A DNA stretch of 64,000 bases, taken from the sequence record NC_054910.1. The stretch is one strand, 5' to 3'. Positions 1 to 64,000 of this stretch are shown piece after piece. A program made the position numbers and the translations under genes. The DNA comes from Escherichia phage EcNP1. The notes below the pieces were generated by a model. That model ran no database searches, was not told where the DNA came from, and was given only the letters and a program-made list of their open reading frames with translations. Numbering within the stretch: the first letter of the stretch is position 1; every line of letters begins with the position of its first letter.

Positions 1-321
1 AATTTTATACTGACGCATCGTCTGCATTGCAACAGTAAAAACTGAATTGATATAATTAATTGGGCTTGGACCGAGACCTTTTAATTTAGCAATTGAACCT
101 TTAGCAGTTAATGTAAAAGGAACAATATGCATCATTTTATCGCCCATTTTTAAATCGCGATTAGTATCACCTCCAGATGTATAGGTACATAAACGAAAGC
201 CTGGTTGTTCAATTGCGTCATCGACATGAACTGAAAAAATTTGCGGTATTTTCTTCTTTGGATTTAAGTTTGTAATCGGAAGAGTAGTATCTTCGTCAAA
301 TAATTCTGTAATGAGTTCCAT
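1..321 (-). CDS. alt: Alt ADP-ribosyltransferase, N-terminal fragment; gene continues past window start
   Basis: Minus-strand translation from ATG near 321 reads MELITELFDEDTTLPITNLNPKKKIPQIFSVHVDD with no stop before the window edge; TATAAATA late promoter just upstream; position beside gene 30 as in T4. Confidence 0.6.
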   Translation of the reverse strand, partial: MELITELFDEDTTLPITNLNPKKKIPQIFSVHVDDAIEQPGFRLCTYTSGGDTNRDLKMGDKMMHIVPFTLTAKGSIAKLKGLGPSPINYINSVFTVAMQTMRQYKI

Positions 322-344
322 CATATCCTCTCTAGTGTTTATTC

Positions 345-352
345 TATTTATA
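345..352 (-). promoter_or_regulatory. late promoter TATAAATA upstream of alt
   Basis: Plus-strand tatttata about 24 nt upstream of alt ATG; alt is a late virion protein. Confidence 0.55.
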
Positions 353-373
353 AAATTAAAGGCCCGAAGGCCT

Positions 374-562
374 TTAATAATCTAGTGGTAAGAGAGTACG
401 GTATATTTCAAACTTCGGACCTTTTTCATAGGCATCAAATGTTTCTGTAAATTTATTATAAGCATATGCATCTACAAATTCAAGAACGATTTGTGATACA
501 GAAGTAGAAACATCTCCACCTTCTTTTTGAGCAACGACAATTGTTTCTAAGTAAGCTTTCAT
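374..562 (-). CDS. hypothetical small protein (62 aa)
   Basis: ORF track; lies between ligase and alt; start overlaps ligase stop (coupled). Confidence 0.5.
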   Translation of the reverse strand: MKAYLETIVVAQKEGGDVSTSVSQIVLEFVDAYAYNKFTETFDAYEKGPKFEIYRTLLPLDY

Positions 563-2019
563 AGACCAGTTACCTCATGAAAATCACCAAATACATCCTC
601 GAATGTATTAGCTTTAGTTTTATCTTCACGTAAACGAATCGCAATTGGAAGAAATAATTTAACGTAATCAGTGCGGCCATCAGATTTTAACCAACCATTG
701 CATTCGCACTCTAGAATTTTTCCAATATAATAATTTTGGTTTTCCATAATGCGAGTACGGTCAAGTTCATGTGATTTTACACCAGCTTTATCTTTTAAAC
801 CTGAACCAGCGTTTACTTTAATTTTTCCGCATTCTGATTCAAGAATAAATCCACCTGCTTTAGTAGGGTCTTTACGGTGAGGATAAATTCCTACAATTTT
901 TAAATCAACATCAATTACTTCTTTAAATTTATAGAGATTTTTTGAACGAGCATTTTCCCACAATCCATCGGTATTTTTGAGAATAATACCTTCAAGACCT
1001 CGGTCAATATATTTTTTATAAATTACCTTAGCTTCATCTAGGTTATTTACTACCTGGTTTTCAATTAAAATTACTTTATCATATCCTGATGTCATTTGTT
1101 CTAGTTTAGAAAAACGTACATCATATTTTAAACGAAACGCCGGAAGACCGTATATTTCTACCAACGGGACATAATCCCAGACCTGAAACTTCATGCATTT
1201 GGCTTCTTTTTCAGAAATGGTTCCCTTTAAAGATTTATTGGCAATTCCATTAGAAGCAGTACGAGATTCAGCTACTTCGGCAAACTCTTTAGCTTTACTG
1301 ATTTCAGGAGCATCAAAAAGAAAATCTAGGCCTTCTGGTTCCTTTTCAACTTGCTCATGGTATACTAATTCGCCATCAATTAACACACCTTCTGGATGAA
1401 TCTGGCGGGCTTCAGCAGTCATTTTGATTAACTCTTCCTTAAGAAGATCTAATCCTAGATATTCATTACCAGCTCGCGATAAAAGACGAACATCATCTAA
1501 TTCATCGCCTCGGACTTCAGCAAAACACCGAGCTCCATCTGCTTTTAACTGCGCAAAAGCTGGAAACTTGATATTCTTACTAATGCCTTTTTCATCATAA
1601 GAACTTGCCAGCATTTGAGGTTGTTCAGGAATTAAACCTGGCCAAACTTTGTTTGCAATAGATACTGAAGCACCACATTCAAGGTCTCGCATCATAACTC
1701 GACGCAAAACTTCAACATCATCCTTTTTACCATCGGTGATATATCCAGTTAATTCCTCAATTGCTGCATTGCCAGTTAATTTCCGAGTAGCTAACGTGAA
1801 TTCAATGAAGTCAAGCATATCGGTAATAGTCAGCATTCCAAAACTCTGGGTAGCAATACCAGGTTTAGGCCATTTCTTGATATAATACTGTAACCCACGA
1901 GAATAAGTCAGACGATATACTCGTTTAAGCAATTCATTATCTTTATTCTTTTCAAGAATTGCTTGCTTCTGCTTAGTTGATCCGATAGATGCTATTTCAT
2001 TCAGAATTTTAAGAATCAT
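559..2019 (-). CDS. 30: ATP-dependent DNA ligase
   Basis: 486 aa; begins MILKILNEIASIGSTKQKQAILEKNKDNELLKRVYRL; KADGAR adenylation motif; matches recalled T4 gp30 almost throughout. Confidence 0.97.
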   Translation of the reverse strand: MILKILNEIASIGSTKQKQAILEKNKDNELLKRVYRLTYSRGLQYYIKKWPKPGIATQSFGMLTITDMLDFIEFTLATRKLTGNAAIEELTGYITDGKKDDVEVLRRVMMRDLECGASVSIANKVWPGLIPEQPQMLASSYDEKGISKNIKFPAFAQLKADGARCFAEVRGDELDDVRLLSRAGNEYLGLDLLKEELIKMTAEARQIHPEGVLIDGELVYHEQVEKEPEGLDFLFDAPEISKAKEFAEVAESRTASNGIANKSLKGTISEKEAKCMKFQVWDYVPLVEIYGLPAFRLKYDVRFSKLEQMTSGYDKVILIENQVVNNLDEAKVIYKKYIDRGLEGIILKNTDGLWENARSKNLYKFKEVIDVDLKIVGIYPHRKDPTKAGGFILESECGKIKVNAGSGLKDKAGVKSHELDRTRIMENQNYYIGKILECECNGWLKSDGRTDYVKLFLPIAIRLREDKTKANTFEDVFGDFHEVTGL

Positions 2020-2285
2020 TGCTCATCCTTCAAGGTTTGGTTTACAGCTCTATTATAAATCAATTCATCATTAAGCTCAGGCAAAGACTTATGATATGTA
2101 GTTCTAACTTTATTTCCTTGCATCCAGTGCTTGACGTAAATGAAACCTTGCTCTACACATTTTTTAAAAATTCGTTCGTCTTTTTGAGCTCGAAATTCTG
2201 GATTGCATCTAAAAAATTGATTTACGTGACCGTAATCACGTGTAGTATTACCTTCATTTTCATAAATAGTGTGAACGACAAACAT
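2016..2285 (-). CDS. hypothetical protein (30.1 position)
   Basis: 89-aa ORF, overlaps ligase start by 4 nt. Confidence 0.6.
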   Translation of the reverse strand: MFVVHTIYENEGNTTRDYGHVNQFFRCNPEFRAQKDERIFKKCVEQGFIYVKHWMQGNKVRTTYHKSLPELNDELIYNRAVNQTLKDEQ

Positions 2286-3124
2286 TAGAATGCTCCTTGA
2301 AAAATATTATCACCACTAGTAGGTCTATTATACAAATACTCTATGCCACCAGGTTTAATATAGTTCCATGTCTGAAACGGATGTGTCTGATATGGATGAT
2401 ATAGATGATTATAAGGATTTAATCCAAGCGTTCTCCAGGTAGTGTTCCAAGGAAAAGAATCGTTTTTAACCATCTTCTCAATTAAATCTTTTATAGCTTT
2501 TTCACTATCAAAACTTTCTTTATTTTCCTTCGGCGAAAAAAGCTTATTTTCTACATCATTCCATGTATAAACTCGCTGCGCAGTTTTTGGAATATTGTCA
2601 CGCTCTCCTCGAGCCATCCAATAAACTGGAACATTTAATATTTCACTCGCATGATCGCAGTGATGAGCGAGATCGTCAATATAACAAATTACGTTATATT
2701 TCTCTTTTGCCTTTTTGAACAGCTCTTCTTTTGAAGAATCATGACCACACATCATTACTTCTGAGAAGGCACCGGGAAAAAGAGCATTCAAATTAAATTG
2801 ACGATTCAACAGAGCGTCAATAGAATCACCCAATGCTGTAACAGCTACAAAATTATAATCTTCTTTTAATTTGTTAATTACACACAGGGCATCTTTATAC
2901 GGAGACAAGTAACGAATAAAATCTGAACGATTGTATTTTTCAATTAACTTGACGCCAAGTTCTTCGTCACAATTAAAGAGTTTACCTGGAGAAATAAATT
3001 TCTCATCTTGGATCATTTTTAAAATATGTTCTAATGGAAGATTATATTTTTGAGCAAAATAAGGAAGGCCTGATTGCCAGCTTAAACAAACTCCATCAAT
3101 ATCAGTTAAAATAGTTGGCTTCAT
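2285..3124 (-). CDS. hypothetical protein with HAD-like N-terminal DxDGV motif (30.2 position)
   Basis: 279 aa; N-terminus ILTDIDGVCLSW resembles HAD hydrolase motif I. Confidence 0.6.
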   Translation of the reverse strand: MKPTILTDIDGVCLSWQSGLPYFAQKYNLPLEHILKMIQDEKFISPGKLFNCDEELGVKLIEKYNRSDFIRYLSPYKDALCVINKLKEDYNFVAVTALGDSIDALLNRQFNLNALFPGAFSEVMMCGHDSSKEELFKKAKEKYNVICYIDDLAHHCDHASEILNVPVYWMARGERDNIPKTAQRVYTWNDVENKLFSPKENKESFDSEKAIKDLIEKMVKNDSFPWNTTWRTLGLNPYNHLYHPYQTHPFQTWNYIKPGGIEYLYNRPTSGDNIFQGAF

Positions 3125-3585
3125 AGAGAGTCTCTTAATAGGTTTAACACATCAATAAATTCAGCTTCGGTTAGTATTGTATCATCTTTTGTTAGACCAC
3201 TAGCCATGCTGTGCTTCAAAACTTTTCCTTTCGAGGCTTGTAATGCATCACGAAAGCCCCTGTTTTGGATCGCTGCTTCAAAATATGCATTTGTGTATAA
3301 TTCTTTCCATGCTGGAGAGTATCTTGAAAATGGAACTCCAAGCCAGAACAACGTGCCACGGTCCTGAGCTCTAGCATAAGCTCGTCCAGCTTTTTGCGCG
3401 TCCAATCCGGACATCCCAAATATACGTCTTTGCTGTTCAACATTTTTCACCTTACATCCTTGGAGGAATCCTTCGAGACCTCCAAATTGGATACCATCCA
3501 TAACGAAAGGCCATTGGGCGAAATTGCTTAATGCACATGATGGCCATCTAAAATTGCTTCTAATCTCTAGCTCAGACATTTTCAA
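3121..3585 (-). CDS. YbiA/DUF1768-like protein (30.3 position)
   Basis: 154 aa; ALSNFAQWPFVMDGIQFGGLEGFLQGCK resembles the YbiA N-glycosidase family signature. Confidence 0.6.
   Translation of the reverse strand: MKMSELEIRSNFRWPSCALSNFAQWPFVMDGIQFGGLEGFLQGCKVKNVEQQRRIFGMSGLDAQKAGRAYARAQDRGTLFWLGVPFSRYSPAWKELYTNAYFEAAIQNRGFRDALQASKGKVLKHSMASGLTKDDTILTEAEFIDVLNLLRDSL
3216..3443 (-). CDS. nested alternative-frame ORF inside 30.3 (30.3'-like)
   Basis: 75-aa ORF fully inside the previous gene in another frame; T4 annotation carries a comparable 30.3' ORF. Confidence 0.35.
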   Translation of the reverse strand: MLNSKDVYLGCPDWTRKKLDELMLELRTVARCSGLEFHFQDTLQHGKNYTQMHILKQRSKTGAFVMHYKPRKEKF

Positions 3586-3778
3586 TACTTATAATTTCAA
3601 CATCAGCCCAATGACCATAGCAAGGAAGACGAAATTCAATTGGCCAGTTAGGGTCCTTTTCTAATATAATAGACTTAACTTGCGGTTCTTCATGTTCATC
3701 GGTATACGGACCTTTATATGTTACTTTATATGTAACCTTAATGTACTGAATTCCAAAAATCTTATTAATTATATTCAT
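3572..3778 (-). CDS. hypothetical protein (68 aa)
   Basis: ORF track; tightly packed same-strand gene string. Confidence 0.5.
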   Translation of the reverse strand: MNIINKIFGIQYIKVTYKVTYKGPYTDEHEEPQVKSIILEKDPNWPIEFRLPCYGHWADVEIISIENV

Positions 3779-3972
3779 ACTAATTCCTTTAATCCATAGA
3801 TAGGAGATAATTCATCACCCATACGAAGGTCTTCATTTCCATCTACCCAGGAAACAATATAAGCTTCTTTTATTTGAACGTCTCTCCATTTAAATGGAGG
3901 TAGAACCTTAGAAATTAATCCAGGTATACCGACTCCCTTTAATTCAACAGTTTGACCTAAAAAGAATTTCAT
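3775..3972 (-). CDS. hypothetical protein (65 aa)
   Basis: ORF track; 4-nt overlap with neighbour. Confidence 0.5.
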   Translation of the reverse strand: MKFFLGQTVELKGVGIPGLISKVLPPFKWRDVQIKEAYIVSWVDGNEDLRMGDELSPIYGLKELV

Positions 3973-4310
3973 TAGAACCTCATCTGAAAACCGTGCGATT
4001 TAACATTACCGCCGCCAATGTCAGAAATGTTAATTTCACGCGCAATTGAAGGGTCAATGTCAATTTCACGATTGAGTTTAGTGATAGCTAGAGTATCACG
4101 CCCATTTACAGTACGGAACTCTAAGGGGCAGACTACATTGACGTAGTTTTTAATCGATTCACTGGTAGGTTGCAAATGAGCAGGAAGGTCTTTAGGCGCC
4201 TTAGAGAAAACTACTTCACAGAAATTTTTGCGGGTATCAAAATAAGTAGTCATAAACACAGTATTTTCCTCAGTAAGGGGCCGAAGCCCCTGTTTTATTT
4301 TAAATATCAA
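3972..4310 (-). CDS. hypothetical protein (112 aa)
   Basis: ORF track; a GGGGC-TTCG-GCCCC hairpin is encoded in codons 6-11. Confidence 0.55.
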   Translation of the reverse strand: MIFKIKQGLRPLTEENTVFMTTYFDTRKNFCEVVFSKAPKDLPAHLQPTSESIKNYVNVVCPLEFRTVNGRDTLAITKLNREIDIDPSIAREINISDIGGGNVKSHGFQMRF

Positions 4311-4665
4311 ATTCGTTAAGAACTACATCAAAGATTGCTTCAAGATGCTCAGGTTTAGCTCTGTTACTCAGAATATGACGAATCCAAGTTTTAACCAGAA
4401 GCTTACGATTAACGCCGTTCCAGCAAGGATGGGTACCTAAATCACGTTGACGAAAATCATCATCTAATGCGATTTTAAAAGAAGAACCTTCTTTCGTGAT
4501 TGAAACCGTGATGCCATTTTCAAATCGCATATAAACGTAATTAGGAGTCATATACTGTTCAATTTCGCATACTGATCCATTTTGATGTTTCCAAAGGCAG
4601 ATAGTATCAATAGAACCTGCAATACCATTAGAAACATATTTACGTTCAAAGTTGATGTAGTTCAT
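4300..4665 (-). CDS. hypothetical protein (121 aa)
   Basis: ORF track; early promoter upstream near 4703-4731. Confidence 0.55.
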   Translation of the reverse strand: MNYINFERKYVSNGIAGSIDTICLWKHQNGSVCEIEQYMTPNYVYMRFENGITVSITKEGSSFKIALDDDFRQRDLGTHPCWNGVNRKLLVKTWIRHILSNRAKPEHLEAIFDVVLNEFDI

Positions 4666-4702
4666 TTTTATTCTCCGAGATGTTTAATTGCGGTACAGGT
4701 AT

Positions 4703-4731
4703 ATAATATCATATCCTGTACCAAAGTAAAC
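4703..4731 (-). promoter_or_regulatory. early promoter
   Basis: Minus strand GTTTAC, 17-nt spacer, TATTAT. Confidence 0.5.
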
Positions 4732-4733
4732 AA

Positions 4734-5066
4734 TTATTTTACTACTTTCCAGTGCTGCATGTCAAGTTTGCCAACTTTTTTCATCTTCTCAATTAAGCGT
4801 TCTGCACGTTGGCGAGCTGTAACATAATACCATTCACCTAATTCATTTTGTTCAATTTTTCCAACGATTACTGTATTCAATTCATAAATCCAACCGGTAA
4901 AGAAATTATGAACTTGAATTGTAAAGGTGAAATCTGTTCCCATACCTTCTGTTGTTTCTACTTCAATAATATCACCTTCAACTGCCATTAAGAACCACAT
5001 AGTTTCGTTATATTCACCATTGAAACATTTAGCTTTAACCGCAGCGTTCAGATTAATCGTTTTCAT
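4734..5066 (-). CDS. hypothetical protein (110 aa)
   Basis: ORF track; early promoter upstream near 5094-5123. Confidence 0.55.
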   Translation of the reverse strand: MKTINLNAAVKAKCFNGEYNETMWFLMAVEGDIIEVETTEGMGTDFTFTIQVHNFFTGWIYELNTVIVGKIEQNELGEWYYVTARQRAERLIEKMKKVGKLDMQHWKVVK

Positions 5067-5143
5067 TTTATTCTCCTTTGTTTGTGTAAGATAATATTAT
5101 CACAAAGGAACCATACTGTAAACAACTTTGTGCAATCTTTGGA

Positions 5144-5171
5144 AAATAAAAAAGGACTCCCGAAGGAGTCC
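5144..5171 (-). terminator. rho-independent terminator (UUCG-tetraloop hairpin)
   Basis: Minus RNA GGACUCC-UUCG-GGAGUCC followed by UUUUUUAUUUU; immediately after the 58-aa ORF stop. Confidence 0.7.
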
Positions 5172-5176
5172 TCAAC

Positions 5177-5353
5177 TTATGCTTTCTGCTTACCAAAACG
5201 AGAAGCATCATCTCGAAGAACCGCACGTGCTCGGCGCATGATCTTCTCAACAGTTTGATTGATACGAGAGTTCGACCCACGCTTGTAGCCAGCGCGTTTA
5301 GAATCACCAACTTTCTTTTCAACTGCTTTCTTTGCTTTAGCTTGTTTTGCCAT
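5177..5353 (-). CDS. small basic protein (58 aa from internal ATG)
   Basis: Track ORF 5177..5395; trimmed to MAKQAKAKKAVEKK; Lys/Arg-rich; terminator immediately downstream. Confidence 0.5.
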   Translation of the reverse strand: MAKQAKAKKAVEKKVGDSKRAGYKRGSNSRINQTVEKIMRRARAVLRDDASRFGKQKA

Positions 5354-5473
5354 TATAAATTCTCTTTTAAATGAAAATGCAGGACTTATTGGCATTGCCT
5401 GCGCAAGCCCTCAAGGGGAACATAGGTTTTTGAATATTTAACGACCAGGATAACCATAAACCCGTCATCATAC

Positions 5474-5722
5474 TTACTTCAGTGTTACCACAAAGTGACG
5501 AACTGCTTTTCGTGCGGCAGAAGCCAAAGGCTTAGCATATTTAAGTTCATCTTTTTCCTGAAGCTCAGCAGCTAATGCAGTTTGAGCAGGATTCAGATGT
5601 TTGAAATAACGCAGGATTTCAAGAGCTTCGGCTTCAACATCAATAGATGCGCCATAGTTTTCGTGACCATTATTCCATGCGTTTCGTTGCAGTTCAAGAG
5701 CGTGTTGTAATTGTTTAATCAT
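5474..5722 (-). CDS. rIII: rIII lysis-inhibition accessory protein
   Basis: 82 aa, MIKQLQHALELQRNAWNNGHENYGASIDVEAEALEILRYF matches recalled T4 RIII; position between 30.x genes and 31. Confidence 0.85.
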   Translation of the reverse strand: MIKQLQHALELQRNAWNNGHENYGASIDVEAEALEILRYFKHLNPAQTALAAELQEKDELKYAKPLASAARKAVRHFVVTLK

Positions 5723-5861
5723 TTAAAAATTCTCGTTAGAGATTAAAACTCGGTAGTCACGTTCTTCTGAATTTCATCTTCTTTCGACAGATCTCTCAGT
5801 TGTAGACTACCACGTAGAATTGTTCGGTTAACTTATTATTCCGACACCCAATTCATATTAT

Positions 5862-5869
5862 TATTTATA
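5862..5869 (-). promoter_or_regulatory. late promoter TATAAATA between 31 and rIII
   Basis: Exact TATAAATA on minus strand abutting gene 31 stop. Confidence 0.45.
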
Positions 5870-6205
5870 TCACTTATAAAGACACGGAATAGCTTTATAG
5901 TGACAGGTAACGAATTTTTGTTTAATTTCTTTTGGCTGCTTAAGTCCCAGAGCTACAAAAGGATGCGGAACGTTTCGAATTTGACCAACTGGAAGAGAAG
6001 TCAAATCACCAACTTCGCAGAAACCTTCAGGAACATCAGGACCAACGGAGTGAACTACACACAGTTCAGGAACTTCACCTTGAACACGTTTACCGATAAT
6101 AAGTCCTGATTCTGTAACTTCTTCATCACCGGCTTGCGCAGGTTCAGAAACTAAAATAACGTATTCACCGACAGCACGAATTGGTAGCTGTTGTACTTCA
6201 GACAT
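5870..6205 (-). CDS. 31: co-chaperonin gp31 (GroES-like)
   Basis: 111 aa, [39 protein letters not shown] matches T4 gp31. Confidence 0.9.
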
Positions 6206-6235
6206 CGTTTTTCCTTTTTGTTAACAGATGAATTA

Positions 6236-6262
6236 ATAATAACAAATAATTCTTAAAGCATT
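6236..6262 (-). promoter_or_regulatory. MotA-dependent middle promoter for gene 31
   Basis: Minus strand AAATGCTTTA (MotA box), 12-nt spacer, then TATTAT, about 30 nt upstream of gene 31 ATG. Confidence 0.5.
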
Positions 6263-6570
6263 TATTTACCAATAAATTGAAGCAAATGCTCAACTTTCAT
6301 ACCATTAACGGAAATCAATTTGTCAATAGAAAAACCTCGCCATGCACCAAGCTCAACATCAAATACTGGAATCATATCAGTAGATTCTTTCCGAGTAGAT
6401 TCAGTCAATTTACCGGTTTGCATGGTTGGCATAAAATCGGCATCACGAGTACCTTTCATAGTACGAATAGTACCATCAGACTTTTCAAAAACTATGTTTG
6501 AAATACCCATGGACAATTTAGTTTTCAAAATTTCACGAATTGCTACTTTTTGTTCAGTTGTCAGTTTCAT
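6262..6570 (-). CDS. hypothetical protein (31.1 position)
   Basis: 102-aa ORF directly upstream of gene 31. Confidence 0.6.
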   Translation of the reverse strand: MKLTTEQKVAIREILKTKLSMGISNIVFEKSDGTIRTMKGTRDADFMPTMQTGKLTESTRKESTDMIPVFDVELGAWRGFSIDKLISVNGMKVEHLLQFIGK

Positions 6571-6807
6571 TTATTTACCTATTACAGTTTTAATATGGGT
6601 TGTTCCACGTTCTTTAAGAGTGGAAAGCAATTTTTGGCATTTTTCTAAATCAGATTTCCAACTATACGGCCTATCAATACTAGTCCAATCAGTTTTATAA
6701 TACTGTTTCCATTTAGAGAAAAAATACTTCTTATACTCTACAGCAAATGAAATGTTCTCATTAGAATAAGAACTAATTGCTGTGAGCTGTACCAAACGAA
6801 ATTTCAT
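6571..6807 (-). CDS. hypothetical protein (31.2 position)
   Basis: 78-aa ORF; stop/start overlap with cd. Confidence 0.55.
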   Translation of the reverse strand: MKFRLVQLTAISSYSNENISFAVEYKKYFFSKWKQYYKTDWTSIDRPYSWKSDLEKCQKLLSTLKERGTTHIKTVIGK

Positions 6808-7388
6808 TATTCACCACAGAATTCGTTGATATTTTCCCAGTTTAACTTATTTAAGTTTTTCTTAGGAACATTAAACACTTCAATACCTGCATTTCGCAGA
6901 ATATCATCCCAGCCAGGTTTATTTTTATCGTATGTTTCGCAATAAACCAGCTTTTTAATACCAGATTGAGCTATCGCTTTTGCGCAATCTGGGCAAGGAG
7001 AAAGTGTTACATACATAATAGCACCTTCAATTGAAGAACCGTTTCGTGCAGCAAACAAAATCGCATTTAGTTCAGCATGAATTTCATTTTTAGACGACCA
7101 TTCAGAGTGCGCGCTACGGTGTTCTTTCGCCAAGACAAAACGATCAGTTGAACCAAACGATACACATTCAGGCTTATGACCTTGAATGATAGTATGTTTA
7201 GGCTTATTCAGCAACCAGCCTTGTTCAGCAGCATAATCACAGCAATTCACACCGCCTGCAGGCGAACCGTTATATCCAGTAGAAATAATACGTCCATTCT
7301 TTTCAATTACTGCTCCTACCTTCCAGGAGCAACATTTGGATTCTTGTGATACTAAATATGCAATTTGAAGTACTGTACTCGCTTTCAT
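6807..7388 (-). CDS. cd: dCMP deaminase
   Basis: 193 aa; HAELNA and SPCPDCAKAI zinc-binding deaminase motifs; T4 Cd length. Confidence 0.95.
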   Translation of the reverse strand: MKASTVLQIAYLVSQESKCCSWKVGAVIEKNGRIISTGYNGSPAGGVNCCDYAAEQGWLLNKPKHTIIQGHKPECVSFGSTDRFVLAKEHRSAHSEWSSKNEIHAELNAILFAARNGSSIEGAIMYVTLSPCPDCAKAIAQSGIKKLVYCETYDKNKPGWDDILRNAGIEVFNVPKKNLNKLNWENINEFCGE

Positions 7389-7723
7389 TTCATAATCACC
7401 AGATAAGCAGATTTAGCAGTTTCAACACGATAAATTTCATGACGAAGTTTAGTTATACTTTTAATAACAGAACTAATTATATTCTGCCCATCTTTAAAGC
7501 GGTTTTTCTTATCAATAAAAATTGCGCCAACCATCTTTTTGTGAAGCTCAACTGGATACTTCGTCACAATAATAGCATCATACACAGAAGGATGAATACT
7601 ATTCACTAGAGTATCATTCATTAAAGTTATTCTAATGAACTGAGCTGTTTCAGAATCAAGCGCTCTATGATCGCCAGTATCATTTTCAAGACAATTATCA
7701 ATTATATCAGTTAAATTCATCAT
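7385..7723 (-). CDS. hypothetical protein (cd.1 position)
   Basis: 112-aa ORF, 4-nt overlap with cd start. Confidence 0.55.
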   Translation of the reverse strand: MMNLTDIIDNCLENDTGDHRALDSETAQFIRITLMNDTLVNSIHPSVYDAIIVTKYPVELHKKMVGAIFIDKKNRFKDGQNIISSVIKSITKLRHEIYRVETAKSAYLVIMK

Positions 7724-7956
7724 AGTACGCCATACACCCTTTGTGCTTCAACTAATCCATCAAAATCCAATTTGAGATGTGTTATTTGGTCACCATCGCC
7801 TGGATTCACAATTACTAATACTGAACGAGGAGTTTCGGTAATAACACGAACCGACGTTTCAGGAAATCGTTCAGAAACCTTATTTACCAATTCTTGAGCA
7901 AATAGTTTAACTTTTTCTTGGAATTCTTTAACAGTAATTGGTTTTTCACTTAGCAT
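7720..7956 (-). CDS. hypothetical protein (cd.2 position)
   Basis: 78-aa ORF, coupled. Confidence 0.55.
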   Translation of the reverse strand: MLSEKPITVKEFQEKVKLFAQELVNKVSERFPETSVRVITETPRSVLVIVNPGDGDQITHLKLDFDGLVEAQRVYGVL

Positions 7957-8477
7957 GTTGATCCTAGCTCCTTACTTTCAACGTTTTTAACTAATTTGAC
8001 AGAAACTAATTCAGCATCTTGAGTAATCATTACCGGACCTTCTTCATACTCTTCAAGATATTCTAGAGCTTTCTTTTTAGCTTCTTCCTTCGTATCAGTT
8101 TGAGCATAGATATAAAACATACAACCAGTAATACCTACTACTTTCCACTTAATTTCTTTATCAGTTTTAATTTCAAATTTACTAACAGAATCATCTTTTT
8201 GAACTTCTTCGAAAAAAGAATATTCTAACATATAAGCAATTGAAAATAACGGACTAACTTTATAGGATTCACCCATTACATCAACAGCTTTATACCAACA
8301 ATCATCAATTTCGCGTTTAATGCTAATAACATTTTTCGCAGGATCTATTTTTACTTTAAATGAATTTTCCCCAATAAACTGGGCAATTCGTTTATTAGCC
8401 CCGCAAGTTTCATTAAAAATATCTTTATATCCAGCTTTAAAGCGATAAACCTTATCTTCTTCAAACCATTCGCTCAT
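7950..8477 (-). CDS. hypothetical protein (cd.3 position)
   Basis: 175-aa ORF; early promoter upstream near 8509-8538. Confidence 0.55.
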   Translation of the reverse strand: MSEWFEEDKVYRFKAGYKDIFNETCGANKRIAQFIGENSFKVKIDPAKNVISIKREIDDCWYKAVDVMGESYKVSPLFSIAYMLEYSFFEEVQKDDSVSKFEIKTDKEIKWKVVGITGCMFYIYAQTDTKEEAKKKALEYLEEYEEGPVMITQDAELVSVKLVKNVESKELGSTC

Positions 8478-8508
8478 TTCAATTTCCTCATTTGTTTTTG
8501 GTAGAGCT

Positions 8509-8538
8509 ATAATATCACAACTCTACCGTAAAGTAAAC
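8509..8538 (-). promoter_or_regulatory. early promoter
   Basis: Minus strand GTTTAC, 18-nt spacer, TATTAT; upstream of the 175-aa ORF. Confidence 0.5.
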
Positions 8539-8540
8539 TA

Positions 8541-8816
8541 TTAAATTGCCTTGAATTCTGATGTCTGTGATTCAAAGCGAATATCGCCTTTGATGACTAG
8601 CTCAGCATCAAGACCGAATACGACGATGATATGCGCGGAACCTGGATACAGCGTAATTGCAATAGAATCCACTTGGTCTGGAAGCAAAGCGTTCAATACA
8701 TGAGTCACTTGAGCGTGGATTCGAAGTTCAGCTGCATTATCAAGCTTTTCAAACATGTTATTAGCGATAATTTGGCTAAACACTACTTCTACGATTTTAG
8801 AGTAAGTCGGAAACAT
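8541..8816 (-). CDS. hypothetical protein (cd.4 position)
   Basis: 91-aa ORF. Confidence 0.5.
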   Translation of the reverse strand: MFPTYSKIVEVVFSQIIANNMFEKLDNAAELRIHAQVTHVLNALLPDQVDSIAITLYPGSAHIIVVFGLDAELVIKGDIRFESQTSEFKAI

Positions 8817-8818
8817 AT

Positions 8819-9019
8819 TTACCTCACATAATTTTCTTCAAGCCAATCAATAACATCCAAAGCGTTATCAAAAATTGAACCATCTACTTTGTCTTCTGTT
8901 TCATAATCAAGAACATCTAAGCCTACTCTTCCATCTACAATAGGCCATAAACAAAATAGATATTTCTTTTCTTTTTCAATTTTATCACAAAGTCGATAAA
9001 TCTTTTCTAGATTATTCAT
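8819..9019 (-). CDS. hypothetical protein (cd.5 position)
   Basis: 66-aa ORF. Confidence 0.5.
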   Translation of the reverse strand: MNNLEKIYRLCDKIEKEKKYLFCLWPIVDGRVGLDVLDYETEDKVDGSIFDNALDVIDWLEENYVR

Positions 9020-9208
9020 AAGTTTTCCATGGTAAAGGCAGTTTAGTTTTCTTTACTGTTAGTTCAACATCAGGATTCTTTTCTCTTAATTTAAGACATT
9101 CCTCCCAAGCTCTGTTTTCACTAGTGAAAACACAAAATTGCCCATTACTAGTACCAACTAAACCGCTATTTACAATAACAATAGACCAAGTTTCATGATG
9201 CCAAGCCA

Positions 9209-9209
<1 letters not shown>
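9012..9209 (-). CDS. hypothetical protein (65 aa)
   Basis: ORF track; start abuts pseT stop. Confidence 0.45.
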
Positions 9210-10427
<1,218 letters not shown>

Positions 10428-10431
<4 letters not shown>

Positions 10432-10658
10432 TTATTTTTCTCAACCAATGATTGAATATAATCATGCAGGTCTTTAGATGCTTTACCCCACTTATTTTGA
10501 TATTCATTTTTAAGATTAGCCCGAGATTGAGCTAATAAAACGTCATTAGTTGGAGGTAAAGATTCTAATCGTTGAATCTGACGTCCATAAATCATTGCAG
10601 CCATCTCAGATTCATAAATCAATCCTTTGAGATGTTCAAATTGATGCCATGAAATCAT
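10428..10658 (-). CDS. hypothetical protein (pseT.2 position)
   Basis: 76-aa ORF, coupled. Confidence 0.55.
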
Positions 10659-10954
10659 TTACATTTATCCTCTTTTAGCTCTTGACGATAATAACATATC
10701 ATAGTTTTTTGGTCATGTACATATCGTTTTACATCATTAAGCCAAATACGAAATTCCTGGGAATCTTCAAATGGCATACCGACCCAAGCTTTACCATCAA
10801 TAACTTTAACTTGCCAAGATAGTTTAGCTTCATCGTATGACTTTATTTGCACAGGCCAATTAGGATGAACTGTTTCTTTCTTTACTTCTAGAGGCTTTGT
10901 CGAACAACCAACTAGAAGACCAATAGATAATATTACTGCTGATAGTTTAATCAT
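10655..10954 (-). CDS. predicted lipoprotein (pseT.3 position)
   Basis: 99 aa; N-terminus MIKLSAVILSIGLLVGC has signal peptide plus lipobox. Confidence 0.6.
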   Translation of the reverse strand: MIKLSAVILSIGLLVGCSTKPLEVKKETVHPNWPVQIKSYDEAKLSWQVKVIDGKAWVGMPFEDSQEFRIWLNDVKRYVHDQKTMICYYRQELKEDKCK

Positions 10955-11304
10955 TTAGAAAGGTCCTGGATGTCTTCTGCGAACTTGTTGAAGGAGTTGT
11001 TGATTTGTTTTTCAACCAATCCTGGCTTATGAGCCACCACATCCGCCTTCTTTGCATCTTTGCGCAGTTTTTCATTTTCACGCTCAATAGCAGCAATTGC
11101 CTCACGATTTTTATTATTCATCGCATCAATATAATTATACTGAATTCGCAAATTATCTAATGCTAAAGCGTTTTCATTGGCCGTTTTTGTAATTTCTACA
11201 ACAGACGTTTCTAATCTTTCAATTTTACTTTTTAAAATTAAAGAAGTTCCGCCCAATGCAATTACAATTAATAACAAGCCTGCTGTCGTATTACTTAATT
11301 GCAT
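10951..11304 (-). CDS. membrane-anchored coiled-coil protein
   Basis: 117 aa; hydrophobic N-terminal segment LLLIVIALGGTSLIL then charged helical region. Confidence 0.55.
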   Translation of the reverse strand: MQLSNTTAGLLLIVIALGGTSLILKSKIERLETSVVEITKTANENALALDNLRIQYNYIDAMNNKNREAIAAIERENEKLRKDAKKADVVAHKPGLVEKQINNSFNKFAEDIQDLSK

Positions 11305-11801
11305 AAAGTTTTAATAACCTCTACAATATCGTCTTGAGAAAGACCGTTAATTAAAATATGATGTTCAGCCGGAGATTTAGAAATTTTAAAGCATGCCTCA
11401 ACATCTTCTGCCATATCTGACGCGTTACGATTTGGATTACTAATTCCAAGACGATGTTTTCCCGTCAAAGGATTAACGATGATGTAGCATTTACAGTTGT
11501 TAATATGAACATTAGGTTGAGTCTGATTAATAAACACTTCACAATCATATTTAGCAAGCTGATTTTCTAAAAAGACTTTCATCTCCTCAACTGCATCAGG
11601 AAGCATATCACGGGCTTGCTCAAGACGACGATTTCGATATTCTTTAATGGTCGTTTTCCGCTTGACTTGCTTAGCTAAATCTTTCTTAAGATCGGTGATA
11701 TATCCAACTCGACGATTTCCTTTAAATACAGAAATCCCATCTGTAGTATCACCGTATGCTTCAACGACCATTTCAGTAGTAATAAGCTGTAAATCCATCA
11801 T
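11295..11801 (-). CDS. alc: Alc, host transcription unfoldase/terminator on dC-DNA
   Basis: 168 aa, MMDLQLITTEMVVEAYGDTTDGISVFKGNRRVGYITDL matches T4 Alc (167 aa; second ATG may be the true start). Confidence 0.85.
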   Translation of the reverse strand: MMDLQLITTEMVVEAYGDTTDGISVFKGNRRVGYITDLKKDLAKQVKRKTTIKEYRNRRLEQARDMLPDAVEEMKVFLENQLAKYDCEVFINQTQPNVHINNCKCYIIVNPLTGKHRLGISNPNRNASDMAEDVEACFKISKSPAEHHILINGLSQDDIVEVIKTLCN

Positions 11802-11830
11802 AAAGTCCTCATGTTGTGTCAGTAAGTCTA

Positions 11831-11859
11831 CTGTAACACAACATGAGGGACTTGTAAAC
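11831..11859 (-). promoter_or_regulatory. early-promoter-like element upstream of alc, inside a hairpin
   Basis: Minus strand GTTTAC, 18-nt spacer, TACAGT; the -10 sits in the loop of a 13-bp stem that contains the alc RBS. Confidence 0.4.
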
Positions 11860-11862
11860 AGC

Positions 11863-13450
<1,588 letters not shown>

Positions 13451-13477
13451 AATAAAATGGGCCTTGCGGCCCACTCC

Positions 13478-14647
13478 TTAAAAATATTTTTTAAAACTCA
13501 TCATAACTTTATCATCAACATCATTATCAATCTGTGCAACAAGGTAAGATGACAGTTCTACTTCTTGCGGCGCGGATTGAACATTATCAGAATTAAGATA
13601 TTCACGAATCCAAGGATACGGATGTTTAACCGGAGCATCGGTAATTGGGCATGGAAGACCGCACTGTTTCATACGAGATACAGTTAAGTAATCAATAAAG
13701 CTCCACATGCTATTTGTATTTAATCCAGGAACATCGCCATCTTTAAATAAATGAACTGCCCAGTCTTTTTCTTGGCGGTTAACTTCCATGAAAATATCAA
13801 CTGCTTCTTGTTCACACTCTTGAGCAATTTTAACCCATTCATCACCATCTGTGCCAAGTTGAAGTTGACGAATAATATATTGGGTGCCTTTAAGGTGTAG
13901 CTGTTCATCACGTGCAATGAACTTCATAATCTTAGCATTACCTTCCATGATTTCCATGTTTTTATGGAAGTTAAAGGTGCATGCGAAAGATACATAAAAA
14001 CGAATAGCTTCCAAGGCGTTGATTACATGCAAGCAGAGGTAAAGAGATTTCATTAATGCTCGTTTAGTACATTCAACAACTTTGCCTAACTCTTCTTTAC
14101 GAAATCCTTCTGATAAAATTCCTTCATAATCTTCAACCGCATTCTGATATTCACGAGTCTTAACTAGAACATCATCATAATAGCGACCAATGGACTCGGC
14201 ACGTTTCATAATAGCTTTATCTAATACAATCTCATCAAATACCTTTGACGGATCAGTATAAAGATTTCGCATGATATGAGTATATGAACGGCTGTGAATA
14301 GTTTCACTAAAAGTCCATGTAGCAACCCATGTATCAAGACTTGGGTCTGAAATTAATGACATAAGTACAGCAGACGGTGCACGACCCTGAATGCTATCCA
14401 AAAGTGATTGATACTTCAGATTATTAGTAAAAATATCTTGCTGATACTGAGGAAGCTTGTTAAATTGTGCAGCATCCATCATCAAGTTTACTTCTTCAGG
14501 ACGCCAGAAAAATGACAACTGCTTTTCGGTTAAATCTTCAAAAACTTTATGACGTTGAATATCGTAACGCGCAATACCAAGACCTGAACCGAAGAACATA
14601 GGTTCTTTTAAAACATCAACTGGATTTGTATTAAAAACTGTGCTCAT
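13478..14647 (-). CDS. nrdB: ribonucleotide reductase small subunit, uninterrupted
   Basis: 389-aa continuous ORF with class Ia R2 features; no intron (T4 nrdB carries a group I intron). Confidence 0.93.
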   Translation of the reverse strand: MSTVFNTNPVDVLKEPMFFGSGLGIARYDIQRHKVFEDLTEKQLSFFWRPEEVNLMMDAAQFNKLPQYQQDIFTNNLKYQSLLDSIQGRAPSAVLMSLISDPSLDTWVATWTFSETIHSRSYTHIMRNLYTDPSKVFDEIVLDKAIMKRAESIGRYYDDVLVKTREYQNAVEDYEGILSEGFRKEELGKVVECTKRALMKSLYLCLHVINALEAIRFYVSFACTFNFHKNMEIMEGNAKIMKFIARDEQLHLKGTQYIIRQLQLGTDGDEWVKIAQECEQEAVDIFMEVNRQEKDWAVHLFKDGDVPGLNTNSMWSFIDYLTVSRMKQCGLPCPITDAPVKHPYPWIREYLNSDNVQSAPQEVELSSYLVAQIDNDVDDKVMMSFKKYF

Positions 14648-14698
14648 AAATTTTCCGCTTAGTTAATAGATAGTGACTCGTCCGTGAGTCAAATTATA

Positions 14699-16963
14699 TC
14701 ATAATTTACAGGATGAACAATCTTCAGCTTTTGGAGTTTCTATTTCATAATCATCAGTACCAGAACCATCACGGGTATTATGATAATAGAAATTTTTTCC
14801 GCCAAAATACCAAAAGTACAAAAGGTCATCAATCATTACAGACATTGGAACCTTTCCTTTTGGAAAAATCTGCGGGTCATAATATGTATTCGCTGAAGCT
14901 GATTGACATACCCATTTCAGCATAATAGCTACTTGCGTAAGATAAGGTTTATTACCTTTCTTAGCTAATTTCCATGTATAATCATAGAGGTCTATGTTAT
15001 GTTCAATATTGGGCACGACTTGATTAAAGGAACCCTCTTTTGATTCTTTAACCGAGACTGGTCCACGTGGAGGCTCGATACCGTTTGTACTGTTAGAAAC
15101 TTGGGAAGATGACTCACATGGCATAAGTGCTGATAATGTGCTATTACGGATGCCAAAGAGCTTAAGGTCTTCCCGCAGCGACGACCAGTCACAAACGTAT
15201 TTTGGAGCTGCGATTTGGTCAATCTTTTTATTGTACCAGTCGATAGGTAATTCGCCTCGAGACCAACGAGTGTCTGAATAATATTCGCAAGGTCCTTTTT
15301 CTTTGGCGAGCTTAATGGATGCTTTGATGAGTCCATACTGTAATCTCTCAAATAGTTCATGTGTTAAATCGTTAGCATCTTCATAAGAAGCAAAGTTACT
15401 TGCCAGCCAAGCTGCATAGTTAGTAACACCTACACCAAGATTTCGACGCTTTTTAGCTTTTTCTGCTTCAGGAACTGGATATCCTTGGTAATCCAAAAGA
15501 TTATCAAGAGCGCGAACTTGAACTTCTGCTAATTCATTAATTTTATCTTGGTCTTGCCAATCGAAGTTATCCAACACAAATGCAGATAACGTACACAATC
15601 CAATTTCAGCATCAGGGCTATTCACATCATTTGTTGGAATAGCAATTTCACAACACAAGTTACTCTGACGAATAGGTGCCTTTTCACGAATAAATGGAGT
15701 ATAGTTATTCGTATTATCAATGAACTGCACATAAATCCTTGCTGTTCCTGAACGTTCAGTCATGAGTAATTCAAACAGTTCACGTGCTTTAATACGCTTT
15801 TTACGAATATTAGGGTCTTTTTCTGCGGCTTCATACAATTCACGGAAACGGTCTTGGTCTTTAAAATAAGAATAATAAAGTTCGCCACCCATTTCATGCG
15901 GACTGAACAAAGTAATGTAATCATTCTTTCCGAATCGTTCCATCATTAGGTCATTCAGCTGGACGCCATAATCCATATGACGGATACGGTTTTCTTCTAC
16001 ACCTTTGTTATTTTTCAAAACGAGAAGATTTTCAACTTCCAAATGCCAAATAGGATAATAAGCAGTAGCAGCGCCGCCACGAATTCCACCCTGTGAACAT
16101 GATTTAACAGCAGTCTGAAAATGTTTCCAAAAAGGAATAACACCAGTATGACGCACTTCACCTGTGCCAATCTTAGAACCTTCGGCACGAATCATACCAA
16201 CGTTAATGCCGATTCCAGCTCGTTTGGAGATATATTCAACAATTGAAGCAGAAGCTTTGTTAATAGACTTCAGCGAATCACCTGCTTCAATAACAACGCA
16301 TGAACTAAACTGTCGAGTTGGAGTACGACATCCAGCCATAATAGGAGTTGGCAGTGAAATCTGTCGAGTAGATACTGCTTCATAAAAACGAATAACATGT
16401 TTTAATCTGTCAACAGGTTCATCTTGATGCAATGCCATTCCAATAGTCATAAATGCAAACTGCGGAGTTTCATAAATTTGACCAGTGGTTTTATCTTTAA
16501 CGAGATATTTTTCTTTTAATTGCATCGCCCCGGAATAAGTAAATTCCATATCCCGCTCGTGCTTAATTTTTGATTCTAAAAATGTAATTTCTTCTGCTGA
16601 ATATTTTGACAACAGTTCAGGGTCGTATTTACCTTCATTTACACAGTAAGAAATATGGTCAATAAATGAACGCGGTTCATACTGTCCGTAAACATGCTTA
16701 CGAAGAGCAAACATTAAACAGCGAGCGGCTACGTATTGATAATCAGGCTCTTCAACTGAAATAGAATTCGCAGCAGCCTTAATGACAATAGTCTGAATGT
16801 CGTCAGTTGTCATTCCATCACGGAGATATGATTTAATATTTTCATATAATTCATAAGGATCTACAGATGTTCCTTCAGCTGCCCAAGATAAAACTTTAAT
16901 AATTTTTTGCGGGTAAAAGCTCTGAGAAACACCACTACTTTTGATAACATTAATTAATTGCAT
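14699..16963 (-). CDS. nrdA: ribonucleotide reductase large subunit
   Basis: 754 aa, ATP-cone N-terminus and catalytic NLCCEI-type region; T4 NrdA length. Confidence 0.95.
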   Translation of the reverse strand: MQLINVIKSSGVSQSFYPQKIIKVLSWAAEGTSVDPYELYENIKSYLRDGMTTDDIQTIVIKAAANSISVEEPDYQYVAARCLMFALRKHVYGQYEPRSFIDHISYCVNEGKYDPELLSKYSAEEITFLESKIKHERDMEFTYSGAMQLKEKYLVKDKTTGQIYETPQFAFMTIGMALHQDEPVDRLKHVIRFYEAVSTRQISLPTPIMAGCRTPTRQFSSCVVIEAGDSLKSINKASASIVEYISKRAGIGINVGMIRAEGSKIGTGEVRHTGVIPFWKHFQTAVKSCSQGGIRGGAATAYYPIWHLEVENLLVLKNNKGVEENRIRHMDYGVQLNDLMMERFGKNDYITLFSPHEMGGELYYSYFKDQDRFRELYEAAEKDPNIRKKRIKARELFELLMTERSGTARIYVQFIDNTNNYTPFIREKAPIRQSNLCCEIAIPTNDVNSPDAEIGLCTLSAFVLDNFDWQDQDKINELAEVQVRALDNLLDYQGYPVPEAEKAKKRRNLGVGVTNYAAWLASNFASYEDANDLTHELFERLQYGLIKASIKLAKEKGPCEYYSDTRWSRGELPIDWYNKKIDQIAAPKYVCDWSSLREDLKLFGIRNSTLSALMPCESSSQVSNSTNGIEPPRGPVSVKESKEGSFNQVVPNIEHNIDLYDYTWKLAKKGNKPYLTQVAIMLKWVCQSASANTYYDPQIFPKGKVPMSVMIDDLLYFWYFGGKNFYYHNTRDGSGTDDYEIETPKAEDCSSCKL

Positions 16964-17280
16964 AAGTCCTCAACTTGAAAATCGTCTTTAAACAATCGGT
17001 TAACTATATGAGCTATTATATCACCATGACACGGCTTTGGTTTACATGTGCATCCTAGCCTCATTCCACGTAAAGGCTCTAAATGTGCTTTAGTTATTTC
17101 TCCGGATTTAATTCGACGTATAAAATCTTTTTTGAATAATTCAATGGCAGCCTCCCGGCTGCCAGCATCTTTACCGACGTAATTTCCCCAAAATGTACCA
17201 CGGTGAATATTAACATCAAAGTCGGATTTATATTTATTCACTACCTGGCATAGACGGCCCGCGCGGTGATAATTCGTCAT
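16954..17280 (-). CDS. hypothetical protein with Cys/His cluster (nrdA.1 position)
   Basis: 108 aa; [13 protein letters not shown]; overlaps nrdA start by 10 nt. Confidence 0.55.
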
Positions 17281-17497
17281 ATTGTTTTTCCGTTAAAACA
17301 GTAATATCATAGTAACAATCTGAAGAAGTTTTAACTGTAGAAATTTTATTATCAAAATACTCACGAGTCATTTTATGAGTATAATATTTTTTGCCGTAAA
17401 TGATAATAGGCTGATTTGGTCCTGGAACTTCTAACTCACTTGGATTAGGAAGTGTAAAAAGAACTACACCAGAAGTATCTTTAAATCGTAAAATCAT
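17234..17497 (-). CDS. hypothetical protein (87 aa)
   Basis: ORF track; between td and nrdA. Confidence 0.5.
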
Positions 17498-17520
17498 ATA
17501 TCCTCACAATTAATAATTAA

Positions 17521-18380
17521 TTACACCGCCATTTTTCCTTTAATAGGAGGGTGTGATTCGTAACCTTTAAGAACGAAATCTTTAGGCCTGAGTTTAAGAA
17601 CATATTCCAATTGTTCTTTAGTAGAAAGATAGCGGAATTTATAAGGCAATCCGCCTATTACCAGTTCACAAAGCTCTTTAGGTTCACGACGCAAAATTTC
17701 TTTACATTGTTCTACGTGATTCATATAAATATGAGTATTACCGCCAGAAAATATCAAATCTCCTGGAATAAGATTACACATCTTAGCTACAATATGAACT
17801 AATGCAGCATATGATGCAATATTAAATGGAAGACCGAGGAAAACATCTACCGAACGTTGATACCACTGCAAATCCAAATAGCCATTACGCACATTAAACT
17901 GATAGAACATATGACAAGGCGGTAATGCCATATATTTAAGTTCAGCTGGATTCCATGCAGAAACAATTTGACGCCTATCATTTGGTAGTTTTTTAATACG
18001 ATCAACAACTTCTATAATTTGGTCTACACCGCCAAAATCACGCCATTGTTTTCCATAAATTGGACCAAGTTCACCACTATGATATCCTAAATCTTTTGCT
18101 TGATTTTCGTAATTTTCATCCCAGACTGTTTTGCCTTGAATTAATGAATCATGTTGAATTAATCGCAAATCATTGACATTTATGCTTCCCGATAAAAACC
18201 AAAGGAGCTCAGCAATGCAAGCTTTCCAGGCGAGCTTCTTAGTTGTTACTGCAGGAAAACCTTTACTTAAATCCCAGCGCAATTTAGTACCAAACAAAGC
18301 AATTGTTCCTGTGCCTGTTCGGTCATCGGTTTCGTAACCATTTTCCAGGATATCTTTAATTAAAAATTGGTATTGTTTCA

Positions 18381-18381
<1 letters not shown>
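17521..18381 (-). CDS. td: thymidylate synthase, uninterrupted
   Basis: Track ORF starts at TTG; ATG at 18381 gives MKQYQFLIKDILENGYETDDRTGTGT, 286 aa as in T4 TS; no intron or I-TevI. Confidence 0.95.
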
Positions 18382-19410
<1,029 letters not shown>

Positions 19411-19418
19411 ATTATCTC

Positions 19419-19754
19419 CTAATATAAAGGATCGGGAACATATCCACTGGCTTTAATCATTTTAATTAACGTTAACATTCCTTTATTAACTGCTCGTGAG
19501 ATTTCATCAAAAACTTCATCACTAAAAAGTTCTAACACGCCCTTCTGAACTTTTAATTTACAGCCAACAATTTCGTCATCGCCTATAGTAAATTCGTTTC
19601 CGCCAATTCCACCAAAAAACTTAATTGCACCAGTCAACTGTCTTCCACGAGAATATGGGTCGTGTGATAAAGTAATATGAGTCACCCCAGGTACAGTTTT
19701 AAATTGGCAACGGATGTTTACTTGGGCAATTCCAGTTACGTGAATGTCAGACAT
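19419..19754 (-). CDS. hypothetical protein (111 aa)
   Basis: ORF track. Confidence 0.55.
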   Translation of the reverse strand: MSDIHVTGIAQVNIRCQFKTVPGVTHITLSHDPYSRGRQLTGAIKFFGGIGGNEFTIGDDEIVGCKLKVQKGVLELFSDEVFDEISRAVNKGMLTLIKMIKASGYVPDPLY

Positions 19755-19764
19755 AATATTTTCC

Positions 19765-20007
19765 TCAAACAGACTTTTTCACAATTTTCCAATCAGCTTT
19801 AAACTGATCGACGTCAGAATGATAAATCCAGAATCCTGCGCTTTCTCCATCCTCATAAAGAGGGCATCCATCACATTCATCTTCCCATCCCATATCACGT
19901 AAAAGATGTTCAGCTTTTTCAACGAGTTCAGAATCTTTACCGATGATATTAAAATACCATTTACCTCTAACTTCTGAATCTTTGATGCTCTGGCGTTGTA
20001 ATCTCAT
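19765..20007 (-). CDS. hypothetical protein (80 aa from internal ATG)
   Basis: Track ORF 19765..20106 would span an early promoter; trimmed to MRLQRQSIKDSEVRGKWYF. Confidence 0.45.
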   Translation of the reverse strand: MRLQRQSIKDSEVRGKWYFNIIGKDSELVEKAEHLLRDMGWEDECDGCPLYEDGESAGFWIYHSDVDQFKADWKIVKKSV

Positions 20008-20065
20008 TTTTATTCTCCTCAGTAATTGATAGGGTAATAGTATCACACTACTACCCAGAAGTAAA

Positions 20066-20467
20066 CTACTTTTTGAAAGTTTTTCGCAAAAGTTCAATGA
20101 TTTCATCTACATTGTTTTCGTCTACAATGCAGTGAATTTTTGTTACGCCAGAAATCTTATCTTCGACTTCATCTTCTTCAGAAGTTGGTTCTTTATACTC
20201 GCGGAAACAATAAAACTCTTCTTCACTAAGTTCAAAATAATCATTACCCATACCATCATCATTATAGATTTCGCCATTAGCACAAATGATTTCAGTTACA
20301 TAATCAAAGCCATCTAAACTTGATACTGATTTAACTTCAAACCAACCACCATTTTCTTGAATGATGCCGACCATATTAGCATTTGATGAACTAATATCAA
20401 TGAAAGATTTAATACGATGTGGATTTAACTCATATTTTTTGCCGATTTCCATTTTGATTTTCCTCAT
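20066..20467 (-). CDS. hypothetical acidic protein (133 aa)
   Basis: ORF track. Confidence 0.55.
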   Translation of the reverse strand: MRKIKMEIGKKYELNPHRIKSFIDISSSNANMVGIIQENGGWFEVKSVSSLDGFDYVTEIICANGEIYNDDGMGNDYFELSEEEFYCFREYKEPTSEEDEVEDKISGVTKIHCIVDENNVDEIIELLRKTFKK

Positions 20468-20497
20468 TTTGATAGGGGCTTGACAGCCCCTTGATAA

Positions 20498-20725
20498 TTA
20501 TTGTTCAATCAGTCCCATGTAAAATTCTGCGTCTTCAGCATCCATACCATCACAATATTCATTAGCCATAAAGCGGGTGAGGTCTTCAAGAGGACCTTCA
20601 ATAACAATTTGAATGCTCCAAAACTTAGAATCTTGCACACTTGTAATACTAAGTTCAGGATAACGATTACGAATAATTTCTTCAATATACTCAAAATCAA
20701 CGATGTCAATATCAACTTTAGCCAT
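20498..20725 (-). CDS. hypothetical acidic protein (75 aa)
   Basis: ORF track; first gene after the gene 32 terminator and an early promoter. Confidence 0.55.
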
Positions 20726-20768
20726 ATTATTTTCCTCTTTAATCGTCAGCAGTATTGCCGATAGTTGT

Positions 20769-20798
20769 ATAGTACCATGGAAGAACAGGGATGTAAAC
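20769..20798 (-). promoter_or_regulatory. early promoter downstream of the gene 32 terminator
   Basis: Minus strand A/T-rich upstream region, GTTTAC, 18-nt spacer, TGGTACTATAC. Confidence 0.5.
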
Positions 20799-20822
20799 TG
20801 TTTTGTGAAAAAATTTTTGAAA

Positions 20823-20848
20823 TAAAAAAGGGGACCTCTAGGGTCCCC
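20823..20848 (-). terminator. rho-independent terminator downstream of gene 32
   Basis: Minus RNA GGGGACCC-UAGA-GGUCCCC followed by UUUUUUAUUU. Confidence 0.7.
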
Positions 20849-20870
20849 AATTAATTAGTAATATAATCTA

Positions 20871-21779
20871 TTAAAGGTCATTCAAAAGGTCATCCAGGTC
20901 CGTGTCATCAGCACTAGATGAACTGCTAGAGCTTGAGCTCATAAAATCATCTTCAGTTTTTGTTTTGAAGTCATCAACATTGAATGCATCCAAATCATCA
21001 GCAACTTTATCAGCTTTCTTAGCAGCAGTTGCTGCGGCACCACCCATAGCAGCAGTTCCCATAACTTGACTGAACTTAGTGCTCAGTTCTTCAAACGATT
21101 TGAATTTATCTTTAGAAGTCATTTCAGAAAGGTCAACCATCTGTTCAAACAGTTCTTTCTGGAAAGATTCATCATCAATGTTTGGAATCGCAGATTGATT
21201 CAGGAATTTAGATTCGTCGTAGTTACTAAAACCAGAAACTTGTTTAACTTTCAGTACAAAGTTAGCACCTTCCCACGGACAAGTTACATCAACTGGGGTT
21301 TCACCCATTTCAACATCAACTGCAATCATTGCGTTGATTTTATCCCAGATTTTCTTACCGAAACGATATTTAAATACTTTACCTTCATTTTCTGGAGCAG
21401 CTGGGTCTTTTACTACAAGAATGTTAGCCCAGTAAGAAGTTTTACGTTTAACAAGACCGTACTCTTTATTGTCAGTGTTATACAAATCATTTTTACTGAT
21501 GTACTGACATACTGGACAAGAATCGTAATCACCGTGGGTAGATGAACAGTTTTCAATATACCATTTACCATTTTTCTTGAAACCGTGATTTACAAGAATT
21601 GCGAATGGTGCTTGTTCATCATTTTTAGACGGAAGAAAACGAATTACTGCTTGACCGTTACCCGCATTATCGAGTTTCAGTTTCCACTCGCCTTTATCTT
21701 CAGAAGAAAAACCACCTTTATTTCCAGCCAGTTTAGCCATTTGTGCAGCGAGTTCAGCAGTAGATTTACGTTTAAACAT
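20871..21779 (-). CDS. 32: single-stranded DNA-binding protein gp32
   Basis: 302 aa, [40 protein letters not shown], acidic Ser-rich C-terminus; matches T4 gp32. Confidence 0.97.
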
Positions 21780-21850
21780 TTTTATTTCCTTTTTAATTTA
21801 ATTAACAGTTGGTGCTATGACGATGTATGACCTCATAGCTGGTCAGTGAG
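21780..21850 (-). promoter_or_regulatory. gene 32 autoregulatory translational operator
   Basis: mRNA leader ...UUAAUUAAAUUAAAAAGGAAAUAAAA-AUG with UUAAA repeats, preceded by a structured segment, as described for T4 gene 32. Confidence 0.55.
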
Positions 21851-21862
21851 ATAATTATAATC

Positions 21863-21870
21863 TATTTATA
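21863..21870 (-). promoter_or_regulatory. late promoter TATAAATA upstream of gene 32
   Basis: Exact TATAAATA on minus strand about 85 nt upstream of gene 32 ATG. Confidence 0.5.
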
Positions 21871-21878
21871 ATAAGCAA

Positions 21879-22532
21879 TTAATACTTGCAAGATTTCACA
21901 GTTTCAATGAAAACACTTTTGGCTTTCTGTGAATCAATATTTAAAATTTTTCTATAAGCCTTTAACTTTATAGAATAATTATTCCAGACTAAATTATCAG
22001 TCTGTTCATCATGTTTATCAATTATATTTAAAAACGAATCAAGCAAGATAAACGTCTCAAACGAAATTATATTCGATTGAAGTAGTTTAAAAATATAACT
22101 TGATTGAACTTTTGGATTATACTCAAAGATTTCTTTAAAAGCAGAAACTTCAACTTTTTTACTAAAATAATAAATGTTGCGAATATCTTCTTCAAACTTA
22201 AATTTAATTTGCTTTAAGCGTCCAATATATTCACGATAAAATACAAGTGCATCAGCGTCAGAGATGTCACCAATCCAAGCATCTTGGTTAGCAACAAGAT
22301 TGCTTATAAAGATTAAAGCAAGTTCCTTTAATTTATATTTTTCTGATAACTTCTGGAAAAAATACTTATCCCTTCGCTTTTGATAAGCGGCATCAGACAC
22401 CCGCATGCACCAATTATACTTAATTACATCATACTTTCCATTCATATGTTGTTTTATCATTAAGTATAATTTATAAACTGATTTACCATCAATGTATCTT
22501 TCACCACCAGCAGGCATGCGGAGTTTAATCAT
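21879..22532 (-). CDS. 59: helicase loader gp59
   Basis: 217 aa, MIKLRMPAGGERYIDGKSVYKLYLMIKQHMNGKYD; T4 gp59 length and sequence. Confidence 0.93.
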   Translation of the reverse strand: MIKLRMPAGGERYIDGKSVYKLYLMIKQHMNGKYDVIKYNWCMRVSDAAYQKRRDKYFFQKLSEKYKLKELALIFISNLVANQDAWIGDISDADALVFYREYIGRLKQIKFKFEEDIRNIYYFSKKVEVSAFKEIFEYNPKVQSSYIFKLLQSNIISFETFILLDSFLNIIDKHDEQTDNLVWNNYSIKLKAYRKILNIDSQKAKSVFIETVKSCKY

Positions 22533-22867
22533 AATAGAAAATCTAATGTATTAGTTTTTTCACAACGAACAACAGAAGGACGTAAAAGATTTTCGTCAAT
22601 AGCTTCTGACTGAATTTTTTCAATTATACCCGAAGGAATAAATTTAGCAAATTGAGTTTCAGGAATAGAATTTTCTTCCAAGAATGCTGTTGTAGCTTCA
22701 AGATAACTCATTCCAAACTCTTCTACCATTTTTTCGATAATAAATCCATTTTCTTGGCGGTCAAGAAGCTTTGCTATTTCATCCTTTTCTTTCTTAATTG
22801 AAAGTTCTTTTTCTGAAAGACCGGTCTCATCGACCGGACGAATATCATTTAGAGAAAACTGTGTCAT
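22529..22867 (-). CDS. 33: late transcription co-activator gp33
   Basis: Track ORF trimmed to MTQFSLNDIRPVDETGLSEKELSIKKEKDE (112 aa) as in T4 gp33. Confidence 0.9.
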   Translation of the reverse strand: MTQFSLNDIRPVDETGLSEKELSIKKEKDEIAKLLDRQENGFIIEKMVEEFGMSYLEATTAFLEENSIPETQFAKFIPSGIIEKIQSEAIDENLLRPSVVRCEKTNTLDFLL

Positions 22868-23114
22868 AAAGTTCAACTACCTCTTCAGTTTCAGCTTCAA
22901 ACACATCACGGTTATCTTTATGATACAAAGCTAACAGACGATTAAACATCTTACCATCAACGCCAAGTTCATCTTTGGCGCGAATTCGAATATCTTTAAT
23001 CAATTCATTATAACCAGAAATTTTCAGTTTATGATCAGATGCTTCTTTAATAAATTTAGCCAAGTCTTCGCCATGGATAGCTTCATCAAATTCAACCATT
23101 TCTTTTTTAGCCAT
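22845..23114 (-). CDS. dsbA: double-stranded DNA-binding protein DsbA
   Basis: 89 aa, MAKKEMVEFDEAIHGEDLAKFIKEASDHKLK; matches T4 DsbA. Confidence 0.9.
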   Translation of the reverse strand: MAKKEMVEFDEAIHGEDLAKFIKEASDHKLKISGYNELIKDIRIRAKDELGVDGKMFNRLLALYHKDNRDVFEAETEEVVELYDTVFSK

Positions 23115-23122
23115 TATTCACC

Positions 23123-24040
23123 TCAAAATTCATTAATGCTATTAGTTAATTTAGAAAGACCCGCTTTTACAAAATATGAATAAATTTTGCCACGCGGTGG
23201 TAATTTATATGAATTATAGTAATTCACAATGTTTGAAGCAATATTATCAGGAATATAATCAAAATCAATTAGAACTAAATTTTCCTTATATCGATTATAT
23301 TCAGATTCAGTGAGAAGCGCCTTAGCTTGCTCACGGTCATTAGCAATAGCTTCAACAATAGAAGTTTTCATTGAAGGAGTTCGTTCACCTTCAACTCTGG
23401 TAAACCAAAAGTCAGATCGTACTTTAACTGAAGCGACGTTATCCTTTTTATCACCCTTAAGAATTTTAGTCATGCAGTCAATTTCAGCAGAACCGCTTTT
23501 AATTTTAACCCATTTCTTGTGCATCGGTGACCATTGCTTAACATTTGGATACTTATGAAGTTGGGTAAAGTCACCATCCGATGAAATGATTAAAATCTTA
23601 TGTCCTTCTAAAGAAAACTTTTTAACAAGAACAGCAATGTGATCATCTGCTTCATACTTATCAATATCCATAACAATGTATGGCATATAAGCTTTCAATT
23701 CATCTATAACTTTATGACTGGATTCAAAATAACCTTCCCAGTCCCAAGTAGATTCTTCTCGCGCTTTTCCACGGTTTTTCTTATAGTAATAAGCGAAATC
23801 ACGACGCCAGTATCCAGATTTCGCGTTATCGATACACAGTATAATTTTAGTGTATCCAAGAGTTTTTGCTTTTTTGACATTAAACTTAATTGAGTTCAAT
23901 ATCAAATGACGAACCATTGATAAATTAATTTTTTCTTTATCTGGGAAGTTTACCAAAGCAGTTGAAAGCGCAATTTGACTAAAGTCAATTAAGCAAATTC
24001 CTTCTTTGTAATCTTCATCCAGCATCATTTCTAAATCCAT
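23123..24040 (-). CDS. rnh: RNase H (5'-3' exonuclease, FEN-like)
   Basis: Track ORF trimmed to MDLEMMLDEDYKEGICLIDFSQ (305 aa) as in T4 RNase H. Confidence 0.93.
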   Translation of the reverse strand: MDLEMMLDEDYKEGICLIDFSQIALSTALVNFPDKEKINLSMVRHLILNSIKFNVKKAKTLGYTKIILCIDNAKSGYWRRDFAYYYKKNRGKAREESTWDWEGYFESSHKVIDELKAYMPYIVMDIDKYEADDHIAVLVKKFSLEGHKILIISSDGDFTQLHKYPNVKQWSPMHKKWVKIKSGSAEIDCMTKILKGDKKDNVASVKVRSDFWFTRVEGERTPSMKTSIVEAIANDREQAKALLTESEYNRYKENLVLIDFDYIPDNIASNIVNYYNSYKLPPRGKIYSYFVKAGLSKLTNSINEF

Positions 24041-24070
24041 ATGAACCTCGTTCAATTAGTGAGATTTCTA

Positions 24071-24099
24071 TTATATACCATCCGAATCTTAAAGTAAAC
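24071..24099 (-). promoter_or_regulatory. early promoter for rnh
   Basis: Minus strand GTTTAC, about 16-nt spacer, TGGTATATAAT; back-to-back with the gene 34 late promoter. Confidence 0.55.
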
Positions 24100-24102
24100 A
24101 AG

Positions 24103-24110
24103 TATAAATA
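24103..24110 (+). promoter_or_regulatory. late promoter TATAAATA for gene 34
   Basis: Exact TATAAATA about 35 nt upstream of gene 34 ATG. Confidence 0.6.
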
Positions 24111-24144
24111 CTTATTATTGAAAACACAATAGGAGCCCGGGAGA

Positions 24145-27100
24145 ATGGCCGAGATTAAAAGAAAGTTCAGAGCAGAAGACGGTCTGGACGCAGGTGGCGA
24201 TAAAATAATCAACGTAGCTTTAGCTGATCGTACCGTAGGAACTGACGGTGTTAACGTTGATTACTTAATTCAAGAAAACACAGTTCAACAATATGATCCA
24301 ACTCGTGGATATTTAAAAGATTTTGTAATCATTTATAATAATCGTTTTTGGGCAGCAACGGATAATATTCCAAAACCTGCTGGAAGTTTTAATAGAATTC
24401 GTTGGAAAGCATTACGTACTGATGCCGTATATACAACCGTATCATCTGGACCATATCAATTAAAATCCGGAGAAGCAATTTCAGTAGATACATCAGTTGG
24501 TAATGACATTGAGTTTAATTTACCACCTTCTCCGCTTGATGGAGAAACCGTAATAATTCAAGATATTGGTGGAAAACCTGGTATAAATCAGGTTAAAATA
24601 AATTCTTCAAATCAGAGTATTGTTAATTTTAGAGGTGAACAAGTACGTTCAGTTCTAATGACTCATCCAAAGTCACAGATGATATTCATTTTTAATAATC
24701 GTTTGTGGCAAATGTATGTTGCTGATTATAGCAGAGAAGCTGCGATTGTTACTCCATCGACTGCATATCAAGCACAATCTAATGATTTTATCGTGCGTAG
24801 ATTTACTTCCGCTGCGCCGATTAATATTAAACTTCCGAGATTTGCTAATCATGGCGATATTATTAATTTCGTTGATTTAGATAAATTAAATCCACTTTAT
24901 CATACAATTGTCACGACATATGATGAAACAACTTCAGTACAAGAAGTTGGAACTCATTCTATTGAAGGCCGTACATCAATTGACGGTTTCTTGATGTTTG
25001 ATGATAATGAAAAATTATGGAGATTGTTTGACGGGGATAGTAAAGCACGTTTACGCATTATAACAACTAATTCTAATATTCGTCCAAATGAAGAAGTTAT
25101 GGTATTTGGTGCGAATAACGGAACAGCCCAAACAATTGAACTTCAACTTCCAACCGATATTTCCATTGGTGATACTGTTAAAATTTCCATGAATTACATG
25201 AGAAAAGGACAAACAGTTAAAATCAAAGCTGCCGGTGAAGATAAAATTGCTTCTTCAGTTCAATTGCTGCAATTCCCAAAACGTTCAGAATATCCGCCTG
25301 AAGCTGAATGGGTGACTGTCCAAGAATTAGTTTTCAATGGTGAAACTAATTATGTTCCGGTTTTACAACTTGCTTATATAGAAGATTCTGACGGAAAATA
25401 CTGGGTTGTACAACAAAACGTTCCAACGGTTGAAAGAGTCGATTCTTTAAATAATTCTACTAGAGCAAGATTAGGCGTAATTGCTTTAGCTACACAAGCT
25501 CAAGCTAACGTCGATTTAGAAAATTCTCCACAAAAAGAATTAGCAATTACACCAGAAACATTAGCTAACCGTACTGCTACAGAAACTCGTAGAGGTATCG
25601 CAAGAATAGCAACTACTGCTCAAGTGAATCAGAACACCACATTCTCTTTTGCTGATGATATTATCGTCACTCCTAAAAAGCTGAATGAAAGAACTGCTAC
25701 AGAAACTCGTAGAGGTGTTGCTGAAATTGCTACACAGCAAGAAACTAATGCAGGTACTGATGATACTACAATCATCACTCCTAAAAAGCTTCAAGCTCGT
25801 CAAGGTTCTGAATCATTATCTGGTATTGTAACCTTTGTATCTACTGCAGGAGCTACTCCAGCTTCTAGTCGTGAATTAAATGGTACAAATGTTTATAATA
25901 AAAACACTAATAATTTAGTTGTTTCGCCTAAAGCTTTGGATCAGTATAAAGCTACTCCAACGCAACAAGGTGCAGTAATTTTAGCAGTTGAAAGTGAAGT
26001 AATTGCTGGACAAAGCCAAGAAGGATGGGCAAATGCGGTTGTAACGCCAGAAACGTTACATAAAAAGACATCAACTGATGGAAGAATTGGTTTAATCGAA
26101 ATTGCTACGCAAAGTGAAGTTAATACAGGAACTGATTATACTCGTGCAGTCACTCCTAAAACTTTAAATGACCGTAAAGCAACTGAAAGTTTAAGTGGTA
26201 TAGCTGAAATTGCTACGCAAGTTGAATTCGACGCAGGCGTCGACGATACTCGTATCTCTACACCATTAAAAATTAAAACTAGATTTGATAGTACTGATCG
26301 TACTTCTGTTGTTGCTCTATCTGGATTAGTTGAATCAGGAACTCTCTGGGACCATTATACCCTTAATATTCTTGAAGCAAATGAGACACAACGTGGTACA
26401 CTTCGTGTAGCTACACAAGTTGAAGCTGCTGCAGGAACATTGGATAATGTTCTAATAACTCCTAAAAAGCTTTTAGGTACTAAATCTACCGAATCGCAGG
26501 AAGGTGTTATTAAAGTTGCAACTCGGTCTGAAACTGTAGCTGGAACGTCAGCAAATACTGCTGTATCTCCAAAAAATTTAAAATGGATTGTGCAGAGTGA
26601 ACCTACTTGGGCAGCTACTACTGCGATAAGAGGTTTTGTTAAAACCTCATCTGGTTCAATTACGTTCGTTGGTAATGATACAGCGGGTTCTACGCAGGAC
26701 TTAGAACTATATGAGAAAAATAACTATGCAGTATCACCATATGAATTAAACCGCGTATTAGCAAATTATTTGCCGTTAAAAGCAAAAGCTGTAGATAGTA
26801 ATTTATTAGATGGTTTAGATTCACTCCAGTTCATTCGTAGGGATATTGCGCAGACGGTTAATGGTTCACTAACCTTAACGCAACAAACGAATCTGAGTGC
26901 CCCTCTTGTATCATCTAGTACTGCTACGTTTGGTGGATCAGTTTCGGCAAATAGTACATTAACTATTTCTAATACTGGAACGGCAACTCGTCTGATTTTT
27001 GAGAAAGGACCTCAAACTGGGACGAACCCAGCTCAAACGATGACAGTCAGAGTGTGGGGAAATCAATTCAGCGGTGAATCGGACACAACACGTTCTACTG

Positions 27101-28014
27101 TATTTGAAGTTAGTGATGAAACGTCTAGTCACTTTTATTCTCAGCGTAATAAAGCTGGTAATATAACATTTAATATCAATGGTACAGTAACACCGATAAA
27201 TGTGAATGCTTCAGGCACATTGAATGTGAATGGCGTAGCAACATTCGGCAGTTCGGTTACTGCTAATGGCGAATTTATCAGTAAATCATCGAATGCTTTT
27301 AGAGCAATAAACGGTGATTATGGATTCTTTATTCGTAATGATGGTGCTAACACCTATTTTATGCTTACTGCATCGGGTGATCAGACCGGTGGATTTAATG
27401 GATTACGTCCTTTAACTATTAATAATGCATCTGGTCAAGTAACGATTGGTGAAAGCTTAATCATTGCCAAAGGTGCTACTATAAGTTCAGGTGGTTTAAC
27501 TGTTAACTCGAGAATTCGTTCTCAGGGTACTAAAACCTCTGATTTATATACCCGTGCGCCAACATCTGATACTGTAGGATTCTGGTCAATCGATATTAAT
27601 GATTCAGCCACTTATAACCAGTTCCCGGGTTATTTTAAAATGGTTGAAAAAACTAATGAAGTGACTGGACTTCCATACTTAGAACGTGGCGAAGAAGTTA
27701 AATCTCCTGGTACATTGACTCAGTTTGGTAACACACTTGATTCGCTTTACCAAGATTGGATTACTTATCCAACTACCCCAGAAGCACGTACCACTCGCTG
27801 GACACGTACATGGCAGAAAACCAAAAACTCTTGGTCAAGTTTTGTTCAGGTATTTGACGGAGGTAACCCTCCTCAACCTTCAGATATAGGAGCGATCCCA
27901 TCTGATAATGGAATAATAGGTAATCTTACTATTCGCGATTTCTTGCGAATTGGTAATGTTCGCATTATTCCTGACCCAGTGAATAAAACTGTTAAATTTG
28001 AGTGGATTGAATAA
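24145..28014 (+). CDS. 34: long tail fibre proximal subunit gp34
   Basis: 1289 aa (T4 gp34 length), MAEIKRKFRAEDGLDAGGDKIINVALADRTVGTDG; TATAAATA late promoter upstream. Confidence 0.95.
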   Translation: MAEIKRKFRAEDGLDAGGDKIINVALADRTVGTDGVNVDYLIQENTVQQYDPTRGYLKDFVIIYNNRFWAATDNIPKPAGSFNRIRWKALRTDAVYTTVSSGPYQLKSGEAISVDTSVGNDIEFNLPPSPLDGETVIIQDIGGKPGINQVKINSSNQSIVNFRGEQVRSVLMTHPKSQMIFIFNNRLWQMYVADYSREAAIVTPSTAYQAQSNDFIVRRFTSAAPINIKLPRFANHGDIINFVDLDKLNPLYHTIVTTYDETTSVQEVGTHSIEGRTSIDGFLMFDDNEKLWRLFDGDSKARLRIITTNSNIRPNEEVMVFGANNGTAQTIELQLPTDISIGDTVKISMNYMRKGQTVKIKAAGEDKIASSVQLLQFPKRSEYPPEAEWVTVQELVFNGETNYVPVLQLAYIEDSDGKYWVVQQNVPTVERVDSLNNSTRARLGVIALATQAQANVDLENSPQKELAITPETLANRTATETRRGIARIATTAQVNQNTTFSFADDIIVTPKKLNERTATETRRGVAEIATQQETNAGTDDTTIITPKKLQARQGSESLSGIVTFVSTAGATPASSRELNGTNVYNKNTNNLVVSPKALDQYKATPTQQGAVILAVESEVIAGQSQEGWANAVVTPETLHKKTSTDGRIGLIEIATQSEVNTGTDYTRAVTPKTLNDRKATESLSGIAEIATQVEFDAGVDDTRISTPLKIKTRFDSTDRTSVVALSGLVESGTLWDHYTLNILEANETQRGTLRVATQVEAAAGTLDNVLITPKKLLGTKSTESQEGVIKVATRSETVAGTSANTAVSPKNLKWIVQSEPTWAATTAIRGFVKTSSGSITFVGNDTAGSTQDLELYEKNNYAVSPYELNRVLANYLPLKAKAVDSNLLDGLDSLQFIRRDIAQTVNGSLTLTQQTNLSAPLVSSSTATFGGSVSANSTLTISNTGTATRLIFEKGPQTGTNPAQTMTVRVWGNQFSGESDTTRSTVFEVSDETSSHFYSQRNKAGNITFNINGTVTPINVNASGTLNVNGVATFGSSVTANGEFISKSSNAFRAINGDYGFFIRNDGANTYFMLTASGDQTGGFNGLRPLTINNASGQVTIGESLIIAKGATISSGGLTVNSRIRSQGTKTSDLYTRAPTSDTVGFWSIDINDSATYNQFPGYFKMVEKTNEVTGLPYLERGEEVKSPGTLTQFGNTLDSLYQDWITYPTTPEARTTRWTRTWQKTKNSWSSFVQVFDGGNPPQPSDIGAIPSDNGIIGNLTIRDFLRIGNVRIIPDPVNKTVKFEWIE

Positions 28015-28022
28015 GAGGTATT

Positions 28023-29138
28023 ATGGAAAAATTTATGGCAGAGTTTGGACAAGGATATGTCCAAACGCCATTTTTATCGGAAAGTAATTCAGTAAGATAC
28101 AAAATAAGCATAGCGGGTTCTTGCCCGCTTTCTACAGCAGGACCATATGTTAAATTTCAGGATAACCCTGTCGGAAATCAAACATTTAGTGCAGGTCTTC
28201 ATTTAAGAGTTTTTGACCCTTCAACAGGAGCATTAGTTGATAGTAAGTCATATGCTTTTTCTACTTCAAATAATACTACATCAGCTGCTTTTGTTAGTTT
28301 CATGAATTCTTTGTCAAACAATAGACTTGTTGCTATATTAACTAGCGGAAAGGTTAATTTTCCTCCTGAAGTGGTATCTTGGTTAAGGGGAGCAGGAACT
28401 TCAGTTTTTCCATCAGATTCAGTATTGTCAAGATTTGACGTATCATATGCTGCTTTTTATACTTCTTCTAAAAGAGCTATTGCATTAGAGCATGTTAAAC
28501 TAAGTAATAGAAAAAGCACAGATGATTATCAAACTATTTTAGATGTTGTATTTGATAGTTTAGAAGACGTCGGAGCTACGGGATTTCCTAAAAGAACATA
28601 TGAAAGTGTCGAGCAATTTATGTCAGCGGTTGGTGGAACTAATAACGAAATTGCGCGATTGCCAACTTCAGCTGCTATAAGTAAACTTTCTGACTATAAT
28701 TTAATTCCTGGTGATGTTCTTTATCTTAAAGCACAGTTATATGCTGATGCTGATTTACTTGATCTTGGAACTACAAACATATCCATTCGTTTTTATGATG
28801 CATCAAATGGTTATATTTCCTCTACCCAAGCTGAATTTACTGGGCAAGCTGGGTCTTGGGAATTAAAGGAAGATTATGTAGTTGTTCCTGAAAATGCAGT
28901 CGGATTTACTATATATGCGCAGAGAACTGCTCAAGCTGGTCAAGGAGGAATGAGGAATTTAAGCTTTTCTGAAGTATCAAGAAATGGCGGCATTTCAAAA
29001 CCTGCCGAATTTGGCGTCAACGGTATTCGCGTTAATTATGTCTGTGAATCGGCTTCACCTCCAGATATAATGGTACTTCCTACACAAGCCTCTTCTAAAA
29101 CTGGCAAAGTGTTTGGGCAAGAATTTAGAGAAGTTTAA
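28023..29138 (+). CDS. 35: long tail fibre hinge protein gp35
   Basis: 371 aa, position and size match gp35. Confidence 0.9.
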   Translation: MEKFMAEFGQGYVQTPFLSESNSVRYKISIAGSCPLSTAGPYVKFQDNPVGNQTFSAGLHLRVFDPSTGALVDSKSYAFSTSNNTTSAAFVSFMNSLSNNRLVAILTSGKVNFPPEVVSWLRGAGTSVFPSDSVLSRFDVSYAAFYTSSKRAIALEHVKLSNRKSTDDYQTILDVVFDSLEDVGATGFPKRTYESVEQFMSAVGGTNNEIARLPTSAAISKLSDYNLIPGDVLYLKAQLYADADLLDLGTTNISIRFYDASNGYISSTQAEFTGQAGSWELKEDYVVVPENAVGFTIYAQRTAQAGQGGMRNLSFSEVSRNGGISKPAEFGVNGIRVNYVCESASPPDIMVLPTQASSKTGKVFGQEFREV

Positions 29139-29143
29139 ACTGA

Positions 29144-29170
29144 GGGAGCCTTTGGGTTCCCTTTTTCTTT
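29144..29170 (+). terminator. terminator-like hairpin after gene 35
   Basis: Imperfect stem GGGAGCC-UUUG-GGUUCCC followed by UUUUUCUUU, between gene 35 stop and the gene 36 late promoter. Confidence 0.5.
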
Positions 29171-29177
29171 ATAAATA
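29170..29177 (+). promoter_or_regulatory. late promoter TATAAATA for gene 36
   Basis: Exact TATAAATA about 24 nt upstream of gene 36 ATG, right after a terminator-like hairpin. Confidence 0.6.
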
Positions 29178-29200
29178 ATATTAAAATAAAGGGGCATATA

Positions 29201-29851
29201 ATGGCTGATTTAAAAGTAGGTTCAACTGTGGGTGGATCTGTCATTTGGCATCAAGGAAATTTTCCATTGAATTCAGCCGGTGACGATGTACTCTACAAAT
29301 CATTTAAAATATATTCAGAATATAATAAACCGCAGGCAGCTGATAACGATTTCGTTTCTAAAGCTAATGGTGGTACTTACACCGGTCCAATTACTATTAA
29401 TTACGGGGTAAATAGTTATCTTCAATTAAGTAATAATGAAACCCCTATCCGAATTCGTTCTGGTGGCGGCACCGGTAATACTCTTGTAATTGGTGGATCT
29501 TCTGGTGGTATTAGTTTTAGACCTGCAGGTAGTGAAATCACTACTGGACAAATTACTATTACGCCAGAAGGTTTGACAACATTCACCAAAGCTGTAAAGG
29601 CTCCATCTGTAACTGTTACATCTACTCCTTCCGCAGCATCAGATGCTACTCGTAAAGATTATGTTGATGGAGCAATAAATACTGTTACAGCAAATGCAAA
29701 CTCTAGAGTGTTACGATCTGGTGACACCATGACAGGAAATTTAACTGCGCCAAACCTTTTTTCACAGAATCCTGCATCTCAACCTTCACACGTTCCACGA
29801 TTTGACCAAATCGTAATTAAGGATTCTGTTCAAGATTTCGGCTATTATTAA
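29201..29851 (+). CDS. 36: long tail fibre distal connector gp36
   Basis: 216 aa, [38 protein letters not shown]; late promoter at 29170. Confidence 0.92.
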
Positions 29852-29859
29852 GAGGACTT

Positions 29860-32844
29860 ATGGCTACTTTAAAACAAATACAATTTAAAAGAAGCAAAAC
29901 TGCAGGTCAACTTCCTGCCGCTTCAGTATTAGCCGAAGGTGAATTGGCTATTAATTTAAAAGATAAAACAATTTTCACAAAAGATGACTCAGGCAATGTT
30001 ATAGAATTAGGTTTAAAATATGGAGGAACAATTGATGGTTCTTTAACTGTTAATGGAAATATAATTGGAAATTTAACAGGTAACGCTGCAACTGCAACCA
30101 AATTAAAAACAGCACGAAAAATTAATGGTATATCCTTTGATGGGTCAAAAGATATCACGCTAACTCCATCCGACATAAATGTCAATAGCACAACGTTTAT
30201 AAAAAATAACGGCGAATTACCTGTTGATGCTAATTTAGATACGTATGGGCCTGTTGAAGAATATCTTGGAGTTTGGTCGAAAGCAACTTCAACCAACGCT
30301 CAACCAGCAAATAAATTTCCAGAAGACAATGCTGTAGGTGTGCTAGAAGTATTTGTGGCCGGTCAATTTGCTGGTACTCAGAGATATACAACTAGATACG
30401 GAAATGTTTATATTCGTTCCTTGACTGCTACATGGAACGGAGTAAATGGTCCGTGGAGTGTGTGGCGAAATATTCAATCTGGTACTCGTCCACTGTCAAC
30501 AACAATTGATCTTAATGATCTAGGAGGCGCTGAACACTTTGGTTTGTGGCGAAATAGTTCAAATTCCATTGCTACATTTGACAGAAATTTCCCAGAAGAG
30601 GGGTCGTCAGCTCAAGGTCTTTTGGAAGTATATGAAGGTGGAAACTATTCTCGTACACAAAGATATACAACCAGATTTGGTGTTGTTTATACTCGTTGTC
30701 TTGCTGCCGCGTGGGATTCTACTGCGCCTAAATGGGGACCGTGGCAACAAGTCGGTAATGTCACACCAGCGACTTTTTATGATGGAGATCTGAATGATTT
30801 TAAAACTCCTGGGTTATATAATATTTTAGGCACTGATGCCGTTATTAATTGTCCTACAGGCGAAGGTTTACCAGCCGTTATTGTTGGTTTGCTGGAAGTT
30901 AAACAGCGTGCTTCTGGTGGTGCTATTTTCCAAAAATTTACTACTGCCGGAACAGGTGCAACTACCCGCGATCGTATTTTTGAGCGCGCATATACCGGCG
31001 GTGTGTGGGGTGAATGGAACGAAGTATACACATCTTATTCTCTACCAATTACTTTGGGTATGGGCGGTATTAAATCTAACTTAGCAGAGTTAGACTGGCA
31101 AACATTTGATTTTGTTCCTGGTAGTATGTTTAGCGTTCCTTTGAACAAAATAAAGAACATGCCAGCTAATATGGATTGGGGTACGATTGACGGAAACTTA
31201 ATTATGTTTTCTGTTGGTCCTAGCGAGCACACCAGCACAGGACGTACTGTTCAGGTTTGGCGTGGTACTGTATCCCAGACAAACTACCGTTATTTTGTCG
31301 TTCGTGTATTCGGTAATTCAGGAAATAGAACTTGCACAGTTCGTCGCGTTGTTCTTGAAGATGGTCGCCACAAATGGACAGCGCAACAAGATTTTAATGG
31401 CGCAGTTAACTTCGGTGCTCCTACCAATTTTAACTCTACTGTTAACCTTAATAACACTACCACTTTTAAAACAGAAGTTAAATTTCGCTCATTGAATGCA
31501 TTCCGTATGTATGGCGGAAAATTTGGTACAATTTTCCGTAATGATGGAGAGAGTCTTTATATTCTTTCCACCGACGAAGATGACCAAGATGGAAACTTTA
31601 ATACAAATAGACCTTTCCGTTATGAATTGAGAACTGGCGATGTTACTTTAGGCGGTACTAGTGGTGCTAACGTTTTAAAATTAAAACGTGATTCTCTCAC
31701 CGCATTTTTTGGCGGTGATATTAACATGAAAGGCGTGCTGACTTTTGACGCCGGACGTTTAGGATCACGAGATTATTTTAAATTTAACCATTGGGGTGAT
31801 AGTAATAATGCGCGTGATAACATTATTCAGTTAGAAGACAGCAAAGGCGCTCATTTTTCCACTGAACGTACTTTAGCGACTGGTGCAATTAAGACTAAAT
31901 TTTTTGGTGAAATTGAATCCGATGGTAAATTGGTTATTAAACGTCCGGGTGATTCTATTGTATTATCAACAACTGCTAGTAATTCTTTGCATATTCGTGG
32001 TGACATAGACGGGACTGGTAACTGGTATATTGGTAAGGGTGGTGCTGATAATGGATTAGCGTTATATAGTTATGCTACTAATGCTGGTGTATACATTACA
32101 AACGCAGGAGATATCACGCTAAGTCCAAAAGGCGTCGAAATGGCTCATGTTAATAACGTTCGATTATATGTTCATGGTGAACGTTGGACTGCTAGTCAAC
32201 CAGGTGATTGGGGTAGTCAGTGGCAAGTGGAAGCGCCAATATTCGTCGATCATGGTTATGTTTCACAGGATTGTTATTATCCAATTATTAAAGGAAGAAG
32301 TGTAATCACCAATCAAGGGTTTGTAACTGCCGTCGATCTTGGTATTCGTCGTGTCAATAACAATTGGGGACAAGCAATTATTCGTGTTGGATCTGCGGAG
32401 GCATCGCCAGCGGCTGGACACCCTAACGCGGTATTTGAATTTCATTACGACGGTACTTTCTATTCTCCTGGTAATGGTAACTTTAACGATGTGTATATTC
32501 GTTCCGATGGTCGACTTAAGATCAATAAAGAAGAGTTAGAAAACGGAGCACTTGAAAAAGTTTGCCGACTGAAAGTTTATATTTACGATAAAGTTAAGTC
32601 TATTAAAGACCGTAGTGTTATTAAACGTGAAGTTGGTATTATTGCTCAGGACCTTGAAAAGGAATTACCGGAAGCTGTATCTAAAGTTGAAGTTGATGGA
32701 TCTGATGTTCTGACAATTTCTAACTCTGCTGTGAATGCTCTTTTAATTAAGGCTATTCAGGAAATGAGTGAAGAAATTAAAGAATTGAAAACGCCTTTCT
32801 TCACTAAAATTGCTCGCAAAATTAGTAATTATTTTAAATTCTAA
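29860..32844 (+). CDS. 37: long tail fibre distal subunit gp37 with C-terminal chaperone-like domain
   Basis: 994 aa; N-terminus [39 protein letters not shown] as gp36/gp37 family; C-terminal ~113 aa with SDGRLK motif. Confidence 0.92.
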
Positions 32845-32848
32845 CAAC

Positions 32849-32866
32849 AAGGGGCTTTGCCCCTTT
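32849..32866 (+). other. short GC hairpin between genes 37 and 38
   Basis: AGGGGC-UUU-GCCCCU followed by UUUGGAG and the gp38 ATG; weak terminator or RNA stability element. Confidence 0.4.
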
Positions 32867-32876
32867 GGAGAAAATT

Positions 32877-33677
32877 ATGGCAGTAGTTGGTGTTCCCGGC
32901 TGGATTGGAAGTTCATCCGTAAATGAAACAGGACAACGATGGATGAGTCAAGCGGCTGGTCAATTAAGATTGGGTGTTCCTTGCTGGATGAGCCAATTCG
33001 CCGGACGCTCAAGAGAGATTATTCATACCGTAACAGCAAACCATAACTTTAATGGTCAATGGTTCCGTGATAGGTGCTTTGAAGCTGGCGGTGCACCCAT
33101 TGTATTCAATATTGTTGGTGATATCGTTTCTTATTCTAAAGATGTGCCACTTTTCTTTATGTATGGGGATACGCCTAATGAATATGTTGTTCTTAATATT
33201 CATGGTGGTGTTCATATGTGGGGTCGTGGTGGTAATGGTGGATACACTCACTCAGGAGGCGACGGTAACGGTACACAAGGCGGTCATGTTATTCAAAATG
33301 ATATCGGTGGACGGCTTCGTATTTGGAACTACGGTGTTATAGCTGCTGGGGGTGGCGGCGGCGGTGGTATTGCATATCGTCCACACTCAGGGGCAAACTG
33401 GCAAGATATCGGTGGCGGCGGCGGTCGACCTTTCGGTGGTGCTGGCGGTGGCGGTTATTCCGGTGGTGCTGCTTCGTATGAAGGTCCGGGTGGTGGTTAT
33501 GACTATGGTAACGCACACTCCGGCGCAGGTGGTAATGCTGGTGCTGCTGGTCAGAATGCATGGTCTGACGGCGGTAAAGTTCTTAAAGTTGGTGTTGGTG
33601 GTGCGTCTGGTCATGCAGTGTTTGGGTCTTCTCCAACTTGGGGTGCTGTTGGAACAATTTACGGACCAAGAGTATAA
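32877..33677 (+). CDS. 38: T2-type receptor-binding adhesin gp38 (glycine-rich motifs)
   Basis: Track ORF starts at TTG; ATG at 32877 with GGAG RBS gives [13 protein letters not shown]; conserved N-domain then Gly-rich motifs ([28 protein letters not shown]) as in T2/T6 gp38. Confidence 0.9.
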
Positions 33678-33682
33678 TTTGA

Positions 33683-33690
33683 ATAAATAT
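33683..33690 (+). promoter_or_regulatory. late-promoter-like AATAAATA upstream of t
   Basis: 7/8 match to TATAAATA about 18 nt upstream of holin ATG. Confidence 0.35.
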
Positions 33691-33707
33691 CCTTAAAAGG
33701 AGGGTCT

Positions 33708-34364
33708 ATGGCAGCACCTAGAATATCATTTTCGCCCTCTGATATTCTGTTGGGTGTTCTAGATCGCTTGTTCAAAGATAATGCTACCGGGAAAGTTCTT
33801 GCTTCCCGGGTAGCTGTCGTAATTCTTTTGTTTATAATGGCGATTGTTTGGTATAGGGGAGATAGTTTCTTTGAGTACTATAAGCAATCAAAGTATGAAA
33901 CATACAGCGAAATTATTGAAAAGGAAAGAAATGCACGCTTTGAATCTGTCGCCCTGGAACAACTCCAGATAGTTCATATATCATCTGAGGCAGACTTTAG
34001 TGCGGTGTATTCTTTCCGCCCTAAAAACTTAAACTATTTTGTTGATATTATAGCATATGAAGGAAAATTACCTTCAACAATAAGTGAAAAATCACTTGGA
34101 GGATATCCTGTTGATAAAACTATGGATGAATATGCAGTTCATTTAAATGGACGTCATTATTATTCCGACTCAAAATTTGCTTTTTTACCAACTAAAAAGC
34201 CTACTCCCGAAATAAATTACATGTACAGTTGTCCATATTTCAATTTGGATAATATCTATGCTGGAACAATAACCATGTACTGGTATAGAAATGATCATAT
34301 AAGTAATGACCGCCTTGAATCAATATGTTCTCAGGCGGCCAGAATATTAGGAAGGGCTAAATAA
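33708..34364 (+). CDS. t: holin T
   Basis: 218 aa, MAAPRISFSPSDILLGVLDRLFKDNATGKVLASRVAVVILLFIMAIVWYRGDSF; T4 holin length and single TM. Confidence 0.95.
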   Translation: MAAPRISFSPSDILLGVLDRLFKDNATGKVLASRVAVVILLFIMAIVWYRGDSFFEYYKQSKYETYSEIIEKERNARFESVALEQLQIVHISSEADFSAVYSFRPKNLNYFVDIIAYEGKLPSTISEKSLGGYPVDKTMDEYAVHLNGRHYYSDSKFAFLPTKKPTPEINYMYSCPYFNLDNIYAGTITMYWYRNDHISNDRLESICSQAARILGRAK

Positions 34365-34637
34365 TTATTTGTTTGTATACATTTCTAGATATCGATATAC
34401 ACCCTCAAAACCCTCATTGAATTCGTCGATGAGGGTTTTCTTATCTTCTTGGGTTAATTCAGAAACAATTTTACGGAATGAATTCTGATTTAACTTTCTA
34501 CCTTCATATGTTACTCCAATCTCATTCAGAAATGCAATAAAATTAGCACGATTCTCAACAATATCTTCTCTGGAAAATTTAATCAAAATAGACGCAACAG
34601 TAATAATTTCACGAACTGTATCAATGTTTTTATTCAT
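34365..34637 (-). CDS. asiA: anti-sigma70 factor AsiA
   Basis: 90 aa, MNKNIDTVREIITVASILIKFSREDIVENRANFIAFLNEIG; matches T4 AsiA. Confidence 0.95.
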   Translation of the reverse strand: MNKNIDTVREIITVASILIKFSREDIVENRANFIAFLNEIGVTYEGRKLNQNSFRKIVSELTQEDKKTLIDEFNEGFEGVYRYLEMYTNK

Positions 34638-34645
34638 TAACTATA

Positions 34646-34801
34646 CCACTCAATTAGTTGACTTTATTATAATATCATCAGACACTTGATTTGTAAACTG
34701 GTCTGTGTTATTTTCTTCAAAAATTTTTTCTGCGAATTCCTTGAACGACTCGCGTTCCTGAGCTACATTATGCTCGATTACCATTTCAAGATTATGACTC
34801 A
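34646..34801 (-). CDS. possible small ORF (about 51 aa) between arn and asiA
   Basis: Read by eye: MSHNLEMVIEHNVAQERESFKEF...; ATG overlaps arn stop; below ORF-track size cut-off; contains the asiA promoter. Confidence 0.35.
34668..34698 (-). promoter_or_regulatory. early promoter for asiA
   Basis: Minus strand GTTTAC, about 18-nt spacer, TATTAT/TATAAT. Confidence 0.5.
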
Positions 34802-35077
34802 TTCGAAATAATCTTCAATTTCGTAATCATGGACGTAAATCATTATAGTTTTTAATACATCATCAATACTTTTTCCTGGAGCTGGAATTACGTAAAAATA
34901 TCCTGCTTTTGAGAGGTCTTTATAAGTTCCAACCAAGAAATCATTATTCTCGAGATGTAGTTCTTCAACTAATTCATTAACAATTGAGTGGTATAAATTT
35001 GGTAGAAGCTTATATAGCTTTTCTAGAATATCAATTTTGATTGTATATTGAACCACAGATTGAGAATCAATAATCAT
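34799..35077 (-). CDS. arn: Arn anti-restriction nuclease (McrBC inhibitor)
   Basis: 92 aa, MIIDSQSVVQYTIKIDILEKLYKLLPNLYHSIVNELVEEL; matches T4 Arn. Confidence 0.9.
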   Translation of the reverse strand: MIIDSQSVVQYTIKIDILEKLYKLLPNLYHSIVNELVEELHLENNDFLVGTYKDLSKAGYFYVIPAPGKSIDDVLKTIMIYVHDYEIEDYFE

Positions 35078-35160
35078 AGACCTTCCCCTTATGTTTCTGT
35101 TTGCGATTAGATTCTTTAAACGCTTTCTTCTTATCCTTATGGACAGAAGCTTTATTAAAA

Positions 35161-35379
35161 TTATGTTTTGCGACTAAATTGTTCATAGTGCTGAATTACC
35201 TCTCTTAAACATTTGCATGTGAATGAAAACTTTTTAGCTACACCACATTCAAATATATGTTCTCTTAAATCACGTGTGTCAGTATATCCCATCTCAACAA
35301 TAAAATGCCGTATTAGATTTTTATCTTTATCATTGAGAGAGTTAAAATAATCGGATTTTGAATTAATTTCCCTGGCCAA
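35161..35379 (-). CDS. hypothetical protein (72 aa)
   Basis: ORF track; Cys-containing small protein. Confidence 0.5.
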   Translation of the reverse strand: MAREINSKSDYFNSLNDKDKNLIRHFIVEMGYTDTRDLREHIFECGVAKKFSFTCKCLREVIQHYEQFSRKT

Positions 35380-35659
35380 ATTGAATCACCTTCAGTTGAC
35401 GTTTTAGTTCTTTTATCATTTCTTCGTTCATCGCAATATAAAGATCACGTAAAGCAGGTTTTAGCATTCCATTTATTGGGGAACTAAATGGACATACATA
35501 ATCTTTTCCTACGAGCTTTTTAGTGAATTCCATATTACAGAACTGAAATGCCGGCTCATTGGCATAAATTCCCCATTTGGTTGACATCATTTTATTGGCA
35601 TATTCCAATGCTTGGATTTGATTCATAATTCCATCAATTTGAAACTTTTTAATATTCAT
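35363..35659 (-). CDS. hypothetical protein (98 aa)
   Basis: ORF track. Confidence 0.55.
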   Translation of the reverse strand: MNIKKFQIDGIMNQIQALEYANKMMSTKWGIYANEPAFQFCNMEFTKKLVGKDYVCPFSSPINGMLKPALRDLYIAMNEEMIKELKRQLKVIQFGQGN

Positions 35660-36120
35660 TAGTAAAGGTCCTCAGAGTAAAGTTCTTTTTCACTACCGCC
35701 ACGTTCAATACGTACTTGTCCAGCGTAAGTTGCAATAATCATTGCTTCTTCGCGGGTCCAATAATTACTATATTGGTCAATAAATCCTTGGTCATCATCA
35801 CAAACTTGTTGAGTAACTAATTGAGGTTTAACTACATCTAAAACTTCTGCCATATCTTTAGAATAATGACGAGCACCTGGAATAACAAGAGTTCGTCCAT
35901 CTTTTAATTTAAAACGGTTGGCTGCGCAAACAATTCGTCGTTGATATTTTTGATTTTCGTCCCAATATGCAGACTGCCAACAAATTTCAGGAACTTCATC
36001 TAAAACATTTTGTTCTGTGTATTCACCACTGTAAGAAGCTAATTTAGCAGCCAAACTTTCTGGGGTCTCACGTGACAAAGCTTTATCTAACAGAGCTAAA
36101 CGTTCTTTAAAAGTTTTCAT
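35659..36120 (-). CDS. hypothetical protein (153 aa)
   Basis: ORF track; coupled. Confidence 0.55.
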
Positions 36121-36446
36121 TTAAACCATCCTTTAATACGCTGCCACAAAGTTTTCTGTTGAGCTTTGTTAACACCAATTGAGCGAATAACTGGTTGAGA
36201 TTCCTGGAATTCTTTATAATCAGCAAGGTAAATTTCGTAAGCTGAATCTGTAAAGGAACTTATCGCTGCCATGAAATTATTGCGAATACCTACTGGAGCA
36301 TCTTTACTTTCACGAATAATCATGTATTTGCCAGTCTTAATCTTTACGATGGTTCCAAGATAAGCTCCATGGTACCAGATATCCCACCCCTCTTGAGTGG
36401 GTTCTGCACAACGACGAAGTTCATTGATAATTTCTAACTTGTTCAT
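36117..36446 (-). CDS. hypothetical protein (109 aa)
   Basis: ORF track; coupled, directly upstream of motA. Confidence 0.55.
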
Positions 36447-36456
36447 TATTTATTCC

Positions 36457-37092
36457 TCACAGTTCAGATGCTACGGTGATTACAGCTTCAATGTTTTCTG
36501 CCGAGCGTTTAATGTCAAGATACACATTACCATTTTTAGCGATTTTACATGACATTCCGATATCAGTAAATTTCTGAATATGATGTTCCATCATTTTGTA
36601 TCCAAAAATTCGCATATTTCCATTGTTGTTAATTTCAAAATTACGAATTCCGTGAGTGCGTTTTTCTAAAATAGCAAGATAGTTACTACGATAAGTTTCA
36701 ACCTTTTTAAGAACAAATCCATTTTCATCTAAAAGTTTTAGCATGAGGTCTTTATCTTCTTCCATATCGGAAGTAATCTCGCGAGCTTTACGAGTTGCTC
36801 GTTTTTTCAGCAGTTCCGGAGCATTTTCCTGCGCGTATAAAGTTGCTGCATTTGAAATAATATCCTGAGCTTCACCAGTAATGATTAATCCATCACCAGA
36901 TTTCTCCACCAGGCCTTTTTTAATCAATACCCCAATATTACTATTAACTACTGCATTACCTAAATCTGGATGCACCTCACGAACTTCTGCAGCTGTAATG
37001 AAATCTTTCTTAGCAATGGTAATTAAAATCGCAGCAGTTTTTTCATTCAGAACATCGTTAGAAGCTTTGATGATGTAAGTTACTTTAGACAT
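36457..37092 (-). CDS. motA: middle-transcription activator MotA
   Basis: 211 aa, MSKVTYIIKASNDVLNEKTAAILITIAKKDFITAAEVREV; matches T4 MotA. Confidence 0.95.
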   Translation of the reverse strand: MSKVTYIIKASNDVLNEKTAAILITIAKKDFITAAEVREVHPDLGNAVVNSNIGVLIKKGLVEKSGDGLIITGEAQDIISNAATLYAQENAPELLKKRATRKAREITSDMEEDKDLMLKLLDENGFVLKKVETYRSNYLAILEKRTHGIRNFEINNNGNMRIFGYKMMEHHIQKFTDIGMSCKIAKNGNVYLDIKRSAENIEAVITVASEL

Positions 37093-37133
37093 TTTCTAAT
37101 CTCCGTAATTCTGTATCAGTAGTTGATAGTTGT

Positions 37134-37163
37134 ATAGTACCACAGTATGCTTTGGTTGTAAAC
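37134..37163 (-). promoter_or_regulatory. early promoter for motA
   Basis: Minus strand AAAATTTTTTCACAAAACGGTTTACA, 18-nt spacer, TGGTACTATAC; same cassette as at 20769 and 40990. Confidence 0.55.
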
Positions 37164-37185
37164 CGTTTTGTGAAAAAATTTTAAA

Positions 37186-37213
37186 ATAAAAAAGGGAGAG
37201 CCGAGGCTCTCCC
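37186..37213 (-). terminator. rho-independent terminator upstream of the motA promoter
   Basis: Minus RNA GGGAGAGCC-UCG-GCUCUCCC followed by UUUUUUAUUUU. Confidence 0.7.
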
Positions 37214-37218
37214 TAAAA

Positions 37219-37368
37219 TTACTGCATGACTGTGATAACTGTCATGATAACACGTTGAATGCCGAACGCAAGAAGACCTCCTGCTACAGCTGGAACAACA
37301 CCTAAACCCGCCAGTAAAATGCCACCGGATACTAATGCAGCGCTTGTAATACCTATGAATGGACTCAT
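37219..37368 (-). CDS. small hydrophobic Gly-rich membrane peptide (49 aa)
   Basis: Read by eye: MSPFIGITSAALVSGGILLAGLGVVPAVAGGLLAFGIQRV...; ATG overlaps gene 52 stop; terminator hairpin right after its stop. Confidence 0.45.
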   Translation of the reverse strand: MSPFIGITSAALVSGGILLAGLGVVPAVAGGLLAFGIQRVIMTVITVMQ

Positions 37369-38693
37369 TTGATTTCCTCTAAATCTTTGGTGTATTCTGT
37401 AACTACATCAGTAGTTTTCCAATATTCGTTTTCTTCTTTCTTAGCTTTAGCTTCTTCAGCAAGTTTCTTTGCTTCGTCGGAAGTCATATGAAAAATATTC
37501 ATTCCGACTAGTTTATCAACATAAGAAGAATACATATCAATTTTAGAAAGTTCTTCGGTCAGTTCTTTGCGAGTTTTACCTTGTACAACAATTTCACCTG
37601 AAATTACTTTCTTAATGAAATGTGCCTTGGCAAAGGCTAAACGAAATGCTGATTCAGTTTCTTTGATTTTGTTATCAATTCGTTTTTGGACATAAGTTTT
37701 ACGAACTTCAACGAAGTCTTTGATTAAATCAACTACGTTATCGTAAACTTGTAGCTTTCCTTTCTCGTTGATGACTGTAATATTTTGGGAACGACGCTCA
37801 ATCAACCCGAAGTCTTTCATGATTTTTGCATGGCGTTCTTCTTCGTTATCACTCAAAGAGTATTCTTTGCGGAATTTAACTTTAAAGCCAAAACCATGCT
37901 CACCACAAGCATCATCCCATGTAATGAAGCCTTTATCTTCAAGCGGGTCTAAGATTTTACTCACATAAGTTTCACGATCATACTTATACGGAATCTCAGT
38001 GATATTCATTTGAGTTCGTGAAGTAAACTTGTACGTTCCACGAATTTCATATTGGCCATCAATTTCAACGACTTCACCACGAAATTCTGGAAATTCTACC
38101 TTCGGTTTAGTTACTTTCTTTCCTTGAAGAGCTTGTAGTACAGCTTTCTTGACAGAAGAAACACTATGAGGAAGAATGTAAGTTGCATAACCAGTTGCAA
38201 TACCGGAAACACCATTAAGAAGAACAGTAGGAATAATAGGCAAATAGAAAGCAGGAGGAATGTGTTCTTTATCTTGATGTACCGGAGCATATTCAGTATC
38301 TTTATATACGTTATAGAAATTTTTACTTACACGAGCAAAAATATAACGACTCGCCGCTGCTTTTTGAACGGTACGAGAACCAAAGTTTCCTTGACCATCT
38401 AACAAAGGAAAGTTATTATTCCAAGTGTTAGCCATCAAAGCCCCCGCATCTTGTGCAGAGTTTTCACCATGATGATATCCAAGGTCAGCTACACCACCTG
38501 CAATAGAAGCAAGTTTGTGAAACTTATCTTTATTTCCTCGCGCCAAATCAAGAGCTCGAGCAATAACAAATCGTTGAACTGGCTTAAATCCATCAATCAT
38601 ATTTGGAATAGCACGATTTTCAACCGTGTACATAGCATAAGCCAGTGCTTCATTATCAATGATACTTTTTAAATCGCGATTATTCAGTTGCAT
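37365..38693 (-). CDS. 52: DNA topoisomerase II medium subunit gp52
   Basis: 442 aa, MQLNNRDLKSIIDNEALAYAMYTVENRAIPNMIDGFKPVQRF; GyrA-like N-terminus; T4 gp52 length. Confidence 0.95.
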   Translation of the reverse strand: MQLNNRDLKSIIDNEALAYAMYTVENRAIPNMIDGFKPVQRFVIARALDLARGNKDKFHKLASIAGGVADLGYHHGENSAQDAGALMANTWNNNFPLLDGQGNFGSRTVQKAAASRYIFARVSKNFYNVYKDTEYAPVHQDKEHIPPAFYLPIIPTVLLNGVSGIATGYATYILPHSVSSVKKAVLQALQGKKVTKPKVEFPEFRGEVVEIDGQYEIRGTYKFTSRTQMNITEIPYKYDRETYVSKILDPLEDKGFITWDDACGEHGFGFKVKFRKEYSLSDNEEERHAKIMKDFGLIERRSQNITVINEKGKLQVYDNVVDLIKDFVEVRKTYVQKRIDNKIKETESAFRLAFAKAHFIKKVISGEIVVQGKTRKELTEELSKIDMYSSYVDKLVGMNIFHMTSDEAKKLAEEAKAKKEENEYWKTTDVVTEYTKDLEEIK

Positions 38694-38697
38694 AAAT

Positions 38698-38838
38698 TTA
38701 CCATACTAGTGAATGTAGTGCCATAATAACATCAGAAATGAAAAGCACGACTTGAATTAATCCGAACATTACTCCATAATATAGCGCTACCAATAAAGTA
38801 GCAAGGGCTAATGAATAGCCCAAGATTTTCTTAATCAT
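38698..38838 (-). CDS. small hydrophobic peptide (46 aa)
   Basis: Read by eye: MIKKILGYSLALATLLVALYYGVMFGLIQVVLFISDVIMALHSLVW; immediately upstream of gene 52. Confidence 0.4.
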   Translation of the reverse strand: MIKKILGYSLALATLLVALYYGVMFGLIQVVLFISDVIMALHSLVW

Positions 38839-38989
38839 TGGTAGATAACAACACAAATGTTAAATATGCACACATACCCTGGGCTAAAGCTTGTGAAAAC
38901 ACACTGCTAGCATCGATACAGATAGTTAAAACACATGCTACTATCCAACAAATAAATGAAATAACTCCTAATAATTTTGCGATATTCAT
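38831..38989 (-). CDS. small hydrophobic peptide (52 aa), possibly ac-like
   Basis: Read by eye: MNIAKLLGVISFICWIVACVLTICIDASSVFSQ...; T4 has the 51-aa membrane protein Ac near here; assignment tentative. Confidence 0.4.
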   Translation of the reverse strand: MNIAKLLGVISFICWIVACVLTICIDASSVFSQALAQGMCAYLTFVLLSTND

Positions 38990-38996
38990 ATTTTCC

Positions 38997-39077
38997 TCAC
39001 TGGCGTCCGAAGACGCCTTTAGTTTTAAGATTGTTACGATAGAACTGCATTACATGTTCGTTATGGAAATTACTCAT
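38997..39077 (-). CDS. stp: Stp peptide (26 aa, activator of host Prr anticodon nuclease)
   Basis: Read by eye: [26 protein letters not shown], matching recalled T4 Stp; ATG overlaps ndd stop. Confidence 0.75.
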
Positions 39078-39532
39078 TAATATGCCTGCAAAACAAATTT
39101 AAAGTTATCAGCCAACATACGATTCATTTCTTCAAGCGTTTGATACTCAGAATGATGATTACGAGTAAACGCTAAAGCTAACTGACCTTTTCCAAATCCC
39201 GTCGTCAGAGGTTTCATCTTAGAAGCAGGTAGATAAAATACCGTGTATGGAACATTGTTATTTGCAATAGTACGCGCAAGCTGAGATCGACGCTGGCGAA
39301 TATGACTTAGAACTGCACTGAATCCTTGCTTAGAACGCTGATTACCTACATAAAATCGCGCAGATACACACGGACTATCAAATGGACCACCAAATTTGCT
39401 TACTAAAAAGTAAAATCCAGGGTTAGACAAAATGTCTTTATGTGGAGTTCCAAAAACCCATTCACCGCCTTTGATTGTACCAATAACAGTTGCGCCTGCA
39501 TTATTCAAATCAGTAACAGTCATATATTTCAT
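39077..39532 (-). CDS. ndd: nucleoid disruption protein Ndd
   Basis: 151 aa, [49 protein letters not shown]; matches T4 Ndd. Confidence 0.9.
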
Positions 39533-39591
39533 GTTATTTTCCTCTAATTATTTTCTACTCCAAGGCCGCATGAATACACACGGCCGATAAA

Positions 39592-39807
39592 TTAATCGTC
39601 GCAGTCGACGCTCAATTCCCAGAACTCTTCTACAGTATAAGTTTTAGTATCATTTTCAATACAGAAACGTTCATTACTGTTATTTGCTAAAGTAGCGTTA
39701 ACTGTCATTTTCTCGCTAGTGCTTTTAAGAGGTGAAATACGAATTAACTGATCACCATTATCTAAACAGAAAATTTCACCGACCTTTACATCTTTAAAAA
39801 TTTTCAT
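39592..39807 (-). CDS. hypothetical protein (71 aa)
   Basis: ORF track; GAGGTGA RBS. Confidence 0.5.
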   Translation of the reverse strand: MKIFKDVKVGEIFCLDNGDQLIRISPLKSTSEKMTVNATLANNSNERFCIENDTKTYTVEEFWELSVDCDD

Positions 39808-39815
39808 AATTCACC

Positions 39816-39923
39816 TCAAGGAGTATAAAATCCAAACGCAGTTGTTGACCATCCCATCCAGTATGGGAAATTTGCACCAATGTAAAACATAAGAATATAA
39901 AACCAAATGCTTAGTAAATTCAT
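39816..39923 (-). CDS. mini hydrophobic peptide (35 aa)
   Basis: Read by eye: MNLLSIWFYILMFYIGANFPYWMGWSTTAFGFYTP; ATG overlaps upstream ORF stop (TAATG). Confidence 0.4.
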   Translation of the reverse strand: MNLLSIWFYILMFYIGANFPYWMGWSTTAFGFYTP

Positions 39924-40120
39924 TATTTTACACCATTCCAAATTGTTTCAACCACAGATTTTAAGCCATTTTGATGAATGTCCATTCCGACAACCGTCAT
40001 CAAATAGATTCCAACCACAACTGAACCCAAGGCGAAAATCAGCCAGAAAATGAATAAAGCTGGAAAAATATTATCGAAAAACCATTCAATAAATGTAAAA
40101 GCACTACGTTTACGCTTCAT
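39923..40120 (-). CDS. small membrane protein (65 aa from internal ATG)
   Basis: Track ORF 39923..40141 trimmed to MKRKRSAFTFIEWFFDNIFPALFIFWLIFALGSVVVGIYL; GAGGAAA RBS. Confidence 0.5.
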   Translation of the reverse strand: MKRKRSAFTFIEWFFDNIFPALFIFWLIFALGSVVVGIYLMTVVGMDIHQNGLKSVVETIWNGVK

Positions 40121-40127
40121 ATTTTCC

Positions 40128-40241
40128 TCACATAAATCCAAAGTAAGCGTTTAATACATCAATCATTAAAACGATTGGGAATATACTCAAAACTACTAGT
40201 ATTATAACTACATTCCATATAGCTTTAACAATCTTTTTCAT
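40128..40241 (-). CDS. mini hydrophobic peptide (37 aa)
   Basis: Read by eye: MKKIVKAIWNVVIILVVLSIFPIVLMIDVLNAYFGFM; GGAGGA RBS; first gene after an early promoter. Confidence 0.4.
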   Translation of the reverse strand: MKKIVKAIWNVVIILVVLSIFPIVLMIDVLNAYFGFM

Positions 40242-40269
40242 TTTCTGTTCCTCCGTAGTTGATAGAGTA

Positions 40270-40299
40270 ATAATACCACAGAGGAACAGTCTTGTAAAC
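40270..40299 (-). promoter_or_regulatory. early promoter in the ndd-denB mini-ORF cluster
   Basis: Minus strand A10 tract, GTTTAC, 17-nt spacer, TGGTATTATTA. Confidence 0.5.
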
Positions 40300-40310
40300 A
40301 ACTTTTTTTT

Positions 40311-40409
40311 TTAAAAATATTCGTAATAAATGTGAATACCAATCACCACTGCCGAAACTTGCGCAACCCACCACGCACAAGCAATAAGTACAGAATTCAA
40401 AATTTTCAT
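40311..40409 (-). CDS. mini hydrophobic peptide (32 aa)
   Basis: Read by eye: MKILNSVLIACAWWVAQVSAVVIGIHIYYEYF; ATGA overlap with upstream mini-ORF. Confidence 0.4.
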   Translation of the reverse strand: MKILNSVLIACAWWVAQVSAVVIGIHIYYEYF

Positions 40410-40492
40410 AATAACCTCATCACAAAAGTAAATGTTAAACAAATTAATGGAATACTAATTAACCAAACGAAACACCACCATAATGAACTCAT
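40406..40492 (-). CDS. mini hydrophobic peptide (28 aa)
   Basis: Read by eye: MSSLWWCFVWLISIPLICLTFTFVMRLL; ATGA overlap with the 90-aa ORF stop. Confidence 0.4.
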   Translation of the reverse strand: MSSLWWCFVWLISIPLICLTFTFVMRLL

Positions 40493-40761
40493 AGTTCAAT
40501 CTCAGCGATTTTCATTTCATTACTATTAATAGCCGCTTTAAGACTATCTGAAAGAATTACATTCCAGTGGTCATTCATATGACCATTAACTAAGCGTGTA
40601 ATTTCTTCGGGAGTTGAAAAATAAGGCGTATCAGACTCCCAGTGCGATAGTCCCAAGCGAGTATAAATCATACCTTCATCATCGATAGAATATTCAACTG
40701 ACACAAACTCATCAGTTATTTTATGTTTAGCGTAATAAAATTTAAATTTCATTTTACTCAA
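40489..40761 (-). CDS. hypothetical protein (90 aa)
   Basis: ORF track; coupled. Confidence 0.55.
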   Translation of the reverse strand: MSKMKFKFYYAKHKITDEFVSVEYSIDDEGMIYTRLGLSHWESDTPYFSTPEEITRLVNGHMNDHWNVILSDSLKAAINSNEMKIAEIEL

Positions 40762-41063
40762 TAATCCGCTAAAAGATCGACAATTGCATCACGAAGACAC
40801 TTATTCGCAATACGTTTAAGAGCAATTTCAGTTTCTGGAGCATTTTGAATAATCATTGAATTCAATTCAGCCTCAGCAAACTGAAGTTCTTTAACTAATT
40901 CAGCTTTATATTTTCCTTGCCCTTTCTTAGCTTTTGCTCGTTTTAATTCAGCTGTAGTAAACATTTTATTCTCCAAATCCGTATCAGTTGATAGTTGTAT
41001 AGTACCACAGTCCTTGTGGTATGTAAACTGTTTTGTGAAAATTTTTAAATGGAAAGATACCAT
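40758..41063 (-). CDS. hypothetical protein (101 aa)
   Basis: ORF track; early promoter upstream. Confidence 0.5.
   Translation of the reverse strand: MVSFHLKIFTKQFTYHKDCGTIQLSTDTDLENKMFTTAELKRAKAKKGQGKYKAELVKELQFAEAELNSMIIQNAPETEIALKRIANKCLRDAIVDLLADY
40990..41019 (-). promoter_or_regulatory. early promoter
   Basis: Minus strand GTTTACA, spacer, TGGTACTATAC; copy of the 37134 cassette. Confidence 0.5.
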
Positions 41064-41602
41064 CCGCTGTAGTTGCTTTTTCTTACAACCTTACGAAGGT
41101 CTTCTCTATCACCGATGAACTTCGGAGTGTACTGGATGACACCTGGATGAATTTCTTTAGTGTTGAATATAATTATACAGTCAGCGACTTGATGATTTAG
41201 AATGGGCCCTAGATTTATTCCAGAACCGTATGGATACTCTCCGCTGCATCCGGTTGTTACCGAAATCCAACGTGAGTCAGTTTGATGTGTTTTGACTTCT
41301 ACACGAAGCCCGCAGTATTTTGGATGCGCCAGTACATCCCACGCATATGTATACGGGTCATTAACATCCTCTTGGCCTTTGTTAACATACCCGCTTAGCC
41401 AATCTGCTACAAAAAACTCTGCGTACACCGCGATACGGCATCTTTCGATAACTTCTGCTTTATCCTGATTTGGATTTTGTTTTAAAGAGTATCTTGCTGT
41501 ATCAGCAATTTTGACCTTCATTTCACTAGTCAAGTCACTGTTCGATAGGGTAAATGTCGGAATCTGAAATAGTCTCTGTAAACCCGGATTCGTTTTCTGC
41601 AT
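41045..41602 (-). CDS. denB: endonuclease IV
   Basis: 185 aa (T4 EndoIV length), MQKTNPGLQRLFQIPTFTLSNSDLTSEMKVKIADTARY; position between ndd cluster and rIIB. Confidence 0.8.
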   Translation of the reverse strand: MQKTNPGLQRLFQIPTFTLSNSDLTSEMKVKIADTARYSLKQNPNQDKAEVIERCRIAVYAEFFVADWLSGYVNKGQEDVNDPYTYAWDVLAHPKYCGLRVEVKTHQTDSRWISVTTGCSGEYPYGSGINLGPILNHQVADCIIIFNTKEIHPGVIQYTPKFIGDREDLRKVVRKSNYSGWYLSI

Positions 41603-41855
41603 TTAGACTTTCCTTTTTACCGCTGAGATAAGCGTTATATACTTTAAGAGTACCATAATAAATTCTGTCATTTTCATCTAAAGACTCACGGTCGAGTTCC
41701 TTTTTATCCATGACTATAACATCATTACAGTAAAGAAACCCAAGTTTTTCGTGACCAAACTCAAATTTATTGCAGTACACAATATTAGCGTGATGATTTC
41801 CGTGTAGATTAATCTCTTTTATGTCGGAATCACCGATATTCATACAATAAATCAT
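41535..41855 (-). CDS. hypothetical protein (106 aa)
   Basis: ORF track; 3' end overlaps denB start by 68 nt in another frame. Confidence 0.45.
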   Translation of the reverse strand: MIYCMNIGDSDIKEINLHGNHHANIVYCNKFEFGHEKLGFLYCNDVIVMDKKELDRESLDENDRIYYGTLKVYNAYLSGKKESLNAENESGFTETISDSDIYPIEQ

Positions 41856-41891
41856 AATTTCCCTTAAAACAAAAGGGCCGAAGCCCTTATT

Positions 41892-42086
41892 TTATTTGAA
41901 TTGTGCAATTCTTTTCTCTAAACAATCTGCGTAAGATTTCATTGAGATAAATTGTGAAAGCAACAGTTCTTGTTCAACTTCATTAATCGTTATAAACTTT
42001 GTGCTTTCTAAAAATTTGCTCAGTGCATTAATTTTGAGCATTAATTGATCGTATTCTTCTTTTACTCGTGCTTGATAACCTAACAT
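41892..42086 (-). CDS. hypothetical protein (64 aa)
   Basis: ORF track; flanked by GGGCUUCGGCCC hairpins. Confidence 0.5.
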   Translation of the reverse strand: MLGYQARVKEEYDQLMLKINALSKFLESTKFITINEVEQELLLSQFISMKSYADCLEKRIAQFK

Positions 42087-42114
42087 AATTTTCCTTAGTT
42101 AAGGGCCGAAGCCC

Positions 42115-43053
42115 TTATTTGAATTGTTCAGTAACGTCTTCAATTACTTCGTATTGGCAGGTACGCATTTTAGCATCGTTGTAATCAATCGGAATTGATA
42201 CTACATCGCGAGGATGTACTTTAACTTTTACAACTCGGCTGGTTGAACTGCCAAAGTGACGAATATAAGATTTAGAACACACATGCAGACCACGAGAACA
42301 AGTTTGTGTATCATCGTCATTCACACGAGTACGTGGCATTTTAACTACTTTGCCAGGACTGTTATCAAAAGTATTTGAATGACAGTCAAAGTAATTACTG
42401 CGAACTACTTTCCAAGCATAGAAGTAACCGTCTTCTGTAATTTCAATATCGTTTGCTACCAAGAAATCAAAGAGTCGAGATACCGCTTTTTGGCTCGGGT
42501 TTTCCAACAGATTTTCCAAGAACGGAAAATAAAATTCAAAGTTTTCACCTTTTTCCATCGAATCGAGAATACGATCAACTAAACCAGACCGCAATTCAAT
42601 ATTTTGATAGAACAAGCTTCCACCTTCAATTCGAACATCACCGGAAATATATTTTTCAACAGCGCGACGAACGTTAATTTTTTGCGCTGCTTCTTCCAAT
42701 TTATCTGCAACAAGCAGATTAAGAATTTCCTGGAAGTTTGAATGAGTATTAGGAGTTGCGTTATAAGTTACACCGTCAACAGTAATTGAAATGAATTTTT
42801 TAGATGCATTCCAAATAATGTCAGATTTAGCAACTGGAGCAATAGCTGCATCACTCTTAACTGTAACTGTAATGTCACCGCTAATGGTAACTTTGGAGCG
42901 CTCAGCTTCTTCAGCATTTTTCAAAACACGACGGATTGTGTCCACCGATACACCTTGCCAATCAGCCAATTCCTGTTGGGTATAATTACCGCTTGAATAC
43001 AATTTAACAATTTCAGCTTGTTCGTTTTTGGTCAGGCATTTAATATTGTACAT
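42115..43053 (-). CDS. rIIB: rIIB rapid-lysis/exclusion protein
   Basis: 312 aa, MYNIKCLTKNEQAEIVKLYSSGNYTQQELADWQGVSVDTIRRVLK; matches T4 rIIB. Confidence 0.95.
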   Translation of the reverse strand: MYNIKCLTKNEQAEIVKLYSSGNYTQQELADWQGVSVDTIRRVLKNAEEAERSKVTISGDITVTVKSDAAIAPVAKSDIIWNASKKFISITVDGVTYNATPNTHSNFQEILNLLVADKLEEAAQKINVRRAVEKYISGDVRIEGGSLFYQNIELRSGLVDRILDSMEKGENFEFYFPFLENLLENPSQKAVSRLFDFLVANDIEITEDGYFYAWKVVRSNYFDCHSNTFDNSPGKVVKMPRTRVNDDDTQTCSRGLHVCSKSYIRHFGSSTSRVVKVKVHPRDVVSIPIDYNDAKMRTCQYEVIEDVTEQFK

Positions 43054-43064
43054 AATTTTCCTTA

Positions 43065-45242
43065 TTAGGCCGCAAGGGCCTTCATAGTTTTAGCGATTTG
43101 GGAAACTTCATCATCACTTAAAGAATTGCGATAACCGATGAAGTCGGAAACAATACGGAATTTCTTGGTAAACTCAGCAACCATTTTATCACTGTTTTTT
43201 GAAGCATTATTTGATAATACATCAAAAAGATTAGTTACCGTCCAGATGTCATGACCGATGGTATCTTTTCCACCGTTGAAATATACACCCTGTAATGAAC
43301 TAACCATATTAGCGAGTCGTGTATATTCTTCGGAAACTTCATCTACACTGAAGTACTTCATCATAAAATCTAACTCAGGATACTTGATAATTTTATCAAT
43401 ATATCGTTTAGCTGAACTTGAATAACCTACATACTTATCATAATCTACATCATCAAAAGCATCTACATATAAATCACGCAAAGTTTCAAAAATACATTGA
43501 CACTGACCAAGTTCTTTTACCTTTTTCTGTAAAAGTGGACGAATAACATAAAATTCATTAATGCCAATAAGATTAGCCATACGAGTCAAAATACTCGTAG
43601 ATGGATGACAAAGCGATGTAGTACCATCCATAGAGAAAATATCAGAACGATGCATGTATGCTACATAACCAGTAATTTCATCTGCTTCTGATGTGAGCGT
43701 AAACAATTCCTCTTTTTCCCAGCGCCCGTCTTTAATTTCAAACTTAAATGCAGTAGCAGTTTTAGGACGAGGAGCTGTACTTTTTACTGCCTTTGGAATA
43801 TAACTTTTAACTAAAGCTTCAATTTCTGACAGATAATGAATGTTAACTTCATCACTTTCAAACATTGCGATAATATCAGGAAGCAAATCAATCTGCGATT
43901 CTACTTCCGGATTAATAAACAGAAGACGCTCATTGTGATGAATATTCAAAGTGTTATTAAATTCACTATCATCTAATGCACGTGCTAATCCACGGACAAT
44001 ATTAACACGATTTTTAATATTATCAATGACGATATTAATTTTTGTTGTGTTAATACCAAACAGACGATAACTTGATGCAACGGCTGAAGTTTCATGGCTT
44101 TGCTTAATGCGTTTCAGTCGAGGGTCAAGATTTACTTCATACACAACCCCTGCATTGCATAACTTACTATCAGGCTCAAACATGCTTTGCATCTTCTTAT
44201 ATGACAGATTTTTAGTCGTGAATTTGACCGAATTACTAATCATATAATCTCGAGCAGAATATCCCATCTTCATCAATTCACGGTATGTATGACGAGGAGA
44301 TGTAGATTCTTTAAATCGTTTTACATCTTCATTGAATGCCTTCTCACTAAGCTCTTTAACACGCTCAATAATATTTTTACGAGTACGATCATCTAGTGAA
44401 AGAGCCTCACGCGATGGAGCAATATCAAGTGAACCCATTGGAAACTTAATATAATTCACTTCATTGCGAATGCTTAACCAGTTACGGTCTCTAATAACAC
44501 CATCGATAGGATAAACAATACCGCCATAGATAGCGTACAATCCACCACGATCTGGCCAGTATCTTTCTGGATTTACACCGTAATAGTCATCAAAATCCGG
44601 AAAATAATCAATTTCGCGGTCAAGACCATTAATGATAGCCAAATCTTTGAATGGTCGCATGATATAAGAAACTTCATAAGCAAAGTTTCTAAAGTCTTTT
44701 TCTTCAACTGGAACTACGATTTCAATACCAGTTTTATCATCTGGATCCATTTCTTTTACGAATGTAGGTTTAATCTGCGGACCATCACCATCCATGTAAG
44801 CTACATAACCGCGAATTTCACCTTTATGGTACGAAGTAATACTAAACGTATCAGTATAACTAAACGGAGATTTAGAACCTAAACCAAATCCACCAATGAA
44901 ATCGTTAGATTCAGCCTTAGATGAACTGAAGTATGAATTATACAACCCAGGAGAATTATCATCACCCTGAATATCAAAATCGCTCATACCCGGACCAAAA
45001 TCTCGGCAAACAAATCGCGGATCTAATCGTCCTGGAACTTGAATGATAAATTTTTCAGGATTTCCATTGAGAGCATGGGCATCAATCATGTTGGTAATCA
45101 ATTCACGTACTACTGCGCGAATCTTGTTTGTGTACAAATCAGATGATAGAATTTTAAATACTTTAGGAGATGCTGTGATGCTAAATGCTTTTGATTTAGA
45201 ACCATTACCAAGAATTGTTTCTTTTTCAGTGGTGATAATCAT
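43065..45242 (-). CDS. rIIA: rIIA rapid-lysis/exclusion protein
   Basis: 725 aa, [40 protein letters not shown]; matches T4 rIIA. Confidence 0.95.
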
Positions 45243-45252
45243 AATTTCCTCA

Positions 45253-45456
45253 TTAATTCATATTGCGTTTAATAACTTCAGCAACTTCTAGTAGTTCATC
45301 TTTAGTTGCGGTGTCGGATTGAATTTTATCTCTAATATCCTTAAAGCGGTTTTTAAACTCTTCGGCTTCTCCCATATCGAAAAAGCGTTGAATGATTCTA
45401 TATTCTCGATGAACTGCTTTATCAAAAAGTTCTAAATTTACTCTATATGATTTCAT
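45253..45456 (-). CDS. hypothetical protein (rIIA.1 position)
   Basis: 67-aa ORF immediately upstream of rIIA. Confidence 0.55.
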
Positions 45457-45481
45457 TTCAATATCCTCATTTGCCCAATTA

Positions 45482-45512
45482 ATTATACCACATCCTTGTG
45501 GTAAAGTAAACT
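45482..45512 (-). promoter_or_regulatory. early promoter upstream of rIIA.1/rIIA
   Basis: Minus strand GTTTAC, 17-nt spacer, TGGTATAAT (perfect extended -10). Confidence 0.6.
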
Positions 45513-47331
45513 ATTGGCTCATCCATTCTTTACGAAGGTCAGCATTATCTCCCATGAGCATTTCAAAAAGCTCTTTCCAGTTCTCAGGAAGTTTAACAAC
45601 ATCATATACTGGGTTTTGAATCATCTCACGATATTCAGATTTTTCCAAAGAGCCAAGTCCCTTAATATAACGGATGCTATGTTTAGGTAGAGCATCTTTA
45701 GCACTCTCATATTCAGCGACTGTATAAAACCATTCTTGTTTTTTACCGACCTGAGCGATGATTACAGGAGTTTTGACAAAGCGAATTCTTCCTTGTTCAA
45801 ACAGTTCTGGCCAATTACTAAAAAATCCGAGCAGAGAAGGATAAATGCTTCCTAGACCATCATGGTCAGCATCAGTCATAATAGCAATATTATGATAATT
45901 CAAGTTTTCGGCTTTTTCACCAAGAACTAATCCAGTGATTGCGCAAATATCAAACAGCTCTTTGTTTTTAAGCATATCAGCATATGACATACCCCAGCTG
46001 TTAAGAACTTTACCACGCAATGGATAACCGCCATGAAGTTCTTTATCACGAACATCAATAAGATATCCGATAGCAGAATCACCCTCAGTCAAGAAAAGAG
46101 TAGTGTCAGCATCTTTACCACAAAGATTCGCTTTAATATGTTTATGAACCTTAGCTTTAGAGGCCTTTTTAGCTGCTTTAGTTTCTGCTGCTTTTTCTGC
46201 CGCCAATTTACGAGCCAAGGCAGCTTCAATGATTGGCATTAAAATTGCTTCATTATTTAAAATAGCACGTGAAATCTTTTTAGCATCAAGCTGAATATGA
46301 CTACGAATTTCACCAAATGGAGAAGTCAAACGCTCTTTAGTTTGAGAATCAAATCGCATGTTTTTCATATCACGAACAAACATAACGATAGTCAAACATT
46401 CTTTAACACGTGCTTTAGTTACATCAATTTTGAATTTACGTTTGATTTGTGGAATAAGGTCTTCACAAATATCATCCATAACACAATCAATATGATGGCC
46501 ACCATTCTTGGTATGAATGTTATTGACGTATGTTAATTGACGAAAACCATCCGGTGAACGACCGACCGCAATAGAACAATTTTCTTGTTCTTGAACGATA
46601 GCATGTTCATCATATTGGCGTGCATATTTCTTAAAATTACCCTGAACCTTTTTACCATTAAAGGTAAATTGAATATCAGGATAAACTACTGCAAGTGTCT
46701 GGAGACGATCCAGTGTAATGTCAAGATAAACTTGAGATAGCTCATTAGTTTCAAATGACATAAAATCAGGAATAAAAGTAACGCGAGTTCCTTTCCATTT
46801 TCCAGGAATATCTTCCCATGATTTATTTTCCATGCCATTCGAGCAGCGAACTACAATATTATTTTGACCGTCGCCAGTTTCACCGACAAACATCACAGAA
46901 AAAATGTTAGTTAAACTAGAACCAACACCGTTCATACCGCCAGTGACGCGTTCTTTATCATCACCAAAGTTACCACCTGCTTTTGGAATAGTCCATGCAG
47001 CAACAGGACCAGGAATTTCTTCACCGGTAGGTGTTTTAACCATCGCCTGTGGAATACCACGACCGTTATCTTCAACTGTTACTTGATTGTTTTTGATAGT
47101 AACATTAATTTTATTTGCGAATTTAAACTTAGTACGAATACCTTCATCTACTGAGTTATCAATAATTTCATCAATAAGCTTAACAAGACCAGGTACATAC
47201 TGAACACTTTCCCATTTACCAAACAGAAAGCGCTCATGCATTTCATTAGCAGAAGAGCCAATATACATGCCGCTACGCTTTTTGATATGTTCAATATCGC
47301 TCAGAATTTTAATTTCATTCTTAATCATCAC
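45511..47331 (-). CDS. 39: DNA topoisomerase II large subunit, uninterrupted
   Basis: 606 aa, (M)MIKNEIKILSDIEHIKKRSGMYIGSS GHKL ATPase plus TOPRIM region continuous to the C-terminus; equals T4 gp39 plus gp60 in one ORF. Confidence 0.93.
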   Translation of the reverse strand: MMIKNEIKILSDIEHIKKRSGMYIGSSANEMHERFLFGKWESVQYVPGLVKLIDEIIDNSVDEGIRTKFKFANKINVTIKNNQVTVEDNGRGIPQAMVKTPTGEEIPGPVAAWTIPKAGGNFGDDKERVTGGMNGVGSSLTNIFSVMFVGETGDGQNNIVVRCSNGMENKSWEDIPGKWKGTRVTFIPDFMSFETNELSQVYLDITLDRLQTLAVVYPDIQFTFNGKKVQGNFKKYARQYDEHAIVQEQENCSIAVGRSPDGFRQLTYVNNIHTKNGGHHIDCVMDDICEDLIPQIKRKFKIDVTKARVKECLTIVMFVRDMKNMRFDSQTKERLTSPFGEIRSHIQLDAKKISRAILNNEAILMPIIEAALARKLAAEKAAETKAAKKASKAKVHKHIKANLCGKDADTTLFLTEGDSAIGYLIDVRDKELHGGYPLRGKVLNSWGMSYADMLKNKELFDICAITGLVLGEKAENLNYHNIAIMTDADHDGLGSIYPSLLGFFSNWPELFEQGRIRFVKTPVIIAQVGKKQEWFYTVAEYESAKDALPKHSIRYIKGLGSLEKSEYREMIQNPVYDVVKLPENWKELFEMLMGDNADLRKEWMSQ

Positions 47332-47356
47332 TTATCCTCGTTTGGTTTCGGGAATA

Positions 47357-47381
47357 TTATACTCCAGTAATCATAAAGCTA
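47357..47381 (-). promoter_or_regulatory. middle-promoter-like element upstream of gene 39
   Basis: Minus strand TAGCTTTA (MotA-box-like, one mismatch), 12-nt spacer, then TATAAT. Confidence 0.35.
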
Positions 47382-47397
47382 AAGGCCCGAAGGCCTT

Positions 47398-47667
47398 TTA
47401 TTTAAAACGGATAGTCGAATCCTTGAAGAATAGACCAGAACATACTGTTCCTTCTACTTTCTGCCCGGTAGGTCCAATAGCACGAAATCCAGTGTGTTGG
47501 AAATCATTTTCAGAGCAACCGAACCAATTATATCCAGTGATTTCAATATTAGTAAAACCACTTGAAGACAAAACTTTGGTTGCATTATCGGCATCAGTAC
47601 ATCCTACTAAAGATACTGCTAATACTAATGCCGCGATAGAACGATTAACATATTTCATAATTTTCAC
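47398..47667 (-). CDS. predicted lipoprotein (89 aa)
   Basis: N-terminus MKIMKYVNRSIAALVLAVSLVGC has signal peptide plus lipobox. Confidence 0.6.
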   Translation of the reverse strand: MKIMKYVNRSIAALVLAVSLVGCTDADNATKVLSSSGFTNIEITGYNWFGCSENDFQHTGFRAIGPTGQKVEGTVCSGLFFKDSTIRFK

Positions 47668-48041
47668 TTAAATTTAATGGCTTGAAGGAGACTAATAATT
47701 CTCAAGCGACTTCTTTCATCTTTAACTGTAAAAGAAAGAGGGTCACCAGATTTCATAGTGATGGTGCATCCAAAATCAAAATCTTCTGTAACTTCTTCGA
47801 ATAGGTCAAATTCTTCATCATAAATTAGAACATTACTCTGAAAACTGTGAAGAATTTTTCCATCATTTCCAGATGCTGTACTAATCATTGTAACATTATT
47901 ACCCTTCATATCTTCAACGATAAATTCGCCTGTAGATATTACATTACTAATAGAACCATTCCTATAAATAGCAGAAAATAGATATTTCTTTTCTTCACCT
48001 TCGCGAATGCGATATTTCTTACCGATTTTAAACATAATCAT
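47664..48041 (-). CDS. hypothetical protein (125 aa)
   Basis: ORF track; coupled. Confidence 0.55.
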   Translation of the reverse strand: MIMFKIGKKYRIREGEEKKYLFSAIYRNGSISNVISTGEFIVEDMKGNNVTMISTASGNDGKILHSFQSNVLIYDEEFDLFEEVTEDFDFGCTITMKSGDPLSFTVKDERSRLRIISLLQAIKFK

Positions 48042-48214
48042 CCTTTAAGTAAGTCGTAAAATCCACCATTCACATGCTTAGGAGCAGAAGGCCGACGAGT
48101 AGACAAACGATGACATTTAGGGCAAACATCATTTTCTCGTTCAGAAATCTTTTTAATTTTTTCATATTCATGCCCGCAATCTTCGGATTGGCATTTATAA
48201 TCATACATTGGCAT
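48038..48214 (-). CDS. zinc-ribbon mini-protein (58 aa)
   Basis: Read by eye: MPMYDYKCQSEDCGHEYEKIKKISERENDVCPKCHRLSTRRP...; two CxxC pairs; stop overlaps downstream ATG. Confidence 0.45.
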   Translation of the reverse strand: MPMYDYKCQSEDCGHEYEKIKKISERENDVCPKCHRLSTRRPSAPKHVNGGFYDLLKG

Positions 48215-48216
48215 AA

Positions 48217-48636
48217 TTATTCCTTAAAGTGTGCTTTCAACATCTGATACAAGGACCATGCCTGTTCATTATTTTCAATAGTAACTTTCATTACCGGGAA
48301 TTCTGTGAAATCTTCTATTTGTTCTTGCTCTTCCTGCTCTTGTTCTTCAGCAGCCTGATATGGATTTTCCACTTCATCAAAGAACCTAGCTTCACTTTTT
48401 GAAAGCCAAATAAAGTCTTCATCCAAAACATCTTTACCAGAAGATAGTACTAAATTTCCAGTAGATGACAAAATTTTAATAGGACGCCCAAGAGCGTCCA
48501 CATCTAAAATTTTAAAAGGATACATTCGTAAACGTCGCGCATAGATTCCGTTATCAGTATGGTCTTTAATAAAATTTTCTTGAGCTTGTTTATTTTTAAA
48601 TTGATACCATTTATTAACTTCAAATTTAATAGCCAT
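48217..48636 (-). CDS. hypothetical protein (139 aa), goF position
   Basis: ORF track; acidic [10 protein letters not shown] stretch; assignment by position and size only. Confidence 0.5.
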
Positions 48637-48851
48637 TAATAAATTTCCTTCCAGTAAGTTGTGCCATCTTCAGTAATTTCACGAAATACACCGTAAATTG
48701 GCTGTTTATCACCAACCTTTTCATACACATAAACCGAAGTCAAGTGAGTAAACTTAACGGTATGTTCCTTTTGAACCACTACCAAATCTGGATCGAATAA
48801 TACATCTTCAAATTCGTCATTAGTGCAGTTCTGAACAATTTTACGTTTCAT
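48636..48851 (-). CDS. hypothetical protein (71 aa), cef position
   Basis: ORF track; size equals T4 Cef; assignment by position and size only. Confidence 0.5.
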
Positions 48852-48864
48852 TACAATTTCCTCA

Positions 48865-49146
48865 TTAATTGAACAGTGGAGCGATGCGTTTCAGAAGAGT
48901 AGCAGCACCTTTGGCAAATTTTACATCATGAAAAACAGTTTCTTCTTCCGTTACAACACGAACTTTAATGTTTTCACAATCCCAATTTTTGCGAACAATC
49001 TTCAAAAGCTGCAGTAAATCTTTACATTCAGCAATATCGATAACACACCCACGAGAATCTTCCATTATCGCACGATAACCGTAAGCCATACCATAATCGT
49101 TGAAAGATTGCTCGATGATAATTAAGTTTTCCATTTTATTCTCCAA
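48865..49146 (-). CDS. hypothetical protein (93 aa)
   Basis: ORF track. Confidence 0.5.
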   Translation of the reverse strand: MENKMENLIIIEQSFNDYGMAYGYRAIMEDSRGCVIDIAECKDLLQLLKIVRKNWDCENIKVRVVTEEETVFHDVKFAKGAATLLKRIAPLFN

Positions 49147-49231
49147 GTTGTTTTCTGTATCAGTAGTTGATATTGATATAGTACCATAATCAACTACTGA
49201 TGTATATAGTTTTATGAAAAAATTTTAAACT

Positions 49232-49720
49232 TTATGCATAGAGAGCTTTGCTATAGTGTTTAATCCAACTTTCAGGAATGACTTTGTATGTTCCTAAAAA
49301 TACCACGTTATACAACTTAACGCCATCTTCTACCCACTGATCGGTAATGTATGCGCACATAGCACGAGTATAAACAGCCGCTCCATCATCTTTGATAAAT
49401 TTAAATTCACAAGGAGAAACGAACTTAATAGCCTGACCGAGTTTCCACTTAAAATCTACACCTACATGTGAAGTATCAATCGTTTCAATTCCTTTAGCAG
49501 GAACAGCTTTCAAAAACGCAGATTCAAGAAATTTCGCACGAACATAGCCAAACTGAGGTTTAGACTTTCCATCTTTAGGAATGATACGCACTTTTACTTC
49601 AGAATCTTCATCTTTAACGCCATGTTTAAGCTGAATGCTTACAATTTCGACCAATTTTCCTGCTGCTTTAGAACGGGATTTATCAGATACACGAGCAATT
49701 TCACCAATATTAATAATCAT
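49232..49720 (-). CDS. MotB-like protein (162 aa)
   Basis: Size and position match T4 MotB; C-terminal ITDQWVEDGVKLYNVV motif shared with the next ORF. Confidence 0.55.
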   Translation of the reverse strand: MIINIGEIARVSDKSRSKAAGKLVEIVSIQLKHGVKDEDSEVKVRIIPKDGKSKPQFGYVRAKFLESAFLKAVPAKGIETIDTSHVGVDFKWKLGQAIKFVSPCEFKFIKDDGAAVYTRAMCAYITDQWVEDGVKLYNVVFLGTYKVIPESWIKHYSKALYA

Positions 49721-49765
49721 AGTTATCTCTCACTTGTTAAAAAGATTTTATACTCCACGGGACCA

Positions 49766-49794
49766 TTATACTCTGGTCCCAAGAGTTTGTAAAC
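49766..49794 (-). promoter_or_regulatory. early promoter upstream of the MotB-like gene
   Basis: Minus strand GTTTAC, 17-nt spacer, TATAAT, flanked by GGGACC/GGTCCC inverted repeat. Confidence 0.55.
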
Positions 49795-49796
49795 TA

Positions 49797-50336
49797 TTAA
49801 TTTAAAATAGCTACCACTGCACTACGAGGTACTACACTAAAATCACCTGCATGAACAACGTTCAGAAGTTCAACACCATCTTCAATCCACTGGTCTGTTA
49901 CCCAACCACAGACCGAAATAAATGGAGTCTTGATAGCTACCGCACGAGTCAAAAGGTCAGTAGGATCGCATTCTTGGAAGAGGATGAACTCTGCTTCAAA
50001 GACTATAGTTTTAATTACTTCATCATTATCTAAACGGTGTACTCGAATCACGTAAGCTTTATTCTTATCATGCCAGTTACTTTTTGAAAAGCTTTTAACC
50101 ACAAACTCGCCTTCACCAAAAACATTAGTCAATGCTTTATAACCCAAATTTAGTTCAGTAGTTTTAATTTCAGTTTCAACCAGTTTGTAGATTTTGCCGA
50201 TTTCAATAGCGGTAGTCATAGTAGGTTCCTTAATTTCCAGTGGTTTAACAGGGCATACATAAGTGCTTACAACATCAAAATCAATCAGTTTAGCTACCGG
50301 ATTCGGTGTGTATTCAGGATTATAATTAAATTTCAT
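49797..50336 (-). CDS. paralog of the MotB-like protein (179 aa)
   Basis: C-terminal VTDQWIEDGVELLNVV aligns with the 162-aa neighbour. Confidence 0.55.
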   Translation of the reverse strand: MKFNYNPEYTPNPVAKLIDFDVVSTYVCPVKPLEIKEPTMTTAIEIGKIYKLVETEIKTTELNLGYKALTNVFGEGEFVVKSFSKSNWHDKNKAYVIRVHRLDNDEVIKTIVFEAEFILFQECDPTDLLTRAVAIKTPFISVCGWVTDQWIEDGVELLNVVHAGDFSVVPRSAVVAILN

Positions 50337-50338
50337 AA

Positions 50339-50878
50339 TTATCTCATTTCAATAAAATCTACGAGTTCAGCATGGGATTTGCGGAACATTACTTGGTGTC
50401 CACCAATGACAACTTGATCATCTGGCACTTCGTATACAGCAAGATAAAATCCTTTAGAAGATAATTCTTCACGCTCTTCTCGTGTGAACCATCTCATCAT
50501 ATCATATTCGCTAGCGAAAGCAAAATGATAAAGAGCTATAAACCATCCTGGAATATGATATTCTACTCCAACATAATCTTTCTTGAACTTAGTATTAATT
50601 ACTATATTAGCGTTTTTAACTAATAGTTTATCTTCGTGTGGTAAAGGAATTCTTTTATTATTATCGCTATGATGCATAAAATTAGGTCTGTCATAACCTA
50701 CGTGTAATAGCCACTCTTCGCTCCATGAATCTATTATACTCCTGTACGGCGTTATTTGAACACAAAGATTTCGACGTATTGTTATAGCATCTTCATAATC
50801 AAGAATACTAAACGATGACTCAACACGATAAATTTTCATTTTATTATCCTCAGTAGCTATGGTGTTATAATACCACAA
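50339..50878 (-). CDS. hypothetical protein (179 aa)
   Basis: ORF track; directly upstream of dexA. Confidence 0.55.
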   Translation of the reverse strand: MWYYNTIATEDNKMKIYRVESSFSILDYEDAITIRRNLCVQITPYRSIIDSWSEEWLLHVGYDRPNFMHHSDNNKRIPLPHEDKLLVKNANIVINTKFKKDYVGVEYHIPGWFIALYHFAFASEYDMMRWFTREEREELSSKGFYLAVYEVPDDQVVIGGHQVMFRKSHAELVDFIEMR

Positions 50879-50902
50879 CTAACCGAGGAAGTAAACAACT
50901 TT

Positions 50903-51586
50903 TTATCGTTTTGTTGGAAGAGATAGAGGATCGCATTCTTCCTCTGACGGAGCATCTTCAAGACCCATAGCATATCGCAAAGCATACTTCATCATCAGGA
51001 TGTCTTTCGCACAGTCATGAATAGAATCATGTGCAACGAATCCATCCAAAGTTCCCTTTGGAAGAGGACACGTGGTCATATCACGAACAAGGAGAAGTGC
51101 TTCAATTCTGGTACGAATATCACGCTGATTCCAGAATTTACATGGTTCTAACTTAAATGTGTCAAGCTCATTCTCAGAAACGCCATTAAGACGTTGAATA
51201 TCACGAATGAGATCGACTAAAATTGGAAAATCAAACGACATTCCACGGCACCAGCCATGAGATTTCCAAGGATCGATGTTATGTGCATTGATGTAATCAT
51301 TAAATTTTACAATACCATCGATAGTGCTTACATCTTCATCTGATGATGCAATATTTTTTCGAGCTTCAGGAGACTGATTTTTCCACCATTCAATAGTGCT
51401 TTTAGTAAAAAGACGATGTCCTTTTTGGCTTTTTAAATCAAACTTGATTTTAATGCCGCGTGAAACTAATTCATCGAATGTTTCAACTACTTCTGGATTA
51501 GGGTCAAAGGCAATAACAGCCAAATCAATAACAGCTGCCTTTTCACCGCTTCCCATTGTTTCAAAATCTATAATAAAATCAAACAT
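50903..51586 (-). CDS. dexA: exonuclease A (DEDD 3'-5' exonuclease)
   Basis: 227 aa, MFDFIIDFETMGSGEKAAVIDLAVIAF; DEDD motif I; T4 DexA length. Confidence 0.9.
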   Translation of the reverse strand: MFDFIIDFETMGSGEKAAVIDLAVIAFDPNPEVVETFDELVSRGIKIKFDLKSQKGHRLFTKSTIEWWKNQSPEARKNIASSDEDVSTIDGIVKFNDYINAHNIDPWKSHGWCRGMSFDFPILVDLIRDIQRLNGVSENELDTFKLEPCKFWNQRDIRTRIEALLLVRDMTTCPLPKGTLDGFVAHDSIHDCAKDILMMKYALRYAMGLEDAPSEEECDPLSLPTKR

Positions 51587-51861
51587 TAAATTTTCCTCGC
51601 TAAATCACGAATTTGACCTACAGTATAATCTTGGATATAAACTTTATTAATGGGCTCATCAATAAATTTTGCCATAGATTCAATATCTTTTTGTATCTCT
51701 TCAAGACTGTATACTATCTTTAAAGCTTTTTCGCGAATAGTAACATTATCAAGTCCTGAATTTTCTTGAATGACAGCTTTAACATTTGCCATAAGAGATT
51801 TAAACTGATGCAAACTTAATTCAATCATTAATAACCGCCTTATAAAGATGGCTAATTTCAC
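51586..51861 (-). CDS. hypothetical protein (91 aa)
   Basis: ORF track; coupled to dexA. Confidence 0.5.
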   Translation of the reverse strand: MKLAIFIRRLLMIELSLHQFKSLMANVKAVIQENSGLDNVTIREKALKIVYSLEEIQKDIESMAKFIDEPINKVYIQDYTVGQIRDLARKI

Positions 51862-52066
51862 CTAAAACATAATCACTGATTGTAACAGTTTTCACTTCAC
51901 CGCAAAAGAATTCTAATGCAATCAAATCTCGTTCAATTTCTTCCAATTGAAGCATTAACTTTCCCGATTCAATTTTCACGTTTTTGCGATTTTTACTATA
52001 AGCTATTTCATAAATTTCGCTCACTTTATCTTGAAGTAGATAAAACTGGTCTTTAGTTATTTCCAC
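51821..52066 (-). CDS. hypothetical protein (81 aa)
   Basis: ORF track. Confidence 0.45.
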   Translation of the reverse strand: MEITKDQFYLLQDKVSEIYEIAYSKNRKNVKIESGKLMLQLEEIERDLIALEFFCGEVKTVTISDYVLGEISHLYKAVIND

Positions 52067-52087
52067 GAATAGCTTCCTCGAATTTAA

Positions 52088-53407
52088 TCATACGTAAAAC
52101 ACATCATAACGACCACGAGTGACACCAACATAAAGAAGCTGCTGAGCTAGTTCAGCATCTGCATAATGGATACAAGGCGTATAGATAAAAGCACGGTCTA
52201 CAGACATGCCCTGAGCTTTATGGAATGTTGATGCAGGAAGTGCTTTCACTTTACTAAACTGCGATTTAGCATCCCAAAAATCACTCCACGGAGCTTTTCC
52301 ACCTTTATTCCAATTTTTATAAGTTTCTGCCGTTTTACCTAAAAATAAGTTAAACTTATACAGCTCTTCATCAGATGAAATTATTTTAATCTTTTCACGA
52401 TAATATTCATCATCGCCGTAAGTTTCTACTGTTAAATCCCAATGACGAATTAGATATTCTCCAGAAACACCACGAGCTTTAACAAACGTCGATGTATACT
52501 CTGCTTCTATAATACGAACTAATTGTCCATTATTAAAAATAATTTCTGACACAGGCTTTCCATCAATTTTATATGTTTTAATTAATGGTTCCTGCATTAC
52601 AATAATTTCACCAACGATAAAATCTTTATCAGTTTCAAAAATCTTTTTGCGAATAATGCTATTTAACTTATCAACAGATTTATTCGTAAATGCCATTACA
52701 CGATTTTCAAACAAATCATCTAGTGATTTTACGATTGAAAAATAATTTACCATAAAATCGCGTAAAGCGGTATCACCAGTAAATCCACGTACTCCATGCC
52801 CGTCAACAACTTTATCATAAATCCACTTACCGTTGCGAACATCAGTAGCTACATCAATAATAGGAGCATTACTGCGTTTAACTTCAGTGAGTTCACACTG
52901 ATAAAAATCTTTGTGCGTAAAGAATGGACTGATATAAGCAGTGTTTTCTCCTGGGTCAACAGGTCTAATTTGCTTATTATCGCCTATTCCAATTATAGTA
53001 CACCAAGGTGGAATAGTTGAAAGCAGAATTTTAAATAGCTTTCTATCGTACATTGACACTTCGTCGCAGATTAATACTCTACATTTAGCCAAATCCGGTA
53101 CTTCTTTTTGTTCAAAAAGAACGTTTTCTTCATATGTTACTGGGTTAATTTTAAGAATACTGTGAATAGTACTCGCTTCTTTCCCTGATAGTTTTGAAAG
53201 AATCTTTTTAGCTGCATGTGTAGGAGCTGCTAAAATAATGCCAGTTTCGCCTGTAGATATTAAAGCTTCAATGATGAACTTGGTAAGAGTAGTCTTACCG
53301 GTACCAGCAGGTCCATTAATAGTTACATGATGTTTCTTTTCTTTAATAGCCCTCATAACGATGTTAAAGGCATTTTTCTGGCCTTCAGTCAAATCATCAA
53401 ATGTCAT
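52088..53407 (-). CDS. dda: Dda DNA helicase (SF1B)
   Basis: 439 aa, MTFDDLTEGQKNAFNIVMRAIKEKKHHVTINGPAGTGKTT Walker A; T4 Dda length. Confidence 0.95.
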   Translation of the reverse strand: MTFDDLTEGQKNAFNIVMRAIKEKKHHVTINGPAGTGKTTLTKFIIEALISTGETGIILAAPTHAAKKILSKLSGKEASTIHSILKINPVTYEENVLFEQKEVPDLAKCRVLICDEVSMYDRKLFKILLSTIPPWCTIIGIGDNKQIRPVDPGENTAYISPFFTHKDFYQCELTEVKRSNAPIIDVATDVRNGKWIYDKVVDGHGVRGFTGDTALRDFMVNYFSIVKSLDDLFENRVMAFTNKSVDKLNSIIRKKIFETDKDFIVGEIIVMQEPLIKTYKIDGKPVSEIIFNNGQLVRIIEAEYTSTFVKARGVSGEYLIRHWDLTVETYGDDEYYREKIKIISSDEELYKFNLFLGKTAETYKNWNKGGKAPWSDFWDAKSQFSKVKALPASTFHKAQGMSVDRAFIYTPCIHYADAELAQQLLYVGVTRGRYDVFYV

Positions 53408-53715
53408 CGTAAATTCCCTGCAATTGGTATACTAACAATACGCCCAGTATCTAAAATTCGTCGATATAATCTTTGTGTGTCTACATCAGGCTTAACATGT
53501 TTAACTTCTATTTTATTAAACCAAAACTTGCGTGGAGTCTCGACTAATCTCGGAATTCCCATACCTAAAGCTAGTCGATACTGATCTTTAAGAGTTGTAA
53601 ATACTTTATCAGCAATCTCCCTTTCAAAAAATACAGCAGGACGATGTTCATCAAGAGGAACAGGCACCGCAAATCCATCTTTATCTCTATACACTATCGC
53701 ATATACATAAAACAT
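53404..53715 (-). CDS. hypothetical protein (dda.1 position)
   Basis: 103-aa ORF, coupled. Confidence 0.55.
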   Translation of the reverse strand: MFYVYAIVYRDKDGFAVPVPLDEHRPAVFFEREIADKVFTTLKDQYRLALGMGIPRLVETPRKFWFNKIEVKHVKPDVDTQRLYRRILDTGRIVSIPIAGNLR

Positions 53716-53716
53716 A

Positions 53717-54463
53717 TTATCCTCGGATAAGTTTAAAAATTGAACAATTTAGCGGGTATCCTCTTTTCAGTTTAAGTTTATCAATAAAAGACAAATTTTG
53801 ATACCGCTCTACACCTTGAATAATTTTATCACACATATCATATTGCATTTCTGCTTCTGACAATTTTTTCACAGTTTTCCAATCCGAGCCTTTAAGAAGA
53901 ACGTTTAGTTTAACAACTTCAGCGCCTTCTGCTATACGAGAACCATCAATACGAGCTTTAAGTGCTATAATCGTTAGCTTAACGTCAGAAGTTTGTTTTG
54001 ATTTAGAAAGCTGAGAAATATGCTCAATTCGGTTTTCACGTTTTTTCTGTATAGCTTTAATTTGATTATAAGTCTTTTTGATTTTAGCCCATTTCTTTTC
54101 ATCTAAATTTAGTTTATGAACTTTTTTCGCAGATGAACGACCAATTCGCAAAGCAAATAAATCACGCTTTTCAATCAACTCTTCTAAAGTATAATCAGAA
54201 CGAAATGTATTATACTTTTTCTTTACTGCAATAACATTCCCTTTAATGTATCCAACGTTATTATCAAAACGTTCTAACGATAATTTCTCTCCTTCAATAC
54301 GATTATCAAAAGGTTCTCCTGAGTAAGCGCAAACTTTCTGATCTAAAATGTTCTTAATGTAATTGAAGTCTAAGTTAAAATCTTTAGAACGTCTTTTAGC
54401 TGATGCCTGAGTGTGCTCTAAACGACGTGTAATTTTACGAATTTGATTTTTAGACAGTTTCAT
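53717..54463 (-). CDS. srd: Srd-like protein (tentative)
   Basis: 248 aa, very basic; position between dda.1 and modA and size fit T4 Srd; sequence not independently recalled. Confidence 0.55.
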   Translation of the reverse strand: MKLSKNQIRKITRRLEHTQASAKRRSKDFNLDFNYIKNILDQKVCAYSGEPFDNRIEGEKLSLERFDNNVGYIKGNVIAVKKKYNTFRSDYTLEELIEKRDLFALRIGRSSAKKVHKLNLDEKKWAKIKKTYNQIKAIQKKRENRIEHISQLSKSKQTSDVKLTIIALKARIDGSRIAEGAEVVKLNVLLKGSDWKTVKKLSEAEMQYDMCDKIIQGVERYQNLSFIDKLKLKRGYPLNCSIFKLIRG

Positions 54464-54578
54464 ATTTTTCTCACGGACGGGTAACTACTTATACTATAAC
54501 ATTTTTACTTCAGCTTGTAAACAACTTTATGAAAAATGCTTTAAAACTTTCATGGTATAATGAATCTAAGTCCTTCCA

Positions 54579-55181
54579 TTATAGATTAAATCCTTCAAAA
54601 TCAAGAGTATAGATAGTGTATGTTGAATACTTTTTATACTCATATCTATCTGCAATTCTAAATACACTTCCAGCTGGTATCATTACTTCTTGTTCATCTG
54701 AAACTAATTCCATATTACGATAGCGATGGCTATCTGGAAATTTAAAACTCGGACTATATTCTTTACAACGTAAAGCTTTTATAGCATACTCCTGGAAATT
54801 AAATACCATAGGAGCTTTGAATTCAAAAATAACTTGCGTGTTGTATTCTAATCCAGAAGCAAAATGCAGAGCTATATTTTTATCATATGAAGCTGATACT
54901 ACTTTATCAAATGTAATAATATCAATTCCTTGATTTAATACCTGCTTAGTCTCAACTGGAACACCTCTCCAAAGAGGTTTATCGTTTGGAACCAAACGAG
55001 ATTTGATTATTTCATTTAACCAAGAATGATCGTCTGGCTTATTAGTAATACAATGAATTAAAAGTTCAATTTCAGATAAATTAAATCCTTCAGAAAGTAA
55101 TTCTTCACGAATAGAAGCACGCACCGATGCATCCATTGATTTGATTTTAAAATCTTTTAATTGCATTGCTGAATATTTCAT
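54579..55181 (-). CDS. modA: ADP-ribosyltransferase ModA
   Basis: 200 aa; R (PLWRG), S-x-S (SAS) and EQEVMIP motifs; T4 ModA length. Confidence 0.9.
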   Translation of the reverse strand: MKYSAMQLKDFKIKSMDASVRASIREELLSEGFNLSEIELLIHCITNKPDDHSWLNEIIKSRLVPNDKPLWRGVPVETKQVLNQGIDIITFDKVVSASYDKNIALHFASGLEYNTQVIFEFKAPMVFNFQEYAIKALRCKEYSPSFKFPDSHRYRNMELVSDEQEVMIPAGSVFRIADRYEYKKYSTYTIYTLDFEGFNL

Positions 55182-55801
55182 TCAACTACCTCAATATCAT
55201 ACACTTTAAATGTTCCAAATGAATCGTGTAATTTTTCTTTTGAAATAGAAGTTATTTTATACTTTCCAATTGGAATCATCCATTCTTGTTCACGTACAAT
55301 CATCATTAAGTTATCAGTACGTTCTGAATCTAATCCATCAGTATCTTCATATGTATACTTAAACTCAGTATTAGGAGAAGAAAGTATAATATCGCTGATA
55401 TGGTCAGAGTAATTAAAAGCTTTATCAGTTTTTAAGCGAAATATTATTTCAGTGGAATATTCAACATAAGAAAAACCGCATGCTGTGTGCAAACTAGTAG
55501 TAAATGAATCTACTCTGTTCGTTGAAAACACTTCTCCAACTTGTAAATCTTTAATGAGTTCTTTTGTCGATTTTGATATACCACGATATAACTGATAAGG
55601 TGATTCAGTTAAATGCTTTTTAACGATTTTATTCAACTGCCGATGAAGAGCTTCATTCTTTTTGGCTTCCATACATTGCCAAAGAACTGACTGTTCAAAG
55701 TCAGTAAATTTTTCACAGACCTTTTTATACATATCATATTGAAAATCAACACTTTCAGCTTTTATAGATAACTGTTCAACATCTGCAAGATTAATAATCA
55801 T
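55178..55801 (-). CDS. modB: ADP-ribosyltransferase ModB
   Basis: Track ORF trimmed to MIINLADVEQ (207 aa); YRG, STN and EQEWMIP motifs parallel ModA. Confidence 0.85.
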   Translation of the reverse strand: MIINLADVEQLSIKAESVDFQYDMYKKVCEKFTDFEQSVLWQCMEAKKNEALHRQLNKIVKKHLTESPYQLYRGISKSTKELIKDLQVGEVFSTNRVDSFTTSLHTACGFSYVEYSTEIIFRLKTDKAFNYSDHISDIILSSPNTEFKYTYEDTDGLDSERTDNLMMIVREQEWMIPIGKYKITSISKEKLHDSFGTFKVYDIEVVE

Positions 55802-55868
55802 GATAGCCTCCATATACTTCAGAAGCTATCATATCATTGTTAGGAAGGAAAGTAAACAACTTTTTGAA

Positions 55869-56051
55869 TTATTTTGCCCAGGGAGCCCAGGGCGGAGGGT
55901 CAAGATGGTATGAAGCTAGTTCTTCTAGAAGAGCATCTGGGGCTTCAATTCCATAATTCTGTAATACTATACGGTACTCTTTCTTATAATCACTAGAATC
56001 ATTCTGGATATTCGTAGAATGATTATCTTCTAACATCTCAAATAAATCCAT
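55869..56051 (-). CDS. hypothetical protein (60 aa)
   Basis: ORF track. Confidence 0.45.
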   Translation of the reverse strand: MDLFEMLEDNHSTNIQNDSSDYKKEYRIVLQNYGIEAPDALLEELASYHLDPPPWAPWAK

Positions 56052-56059
56052 ATTAATTC

Positions 56060-56542
56060 CTAGCGATAAAAACCAAAATAACGATTAGCTTCAATAATTT
56101 TTCTTTCTTCTTCGGACATTCTCCAGCGTAGTCCAACATCAAAATGAGCCCAGACCATCTTAACAAATGCATTTATATCTTTAATATCTTCAATAATGAA
56201 TGTTTTACTTTTAGAAGGTTGACCTGCTAAATTAAGTGCTAATTTAACGTTATCATCTTCAAACAGGTCAAAAAGACCATATTCATGAGCTCTTTTATAG
56301 CCTTTGATAGTTAAAGCTTCAGAAGAAGAAAATGGTGAATCAGTATTCTGCAAAATATCTTCAGTATGCTTTATAATTAGAATAACATTTTCTGGATATT
56401 TTCTTTCTTTTATATCTTTAATTAAAATATCCGGATTTTCTGCTAAAGGAATAATTAATGAGCATTTTTTATCAAGTGTATTTACTGATTTACCTTCTTT
56501 AGACATAAATTCTATTGAATAATGTTTTGCTACTTCAATCAT
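56060..56542 (-). CDS. hypothetical protein (160 aa)
   Basis: ORF track. Confidence 0.5.
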
Positions 56543-56699
56543 GTGATTTCCTCTTGCCTACTAACGGGCCGTCAGGAATTTTGTTTTCCTGGATATATTT
56601 CTCATTTTCTTCCATCATTTTACTACCGATTTTAAGAAGCAAATCCAATGCTTCATTTGCTTTAGCCTTGGCCTCTTCTAGCGTCATATCTCTGTTCAT
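56535..56699 (-). CDS. possible small ORF (54 aa)
   Basis: Read by eye: [40 protein letters not shown]...; ATGA overlap with upstream ORF stop. Confidence 0.35.
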
Positions 56700-56899
56700 G
56701 ATTTATCCCCATAGATGTCTCTCATCAATTTAAGTACTGAGCGTTCTAGTTTCTTTTCTTTCTCAGCACTAATCATTGATTTCATCCATTCTTCTGATTC
56801 ATTCTGCATTTCTTTATTTGCTTGTTCAACCCAACCATCGTCAATGTACATTGAGTTTGGTCTATTGAACCATTCAAACATTTTCTTCAGAACTTTCAT
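56696..56899 (-). CDS. hypothetical protein (67 aa)
   Basis: ORF track. Confidence 0.5.
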
Positions 56900-57371
56900 T
56901 TGTTTTACCTAAAACAACAGTAGGAGCATCATCAAATTCATGAATTTTTAGCAAATTTGGATGTAAACTATTCCATATAGAAGAAATAAAGTATGATAAA
57001 GCATCTTCACTTGCAATTATAAATTTATTTCCTTTATCTATTTTCCAGTTATATACTGAATCGTACGAATAAAAAGATAAAGGCTTATCATTATATTGTT
57101 CTGCGCTAACATTAATGTATTCGGATTTAGTAAATGCTTCAATTGCTCTAAACGGAATATTTGGTACAGTTTCAATAATACCAATCTTTTTAAGTTTTAT
57201 TTCAGCATCTTCTGGAACTGGCATTGAAACGAAATTTTCTACGAGATACATTGGGTCACAATAACCCTTATCAATCATTACTGCTACTGTAATTGGAACA
57301 TCTTTAGCAAACGACATACTATTACTGCTAATATACATTTCAAACAAAATCGCTTCCATAATTTTCCTCAA
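56874..57371 (-). CDS. hypothetical protein (165 aa)
   Basis: ORF track. Confidence 0.5.
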
Positions 57372-57700
57372 TCACAAGATGTAGATGAACAACTAGAATC
57401 ACAAGAACTTCCACATGAATCGCCCGCCCATACATGAACAGGAACATTAGTGTCATATGAATCAGAACTAGACTGTGTATTAGATGATGCAGTAGGTGTT
57501 GACCAGCGCCAAGGATTTTTATAATATTCTTGGGCTTCTTCATAAGTCATAGTAACTGCTTCTACTGTTCCATCTCCCATATAAACATATTCAACTACAG
57601 TTAAAGGAAGGTAGTCGTTTGAAATAGGAACTACACCTTCTCCAGGAGCTGTAGAGAAAAAATCCGTAAAGAAATTTTTAAACCAATTAAAGATAAACAT
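57368..57700 (-). CDS. hypothetical protein with Cys/Ser-rich C-terminal tail (110 aa)
   Basis: ORF track; C-terminus [18 protein letters not shown]. Confidence 0.5.
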
Positions 57701-57906
57701 TACAAAAAGCCTCTCTTGAATTCAACTTGCTTCTCGCCATAATCATATCGAATCTCTGCATTAAATTCGACAGAACCATCTGCGTACATCATAAATGAAT
57801 GCACAACAACTTCTGTAGACCATGGCTGCAGTTCATATTTCTTCATTACATGCCGTGAAATGATAATATCTAAATCTTCATTTGGTTTAATCCAACGATT
57901 TAACAT
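57700..57906 (-). CDS. hypothetical protein (68 aa)
   Basis: ORF track; first gene after an early promoter. Confidence 0.5.
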   Translation of the reverse strand: MLNRWIKPNEDLDIIISRHVMKKYELQPWSTEVVVHSFMMYADGSVEFNAEIRYDYGEKQVEFKRGFL

Positions 57907-57932
57907 AGTGCTCTCCTCTATAAGATAATTTT

Positions 57933-57962
57933 ATTATACCATACTCATTTTGGAAAGTAAAC
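57933..57962 (-). promoter_or_regulatory. early promoter just downstream of the soc terminator
   Basis: Minus strand GTTTAC, 18-nt spacer, TGGTATAATAA. Confidence 0.55.
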
Positions 57963-57972
57963 CGGTAAAATG

Positions 57973-57996
57973 AAAAAAGGACTCCCGAAGGAGTCC
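57973..57996 (-). terminator. rho-independent terminator downstream of soc
   Basis: Same 18-nt hairpin GGACUCCUUCGGGAGUCC as at 5154, followed by a U-run. Confidence 0.7.
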
Positions 57997-58002
57997 TTGA
58001 AA

Positions 58003-58248
58003 TTATTCACCAGTTACTTTCCACAAATCTTCGTTTGCAGCAATCCACGCAGCACGTTGATTTTCTTCATATACAGTAGTATATGCTGCTTTTTCTGAAG
58101 GGAATGTCTGGTAATGAGCGCCAGAAATTTTGTGAACGTCAGAATAAAGAGGGAAAGCTACAGAAATTTCCTTTCCTTCAATTTTCTTATTTCCATCTAA
58201 TTTCTGCTCAAACGTTTTGATATTAACATAACCGCGAGTACTAGCCAT
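58003..58248 (-). CDS. soc: small outer capsid protein Soc
   Basis: 81 aa, MASTRGYVNIKTFEQKLDGNKKIEGKEISVAFPLYSDVHK; late promoter upstream, strong terminator downstream. Confidence 0.93.
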   Translation of the reverse strand: MASTRGYVNIKTFEQKLDGNKKIEGKEISVAFPLYSDVHKISGAHYQTFPSEKAAYTTVYEENQRAAWIAANEDLWKVTGE

Positions 58249-58278
58249 GTAATTCTCCTTTTATTTAAATTACATGAT

Positions 58279-58286
58279 TATTTATA
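58279..58286 (-). promoter_or_regulatory. late promoter TATAAATA for soc
   Basis: Exact TATAAATA on minus strand about 30 nt upstream of soc ATG. Confidence 0.55.
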
Positions 58287-58330
58287 ATAATTCTCGCGGC
58301 TTTTAAGTCGTCGTTTAAATAAACGAGCTA

Positions 58331-58849
58331 TTAATAACCTCGGTCTTGACGAGCGAAGTTTTCAGCATTCTTCAGATAATAAAGTTTAAAGATTTCTTCA
58401 GCAGTAAGGCCGAGACCTTGGAACATGTTCAGAACGAAATGAAGAATATCAATCATTTCGAATTTAATTTCCAACTGGTCTTGTGGAGACAAATCAGTAA
58501 TCAGAGTTTCACGACGTTCACCATGCTGCGACTTCCAAGGCTTCCATACAGCAGATGCATCTTTTTCACCATTGCTCATACCACCAAGAGAAGTCAGAAG
58601 TTCGCGGAATTCATCGTCAATATAATCTTTCTGATTACGCAGCCAATCAACAACTTCACCTGCGGTAGCCAAATCATCAGGATGACGGTTATATTCAGGT
58701 TTATCTTTAGCTAAACGAACCTGCAGAGATTTCTGCATATCAAGCATAACTTGCAACGGGTCTTTTTCGTCACCGAGAATATCCCAGTATTCATTTTGAG
58801 CTTTATCAGCGCCTTCAATCAGTTGTGAACATTCATTAAAGTATGCCAT
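58331..58849 (-). CDS. 56: dCTP/dCDP pyrophosphatase (MazG-like)
   Basis: Track ORF 203 aa trimmed to MAYFNECSQLIEGADKAQNEYWDILGDEKD (172 aa) as in T4 gp56. Confidence 0.88.
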   Translation of the reverse strand: MAYFNECSQLIEGADKAQNEYWDILGDEKDPLQVMLDMQKSLQVRLAKDKPEYNRHPDDLATAGEVVDWLRNQKDYIDDEFRELLTSLGGMSNGEKDASAVWKPWKSQHGERRETLITDLSPQDQLEIKFEMIDILHFVLNMFQGLGLTAEEIFKLYYLKNAENFARQDRGY

Positions 58850-58920
58850 TATTTTTCCTTTCAATTCATGGGTTAGTAGATTAATTATACAATAAATATA
58901 TAAAGCAATAAGGAGGACAT

Positions 58921-59121
58921 ATGGTACAAAAATTAATGGCACTTGTTAATGCCATAAAAGGTAATAAAAAACGTATAGCTTTTACTATTTCTGCTATGAT
59001 AGGAATTTTACTTTGGAATTTTGTTTTATCGCCAGTTGCTATTGCTCATGGCGTTAGTATTCCAGTAATTACTCTTGATACATTCGTAGATTTAGCATTT
59101 GCTTTAGTTGGGTTAATTTAA
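58921..59121 (+). CDS. opposite-strand small membrane protein (66 aa)
   Basis: ORF track; AAGGAGG RBS 6 nt upstream of ATG; two predicted hydrophobic segments; convergent with gene 61. Confidence 0.45.
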   Translation: MVQKLMALVNAIKGNKKRIAFTISAMIGILLWNFVLSPVAIAHGVSIPVITLDTFVDLAFALVGLI

Positions 59122-60146
59122 ATCTTAGCATATTTAGATAGCCGCATTTTAGCCATCAACCCCTGCGCAATATTATTTTTCATATATTCCATAATTTGTT
59201 CAGGGGTTGCACCTTCCTTTCTAATCATATCATTAACATCTTTTGATTTCCAGGGAGATTTGTCCCAAAACATAACCCTTTCTCCTGCATCAACTAATTT
59301 AGTCATTCGTTTAATAGTATCAGGGTGACGAGGTTCATTATCTAAAACCCATACACGTCTATCTTTAAATGGAACAATTTCTAGGTCTAATTGACCACCT
59401 GTAATAGCTATACCATTTTCAATAAAAAGTGAATCTATGGGTCCTTCTAGAACATATACATCACCATCTTTAACTCGTTCAACACCATAGATTTTTGTTG
59501 CCTCAGGATAAGCTTTGATGGTGATATATTTTTGAGGAGCATCTTTCTTTAATGCACGTCCTTGAAAAGACTCAGCTTTTCCATTAGCATTATAAATTGG
59601 AATAACAAGACGAGGCTCAGGTATTTCCTTTTTATATGTTCCTGGTGCTATGCTATTAACTAATTTAGGCCATTCGGTTGTAAACCAAAGATATTTCCAT
59701 TTATCCTTTGGAATACAGCGAGCTTTTACGTATTTTATAATTGGATGGTCTTCCGCCAGTTTATCTAATCTAATGCATGACGGAAGAGATTTAATTATTT
59801 TCTTCTCAGGTTGTTTAGGAAGTTCTTTAGGTTTTTCTACTGGACGACTTTTACCTTTTTCTTTTCTTATTTCAAAGATATACTCACGATATAAATCAGG
59901 TTCAAACTCCTTTAAATATATTCCGATTGGTGCATGATAGTTACAGTTATAACAATGAATATTTCCTTCATTATTATCACCATAATACCATCCACGGGCT
60001 TTATTTTGGTCGGTTTTTGAATCTCCACAAACAGGGCATCTAAACCGTAATTTAAAAGTTGAACTATTATTTACTTGTGCGAATTTAGGTAAATGAGCCA
60101 ATGCACGGTATGCAAACTCATTATCAATCCAAGGTATTGATGACAT
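59118..60146 (-). CDS. 61: DNA primase gp61
   Basis: 342 aa; zinc-binding CPVCGDS...CYNC and TOPRIM region; T4 gp61 length. Confidence 0.95.
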   Translation of the reverse strand: MSSIPWIDNEFAYRALAHLPKFAQVNNSSTFKLRFRCPVCGDSKTDQNKARGWYYGDNNEGNIHCYNCNYHAPIGIYLKEFEPDLYREYIFEIRKEKGKSRPVEKPKELPKQPEKKIIKSLPSCIRLDKLAEDHPIIKYVKARCIPKDKWKYLWFTTEWPKLVNSIAPGTYKKEIPEPRLVIPIYNANGKAESFQGRALKKDAPQKYITIKAYPEATKIYGVERVKDGDVYVLEGPIDSLFIENGIAITGGQLDLEIVPFKDRRVWVLDNEPRHPDTIKRMTKLVDAGERVMFWDKSPWKSKDVNDMIRKEGATPEQIMEYMKNNIAQGLMAKMRLSKYAKI

Positions 60147-60148
60147 TT

Positions 60149-60313
60149 TTACTCTTCTTTTTCTTTAGATTCCTCTTTTTTCTTTTTAGGAATCTGTTCA
60201 GGACCTTTATTTACTACAGCACCTGACGTTGTTCCAGTGGAGATATTTTCAGGATTACCACCTGAATCTCCAGCTACCATATCTTCTTTAATAAATTCTT
60301 TATATGTTTTCAT
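60149..60313 (-). CDS. possible small hydrophilic ORF (54 aa) upstream of gene 61
   Basis: Read by eye: MKTYKEFIKEDMVAGDSGGNPENISTGTTSGAVVNKGPEQ...; stop 2 nt before gene 61 ATG. Confidence 0.35.
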   Translation of the reverse strand: MKTYKEFIKEDMVAGDSGGNPENISTGTTSGAVVNKGPEQIPKKKKEESKEKEE

Positions 60314-60314
60314 A

Positions 60315-60941
60315 TTAACCTCTATTCATAAAAGCATTAAAAATTTGGTCATCAATAGAAACATCTACTTTAGACTGTTTTTCTGATGGTAATTCATATC
60401 CACATATTACAATTTTGTGATCAATATCAAAATACACAGAAGCAATATGATTAATGATGTTTTCAGTAAAATCTAAATCAACATCAATATCTTTTTGACC
60501 GCAACCCAAAGGATAAATAATGCGAGTAATTCGATTATCTTTAACAAAGATTCCACCGACATACTCTGTGCTGCGTTTAAAGTCTACACGCCGACGAAAT
60601 GAAAAATATTCAGGCTCTTTATGAGCTCGGCTCATAGGACACAACGAGTAACTAGAATAAGAGATGTCAAATTCTACACCTTCAATATGAGCCAAAGTAT
60701 CATGATTAAACCAATTATAATCGTACGCCAAGTCCATTAGATTATAATATGTAAAAGGCACCGGATTAACATCATTAGTCACAAGCACGTAATTAGCAAC
60801 TGCTATAATTTCGTTGTTTTTAACGAATACAAACCGCGATTGATGCGAATGACCTGGACCTGCGTTTTCACGATTAATGATATAACACTGGGCACCTTTA
60901 TATTTGTACGTGTCTTTGCACTTGTGCATTTGATAAAGCAT
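60315..60941 (-). CDS. hypothetical protein (208 aa)
   Basis: ORF track; start lies in one copy of a 20-bp tandem duplication. Confidence 0.55.
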   Translation of the reverse strand: MLYQMHKCKDTYKYKGAQCYIINRENAGPGHSHQSRFVFVKNNEIIAVANYVLVTNDVNPVPFTYYNLMDLAYDYNWFNHDTLAHIEGVEFDISYSSYSLCPMSRAHKEPEYFSFRRRVDFKRSTEYVGGIFVKDNRITRIIYPLGCGQKDIDVDLDFTENIINHIASVYFDIDHKIVICGYELPSEKQSKVDVSIDDQIFNAFMNRG

Positions 60942-60975
60942 TATTCACCTACCACAAGCATTATTCACCTACCAC
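60936..60975. repeat. perfect 20-bp tandem direct duplication (AAGCATTATTCACCTACCAC x2)
   Basis: Read directly from sequence; spans the sp stop and the start of the downstream 208-aa ORF. Confidence 0.8.
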
Positions 60976-61254
60976 TTCAGCGATGATATTTTTATTATTG
61001 AAGTTTTTATCACAATACAGAACGTAATTATACTGCATTACACCACCAGACTTAAGCTGTTTTTGTACTTCAGCTTTCATTTCAGGGCGATCACGCTCAA
61101 CGATATTCATAATATCTGCTTCAATCTGAGTTTCAACCTCAGTCTGATCTGCGGTCATAGACCATTCACACAAATCTTTATCATAACCTGCCATAGCAGG
61201 CTGAGCAGTACAAGAAGCCAAAGCAAAAATTGCAGCAAAAACAAATTTTTTCAT
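60961..61254 (-). CDS. sp: Spackle periplasmic superinfection-exclusion protein
   Basis: 97 aa, signal peptide MKKFVFAAIFALASCTAQPAMA then GYDKDLCEWSMTADQTEVETQIEADIMNIV; matches recalled T4 Sp. Confidence 0.8.
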   Translation of the reverse strand: MKKFVFAAIFALASCTAQPAMAGYDKDLCEWSMTADQTEVETQIEADIMNIVERDRPEMKAEVQKQLKSGGVMQYNYVLYCDKNFNNKNIIAEVVGE

Positions 61255-61311
61255 GATAATCTCCTCAGTAGTTTATGTTTATATAGTATCTCAATTTCCA
61301 ACAAAAGTAAA

Positions 61312-61566
61312 CTATTTTATTTCCTCAAGTTCGTTAATCAATAAAAGTTCTCTGACGCTAAAAACAAAGAAAAATGTGTTCCCATCAACCAGAGCATGAC
61401 CGCTAATAGAACACCCTCTGCGGAATTTAGAAACTTCACAATCTAGAACTGTAAAGGGTTTTAATCCTATGACTTTAGCTGTGCGTCTATTCAGTTCACA
61501 ACCACTTGCGAATTTTTCCAAATCTTCTTCTGATTTAAACTGATATTCTCTATTAACTAGCATCAT
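61312..61566 (-). CDS. hypothetical protein (84 aa)
   Basis: ORF track; early promoter upstream. Confidence 0.5.
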   Translation of the reverse strand: MMLVNREYQFKSEEDLEKFASGCELNRRTAKVIGLKPFTVLDCEVSKFRRGCSISGHALVDGNTFFFVFSVRELLLINELEEIK

Positions 61567-61595
61567 TTTCTTTTCTCCGCGATTAGCTGATAGAA

Positions 61596-61627
61596 TTACT
61601 ATAACACAACTCTATCAGCTTGTAAAC
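61596..61627 (-). promoter_or_regulatory. early promoter
   Basis: Minus strand GTTTACAAGCTGA..., TATAGT -10, flanked by a 10-bp inverted repeat AGCTGATAGA/TCTATCAGCT. Confidence 0.5.
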
Positions 61628-61650
61628 TACTATTTTACTAGCATCAATAA

Positions 61651-61914
61651 CTATTTCTCTAACTTGGCGATTTTACGAAAGTATCTTTTGCATTGACGAA
61701 TCTGTCGCTTCGTAGGGCGCACAGCAAACTTAATAAATTCCACTCGACCAAATGGAGGGCTTTCTTCTGCTGGAATATCTAATACTAATTCCCACGTATC
61801 TGCGATAAGTGCTTTGAATTGAGTATTTTTCCTGACGTTATACGGAGTAGGTTTAAATAAAACGATATGCATATTATCCTCGGCAATCCACTTCGCATAC
61901 TTTCTTGTCATCAA
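61651..61914 (-). CDS. hypothetical protein (87 aa; internal ATG at about 61872 possible)
   Basis: ORF track; 5' end overlaps dmd by 41 nt, so the true start may be the internal MHIVLF. Confidence 0.45.
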   Translation of the reverse strand: MMTRKYAKWIAEDNMHIVLFKPTPYNVRKNTQFKALIADTWELVLDIPAEESPPFGRVEFIKFAVRPTKRQIRQCKRYFRKIAKLEK

Positions 61915-62056
61915 TGAAAGCTTTAACTAGTGCTTTATTAACTTCAGCATATTGAGTAGTAGCCCATTGAACGTCATCTTTCATCATTGTGATTTCTTTA
62001 GTAAACATGCTTTCATTCTTAAACCACCCCATAAAAACTACCTTTACCAATTCCAT
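61874..62056 (-). CDS. dmd: Dmd antitoxin (discriminator of mRNA degradation)
   Basis: 60 aa, MELVKVVFMGWFKNESMFTKEITMMKDDVQWATTQYAEVNK; matches recalled T4 Dmd. Confidence 0.7.
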   Translation of the reverse strand: MELVKVVFMGWFKNESMFTKEITMMKDDVQWATTQYAEVNKALVKAFIDDKKVCEVDCRG

Positions 62057-62087
62057 AACAATCTCCTCATTTAACCAACAAGACTAC

Positions 62088-62115
62088 TATACCATAGTCT
62101 TGTCAGCTTGTAAAC
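62088..62115 (-). promoter_or_regulatory. early promoter for dmd
   Basis: Minus strand GTTTACAAGCTGA..., TATAGT -10, with 9-bp inverted repeat ACAAGACTA/TAGTCTTGT. Confidence 0.5.
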
Positions 62116-63542
62116 TAAAATTTTAATTCATTTGCCAAAGCATCTAATTGAGCTCGAGCCGATTCATTTCTTTGATAGCGGTTCTGTTCAGCCTGAATCT
62201 GCTGTGAACCTGCTACTTCGTTCACTTCAGTTGGAGTAGAATCTTGCTCAATTTCTACCCATTTCTGATTTCCTTTTTGAACACCCATCAAAAACTTATT
62301 CCATTTATTCTTATCACCATATCGTGATTTGATTTGCTTAATGAGTTGTTGTTCAGCAGCTGCTAACTCCTCGGTTTCAATGACCGCAAGCATAAAATCG
62401 GCTGTTGCTGGAAGACCGGCAGATTCTGCAATATCGCTCATGTTAACATCAGAAGAATCCCAAGCTTGCTTACCAACTTGTGCTGCGGTCCAAAGAACAG
62501 TTTCGGTTTCAACAGCCAGAGCACGCAATTCCTCTGCGATAGCTTTAACAGTTGTGTAACTATTTTCTGAATAAACTCTGATGCGACAAGATTTACAAAT
62601 ACCTAGATAGTCAACAATAATGATTGTTGGAACAAAATTCTTCTTGAGCTTTAATTCGTTTAAAAGCGATCGAAATGTATTAGCGTCTGCTCCACCAGTA
62701 GGATACTGTTTAACGATTAAACGTCCAAGAGTAGATTTCTCACGCCATTTTTCCATTTTTCCTTTATATTCAGCGTAAGAAATATGCCCATCATCAATGT
62801 CATCAAGAGAAACATCAAGCATATTAGCGTCAATACGCTTAGCACAAACTTCTTCTGCCATTTCCATGGAAATGTAAAGAACATTATGTCCGAGCTGCAA
62901 ATAATCTGCTGCTAATGAACACAATCCTAATGACTTACCAACGTTAACACCAGCCATTAAAACGTTCAGTGTTCCAGTTTCAGCTCCGCCTTTAGTAATT
63001 TTATTTAGAATTTTGAGTCTAAATGGAACCTTACGAGCTTTATTCATATAAGATAGCCAACGTGCTTCGTAGTCATCCATCCAATCATGACCAACGTAGC
63101 TATCAAATGAAATTGATAATGCTTGGCGCATGATGTCAGGAATAGCACCTACATCTGGCATTTTCTTATTTCGTTTTTCCGGAGGAAGCTCAGCATTAGT
63201 TTGAATTTCAATTATTTTAGACGTAGCATTAAACATCGCCCTTTGCTGAACATATTTTTCTGTTTCTTTTACTAACCAGCTGTGGTCTTCTGGAGAATCG
63301 GTTAGTTTCGAAATAAGTGTTTTTACACCAGAATATTCTGTTTCAGTAAATGAACTATTTTCTAATGCAACATTTAACGCATTAATAGATGGAACGCTAT
63401 GGTACTCATTAACATGAGATTTAATTAATTTGAATGTATTTTTAGCTGGACCACTTTCAAAATATTCTAAATCCATATATGGCCAAACTTTTGAAAAATA
63501 AGCTTGATCAAATATGAGATGAGAAAGAATAATTTCTACCAC
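62115..63542 (-). CDS. 41: replicative DNA helicase gp41
   Basis: 475 aa; Walker A GVNVGKS, DnaB-like; T4 gp41 length. Confidence 0.95.
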   Translation of the reverse strand: MVEIILSHLIFDQAYFSKVWPYMDLEYFESGPAKNTFKLIKSHVNEYHSVPSINALNVALENSSFTETEYSGVKTLISKLTDSPEDHSWLVKETEKYVQQRAMFNATSKIIEIQTNAELPPEKRNKKMPDVGAIPDIMRQALSISFDSYVGHDWMDDYEARWLSYMNKARKVPFRLKILNKITKGGAETGTLNVLMAGVNVGKSLGLCSLAADYLQLGHNVLYISMEMAEEVCAKRIDANMLDVSLDDIDDGHISYAEYKGKMEKWREKSTLGRLIVKQYPTGGADANTFRSLLNELKLKKNFVPTIIIVDYLGICKSCRIRVYSENSYTTVKAIAEELRALAVETETVLWTAAQVGKQAWDSSDVNMSDIAESAGLPATADFMLAVIETEELAAAEQQLIKQIKSRYGDKNKWNKFLMGVQKGNQKWVEIEQDSTPTEVNEVAGSQQIQAEQNRYQRNESARAQLDALANELKF

Positions 63543-63551
63543 ACTTACTCC

Positions 63552-63896
63552 TTAAAAGAATTTAAATTTTTTCTTTGACCTTTTATTAAATGCATCTTGT
63601 AGTTGCATTGTAATACATTTTTCTACATGAGGAGCTAACTCAGCTTTTCTTTCTTGGTCAAGAACAGCAAAGTCCATTACGACTTTTCCATCAACCCAAT
63701 TTAATTTTGTCACATATACAATGTGTGTAGAACCGTCTTCTAGTTTAATGACAATCTCCTGGATAACATTTTCCATAGCAGATTTAATTATCTTAAGAGA
63801 TTCATTAAAAAGACGTTCTTTTCTTTCTTCTTCCCCCTCCGAAGAGGGGGATTCATCGATAGTCTCTAGATCTAAATCTAAATCATCTTTATTCAT
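63552..63896 (-). CDS. 40: gp40 head-vertex assembly chaperone
   Basis: Track ORF starts at GTG; ATG giving MNKDDLDLDLETIDES overlaps uvsX stop; position between uvsX and 41. Confidence 0.7.
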   Translation of the reverse strand: MNKDDLDLDLETIDESPSSEGEEERKERLFNESLKIIKSAMENVIQEIVIKLEDGSTHIVYVTKLNWVDGKVVMDFAVLDQERKAELAPHVEKCITMQLQDAFNKRSKKKFKFF

Positions 63897-64000
63897 TAAA
63901 TTCTTCCATATCACTTAACTGATCTAGGTCAGTTTCTAAATCAGCTGCTGATTTACTTTTACTTTCTGGAGATTTAAATTTTTCAACCTTTGAGTTAATC
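63889..64000 (-). CDS. uvsX: UvsX recombinase, C-terminal fragment; gene starts beyond window end
   Basis: Minus-strand reading ends ...PESKSKSAADLETDLDQLSDMEEFNE then stop, the acidic UvsX tail; position upstream of 40. Confidence 0.6.
   Translation of the reverse strand, partial: INSKVEKFKSPESKSKSAADLETDLDQLSDMEEFNE

Follow-up and report, generated by a model that had tools for sequence, protein, structure and literature searches.

A predicted promoter-gated hairpin at the alc ribosome binding site of a T4-like phage, with its anti-Shine-Dalgarno arm inside an early-promoter spacer

Hairpins that inhibit translation by enclosing the initiation region have been described for genes e, soc, 49, I-TevI, I-TevII/III, segB and Aeh1 mobE, and in those cases a late promoter within the DNA encoding the 5′ strand of the hairpin gives rise to a translatable RNA (Uzan & Miller 2010, PMC3014915). 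A preliminary description of the DNA analysed here proposed such an arrangement for alc, with e, soc and 49 as precedents; the same review bears out these precedents, adds I-TevI, and does not list alc (PMC3014915). Nor is alc among the hairpin cases in the accessible T4 reviews, and in the open literature we found no relevant paper on T4 start-site mapping, early-promoter hairpins or the gene 63/alc junction; the older T4 literature may hold a prior description. The proposal was that transcripts reading through from upstream would occlude the alc ribosome binding site, and that RNAs begun at a promoter inside the hairpin would leave it free. All of its sequence-level predictions hold, and the comparative data agree. 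We conclude, from sequence comparison and RNA folding models, that the alc leader is probably a real, selected, promoter-gated translational switch of the gene e, soc and 49 kind, built on an early σ70 promoter.

The window (the whole 64,000-nt stretch of DNA that was analysed) belongs to a Tequatrovirus, that is, a T4-like phage; phage Nami is the best match (98.9%), and some 500 relatives fall in the range 95-99%. Its minus strand carries nrdB, denA, rnlA (gene 63), alc, pseT.3, pseT.2, pseT.1 and pseT. Alc is an inhibitor, or terminator, of transcription on cytosine-containing (host) DNA. The rnlA-alc spacer is 64 nt long on the minus strand, and the junction reads, in the sense of the mRNA, TAA-gct-GTTTAC-a-AGTCCCTCATGTTGTGT-TACAGT-agacttactg-ACACAACATGAGG-acttt-ATGATG (Table 1). 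The comparison drew on alc loci of annotated phages and of IMG/VR contigs (Alc identity 31% to 99%); the rnlA-alc synteny and a spacer of 55-75 nt are retained almost everywhere among them. Elsewhere on this strand, nrdB of the window is an uninterrupted 389-aa ORF (13478-14647), whereas T4 nrdB is split by the I-TevIII intron, and the pseT/pseT.2 interval holds two ORFs (106 aa and 76 aa; 10111-10658) where T4 has only pseT.1 (75 aa).

Table 1. Positions in the window of the alc leader elements and of other early promoters with self-complementary leaders (SD, Shine-Dalgarno)
Feature	Position	Strand	Remarks
rnlA (gene 63) stop codon TAA	11863..11865	minus	3 nt 5′ of the -35 hexamer; from T4 annotation
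-35 hexamer GTTTAC, T4 early-promoter type, -36 to -31	11854..11859	minus	promoter scan; conserved
Promoter spacer AGTCCCTCATGTTGTGT, 17 nt	11836..11852	minus	holds the whole 5′ arm; ends in TGn, TG at 11838-11837
Hairpin 5′ arm CCUCAUGUUGUGU (mRNA CCTCATGTTGTGT)	11836..11848	minus	anti-SD CCUC at 11848-11845
Hairpin loop TACAGTAGACTTACTG, 16 nt	11820..11835	minus	-10 hexamer and initial transcribed nucleotides
-10 hexamer TACAGT (T4: TATAGT)	11830..11835	minus	within the hairpin loop
Predicted +1 A	11823	minus	36 nt past the G of GTTTAC; 7 nt after the -10; 3 nt before the 3′ arm
Hairpin 3′ arm ACACAACAUGAGG (mRNA ACACAACATGAGG)	11807..11819	minus	includes the SD GAGG at 11810-11807
Tandem alc starts AUG AUG	11796..11801	minus	second is the T4-annotated start
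alc coding sequence, 167 aa from the second AUG	11295..11798	minus	T4 annotation, homologues
Early promoters with spacer complementary to the sequence after the -10	-35 at 62115, 61627, 57962, 55857, 50896, 49794, 40299, 20066, 8538, 5123, 4731	minus	
Pairing covers the SD or AUG of the next gene	50896 (motB.2 homolog), 40299 (ndd.4), 5123 (30.8), 55857 (modB), 57962 (mrh.2)	minus	
SD left free	62115 (dmd), 61627, 49794 (motB), 8538 (cd.2), 4731 (30.7)	minus	

The hairpin had been described as a perfect 13-bp stem with a 16-nt loop upstream of alc, and this is what the sequence holds, the arms at 11848-11836 and 11819-11807 being 100% complementary. The stated distance of 7 nt from GAGG to the start codon was wrong: GAGG is separated from the first AUG (11801-11799) by 5 nt and from the second (11798-11796) by 8 nt. 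In the predicted fold the stem is larger than first described, with a basal AAGUC/GACUU extension to 11853/11803 that contains one bulged C; the extended stem has ~17 bp, and a possible apical 5-bp helix within the loop (CAGUA/UACUG) would bring it close to ~22 bp. The minimum free energy of the segment from the -35 to the AUG is -28 kcal/mol, and none of 200 dinucleotide shuffles of the 101-nt context folds as well as the original (z = -7.0). Perfect 13-bp inverted repeats with loops of 3-30 nt are expected 0.115 times per shuffled window, at least one being present in 9% of shuffled windows, and two were observed. The alc hairpin by itself is thus only moderately improbable, and its significance rests on conservation. 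An Rfam scan of the hairpin returned only sub-threshold generic hairpin matches, at 20-26 bits against gathering scores of 50-135. The second perfect 13-bp repeat in the window lies on the minus strand at 49151-49207 (~20 nt at 85%), probably just 3′ of the motB homolog, judged by its offset to the motB promoter at 49794. It has a -10-like motif, TGgTACTAT, in its loop and a degenerate -35 (ATATACA), and the covariance model of alc leaders described below matches it with E ~3e-4.

A GTTTAC -35 just 5′ of the stem and a TACAGT -10 in the loop had also been proposed, and both are found, at 11859-11854 and 11835-11830. A promoter scan reports TTTACA-17-TACAGT with a TGn at the leader, and the site, GTTTACA-17-(TGt)TACAGT, has the core elements of a T4-type early promoter (Pe), namely GTTTAC, a spacer of 16-18 nt, TGn and a TAnnnT -10. 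We infer the start site from the rule that places GTTTAC at -36 to -31 (Nolan 2006), which reproduces Pe133295, the sole early promoter named in the T4 GenBank record, and which puts the alc start of T4 at ~136,300. GenBank records of two relatives carry a pattern-based 'predicted early promoter' annotation at exactly this site; the T4 GenBank and RefSeq records have no promoter or stem-loop feature there. There is no MotA box at the alc site and no middle promoter near T4 136.3 kb in the published listing (Hinton 2010), and the late promoter motif TATAAATA does not occur within 5 kb on the alc strand. Upstream, the sequence ending in ATACTAAGCT has A at -40, -41 and -44, where an A-rich UP-like element would lie (about -40 to -44), but is constrained by the last rnlA codons and stop. 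Across 29 distinct alc leaders, from many Straboviridae genera, aligned with MAFFT (alignment A2), GTTTACA is invariant (29/29), and the TG, T-12, A-11, T-7, the +1 A (at least 90% conserved as a column) and two spacer positions are invariant or nearly so; the sole -35 variant among all distinct leaders is GTGTAC, in four IME13-/VR25-like sequences. We conclude that, by this alignment, the conserved promoter columns, the two spacer positions aside, are those read by the σ70 holoenzyme.

RNA folding in both transcript contexts agrees with the expectation that the SD would be buried in read-through RNA and much freer in RNA started in the loop. Opening the region from SD to AUG (UGAGGACUUUAUGAUG) is predicted to cost 14.1-16.0 kcal/mol in read-through RNA with eight different 3′ ends (+10 to +300), compared with 4.0-7.3 kcal/mol in RNA starting at 11823 or 11826 with the same eight ends, a difference of ~9-11 kcal/mol at matched 3′ ends. 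The corresponding values for T4 are 16.9 kcal/mol for read-through RNA and 3.1 for promoter-proximal RNA. When 751 nt of read-through RNA are folded, 11 of the 13 stem pairs form with a probability of 0.87-1.0, and all of GAGG is paired in the predicted fold. We conclude that, in these models, the SD is thermodynamically far more accessible in promoter-proximal than in read-through RNA. A segment of the alc coding sequence (11530-11545) is complementary to the SD-AUG region (11796-11812, minus), and its pairing with the SD region in predicted own-promoter transcripts of at least 200 nt raises the opening cost from ~4 to ~7 kcal/mol; we judge this pairing to be secondary because it requires more than 270 nt of ribosome-free downstream RNA.

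The same element is present in T4 (AF158101, 136276-136339), with a better -10, TGtTATAGT, and with two transitions in the stem that turn an A-U and a G-C pair into G·U wobbles. More generally, all stem differences among six distinct Tequatrovirus versions of the leader are transitions that preserve pairing, and the loop is freer to vary. In most lineages beyond this genus the 17-nt spacer pairs with the alc SD region despite completely different sequences: the spacer and SD arms are CCTCATGTTGTGT/ACACAACATGAGG in the window, TCTCCATTTGGTT/AACCAAATGGAGA in Karamvirus and Moonvirus, TCCTCATCAG/CTGATGAGGA in Jiaodavirus, ACCTCTCATTTT/AAAATGAGAGGT in Proteus phage phiP4-3 and CCTCGTTTGTT/AACAAACGAGG in Klebsiella Potts1-like phages. 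Alignment A2 sets the stems of the lineages in differing registers and does not lend itself to scoring against a single structure; hence, we used an alignment-free swap test, a register-matched subset and a covariance model. In the swap test, which covered 12 lineages, the arms of a lineage paired with each other at a mean of -20.4 kcal/mol and with foreign arms at -11.2, and none of 20,000 permutations did as well (p < 5e-5). In nine register-matched leaders, 95.7% of cells pair, with double-sided changes at 4 of the 13 pairs; none of 500 shuffles reached the score, no slid register approached it, and RNAalifold found the same helix unaided. A covariance model built from these nine leaders recovers nearly all of the lineages in which the SD is paired. 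When 28 distinct sense-strand leaders were aligned to the model, 95.3% pairing was retained, with compensatory double changes at 10 of the 13 pairs; this alignment (A4) is fitted to the structure, and antisense matches and other promoters were removed from it by hand. Automatic start or SD calls for Merlin, Kanagawa and L078 were dropped or redone. We conclude from these comparisons that the hairpin pairing is under selection.

The pairing is not universal. When leaders were clustered at 80% identity, the SD was paired with sequence 5′ of the predicted start in 17 of 25 clusters (~14 strongly, three weakly). Five clusters, among them Yersinia fHe-Yen9-01/TG1-like phages, L055, Acinetobacter phages and IME13-like phages, do not occlude the SD; in four of them a stable hairpin (~-18 to -23 kcal/mol) spans the -10, and the IME13-like fold is weak. 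The remaining three clusters, Mosigvirus (RB69-like) and two others, have no such hairpin. In Mosigvirus leaders L021 and L053 the promoter of alc is intact, but its spacer is self-complementary (ACACC-AAGGA-TGGTGT) and the SD has no partner. Hence neither this promoter nor alc requires a gating hairpin in at least one successful genus. In Gaprivervirus-like contigs, Gualtarvirus and L076 the arm complementary to the SD is displaced (leaders L011, L024 and L076), to a position beside, overlapping or after the -10, still before +1. Contigs L011, L012 and L015 (VR25-like, Gaprivervirus) also have a terminator-like hairpin, AAAAAGGGG-TGTACAA-GCCCCTTCTTTCT, ~60-100 nt 5′ of alc; it overlaps the -35, with GTGTAC in its loop, and the anti-SD arm of this lineage now lies 3′ of the -10 (TGGTTCCATCA/TGATGAGGACCA). 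The SD itself also varies. The RegB target GGAG is absent from the alc SD of both the window and T4, which have GAGG, and is present in that of Karamvirus, Moonvirus, Dhakavirus, Roskildevirus and others (L017, L019, L020 and L022), so RegB inactivation of alc mRNA may differ by genus.

The alc leader is not the only early promoter with this build. The pattern GTTTACN-N16/17-TAnnnT has 20 matches in the window, all on the minus strand, and at eight of them the spacer forms a duplex of -14 kcal/mol or stronger with downstream sequence; shuffled spacers give an expectation of 0.14 such sites and swapped partners one of ~0.6, and no spacer reaches that strength against its own upstream flank. The covariance model, built from alc leaders alone, also matches the promoters at 50896, 5123 and 40299. 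In 69 kb of T4, occlusion of the SD specific to read-through RNA is predicted at alc, motB.2, modB, 30.8, ndd.4 and mrh.2, and at motB, dmd, 30.7 and cd.2 the predicted hairpins do not include the SD. The same architecture is thus found at about half of the GTTTAC-type early promoters of both the window and T4. It is conceivable that alc best illustrates a general and hitherto undescribed rule for T4-type early promoters, by which the 17-nt spacer also serves as an anti-leader or anti-SD arm, every early cistron is translationally insulated from upstream read-through, and the rule is conserved across Straboviridae with its arms continually rewritten; we advance this only tentatively and would not be surprised to see it fail. 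If the rule were true, the distinction between immediate-early and delayed-early or middle expression would be enforced in translation as well as in transcription. About half of the promoter-embedded hairpins exclude the SD, so the class may have another or an additional role. A helix that ends 2-3 nt before an SD could still hinder 30S binding through standby-site effects.

The SD-free hairpins keep a further explanation in play, as an additional or even the main role, namely that the hairpin is chiefly an mRNA-end or processing element, stabilizing the rnlA 3′ end against exonucleases or separating the cistrons through RNase III or RNase E, with the SD overlap as a by-product. A purine-rich SD makes an easy partner for a pyrimidine-rich spacer, and a helix of ~22 bp, counting the apical one, approaches RNase III substrates in length. 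Similarly built hairpins leave the SD free at the early promoters at 62115, 61627, 49794, 8538 and 4731 and in alc leaders L048, L055, L066, L027, L072 and L073, and SD-free promoter hairpins usually start 0-12 nt from the upstream stop codon. Against this reading, the arms have been completely rewritten in most alc lineages, yet the base of the stem is still ~0-6 nt 3′ of the SD core, and arms that have been relocated (L011, L024 and L076) still pair with the SD and still lie before +1. We therefore consider it unlikely that end protection or processing is the main function, and note that such a role would be compatible with translational gating.

The translational switch presupposes that polymerases pass from rnlA into alc, and a strong, GC-containing hairpin directly after a stop codon could instead be a terminator or attenuator that ends rnlA transcripts before alc. 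Gaprivervirus-like contigs (L011) do carry a genuine terminator-like hairpin (GGGG...CCCC followed by a T-run) 5′ of the alc promoter, evidence of selection against read-through at the rnlA-alc junction. The alc stem, however, is followed by ACUUUAUGAUGG, which has no U-run, a terminator scan finds nothing at the site or elsewhere between rnlA and alc, and no lineage with the conserved stem has a U-tract after it. Termination by this hairpin is accordingly a very improbable reading, and read-through from rnlA into alc is plausible on the basis of the sequence. As to where such RNA would begin, the 52-nt denA-rnlA spacer contains a MotA-box-like element, TGCTTCC-N13-TGgTACTAT (13014-13039, minus), that is identical in T4 (L004 2980-3017); an rnlA middle promoter is not in Table 1 of Hinton 2010, and middle-mode RNA running on into alc could start at this element. 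A weak GC hairpin, GGGCC-GCAA-GGCCC, followed by ATTTTATT (13461-13479, minus), separates the nrdB stop from the denA start; it resembles a tetraloop-capped terminator and overlaps the initiation region of denA. Transcripts that pass this weak hairpin are a likely source of read-through for alc.

An inverted repeat around a -10 could also act in the DNA, as the operator of a dimeric regulator or as a cruciform that modulates promoter activity. The arms are indeed symmetrical about the -10 hexamer, and the palindrome of the window is a perfect repeat whose two strands fold alike (-28.0 and -28.5 kcal/mol). The T4 hairpin, in contrast, is worth -24.4 kcal/mol in the sense RNA and -15.4 in the antisense, because its G·U pairs become A·C mismatches on the antisense strand, and at the strong promoter hairpins elsewhere in the window (nine sites) the sense RNA is the more stable by 5-9 kcal/mol. 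Taken over all alc leaders, this asymmetry is less marked, at 30 to 18. We conclude that the G·U asymmetry, in T4 and at the other promoters of the window, points to a structure in the sense-strand RNA, which argues against an operator or cruciform. Moreover, the arm sequences co-vary and are not conserved, and the 3′ arm follows the SD and keeps no fixed distance from the -10. We regard a DNA-level function as scarcely tenable. A chance palindrome without function, for which one could cite the 9% of shuffled windows that hold at least one perfect 13-bp hairpin, is effectively refuted by the comparative data, namely conservation and covariation over many genera and a build that recurs at 8 of 20 promoters where 0.14 would be expected.

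Returning to the promoter-gated switch, we propose that it would work as follows. The 17-nt spacer of the early promoter would supply an arm complementary to the alc SD region. A polymerase arriving from upstream, on nrdB, denA or rnlA transcripts in early or middle mode, would copy both arms, and the hairpin of ~17-22 bp would form once the 3′ arm emerges, before the AUG is made, burying the SD to within 2 nt of the AUG; such long RNAs would be silent for alc translation. A polymerase starting at the embedded promoter would begin in the loop, at about 11823, and its RNA, with the 3′ arm only, would have an unstructured leader of ~22 nt from which alc could be translated. We infer both that read-through exists, in whatever amount, and that it would affect translation in this way.

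T4 early promoters shut down after a few minutes (PMC3014915), and middle RNA includes extended early transcripts (PMC2988021). Given the early shut-off, promoter-dependent translation would confine Alc to an immediate-early pulse uncoupled from the expression of rnlA, whose protein accumulates late; this may be the biological reason for the arrangement. Published T4 data place Alc in the early-RNA/early-protein class, which is consistent with, and not specific to, an early promoter at alc, whereas rnlA and nrdB combine early RNA with late protein and denA combines middle RNA with late protein (supplement of PMC9697503). These timings are consistent with separate control of alc and rnlA, without proving the mechanism. 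More broadly, the recurrence suggests that T-even promoter spacers carry a second, RNA-level code, which could help to account for the mismatch in timing that has been reported between T4 mRNAs and proteins (PMC9697503). Synthetic biology could also make use of the element, as a small, transferable promoter that keeps read-through RNA from being translated. To our knowledge, the timing of Alc synthesis has so far gone unexplained. The main interest of the locus lies in the clear selection on structure and in the wider, apparently undescribed, use of early-promoter spacers.

Set against known systems, the alc leader combines features of several. Like an intrinsic (Rho-independent) terminator, it places a stable hairpin right after a stop codon; it differs in lacking a U-tract, in escaping a terminator scan and in having the SD of the next gene as its 3′ arm. 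As a T4-type early promoter it is typical: immediately 5′ of an early gene, it combines a GTTTAC at -36 to -31 with TGn and TAnnnT elements, a spacer of 17 nt and an A as the predicted first nucleotide. Accessible descriptions of such promoters, however, treat the spacer as free of information, and here it encodes an arm of an RNA hairpin. With soc, 49, I-TevI (in the td intron), I-TevII/III, segB and Aeh1 mobE it shares the principle that upstream transcripts hide the initiation region and promoter-proximal RNA exposes it. Those genes, however, are late-expressed or homing-endonuclease genes with late promoters; none is immediate-early, and none has its anti-SD arm inside a -35/-10 spacer. 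The likeness to T4 gene e is that on long transcripts the SD and AUG lie in a local helix, and that similar leaders are predicted in close relatives (PMC3014915). For e, the structure and a 100-fold effect were demonstrated by experiment, whereas the alc switch is predicted from sequence. Gene e also relies on gp55-dependent late promoters (TATAAATA) that delay its translation to the late period; alc has an early σ70 promoter and no TATAAATA. Of the features that define the e, soc, 49 and I-TevI type, alc thus has the pairing of the SD, the internal promoter (at the sequence level) and the conservation, and lacks the late promoter. We conclude that, as judged from its sequence, the alc element works like the e, soc and 49 hairpins but differs from them in its early σ70-type promoter, and with an early in place of a late promoter the temporal logic is predicted to be reversed, alc being translatable early and silent later.

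Follow-up and report, generated by a model that had tools for sequence, protein, structure and literature searches.

A predicted self-cleaving chaperone domain of the Peptidase_S74 type at the C-terminus of gp37 in a T2/S16-type Tequatrovirus tail-fibre locus

Self-cleaving chaperone domains in related fibres and spikes

Dunne et al. 2018 reportedly described a C-terminal intramolecular chaperone in gp37, the distal tail-fibre subunit of phage S16 (PDB 6F45). PMC7917993 states that S16 gp37 autocleaves, exposing the surface on which gp38 docks, and quotes the scissile bond as S^S (here and below, ^ marks the bond). The same paper presents the N-terminal tryptophans of S16 gp38 as prongs that enter pockets in the distal tip of gp37, pockets that are exposed only once the domain leaves. 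PMC7289586 groups S16 gp37 with proteins of K1F, phi29 and T5, in which a C-terminal intramolecular chaperone is removed by autoproteolysis. Gp37 of the Yersinia T4-like fPS phages has been aligned with the S16 protein, with cleavage predicted at DVYIR^SDGRLKI and the DVYIR end proposed to form the gp38 docking surface (PMC7917993). In phage T2, the experimental record of C-terminal processing of gp37 before capping by gp38 is credited to Drexler, Riede and Henning 1986 in PMC3157838 and PMC13030884, and the former gives the same order, C-terminal cleavage and then a gp38 cap, for T2/T6-type gp37.

The K1F endosialidase CIMCD (3GW6) and the chaperone of pb1, the T5 L-shaped fibre (4UW8), are the founding members of the Peptidase_S74 family. 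In T5 the scissile bond is Thr1263-Ser1264 and the S1264A substitution blocks cleavage, an effect seen in E. coli without any other phage protein (PMC4690869). The T5 domain grips the mature domain with tentacles, long beta-hairpins formed by residues 1332-1371, and in both T5 and K1F an Arg from the neighbouring chain, upstream of the cut, was proposed to sense folding (PMC4690869). In myelin regulatory factor (MyRF), which carries the related ICA domain (7DC3), the scissile bond was placed at P586-S587 by mass spectrometry; S587A and K592A abolish self-cleavage, and mutating R590, Y615, I637 or Q639 perturbs it (PMC8326128).

The distal fibre locus and the C-terminal domain of gp37

We analysed a 64,000-nucleotide stretch of Escherichia phage EcNP1 (NC_054910.1), hereafter the window, which is Tequatrovirus DNA and carries a distal fibre locus of the T2/T6/S16 type, comprising gp34, gp35, gp36, gp37, the gp38 adhesin and holin t (Table 1). 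The gp37-gp38 DNA is 99.9% identical to that of Escherichia phage vB_EcoM_Nami, where the counterpart of gp37 (99.9% identity) is annotated 'tail fibers protein', and 90-96% identical to many further Tequatrovirus records. A gp37-gp38 module 94.9% identical to the window locus also occurs in a record named 'Pseudomonas phage PsgM02F' (OR584013.1, 132048-135849), whose host label, Pseudomonas coronafaciens pv. garcae, is unexpected for a Tequatrovirus-like fibre and adhesin. Within gp37 itself, Pfam gave a significant match at aa 521-587 (window 31420-31620, E 9.9e-12) to Gp34_trimer, the domain by which gp34, the proximal fibre subunit, trimerises at its C-terminus; its occurrence midway along the distal subunit may be read as a sign of module sharing among fibre subunits.

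Table 1. Features of the tail-fibre locus, in window coordinates.
Feature	Position	Strand	Basis or details
gp34	24145-28014
gp35	28023-29138
gp36	29201-29851
Gene 37, long tail fibre distal subunit precursor	29860..32844, stop included	+	ORF, 994 aa, 109.0 kDa
Predicted mature gp37, aa 1-881, 96.2 kDa, end ...NFNDVYIR	29860..32502	+	Cleavage-site alignment, PMC7917993
Predicted scissile bond Arg881^Ser882 (CGT TCC)	32500..32505	+	Homology to T5, MyRF and S16 bonds
Predicted C-terminal intramolecular chaperone domain, Peptidase_S74 type, short form without tentacle hairpin	32503..32841	+	aa 882-994, 113 aa, 12.85 kDa
Predicted catalytic motif S882-D-G-R885-L-K887 (Ser nucleophile, Lys general base)	32503..32520	+	Homology alignment
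Amphipathic basic tail, 17 residues, aa 978-994	32791..32841	+	Outside family profile (match ends aa 978)
Gene 38, T2/S16-type glycine-rich adhesin, 266 aa from ATG 32877	32877..33677	+	Pfam Gp38_N, GP38
Holin t	33708-34364

The original prediction held that the last ~113 residues of gp37 form a chaperone of the Peptidase_S74 type, and the Pfam comparison bears this out. Searched against the whole protein, PF13884 (Peptidase_S74, with the Pfam name 'Chaperone of endosialidase') matched aa 882-940 with E 5.4e-11 and 43.0 bits, above its curated gathering cut-off of 22 bits; against the isolated 113-aa piece the E-value was 2.1e-12. Of the 58 profile positions, 1-57 lie on aa 882-940, and position 1 falls on Ser882 (TCC, 32503-32505). 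From Ser882 to Phe994 there are exactly 113 residues, and the 64-residue peptide cited in the prediction is found in gp37. The gp37 stop codon (TAA, 32842-32844) follows directly on the domain.

We also made a profile from 12 homologues that included neither the window protein nor its closest relative. Within the window it retrieved a single ORF, gp37 at aa 868-978 (E 4.8e-32; runner-up E 0.62); no second copy of the domain turned up, whether on the short tail fibre, which has one in Aeromonas phage avDM3, or elsewhere. The S-D-x-R-x-K signature claimed for the region is present as SDGRLK at aa 882-887; a six-frame scan of the window, covering 268 stop-to-stop ORFs of 60 aa or more (33,583 aa in all), gave no other SD.R.K. 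Using the last 146 residues as a tblastn query, we found relatives in 1,561 phage records, including T-even gp37, T5-like lateral fibres, Stx-phage fibres, streptococcal PblB and a Streptomyces phage minor tail protein. The domain stood at the extreme C-terminus of the fibre or spike gene in every homologue with an annotated gene end (9 fetched loci plus T2, S16, K1F and T5); in the fetched loci it ended at the stop of the fibre gene or within a few codons of it, and in those from T2-type phages the gp38 adhesin gene came next after gp37. Single-sequence AlphaFold2 modelled the last 146 residues as helical over the domain, at low confidence (mean pLDDT 51, pTM 0.43).

At the sequence level, solved structures gave matches as well. 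The window domain, used as a single sequence, matched S16 gp37 (6F45_A) with E 3.7e-4. We then searched the PDB with a second profile, composed of T-even-type gp37 tails and one Stx2-phage fibre tail, from which S16, K1F and T5 were dropped because a profile including them would be circular for those entries. Four solved chains were retrieved: S16 gp37 (6F45, E 8.4e-27), the mouse MyRF ICA domain (7DC3, E 2.3e-11), the fibre 8JOV (E 2.5e-11) and the GA-1 neck appendage chaperone, a CIMCD (3GUD, E 1.4e-4). K1F 3GW6 and T5 4UW8 were not retrieved at E <0.01 in this PDB search.

To compare the residues of the reaction centre, 14 tails, including those of window gp37, T2 gp37, S16 gp37, K1F endosialidase and T5 pb1, were aligned with MAFFT. 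The Lys (K887) is invariant (14/14), as is the Gly (G926); the Asp and Arg of the motif are at least 90% conserved, and the Ala, Gln and Pro are nearly invariant. All aligned tails but one, a Cys variant, have the Ser; in Streptomyces phage Salutena a MAFFT gap shifted it, and the motif there, SSRRFK, was read straight from the sequence. In the alignment, Ser882 and Lys887 stand opposite the catalytic dyads S911/K916 of endoNF, S1264/K1269 of T5 pb1 and S638/K643 of S16 gp37. In the profile alignment with MyRF, window residues S882, R885, K887, Y909, I928 and Q930 correspond to S587, R590, K592, Y615, I637 and Q639. The core residues G926, I928, A929 and Q930 (the G-x-I-A-Q motif), R885 and Y909 are all present in gp37.

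The Cys variant is the C-terminus of a 'short tail fiber protein' of Aeromonas phage avDM3 (OP380595.1, 102912-103880), a gp12-like short fibre encoded just upstream of fibritin, in which Cys replaces the nucleophilic Ser (NDMYVR-C-DARLK) and both the Lys and the remaining core are kept. By alignment, a Cys-Lys pair may take the place of the Ser-Lys dyad here, in a domain of the self-cleaving type.

We conclude that residues 882-994 of gp37 are, with a probability of about 0.93, a self-cleaving C-terminal intramolecular chaperone domain of the Peptidase_S74/CIMCD family, the cleavage being predicted by homology. Sequence comparison establishes here that the domain belongs to the family, that its catalytic residues and their neighbours are conserved, where the site lies and that a cognate gp38 is encoded.

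Among the described systems, S16 gp37 belongs to the same kind of fibre, the T-even-type myovirus distal fibre, and has its domain in the same position. The released length is 112 aa in S16 and would be 113 aa in the window, both domains being of the short form; the S-D-x-R-x-K junction is common to the two (DLNVS^SDRRIKK and DVYIR^SDGRLKI), and in both a polyglycine gp38 adhesin follows gp37. However, the domains are only ~27% identical, the P1 residue is Ser in S16 and Arg in the window, and the upstream fibre sequence and the C-terminal tail differ. All 12 residues of the Yersinia fPS cleavage string are identical in window gp37, and a related Yersinia phage record, PYps55T, shows 98.6% identity over the last 146 aa. 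T2 gp37 has the same ...VYIR^SD.RLK junction as the window, whereas its domain is shorter (99 aa), ~46% identical and without the 17-residue tail.

The more distant K1F and T5 domains share with gp37 the spacing of the Ser-Lys dyad, the G-x-I-A-Q core and, as predicted for gp37, a C-terminal trimerising helix and a cut N-terminal to the Ser, at an identity of 14-15%. Beyond the core motif they have an insertion of 40-60 residues that is absent from the gp37 type, and its position suggests that it corresponds to the tentacle hairpins. In K1F and T5 it is the mature tip that binds the receptor; in the window, by contrast, a separate adhesin would be added after the predicted cleavage. The MyRF ICA is, like the window domain, of the short form, and it has the same S, R, K, Y, I and Q at its reaction centre; MyRF is nevertheless a eukaryotic membrane transcription factor, in which cleavage frees a DNA-binding trimer and not an adhesin docking site.

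The last 17 residues of gp37, part of the predicted released fragment, are basic and strongly amphipathic (hydrophobic moment 0.64). In the alignment the same tail is found in ECML-134 gp37 and an analogue, RPWWKKLLRL, in KVP40, and T2 and RB16 are without it. Most likely the tail simply lengthens the predicted C-terminal helix of the fragment. That the 12.9 kDa fragment might have a second role after cleavage, for example by associating with the membrane or with gp57A, instead of being a folding aid that is thrown away, is a thought prompted by the tail and its amphipathic character, and seems improbable.

Predicted cleavage, gp38 docking and alternative readings

The junctions read DVYIR^SDGRLK in window gp37, NVYIR^SDIRLK in T2 gp37, DLNVS^SDRRIK in S16 gp37, TINT^SDARLK in T5 pb1 (S1264/K1269) and PIVT^SNGERK in K1F endoNF (S911/K916). 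In the window, Arg881 (CGT, 32500-32502) directly precedes Ser882. The cut had been placed before the Ser at about nt 32503, and by homology this is the right call, since the T5, MyRF and S16 bonds all lie N-terminal to the Ser. Cleavage at Arg881^Ser882 would give a mature gp37 of 96.2 kDa and a fragment of 12.85 kDa.

From homology we infer the chaperone role, the autoproteolysis and the order of events, cleavage and then binding of gp38. The chaperone domain, with its C-terminal helices and small alpha/beta body, would put three nascent gp37 chains in register, and the registered domain would nucleate folding of the trimeric fibre from its C-terminal end. Once a correct trimer had formed, Ser882, activated by Lys887, would attack the Arg881-Ser882 bond in each chain, and three 12.9 kDa fragments would be released. 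The new C-terminus, ...NFNDVYIR881, would be a blunt tip on which the Trp-bearing N-terminal domain of gp38 could dock, and the docked gp38 would be the receptor-binding tip of the fibre. Gp37 upstream of the domain is unrelated to the T5 and K1F proteins, and no equivalent of their folding-sensor Arg was identified there. T-even fibres also need the general chaperone gp57A, and the domain may therefore not suffice for folding.

The gp38 encoded next to gp37 matches both Pfam families of this adhesin (Gp38_N, E 3.3e-19; GP38, E 4e-66) and shares 44% identity with S16 gp38, including the three Trp residues near the N-terminus; it is predicted to cap the gp37 tip after release of the chaperone domain. 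The mechanical ORF list started gp38 at TTG 32865. We placed the real start at ATG 32877 (MAVVGVPGW...), preceded by GGAG at 32867-32870, because of the Gp38_N match (aa 5-46 of the TTG ORF) and the alignment with S16 gp38. That T2-type gp37 loses its C-terminus before gp38 binds, as the original prediction stated, agrees with the literature as given in PMC3157838, and the T2 junction is like that of the window.

The 32 nt that separate the gp37 stop from the gp38 start contain a perfect 7-bp GC-rich hairpin (AAGGGGC-TTT-GCCCCTT, 32849-32865; -11 kcal/mol as RNA) that ends just before the gp38 Shine-Dalgarno sequence. We considered it as a terminator and rejected this, as a T-run is lacking and a scan for terminators did not report it; it could affect mRNA stability or translation of gp38. 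Several GenBank records label the gp38 adhesin gene 'tail protein and peptidase'. This label is probably an annotation transfer error, because the peptidase-type domain ends the preceding gene, gp37.

Three other readings of the gp37 C-terminus were weighed. A distinct protease, of phage or host origin, might remove the chaperone-family domain in place of autoproteolysis, a reading that accords with the T2 work, described only as 'proteolytically cleaved' in PMC3157838 and PMC13030884, where no protease is named. The complete Ser-Lys dyad, together with the kept neighbours that matter for MyRF self-cleavage (PMC8326128), argues against it, as do the autocleavage reported for S16 gp37 in PMC7917993 and PMC7289586 and the block of T5 pb1 cleavage by S1264A in E. 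coli with no other phage protein (PMC4690869), and we regard it as very unlikely. Still less likely is that the domain stays in the mature fibre as an uncleaved, permanent trimerisation cap, with gp38 binding elsewhere or to the domain itself. Homology alone is no proof of cleavage, and mutation of the Ser leaves uncleaved forms that are stable (PMC4690869); yet the catalytic residues of gp37 are intact, T2/T6-type gp37 is cleaved according to PMC3157838, and the gp38 tryptophans kept here are those that in S16, as PMC7917993 has it, enter tip pockets exposed only after the domain's exit.

The least probable reading, to which we give hardly any weight, is that the match reflects a chance or low-complexity resemblance arising from a coiled-coil-like C-terminus. 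The C-terminal third of the domain is charge-rich and predicted to be helical, a composition that can inflate scores, but the Pfam match falls on the 59 residues at the N-terminal end, which hold the catalytic motif and are taken to be non-helical, not on the coiled coil. The E-values range from 5e-11 to 5e-32 with low bias, and gp37 has each of the invariant residues of the alignment (S, D, R, K, Y, G, A, Q and P). The Pfam, leave-out profile and PDB profile matches refute such a resemblance.

Use of the prediction in annotation and engineering

The observation made in the original prediction is confirmed, and its interpretation is supported in each part that can be tested in silico. The domain family, its mechanism, its presence in T2/S16-type gp37 and the exact cleavage-site sequence are already in the literature; a cut at the identical DVYIR^SDGRLKI was predicted in PMC7917993. 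Our finding on gp37 adds no new biology; its use lies in annotation and engineering. For virion proteomics, the predicted mature gp37 consists of residues 1-881 and would be expected at ~96 kDa rather than 109 kDa. A construct in which the fibre tip or gp38 is swapped would have to include DVYIR^SDGRLK and the domain that follows it if the fibre is to fold.

What the first reader, a model, noticed from the sequence alone, without database searches (positions are those of the whole stretch)
33230..33660. gp38 adhesin with glycine-rich motifs built on repetitive GGN codon runs
gp38 is the T2/T6-type tip adhesin, not T4-type, with a conserved N-domain then blocks such as [51 protein letters not shown] and GPGGGYDYG separating short variable segments. 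The DNA has long near-identical GGT/GGC repeats that can drive recombinational shuffling of host range. Several spurious out-of-frame ORFs in the track (33009-33696) are by-products of this repetitiveness.
Basis: partly seen in the sequence, partly recalled or inferred. Interest (0 to 1): 0.45.

Follow-up and report, generated by a model that had tools for sequence, protein, structure and literature searches.

The report
Ox2-type gp38 tail-fibre tip adhesin
This is the well-known glycine-rich receptor-binding protein (gp38) that caps the long tail fibre of a T2/T6-like coliphage, almost identical to the phage Ox2 version that binds OmpA, so it is ordinary, and its glycine codon runs look like a structural requirement, not long DNA repeats.

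Summary
The gene at 32877-33677 (+, 266 aa) is an adhesin-type gp38. It reaches Pfam GP38 and Gp38_N. By sequence and predicted fold it matches only the solved PP01 and S16 gp38 structures. It has no similarity to T4 gp38. It is 100% identical in DNA to phage vB_EcoM_Nami and 97% identical in protein to Ox2 gp38, so OmpA is the inferred receptor.

All four quoted peptide blocks are present, and glycine makes up 36% of residues 116-266. The "long near-identical GGT/GGC repeats" are overstated:
- The longest GGN runs are 7 and 5 codons.
- The only exact internal repeat is 15 nt.
- Third codon positions differ freely between T and C among alleles.
- Identical DNA shared with alleles carrying other variable segments is only 11-14 nt inside the glycine motifs.

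Among 90 representative gp38 proteins, the four hypervariable segments travel as one linked set. This gene is a natural chimera, with a T6-like N-terminal half and an Ox2-like specificity domain. Its crossovers lie in 74-nt and 83-nt tracts flanking the whole cassette.

The out-of-frame ORFs are reproduced by synonymous shuffles, so they are artefacts of composition. Everything here is already known, and interest is low.

The parts
32877..33677 (+). Gene 38: adhesin-type gp38, 266 aa, with stop codon TAA at 33675-33677. The ATG at 32877 sits 8 nt after GGAG. The TTG at 32865 listed by the ORF tool is an upstream extension.
   Evidence: 100% nt identity to vB_EcoM_Nami; 257/266 aa identical to Ox2 gp38, which is also 266 aa.
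32877..33017 (+). N-terminal attachment domain (aa 1-47). It contains the three invariant tryptophans W9, W22 and W37 and an internal pseudo-repeat (GVPGW / [11 protein letters not shown] / [14 protein letters not shown]).
   Evidence: Pfam Gp38_N covers aa 1-42. Invariant columns are listed. In S16 gp38, three such tryptophans plug three equivalent pockets of trimeric gp37 (PMC6851490).
33018..33221 (+). Central beta-helix domain (aa 48-115). At the DNA level it is T6-like (96.3%) rather than Ox2-like (84.7%).
   Evidence: The AF2 model has strands at 48-115 with pLDDT above 90. Identities are and the mosaic pattern.
33222..33677 (+). C-terminal specificity domain (aa 116-266), made of glycine-rich motifs and hypervariable segments. 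My own delimitation from conservation is: GRM1 116-122, HVS1 123-134, GRM2 135-164, HVS2 165-178, GRM3 179-190, HVS3 191-215, GRM4 216-225, HVS4 226-241, GRM5 plus C-terminus 242-266.
   Evidence: The conservation profile over 90 proteins is. The region has pLDDT of about 88-97. Foldseek matches PP01 gp38 RBD 9v85 (E 1.9e-26, TM 0.73/0.87) and S16 6f45_D (E 1e-20).
33240..33266 (+). Predicted receptor loop A (aa 122-130, GYTHSGGDG), mapped from PP01 loop-A.
   Evidence: Alignment A2. PP01 loop definitions are from PMC12892980.
33375..33404 (+). Predicted receptor loop B (aa 167-176, [10 protein letters not shown]). It contains N174, where Ox2 has K.
33447..33458 (+). Predicted receptor loop C (aa 191-194, GGGY). 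It contains G193, where Ox2 has R.
33501..33515 (+). Predicted receptor loop D (aa 209-213, DYGNA).
33561..33581 (+). Predicted receptor loop E (aa 229-235, WSDGGKV).
33348..33368 (+). Longest GGN run: 7 glycine codons (GGGGGTGGCGGCGGCGGTGGT, aa 158-164). It corresponds to the long polyglycine-II helix 3 of S16 gp38.
   Evidence: The S16 helix 3 sequence 151-GGGGGGGG-158 is given in PMC6851490.
33411..33425 (+). Second GGN run: 5 glycine codons (aa 179-183, the start of GGGGGRPFG). It is an exact 15-nt repeat of 33351-33365.
33165..33238 (+). 5' crossover interval: a 74-nt tract identical in the window, Ox2 and T6. It encodes [25 protein letters not shown], the end of the beta-helix running into GRM1. 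The last T6-type site is 33164 and the first Ox2-type site is 33239.
33666..33748 (+). 3' crossover interval: an 83-nt tract identical in all three phages. It covers the last gp38 codons, the stop, the intergenic region and the 5' end of gene t.
29860..32844 (+). Gene 37: distal long-tail-fibre subunit, 994 aa. It has a C-terminal Peptidase_S74 intramolecular chaperone domain (aa 882-940), with the SDGRLK motif at aa 882 (nt 32503). The block 32200-32553 is Ox2-like (98.6%, against 77.5% to T6).
33708..34364 (+). Gene t: holin, 218 aa. This is the conserved downstream neighbour.
   Evidence: Pfam Phage_holin_T at 2.2e-117.

Best explanation
The gene encodes the monomeric receptor-recognising adhesin gp38 that caps the trimeric gp37 tip of the long tail fibre in a Tequatrovirus. 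The closest record is vB_EcoM_Nami.

Mechanism, inferred from the solved S16 and PP01 homologues:
- The N-terminal three-helix bundle inserts W9, W22 and W37 into three equivalent pockets on the gp37 trimer. This presumably follows self-cleavage of gp37's C-terminal S74 chaperone domain.
- A central beta-helix carries two long excursions. Their glycine-rich motifs fold into polyglycine-II helices packed as a three-layer sandwich, which only glycine can fit sterically.
- The hypervariable segments form the distal loops that contact the surface loops of an outer-membrane protein.

The specificity domain is 98% identical in protein (155/158 residues, aa 109-266) to that of phage Ox2, so the receptor is most probably OmpA.

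The GGN codon runs are therefore mainly a consequence of protein-structural constraint.

Host-range change at this locus happens in two ways. One is point changes in the loops. The other is homologous exchange of the whole specificity cassette through conserved flanks. This allele shows that second route: it joins a T6-like N-terminal half to an Ox2-like cassette.
For: Shown here:
- Family membership. Pfam GP38 scores 223.5 bits against a cutoff of 25, and Gp38_N scores 69.1 bits. Sequence search of solved structures finds 9v85 at 2.1e-61 and 6f45_D at 1.7e-43.
- Fold. The AF2 model has mean pLDDT 86.7 and pTM 0.79. Its only significant PDB neighbours are those two gp38 structures.
- Not T4-type. 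BLASTP against T4 gp38 gives E=3.5. T4 gp37 has Collar and fibre-repeat domains, whereas this gp37 has Peptidase_S74.
- Closest alleles. The gene is 100% nt identical to Nami. It is 257/266 aa identical to Ox2, and only N174K, G193R and A257V differ in aa 109-266, alongside 8 synonymous changes.
- Conservation. There are 40 invariant columns across 90 proteins, mostly Gly, and entropy peaks at residues 123-134, 165-178, 191-215 and 226-241.
- Mosaic structure. Informative sites run 32200-32553 Ox2-type, 32562-33164 T6-type and 33239-33665 Ox2-type. The mid-domain is 96.3% identical to T6 and 84.7% to Ox2.
- Linkage. The N-terminal attachment domain reassorts freely with HVS sets (16-32 four-type incompatibilities), while HVS pairs show 0.

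From the literature:
- The PGII sandwich and the tryptophan attachment mode (PMC6851490).
- The PP01 structure and its loops A-E (PMC12892980).
- Ox2 and K3 bind OmpA loops (PMC12032242).
- The 5-GRM / 4-HVS scheme (PMC3157838).
Against: - No adsorption data exist for this phage in the sources I could search. The only paper mentioning vB_EcoM_Nami does so once.
- The two specificity-domain differences from Ox2 (N174, G193) lie in predicted receptor loops B and C. Single HVS substitutions can switch porin, for example Q206L switching OmpF to OmpW (bioRxiv 10.64898/2026.04.02.716166). OmpA is therefore inferred, not shown.
- Trojet et al. report that Ox2 needs more than one host component (PMC3157838).
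- The AF2 N-terminal domain is of low confidence: pLDDT is below 50 for residues 1-17 and 66-67 on average for residues 21-40. This is expected for a domain that folds onto gp37.
- The direction of the recombination events cannot be told from three sequences.
Confidence: 0.93

Rival explanations
1. The GGN codon runs are maintained as recombination hotspots. On this view the conserved glycine-motif DNA lets individual hypervariable segments be shuffled between alleles to create new host ranges. This is the first reader's reading, and it follows the published hypothesis cited in PMC12032242.
For: - The glycine motifs are the only conserved sequence between the HVSs.
- The 5' crossover tract of this allele ends in GRM1.
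- In one engineered cross (CM8 x EV240), only the part of gp38 from HVS2 onward was exchanged. This implies a crossover inside the specificity domain (bioRxiv 10.64898/2026.04.02.716166).
- Some HVS1 and HVS4 types are shared across different HVS2/HVS3 types.
Against: - Third positions of invariant GRM glycine codons are T/C-randomised among 22 non-redundant alleles. Mean pairwise identity is 0.43, close to the 0.39 seen at other four-fold codons in the same motifs. There is therefore no sign of selection for DNA identity.
- The longest exact matches to alleles with different HVS sets are 11-14 nt within GRM1-5, against up to 62 nt in the N-terminal half.
- There are 0 four-type incompatibilities between any pair of HVSs in 90 representative proteins.
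- Trojet et al. recovered no exchange between GRM1 and GRM5 among 14 chimeras (PMC3157838).
- Glycine is independently required by the PGII fold (PMC6851490).
Confidence: 0.2
2. One or more of the out-of-frame ORFs between 33009 and 33696 (for example 33352-33696 +, 114 aa) is a real overlapping gene.
For: The ORFs exist and are long for an AT-rich phage: up to 111 stop-free codons in frame +1.
Against: - In 2000 synonymous-codon shuffles that keep the gp38 protein and codon usage, open stretches are as long or longer. Frame +1 is 111 observed against 119.7 +/- 35.6, frame -0 is 96 against 120.4, and frame -2 is 81 against 81.4.
- Total alternative-frame stops are 60 observed against 58.1 +/- 4.0.
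- No such gene is annotated in Nami, T6 or PP01.
- The translations are low-complexity.
Confidence: 0.02
3. It is a T4-type gp38, a non-structural assembly chaperone for gp37.
For: Only the gene name and its position between gene 37 and gene t, which are shared with T4.
Against: - There is no sequence similarity to T4 gp38 (E=3.5).
- T4 gp38 matches no Pfam family, while this protein matches the GP38 adhesin family.
- The fold matches the virion-tip adhesins.
- The gp37 here carries its own S74 intramolecular chaperone.
Confidence: 0.01

Closest known systems
Phage Ox2 gp38 (GenBank X05675; receptor-recognising protein, OmpA-specific)
   Same: - Same length (266 aa) and 257/266 residues identical.
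- The specificity-domain DNA (33200-33677) is 97.7% identical.
- All HVSs are of the same type.
- Same gene order: 37-38-t.
   Different: - The N-terminal half is only 87.6% identical in nt and is T6-like instead. It carries six substitutions: V52L, T53G, N55D, G72S, V80T and I83L.
- N174K and G193R fall in predicted loops B and C, and A257V lies near the C-terminus.
- At positions 174 and 193 the window carries the residues also seen in FL08 and AV119.
Phage T6 gp38 (Tsx-specific adhesin)
   Same: The 3' end of gene 37, the intergenic region and the gp38 N-terminal half are 97-98% identical in nt. The attachment domain protein is identical.
   Different: The specificity domain is only 57.4% identical in nt, with a different HVS set. 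T6 binds Tsx (PMC12032242, PMC3157838).
Type-1 OmpA-binding Gp38 of phages FL08 and AV119 (PMC12032242)
   Same: 77-78% identical, with near-identical HVS1-4 strings (for example IAYRVHSGANW and YSGGAASY).
   Different: The N-terminal attachment-domain type is different (MAVTG--PWVG...). There are several loop substitutions.
Solved gp38 structures: S16 gp37-gp38 tip complex (6F45) and PP01 gp38 receptor-binding domain (9V85)
   Same: - Same three-domain plan.
- The predicted fold superposes with TM 0.73-0.87.
- Same invariant tryptophans and glycine motifs.
   Different: - 41-58% identity over the structural alignments.
- Both solved proteins bind OmpC.
- The loops differ in length and sequence.
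T4 gp38 (tail fibre assembly chaperone)
   Same: Name and genomic position only.
   Different: It is an unrelated sequence of 183 aa and is not a virion component (PMC6851490).

Membership tests
Adhesin-type gp38 (Pfam PF05268 GP38 + PF21721 Gp38_N; T2/T6/Ox2/S16 type) | Sequence match to the family profiles above the curated cutoffs | tested here: met
   GP38 scores 223.5 bits (cutoff 25) over aa 47-266, matching profile positions 1-218 of 218. Gp38_N scores 69.1 bits (cutoff 25).
Adhesin-type gp38 (Pfam PF05268 GP38 + PF21721 Gp38_N; T2/T6/Ox2/S16 type) | Three conserved tryptophans in the N-terminal helical attachment domain | tested here: met
   W9, W22 and W37 are invariant in alignment A2. 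Their role is defined in the S16 structure (PMC6851490).
Adhesin-type gp38 (Pfam PF05268 GP38 + PF21721 Gp38_N; T2/T6/Ox2/S16 type) | C-terminal domain of conserved glycine-rich motifs alternating with hypervariable segments | tested here: met
   The conservation profile over 90 proteins shows invariant Gly columns at 116-121, 135-136, 158-163, 179-183, 187, 190, 205, 216-225 and 245. Entropy peaks lie between them.
Adhesin-type gp38 (Pfam PF05268 GP38 + PF21721 Gp38_N; T2/T6/Ox2/S16 type) | Beta-helix plus polyglycine-II sandwich fold | tested here: met
   The AF2 model has pLDDT 86.7. Foldseek matches 9v85_C (E 1.9e-26, TM 0.73/0.87, rmsd 2.6) and 6f45_D (E 1e-20), with no other significant hit. 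This rests on a predicted structure, not a solved one.
Adhesin-type gp38 (Pfam PF05268 GP38 + PF21721 Gp38_N; T2/T6/Ox2/S16 type) | Encoded directly downstream of a gp37 that lacks the T4-type receptor-binding tip | tested here: met
   The gene order is 37-38-t. This gp37 ends in Peptidase_S74, whereas T4 gp37 has Collar and fibre-repeat domains.
Adhesin-type gp38 (Pfam PF05268 GP38 + PF21721 Gp38_N; T2/T6/Ox2/S16 type) | Present in the virion as a monomer at the fibre tip, and determines the receptor | not testable with these tools
   Inferred from homologues (PMC6851490, PMC12892980, PMC3157838).
OmpA-specific gp38 (Ox2 / type-1 group) | HVS1-4 of the Ox2 / FL08 / AV119 type | tested here: met
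   There are 3 aa differences from Ox2 in aa 109-266. The HVS types are shared with the FL08 and AV119 representatives, pattern xAAAAAA.
OmpA-specific gp38 (Ox2 / type-1 group) | Infection depends on OmpA | not testable with these tools
   No receptor data were found for vB_EcoM_Nami.
T4-type gp38 (assembly chaperone) | Sequence similarity to T4 gp38 | tested here: not met
   BLASTP gives best E=3.5 over 7 residues.

The most novel reading that the evidence does not exclude
The Nami-type allele is a recent natural cassette swap that placed an OmpA-type (Ox2-like) specificity domain onto a T6-like gp38 N-terminal half. It sits beside a second Ox2-like block in the gp37 tip. The 74-nt tract ending in GRM1 would then be a preferred crossover point for whole-cassette host-range exchange in Tequatroviruses. 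In addition, N174 and G193 in loops B and C could give it a different OmpA-variant range from laboratory Ox2.
Probability: 0.5. Interest if true: 0.2.

Novelty: already known. Interest (0 to 1): 0.1.

Why it matters
gp38 is the main host-range determinant of most T-even phages. Identifying the allele predicts the receptor (here OmpA), which is useful for designing phage cocktails and engineering host range.

This instance adds no new biology. The sequence is already in GenBank, the family has two solved structures, and the GRM/HVS architecture has been described since the late 1980s.

The small added value is quantitative. On the data gathered here, the glycine codon runs do not behave as long recombinogenic repeats. 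Natural exchange is seen at the level of the whole specificity cassette and of the attachment domain, not of single hypervariable segments.

Tried and rejected
- **Long DNA repeats.** The repeat finder and Tandem Repeats Finder gave only a 15-nt exact pair and a marginal 22-nt array. I rejected 'long near-identical repeats'.
- **Overlapping genes.** The alternative-frame ORFs are fully reproduced by synonymous shuffles. Rejected.
- **Selection for DNA identity at glycine motifs.** Third-position identity is 0.43, as expected from T/C codon bias. Rejected.
- **HVS reassortment.** A four-type test on 90 proteins found none between HVS pairs. The test is crude: it uses single-linkage types at 70% identity on database representatives chosen by similarity to the query.
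- **T4-type gp38.** Rejected.
- **Hairpin between genes 37 and 38 (32848-32864).** The fold is no better than shuffles (z -1.4), and the terminator scan did not call it.
- **tRNA and Rfam scans of the window.** Nothing found.
- **Literature on vB_EcoM_Nami.** One incidental mention only.
- **Ox2 host-range mutants.** I did not verify the published Ox2 host-range mutant positions (Drexler 1989 and 1991). Those papers are not in the searchable library, so I make no claim from them.

Full report
**What is there**

The finding lies in an ORF at 32877-33677 on the + strand. It encodes 266 aa and starts at an ATG 8 nt after GGAG. The TTG at 32865 listed by the ORF tool is merely an in-frame upstream extension.

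Glycine accounts for 69 of 266 residues overall and for 55 of 151 (36%) in residues 116-266. Of the glycine codons, 57 of 69 are GGT or GGC.

Runs of at least five consecutive GGN codons occur at only two places in the whole 64-kb window, and both are in this gene. None appeared in 100 dinucleotide-preserving shuffles. Local GC rises to 0.58-0.60 against roughly 0.35 around it.

The DNA-level repetition is modest:
- GGN runs are 7, 5, 4 and 3 codons long.
- The only exact direct repeat is the 15-mer GGTGGCGGCGGCGGT at 33351 and 33411, with a third copy at 87% identity.
- Tandem Repeats Finder reports only a 22-nt period-6 array at the minimum score.

**Identity**

- The protein reaches Pfam GP38 (3.9e-66, full profile length) and Gp38_N (3.2e-19).
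- By sequence it matches two solved structures: the PP01 gp38 receptor-binding domain 9V85 (2.1e-61) and chain D of the S16 gp37-gp38 tip complex 6F45 (1.7e-43).
- An AlphaFold2 model built on a 90-sequence alignment has mean pLDDT 86.7 and pTM 0.79. Only the N-terminal ~40 residues are poorly defined.
- Foldseek against the PDB finds those same two gp38 structures (E 1.9e-26 and 1e-20; TM 0.73-0.87) and nothing else significant.
BLASTP against T4 gp38 gives E=3.5, and T4 gp38 matches no Pfam family.
- The neighbours fit the T2 type. The upstream gp37 (29860-32844, 994 aa) ends in a Peptidase_S74 intramolecular chaperone domain, with SDGRLK at aa 882, rather than T4's Collar and fibre-repeat tip. 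The downstream gene is holin t.

**Source and closest alleles**

The gene is 100% identical in DNA to Escherichia phage vB_EcoM_Nami (MZ502380; Tequatrovirus). The surrounding 18.8 kb is 99.8% identical to that record.

The protein is 257/266 identical to phage Ox2 gp38 (X05675), which has the same length. Ox2 uses OmpA (PMC12032242), although Trojet et al. note it needs more than one host component (PMC3157838). The next closest characterised proteins are the type-1 OmpA binders of FL08 and AV119, at 77-78% identity with near-identical variable segments (PMC12032242). I therefore infer OmpA as the receptor. This is an inference, not a result.

**Anatomy**

Across 90 representative gp38 proteins there are 40 invariant columns, mostly glycines. 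Variability peaks sharply at residues 123-134, 165-178, 191-215 and 226-241. This reproduces the published scheme of five glycine-rich motifs (GRMs) and four hypervariable segments (HVSs) (PMC3157838).

I mapped the five receptor loops defined in the PP01 crystal structure (PMC12892980) onto this protein. They fall at aa 122-130, 167-176, 191-194, 209-213 and 229-235.

Within aa 109-266 the protein differs from Ox2 only at N174K (loop B), G193R (loop C) and A257V, alongside 8 synonymous changes. At positions 174 and 193 the window carries the residues also seen in FL08 and AV119.

**Why the glycine runs exist**

In the S16 structure the glycine-rich motifs form ten polyglycine-II helices packed into a three-layer sandwich. 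One of them is a GGGGGGGG helix that corresponds to this gene's 7-codon run. The variable segments form the distal loops (PMC6851490). Glycine is therefore demanded by the fold.

I tested whether the DNA itself is conserved beyond that requirement:
- Among 22 non-redundant alleles, third positions of invariant GRM glycine codons have a mean pairwise identity of only 0.43. This is about what T/C codon bias gives, and it is close to the 0.39 seen at other four-fold codons in the same motifs.
- Perfectly identical tracts shared with alleles carrying other HVS sets are 11-14 nt inside the GRMs. In the N-terminal half they reach up to 62 nt.

**Recombination**

No four-type incompatibility appears between any pair of HVSs. 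The N-terminal attachment domain, by contrast, shows 16-32 incompatibilities against the HVSs. The variable segments therefore behave as one linked cassette in this sample, and the attachment domain is what reassorts.

This agrees with Trojet et al., who found no exchange between GRM1 and GRM5 among 14 selected chimeras (PMC3157838). A 2026 preprint does report one engineered recombinant exchanged only from HVS2 onward, so internal crossovers are possible.

This gene itself is a mosaic. In a three-way alignment with Ox2 and T6, the informative sites run as follows:

| Window interval | Type | Content |
|---|---|---|
| 32200-32553 | Ox2-type | gp37 tip; 98.6% identical to Ox2, 77.5% to T6 |
| 32562-33164 | T6-type | gp37 S74 end, intergenic region, gp38 N-terminal half; 97-98% to T6, 88-93% to Ox2 |
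| 33239-33665 | Ox2-type | specificity domain; 97.7% to Ox2, 57.4% to T6 |

A database search with the 216-nt mid-domain confirms the pattern, at 96.3% identity to T6 and 84.7% to Ox2.

The crossover intervals are tracts identical in all three phages:
- 33165-33238 (74 nt) is mostly the end of the beta-helix domain and runs into GRM1.
- 33666-33748 (83 nt) spans the gene end and the start of gene t.

Real exchange here is thus of the whole specificity cassette through conserved flanks of ordinary length. It does not go through the GGN runs.

**Out-of-frame ORFs**

Seven ORFs of 40 aa or more in other frames lie between 33009 and 33696. In the specificity-domain DNA (codons 116-266), stop density in alternative frames drops to 0.007-0.02 in three frames, against about 0.04-0.13 in gp37.

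I ran 2000 shuffles that permute synonymous codons while keeping the protein and codon usage. They give open stretches as long or longer: frame +1 is 111 observed against 119.7 +/- 35.6. Total stop counts are the same, at 60 against 58.1 +/- 4.0. The ORFs are by-products of Gly/Ala-rich composition.

**Verdict**

The identification as a T2/T6-type adhesin is correct. More precisely, it is an Ox2-type, probably OmpA-binding allele on a T6-like N-terminal half. The "GGN repeats drive shuffling" mechanism is a known hypothesis that my tests do not support for this gene. Nothing here is new: the sequence, family, fold and modular evolution are all published. Interest is low.

Noticed in passing
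window 32889-33014 (gp38 aa 5-46): The N-terminal attachment domain contains internal direct repeats at the DNA and protein level. These are 32940-32969 against 32985-33014 ([10 protein letters not shown] / [10 protein letters not shown]) and 32889-32905 against 32973-32989 (GVPGWI / GVPCWM). They line up with the three invariant tryptophans W9, W22 and W37. In S16 gp38 those tryptophans plug three symmetry-equivalent pockets of the gp37 trimer, so this looks like a pseudo-threefold repeat matching a monomer to a trimer.
   Followed up: partly
window 32200-32553 (gp37 aa 781-898): A second Ox2-like block (98.6% to Ox2, 77.5% to T6) sits in the mature tip of gp37, just upstream of and running into the S74 chaperone domain. 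It is separated from the Ox2-like gp38 specificity domain by a T6-like stretch. The distal fibre locus is therefore a three-block mosaic.
   Followed up: partly
window 32503-32680 (gp37 aa 882-940): gp37 carries a Peptidase_S74 intramolecular chaperone domain beginning at the SDGRLK motif (aa 882). This implies self-cleavage of about 113 C-terminal residues before gp38 can dock. T4 gp37 lacks this domain.
   Followed up: partly
window 32848-32864: A GC-rich hairpin (AAGGGGC-TTT-GCCCCTT) lies between the gene 37 stop codon and the gene 38 ribosome-binding site. Its folding energy is not better than shuffles (z -1.4), and it is not called as a terminator.
   Followed up: yes
window ~43065-43071: The window is 99.8% identical to phage vB_EcoM_Nami over 18.8 kb (22 mismatches, 2 gaps). 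It continues past the end of that linear GenBank record. It therefore comes from a differently opened or circularly permuted copy of a near-identical genome.
   Followed up: partly
window 33649-33678: A sigma-70-like promoter match (TTGGAA-18-TATAAT, 10 of 12) overlaps the end of gene 38 just upstream of holin gene t. The region has fewer such matches than shuffles (2 against 5.9), so this is probably chance.
   Followed up: no
L023-L030 (IMG/VR loci), about 60 nt upstream of position 1501: Several distant gp38 homologues begin with GTG or TTG at the conserved start. My automatic ATG search extended them about 20 aa upstream (MVRGHPHQFRIF...), which is probably an artefact. These rows were used only in the DNA comparisons.
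   Followed up: no
window 1-64000: No tRNA genes and no Rfam family at gathering threshold anywhere in the 64 kb window.
   Followed up: yes

Follow-up and report, generated by a model that had tools for sequence, protein, structure and literature searches.

Five conserved early genes between denB and ndd of a T4-like phage encode predicted inner-membrane peptides

The five mini-ORFs between denB and ndd in Escherichia phage EcNP1 (NC_054910.1) are genuine conserved early genes of T4-like phage, as indicated by purifying selection, families that extend across genera, assignment to PHROG and Pfam entries, and early transcription in T4. Their predicted products are very probably single-pass peptides of the inner membrane. 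The genes are already known: T4 annotation has included ndd.2-ndd.6 for decades and gives their products predicted membrane locations. We consider the chances roughly even that they are T4-type accessory early genes making inner-membrane microproteins, each putatively binding a host envelope component. Their accessory status is indicated by the variable length of the denB-ndd interval (285 to 2317 bp between relatives), by peptide content that is patchy across genera, and by their non-essentiality in T4.

Gene Identity and Organization

The window (the whole stretch of 64,000 nucleotides that was analyzed) belongs to Tequatrovirus and shares 99.8% identity with phage Nami. On the minus strand of the window, positions 39816-40492 hold five consecutive ORFs (p28, p32, p37, p65, and p35, each named for its length in aa); all have exactly the limits given in the sequence-only reading. 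By sequence, they are the orthologues of T4 ndd.6, ndd.5, ndd.4, ndd.3 plus ndd.2a, and ndd.2, respectively. Amino acid identity to the T4 products is 96% for p28, 97% for p32, 92% for p37, 95% for p65 (residues 2-65), and 94% for p35. From denB to ndd, the genes keep the order and strand seen in the T4 and Nami maps and also in 20 Tequatrovirus loci, with relatives' loci delimited for comparison by denB and ndd as anchors. An earlier placement of the ORFs beside stp, ndd, and denB agrees with the annotated maps, in which the block sits among early host-takeover genes.

Further genes flank the block on the same strand. A 68-aa ORF (p68; 40758..40964, minus strand; phrog_4535) is the first gene after the second early promoter and is absent from T4. 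It is followed by an ORF for a soluble 87-aa protein (p87; 40489..40752, minus strand; phrog_2390), whose TGA overlaps the p28 start. This ORF is missing from T4 and T2, where an 8-codon remnant leader is kept. On the other side, the next gene of the chain is ndd.1 (39592..39807, minus strand), which encodes a soluble, acidic protein of 71 aa and starts 8 nt beyond p35. The T4 ndd.1 protein has been detected by proteomics and is early.

All five peptides match PHROG HMMs end to end over their full length (E 3e-17 to 8e-30). The ndd.6 orthologue p28 (MSSLWWCFVWLISIPLICLTFTFVMRLL; 40406..40492, minus strand; phrog_8851, E 3e-17) is present in 492 phage records by tblastn, and its family shares the motif WCxxWxxxIP across genera. 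The ndd.5 orthologue p32 (MKILNSVLIACAWWVAQVSAVVIGIHIYYEYF; 40311..40409, minus strand; phrog_5011, E 4e-26) is also present in 492 records by tblastn and was found in Tequatrovirus only. The ndd.4 orthologue p37 (MKKIVKAIWNVVIILVVLSIFPIVLMIDVLNAYFGFM; 40128..40241, minus strand; phrog_3098, E 3e-21) was found by tblastn in 594 phage records, some of them from other genera (55-61% identity), and D28 is invariant in its family. A single-sequence phmmer search with p37 against 1.84 billion representatives returned only 6 clusters, and therefore no wider family. The ndd.2 orthologue p35 (MNLLSIWFYILMFYIGANFPYWMGWSTTAFGFYTP; 39816..39923, minus strand; phrog_4135, E 3e-23) is present in 499 records by tblastn and has the cross-genus motif GxNxxYWxG; it has zero charged residues, and 34% of its residues are aromatic.

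The fifth gene, p65 (39923..40120, minus strand; phrog_2401), encodes a protein with a basic N-terminus (KRKR), a long transmembrane (TM) helix, and the conserved C-terminal motif GLKSVVExIWNG. Residues 6-63 match Pfam DUF7248 (PF23906) on model positions 4-57/58, with 65.2 bits (gathering cut-off 27 bits) and E 5e-18. The p65 family comprises 148 protein clusters; the 120 listed all carry PF23906 and are 59-88 aa long, and among the matches listed every named one is from T4-like phage. An AF2 model has a helix at residues 10-51, a kink at G52, and a second helix at 53-63 (mean pLDDT 74). Pfam gave no match for p28, p32, p37, or p35, and an NCBIfam search of the peptides yielded nothing meaningful. 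Literature searching by the names ndd.2-ndd.6 found no phage paper, and no paper in the literature searched mentions DUF7248, PF23906, or any of these PHROG identifiers.

In the T4 reference (X75802/AF158101), one G is absent at codon 3 of this 65-aa gene, and the gene is split into "ndd.3" and "ndd.2a." The extra G is present in nine other T4-named records, and the T4 frameshift is probably an error of the reference sequence. T4 ndd.3 and ndd.2a would thus be a single 65-aa DUF7248 gene, which corrects a persistent annotation artifact. The labels "periplasmic protein" and "outer membrane protein" are propagated guesses. The former, which comes from the truncated T4 ndd.2a, misfits the full-length protein because of its N-terminal TM anchor.

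Junctions, Ribosome-Binding Sites, and Promoters

Start and stop codons are closely chained along the block. The ATG of p28 lies on the p87 TGA in an ATGA overlap, p28 and p32 also overlap by ATGA, and p65 and p35 overlap by TAATG. A 7-nt spacer (TGAGGAAAATATG) separates p37 from p65, and an 8-nt spacer lies between p35 and ndd.1. Between p32 and p37 there is a 69-nt gap, and these two genes are uncoupled because a sigma-70/T4-early-type promoter lies inside it. The ORFs had been described as mostly overlapping, which is mildly overstated: of the four internal junctions, two are overlaps (ATGA, TAATG), and the others are the 7-nt spacer and the 69-nt gap. Similarly, a ribosome-binding site (RBS) had been assigned to each ORF. 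Good Shine-Dalgarno sequences precede p32 (GAGGT), p37 (GGAGG), and p65 (GAGGA), but those of p28 and p35 are weak, and these two genes probably rely on start/stop overlap. The (A/T)TGA overlap at the start of the p28 family is kept across genera, as is the chained start/stop architecture. That T4 and T2 still keep an 8-codon leader in place of the lost p87 gene indirectly suggests that downstream translation may depend on upstream translation.

The T4-type early promoter before p37 (40270..40312, minus strand) consists of an A10 tract, GTTTACA (-35), a 17-nt spacer with TG, and TATTAT (-10), and p37 is the first gene behind it. Positions 40298-40270 are the top promoter-like match in the region (10/12 with TG). 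The T4 record X75802 marks a promoter and a -10 signal within the stretch before p37. In most of the aligned related loci, GTTTACA-N16-17-TAnnnT lies upstream of the p37-family gene, with a degenerate -35 in a few. A second T4-type early promoter (40999..41027, minus strand; TTTACA-17-TACTAT with TG) lies downstream of denB. The minus strand carries two early transcription units (PE, early promoter): PE-p68-p87-p28-p32 and PE-p37-p65-p35-ndd.1-ndd. A structured RNA in place of coding sequence was also considered and was rejected, as an Rfam search of both strands of 38600-41700 found no family at E up to 1.

Conservation and Selection

Each peptide is present at full length in 492-594 phage records (tblastn). 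The pooled pN/pS of the annotated frame is 0.12; the two alternative sense frames give 1.24 and 1.84. Within Tequatrovirus, pN/pS is 0.08 for p32, 0.09 for p65, and 0.10 for p35; for p37 there was no purifying-selection signal within this genus (pN/pS 1.37, from 7 variable sites only). Across genera, dN/dS is 0.18-0.30 with conserved motifs, and the value for p37 is 0.18. A low pN/pS (0.16) is also obtained for the antisense frame with the same wobble positions; the strand was therefore assigned from the promoters, RBSs, start/stop structure, and flanking genes.

For four of the five peptides, syntenic counterparts that retain the motifs occur in distant T4-like genera, and family motifs persist between genera while synonymous sites are saturated. 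Conservation in T-even relatives had been proposed as a check on the ORFs; the T4 orthologues are 92-97% identical in amino acid sequence, and intact frames predominate. Frame-disrupting indels in close relatives had been named as evidence that would count against the genes. A few exist, in p65 of T2, in p35 of JEP6 and ECO4, and in p28 of one IMG/VR contig, but they are rare (approximately 4 per 100 sampled ORF instances).

These data bear on whether the peptides are functionless, with their translation merely protecting the early polycistronic mRNA or feeding ribosomes to ndd.1 and ndd. The tight coupling architecture along the chain, the dispensability of the genes in T4, and the occasional frameshifts in relatives would all fit such a role. 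However, selection acts at the amino acid level (pN/pS 0.08-0.10 for p32, p65, and p35, and 0.12 pooled), and motifs are kept despite saturated synonymous sites. Sequences such as GLKSVVExIWNG or WCxxWxxxIP would be unexpected in a spacer ORF, and we regard the absence of function as highly improbable.

Membrane Character of the Peptides

Hydropathy was scored as the best 19-residue Kyte-Doolittle mean, with at least 1.6 as the TM criterion. The best window reaches 2.31 in p28, 2.18 in p32, 3.05 in p37, and 2.56 in p65, and K/R residues cluster N-terminally in p37 and p65. The best window of p35 is only 1.43, under the usual TM threshold, and this peptide may lie at the membrane interface or form a weak TM segment. 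The description of all five ORFs as dominated by one hydrophobic helix thus holds for four of them, which have a classic single TM segment, but not clearly for p35. In this AT-rich DNA, 11% of six-frame ATG ORFs of 25-70 aa reach 2.0 by chance; it is conservation, not hydropathy, that gives the five ORFs their more-than-chance status. Comparison of the five peptides with one another and with the ac and 52.1 products, for signs of paralogy, gave only weak, composition-level matches (best E 0.005).

Peptides of this kind could be toxins that disturb the membrane in the manner of type I toxins or pinholins, depolarizing or permeabilizing the inner membrane early and contributing to host shut-off. 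The size of 28-37 aa and the extreme hydrophobicity recall Hok, TisB, Ibs, and Ldr. The p28 family also always lies behind the stop codon of another ORF and in most genera has no strong RBS of its own, which would limit production of a toxic peptide. However, Pfam and NCBIfam gave no homology to a known toxin family, and Rfam placed no antitoxin RNA nearby. Family-specific motifs favor specific interactions over generic membrane damage, T4 requires an energized membrane in early infection, and CRISPRi knock-down had no phenotype. Toxicity is, in our judgment, distinctly unlikely. Identity as a holin or pinholin was rejected separately on the basis of the early promoters, the early T4 transcripts, the denB and ndd flanks, and the lack of an endolysin.

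Expression, Dispensability, and Lipid Phenotype in T4

Transcripts of ndd.2-ndd.6 were classed as early by RNA-seq of T4, which is a different phage from that of the window (PMC9697503 Table S2). T4 proteomics lists the ndd.2-ndd.6 peptides as undetected; this is expected for tiny hydrophobic peptides and gives translation no support. CRISPRi-ART knock-down in T4 showed no fitness effect of ndd.2-ndd.6 in laboratory hosts. In the HIDEN-SEQ transposon screen of T4, all of ndd.2-ndd.6 are non-essential in laboratory hosts, no ndd gene is among the conditionally essential hits of the main text, and one conditional table gives log2FC of -0.27 to +0.48 with q = 1. The T4 deletion mutants saΔ9 and CiPGr T4_583L likewise show that ndd.2-ndd.6 are not required in laboratory hosts. 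Modulation of host membrane proteins, suggested earlier from the sequence alone, is a candidate role that these screens and mutants do not support.

Genes of this type may act in exclusion or counter-defense, either by blocking the entry of superinfecting DNA, as T4 Imm does, or by neutralizing membrane-embedded abortive-infection or defense systems, as RIIA/RIIB do against RexAB. Early expression in T4, the predicted membrane location, and the adjoining rIIB, stp, and denB are consistent with this role. So are the dispensability of the genes in K-12 and B laboratory hosts and their patchy distribution across genera, in an interval that is a cassette-insertion hotspot typical of arms-race genes. 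On the other hand, amino acid conservation of at least 90% over approximately 490 genomes is above that of most arms-race genes. PADLOC detected no reproducible similarity to any defense component. HIDEN-SEQ also names no ndd gene among its main-text hits, and in one of its conditional tables q = 1. We consider a role of this type unlikely. A likeness of p37 to Kiwa KwaA (E 0.0085, 13.8 bits) was set aside as compositional; none of eight divergent family members and neither of two scrambled or reversed controls matched.

The 52-rIIB deletion saΔ9, which removes the ndd block, abolishes T4 stimulation of phospholipid synthesis (PMC6071114). Loss of ndd, denB, ac, or 52.1 within the same deletion could also cause this phenotype. 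The neighboring ac encodes a membrane peptide that confers acridine resistance (PMC6071114).

Proposed Role and Significance

We favor the proposal of accessory early microproteins that bind host envelope components. In the first minutes of infection, the chains would be translated through coupling or ribosome re-initiation, and the resulting microproteins would insert into the inner membrane of the host with a single pass. By the positive-inside rule, p32, p37, and p65 would be oriented N-in/C-out, and p65 would present its conserved amphipathic GLKSVVExIWNG helix at the periplasmic face. Each peptide may then bind a host envelope component, which could be a protein of the inner membrane or the machinery of phospholipid synthesis. 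Such binding would tune the envelope for infection, with a benefit visible only in natural hosts or conditions and not in laboratory strains.

One or more of the microproteins may be the saΔ9 determinant, that is, the factor whose loss removes the stimulation of phosphatidylglycerol and phospholipid synthesis, by directly binding a host inner-membrane enzyme of phospholipid synthesis or envelope homeostasis. We give this more specific idea only a slim chance; the widely conserved p37/ndd.4 and the DUF7248 protein p65 are its best candidates. If true, they would be the first peptides encoded by a phage that regulate lipid metabolism in the host.

T4, the best-studied lytic phage, carries this conserved block of early genes for predicted membrane peptides. 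Approximately 490-590 sequenced phages carry ndd.x genes nearly unchanged, and the genes must therefore pay their way in nature. Finding a target would explain how T4, as observed decades ago, uses genes of the 52-rIIB interval to reprogram phospholipid synthesis in its host, and it would add phage members to the small-membrane-protein class of regulators. The motifs of each family are now defined, along with the conserved promoter and the conserved layout of coupled genes, and can be used to guide mutagenesis.

Comparison With Known Systems

T4 ndd.2-ndd.6 (NC_000866, T4p270-T4p275) are the same genes in the same order, strand, and position, with the same predicted-membrane annotation. The window differs in that its 65-aa gene is intact, in place of the separate ndd.3 and ndd.2a of the T4 reference, and it retains two upstream genes (68 and 87 aa) that are lost from T4. 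In addition, the p37 start corresponds to the second ATG of the T4 annotation, and p35 is one residue shorter, with a TAATG overlap with p65 where T4 has ATGA.

T4 Ac (51 aa) and gp52.1 resemble the ndd.x products in their early region, strand, similar size, and single hydrophobic helix, and their genes are co-deleted in saΔ9. Sequence similarity is unconvincing, the best match being 52.1 with a p37-family member (E 0.005 in a tiny database). Unlike the ndd.x genes, ac has a mapped phenotype.

The type I toxins Hok, TisB, Ibs, and Ldr are alike in size and hydrophobicity, but the ndd.x genes lie inside early phage operons, lack an antisense RNA family in Rfam, and share no homology with them. 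AcrZ, MgtS, MgrB, and KdpF are single-pass peptides of 30-50 aa that tune larger inner-membrane proteins by binding them. The ndd.x peptides may resemble them in this respect; no homology between the two groups was found, and the bacterial regulators are host-encoded and stress-regulated. Gp11 of Staphylococcus aureus phage ΦNM1 is an early small membrane protein that binds the host membrane-associated proteins MurG and DivIC (PMC11237401). It inhibits growth when expressed and is unrelated to ndd.x in sequence, host, and phage family, but it provides a precedent for the proposed mode of action.

Results

Identity of the locus and annotation of T4 orthologues

The window derives from a Tequatrovirus; a 1.3-kb stretch of it shares 99.8% identity with phage vB_EcoM_Nami and 90-98% with approximately 490 further T4-like genomes. 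Five consecutive mini-ORFs, named here by length in amino acids, were found on the minus strand exactly where the sequence-only reading had placed them: p28 (40406-40492), p32 (40311-40409), p37 (40128-40241), p65 (39923-40120), and p35 (39816-39923). Annotated maps of Nami and T4 give the one-strand order 52, 52.1, ac, stp, ndd, ndd.1, ndd.2...ndd.6, denB, denB.1, rIIB. The mini-ORFs are orthologous to T4 ndd.6 (p28), ndd.5 (p32), ndd.4 (p37), ndd.3+ndd.2a (p65), and ndd.2 (p35), with 92-97% amino acid identity. All five peptides match PHROG families end to end (E 3e-17 to 8e-30), and p65 belongs to Pfam DUF7248 (65 bits; cut-off, 27). The cluster is therefore a rediscovery: these genes, with predicted membrane locations, have been in the annotation since the T4 genome project.

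The T4 reference (L002, NC_000866) annotates, at 3436-3629, ndd.3 (26 aa) and ndd.2a (40 aa) as separate, overlapping ORFs, corresponding to the single 65-aa gene at window 39923-40120 (minus strand). In the window and in a later T4 assembly the sequence is ATGAAGCGTAAACG; the reference has ATGAACGTAAACGC and thus lacks one G at codon 3. This G is absent only from the three records of original-sequence descent (X75802, AF158101, and NC_000866); in the alignment, the nine other T4-named records have 402 bases compared to 401 in the reference. One of the nine, OZ209057, is annotated with an intact 65-aa CDS, and RB59 likewise has a single 65-aa DUF7248 gene. Therefore, ndd.3 and ndd.2a are most probably an artefact, and the missing G is probably an original sequencing error passed into RefSeq. 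The "periplasmic protein" label carried by hundreds of genomes stems from this split annotation and fits only the truncated C-terminal half of p65. Public records also give the mini-ORFs and ndd.1 implausible names ("naphthalene 1,2-dioxygenase," "chaperone for long tail fiber formation," "outer membrane protein," and, in a note, similarity to a "dNMP kinase" entry), which are propagated annotation errors. Annotation of denB is inconsistent: several genomes (Nami, JEP6, G2133, and others) split it into a 477-nt CDS and a separate 330-nt upstream ORF, T4 denB is 558 nt, and the 185-aa ORF is complete in the window (41045-41602, minus strand; compared with L001 3044-3520).

Conservation and selection

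Of the ATG-initiated ORFs 25-70 aa long in all six frames of this AT-rich DNA, 11% have a Kyte-Doolittle mean of 2.0 or more over 19 residues, so hydrophobicity alone is weak evidence; whether these are real genes is decided by conservation. Full-length, single-frame tblastn matches, nearly all at 90% identity or above, were found in 492 phage records for p28, 492 for p32, 594 for p37, 493 for p65, and 499 for p35. Frame-disrupting indels in relatives, named by the sequence-only reading as grounds for rejecting the ORFs, proved few. A detailed reading of 20 Tequatrovirus loci showed the ORFs intact almost everywhere; the exceptions are a truncated p65 in one T2 record and a frameshifted p35 in JEP6 and ECO4, and one IMG/VR contig has a frameshift near the end of p28.

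In 19 aligned Tequatrovirus sequences, pN/pS was 0.08 for p32, 0.09 for p65, 0.10 for p35, and 0.31 for p28, comparable with ndd.1 (0.09); the p37 value of 1.37 comes from only seven variable sites. Pooled across all five ORFs, pN/pS was 0.12 in the annotated frame and 1.24 and 1.84 in the other two sense frames. As expected, the antisense frame sharing wobble positions was also low (0.16), so strand was assigned from promoters, RBSs, and flanking genes. Functionless peptides, with translation serving only the operon, are very improbable because the amino acid sequence is under selection.

More distant T4-like phages (ndd 46-66% identical) have a denB-ndd interval of 285 to 2317 bp, also with recognizable small hydrophobic homologues. 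Between genera, synonymous sites are saturated (pS 0.63-0.74), and dN/dS is 0.18-0.30. Family motifs are MSSKxWCxIWxxxIPxIC (p28), MKKLLKAIWN...IFPxVxMID with an invariant Asp (p37), and GxNxPYWxG (p35); the p65 family has a basic N-terminus, a TM segment, and a nearly invariant GLKSVVExIWNG. We detected p32 in Tequatrovirus only. A p65-family profile search returned 148 protein clusters, with DUF7248 in 120 of the 120 listed; the named clusters among those listed all belong to T4-like phages of Escherichia, Klebsiella, Enterobacter, or Serratia. Searching 1.84 billion representatives with p37 as a single sequence returned only six clusters. A weak PADLOC match of p37 to Kiwa KwaA was dismissed because no other p37-family member tested reproduced it.

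The denB-ndd interval is a cassette-insertion hotspot. In the distant IMG/VR contig 2974754850_000001 (L035 402-1759), an insertion of approximately 1.4 kb lies between a gene like p68 (the 68-aa ORF between denB and p28) and the p37-family promoter, just upstream of the latter; it encodes a 190-aa protein and an N6-adenine DNA methyltransferase of the D12 class (Pfam E 1e-17). The 87-aa gene preceding p28 (40489-40752, minus strand; phrog_2390, labeled DUF5376 in one record) is sharply mosaic or fast-evolving within a conserved block, with alleles only 52-55% identical to that of the window while flanking mini-ORFs are at least 93% identical.

Transcription and translational coupling

The ORFs had been described as mostly overlapping and each preceded by an RBS, two slight overstatements in a description that is otherwise right. 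Overlaps occur at p28/p32 (ATGA) and p65/p35 (TAATG), and the p28 ATG overlaps the TGA of the 87-aa ORF (ATGA), but p37 and p65 are separated by a 7-nt spacer (TGAGGAAAATATG), and the p32/p37 junction is an uncoupled 69-nt gap containing a promoter. Strong Shine-Dalgarno sites precede p32, p37, and p65; those of p28 and p35 are weak, and these two would depend on start/stop overlaps. Gene ndd.1 begins 8 nt after p35. A GC-rich hairpin without a T-run (GGCCGTGTGTATTCATGCGGCC; 39548-39590, minus strand) lies in the 59-nt ndd.1-ndd gap; it had no Rfam match and may serve as an attenuator or in RNA processing or stability.

The promoter in the p32/p37 gap (A10 tract, GTTTACA, 17 nt with TG, TATTAT) is the best sigma-70-like match of the region. 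Most of the related loci aligned have a GTTTACA-N16-17-TAnnnT early promoter directly upstream of the p37-family gene, with a degenerate -35 in a few, and T4 record X75802 has a promoter annotated there. A second such promoter is at 41027-40999, downstream of denB. During T4 infection, transcripts of ndd.2-ndd.6 fall into the early class (PMC9697503 Table S2). The proteins were undetected (PMC9697503 Table S2), which is uninformative because the peptides have almost no tryptic sites. The five ORFs are real early genes.

Start/stop overlaps are kept between genera. The p28-family start lies on (A/T)TGA at the stop of whichever ORF precedes it, even with a TTG start codon. T4 lacks both the 68-aa and 87-aa genes (window 40489-40964, minus strand; L002 3998-4103), and T2 (L040) and PP01 lack the 87-aa gene, yet all three keep an 8-codon remnant leader with its own start, MKI(A/V)EIEL, and in each the leader TGA overlaps the ndd.6 ATG. 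The retained remnant suggests selection to keep translational coupling, and from it we infer that coupling would matter for p28 expression.

Predicted protein anatomy

The proposal that the mini-ORFs encode membrane peptides agrees with a single segment well above the TM threshold in p28, p32, p37, and p65 (Kyte-Doolittle 2.2-3.1); p35, which is uncharged and 34% aromatic, is borderline (1.43). Insertion into the membrane and topology are sequence-based predictions. N-terminal Lys/Arg clusters occur in p37 (K2, K3, K6) and p65 (KRKR), and p32 has one Lys (K2) at its N-terminus, with an acidic residue close to the C-terminus. The positive-inside rule would place p32, p37, and p65 N-in/C-out. 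An AlphaFold2 model of p65 (22 family sequences; mean pLDDT 74, TM part 83-93) has helices at 10-51 and 53-63 with a break at invariant G52. Conservation is highest in the predicted extracytoplasmic tail, not in the TM segment, which points to a putative specific partner at the periplasmic face. Membrane-damaging, toxin-like peptides are an alternative that we consider improbable.

Immediately past ndd are three further small hydrophobic ORFs: motA.1 (49 aa; 37219-37368), 52.1 (46 aa; 38698-38838), and ac (52 aa, acridine resistance; 38831-38989), all on the minus strand. With the five mini-ORFs, these make eight predicted membrane mini-proteins within approximately 3.3 kb. For the 52.1 protein, a search of a tiny database gave a weak match to a distant member of the p37 family (37% over 40 aa, E 0.005).

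Discussion

The T4 orthologues were covered by two deletion mutants and two genome-wide screens. The saΔ9 deletion removes approximately 3.4 kb between 52 and rIIB, including 52.1, ac, stp, ndd, ndd.1-ndd.6, and denB; phage yield is about half that of wild type, and post-infection stimulation of phospholipid synthesis, notably phosphatidylglycerol, is abolished in saΔ9 as a whole (Kutter et al., PMC6071114). The CiPGr genome-reduced mutant T4_583L has a near-normal burst (109 vs 120; PMC9825161). In its record (MZ375356, L049 220-351), we found ndd.4 deleted and the ndd.5 N-terminus fused in frame to the C-terminus of p65 (MKILNSVLIACAWWVAQVSAVVGMDIHQNGLKSVVETIWNGVK), joined at a short shared "AVV/VVG" stretch. 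CRISPRi-ART found no fitness effect for ndd.2-ndd.6 (PMC11879866), and HIDEN-SEQ scored all as non-essential and named none among its conditionally essential genes. These results mark ndd.2-ndd.6 as accessory genes in a plastic region.

The best-supported reading, for which we judge the case evenly balanced, is that these are early, chain-translated, single-pass inner-membrane microproteins acting at the host envelope. The mini-ORF chains would be translated early in infection, their products would insert into the host inner membrane, and they would act there during the first minutes of infection, putatively by binding host membrane components. Exclusion or anti-defence factors are an unlikely alternative, though less so than toxin-like peptides. 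A precedent for the proposed envelope action is ΦNM1 Gp11, a small, early-expressed membrane protein with MurG and DivIC as binding partners (PMC11237401); it has no homology to the ndd.x peptides.
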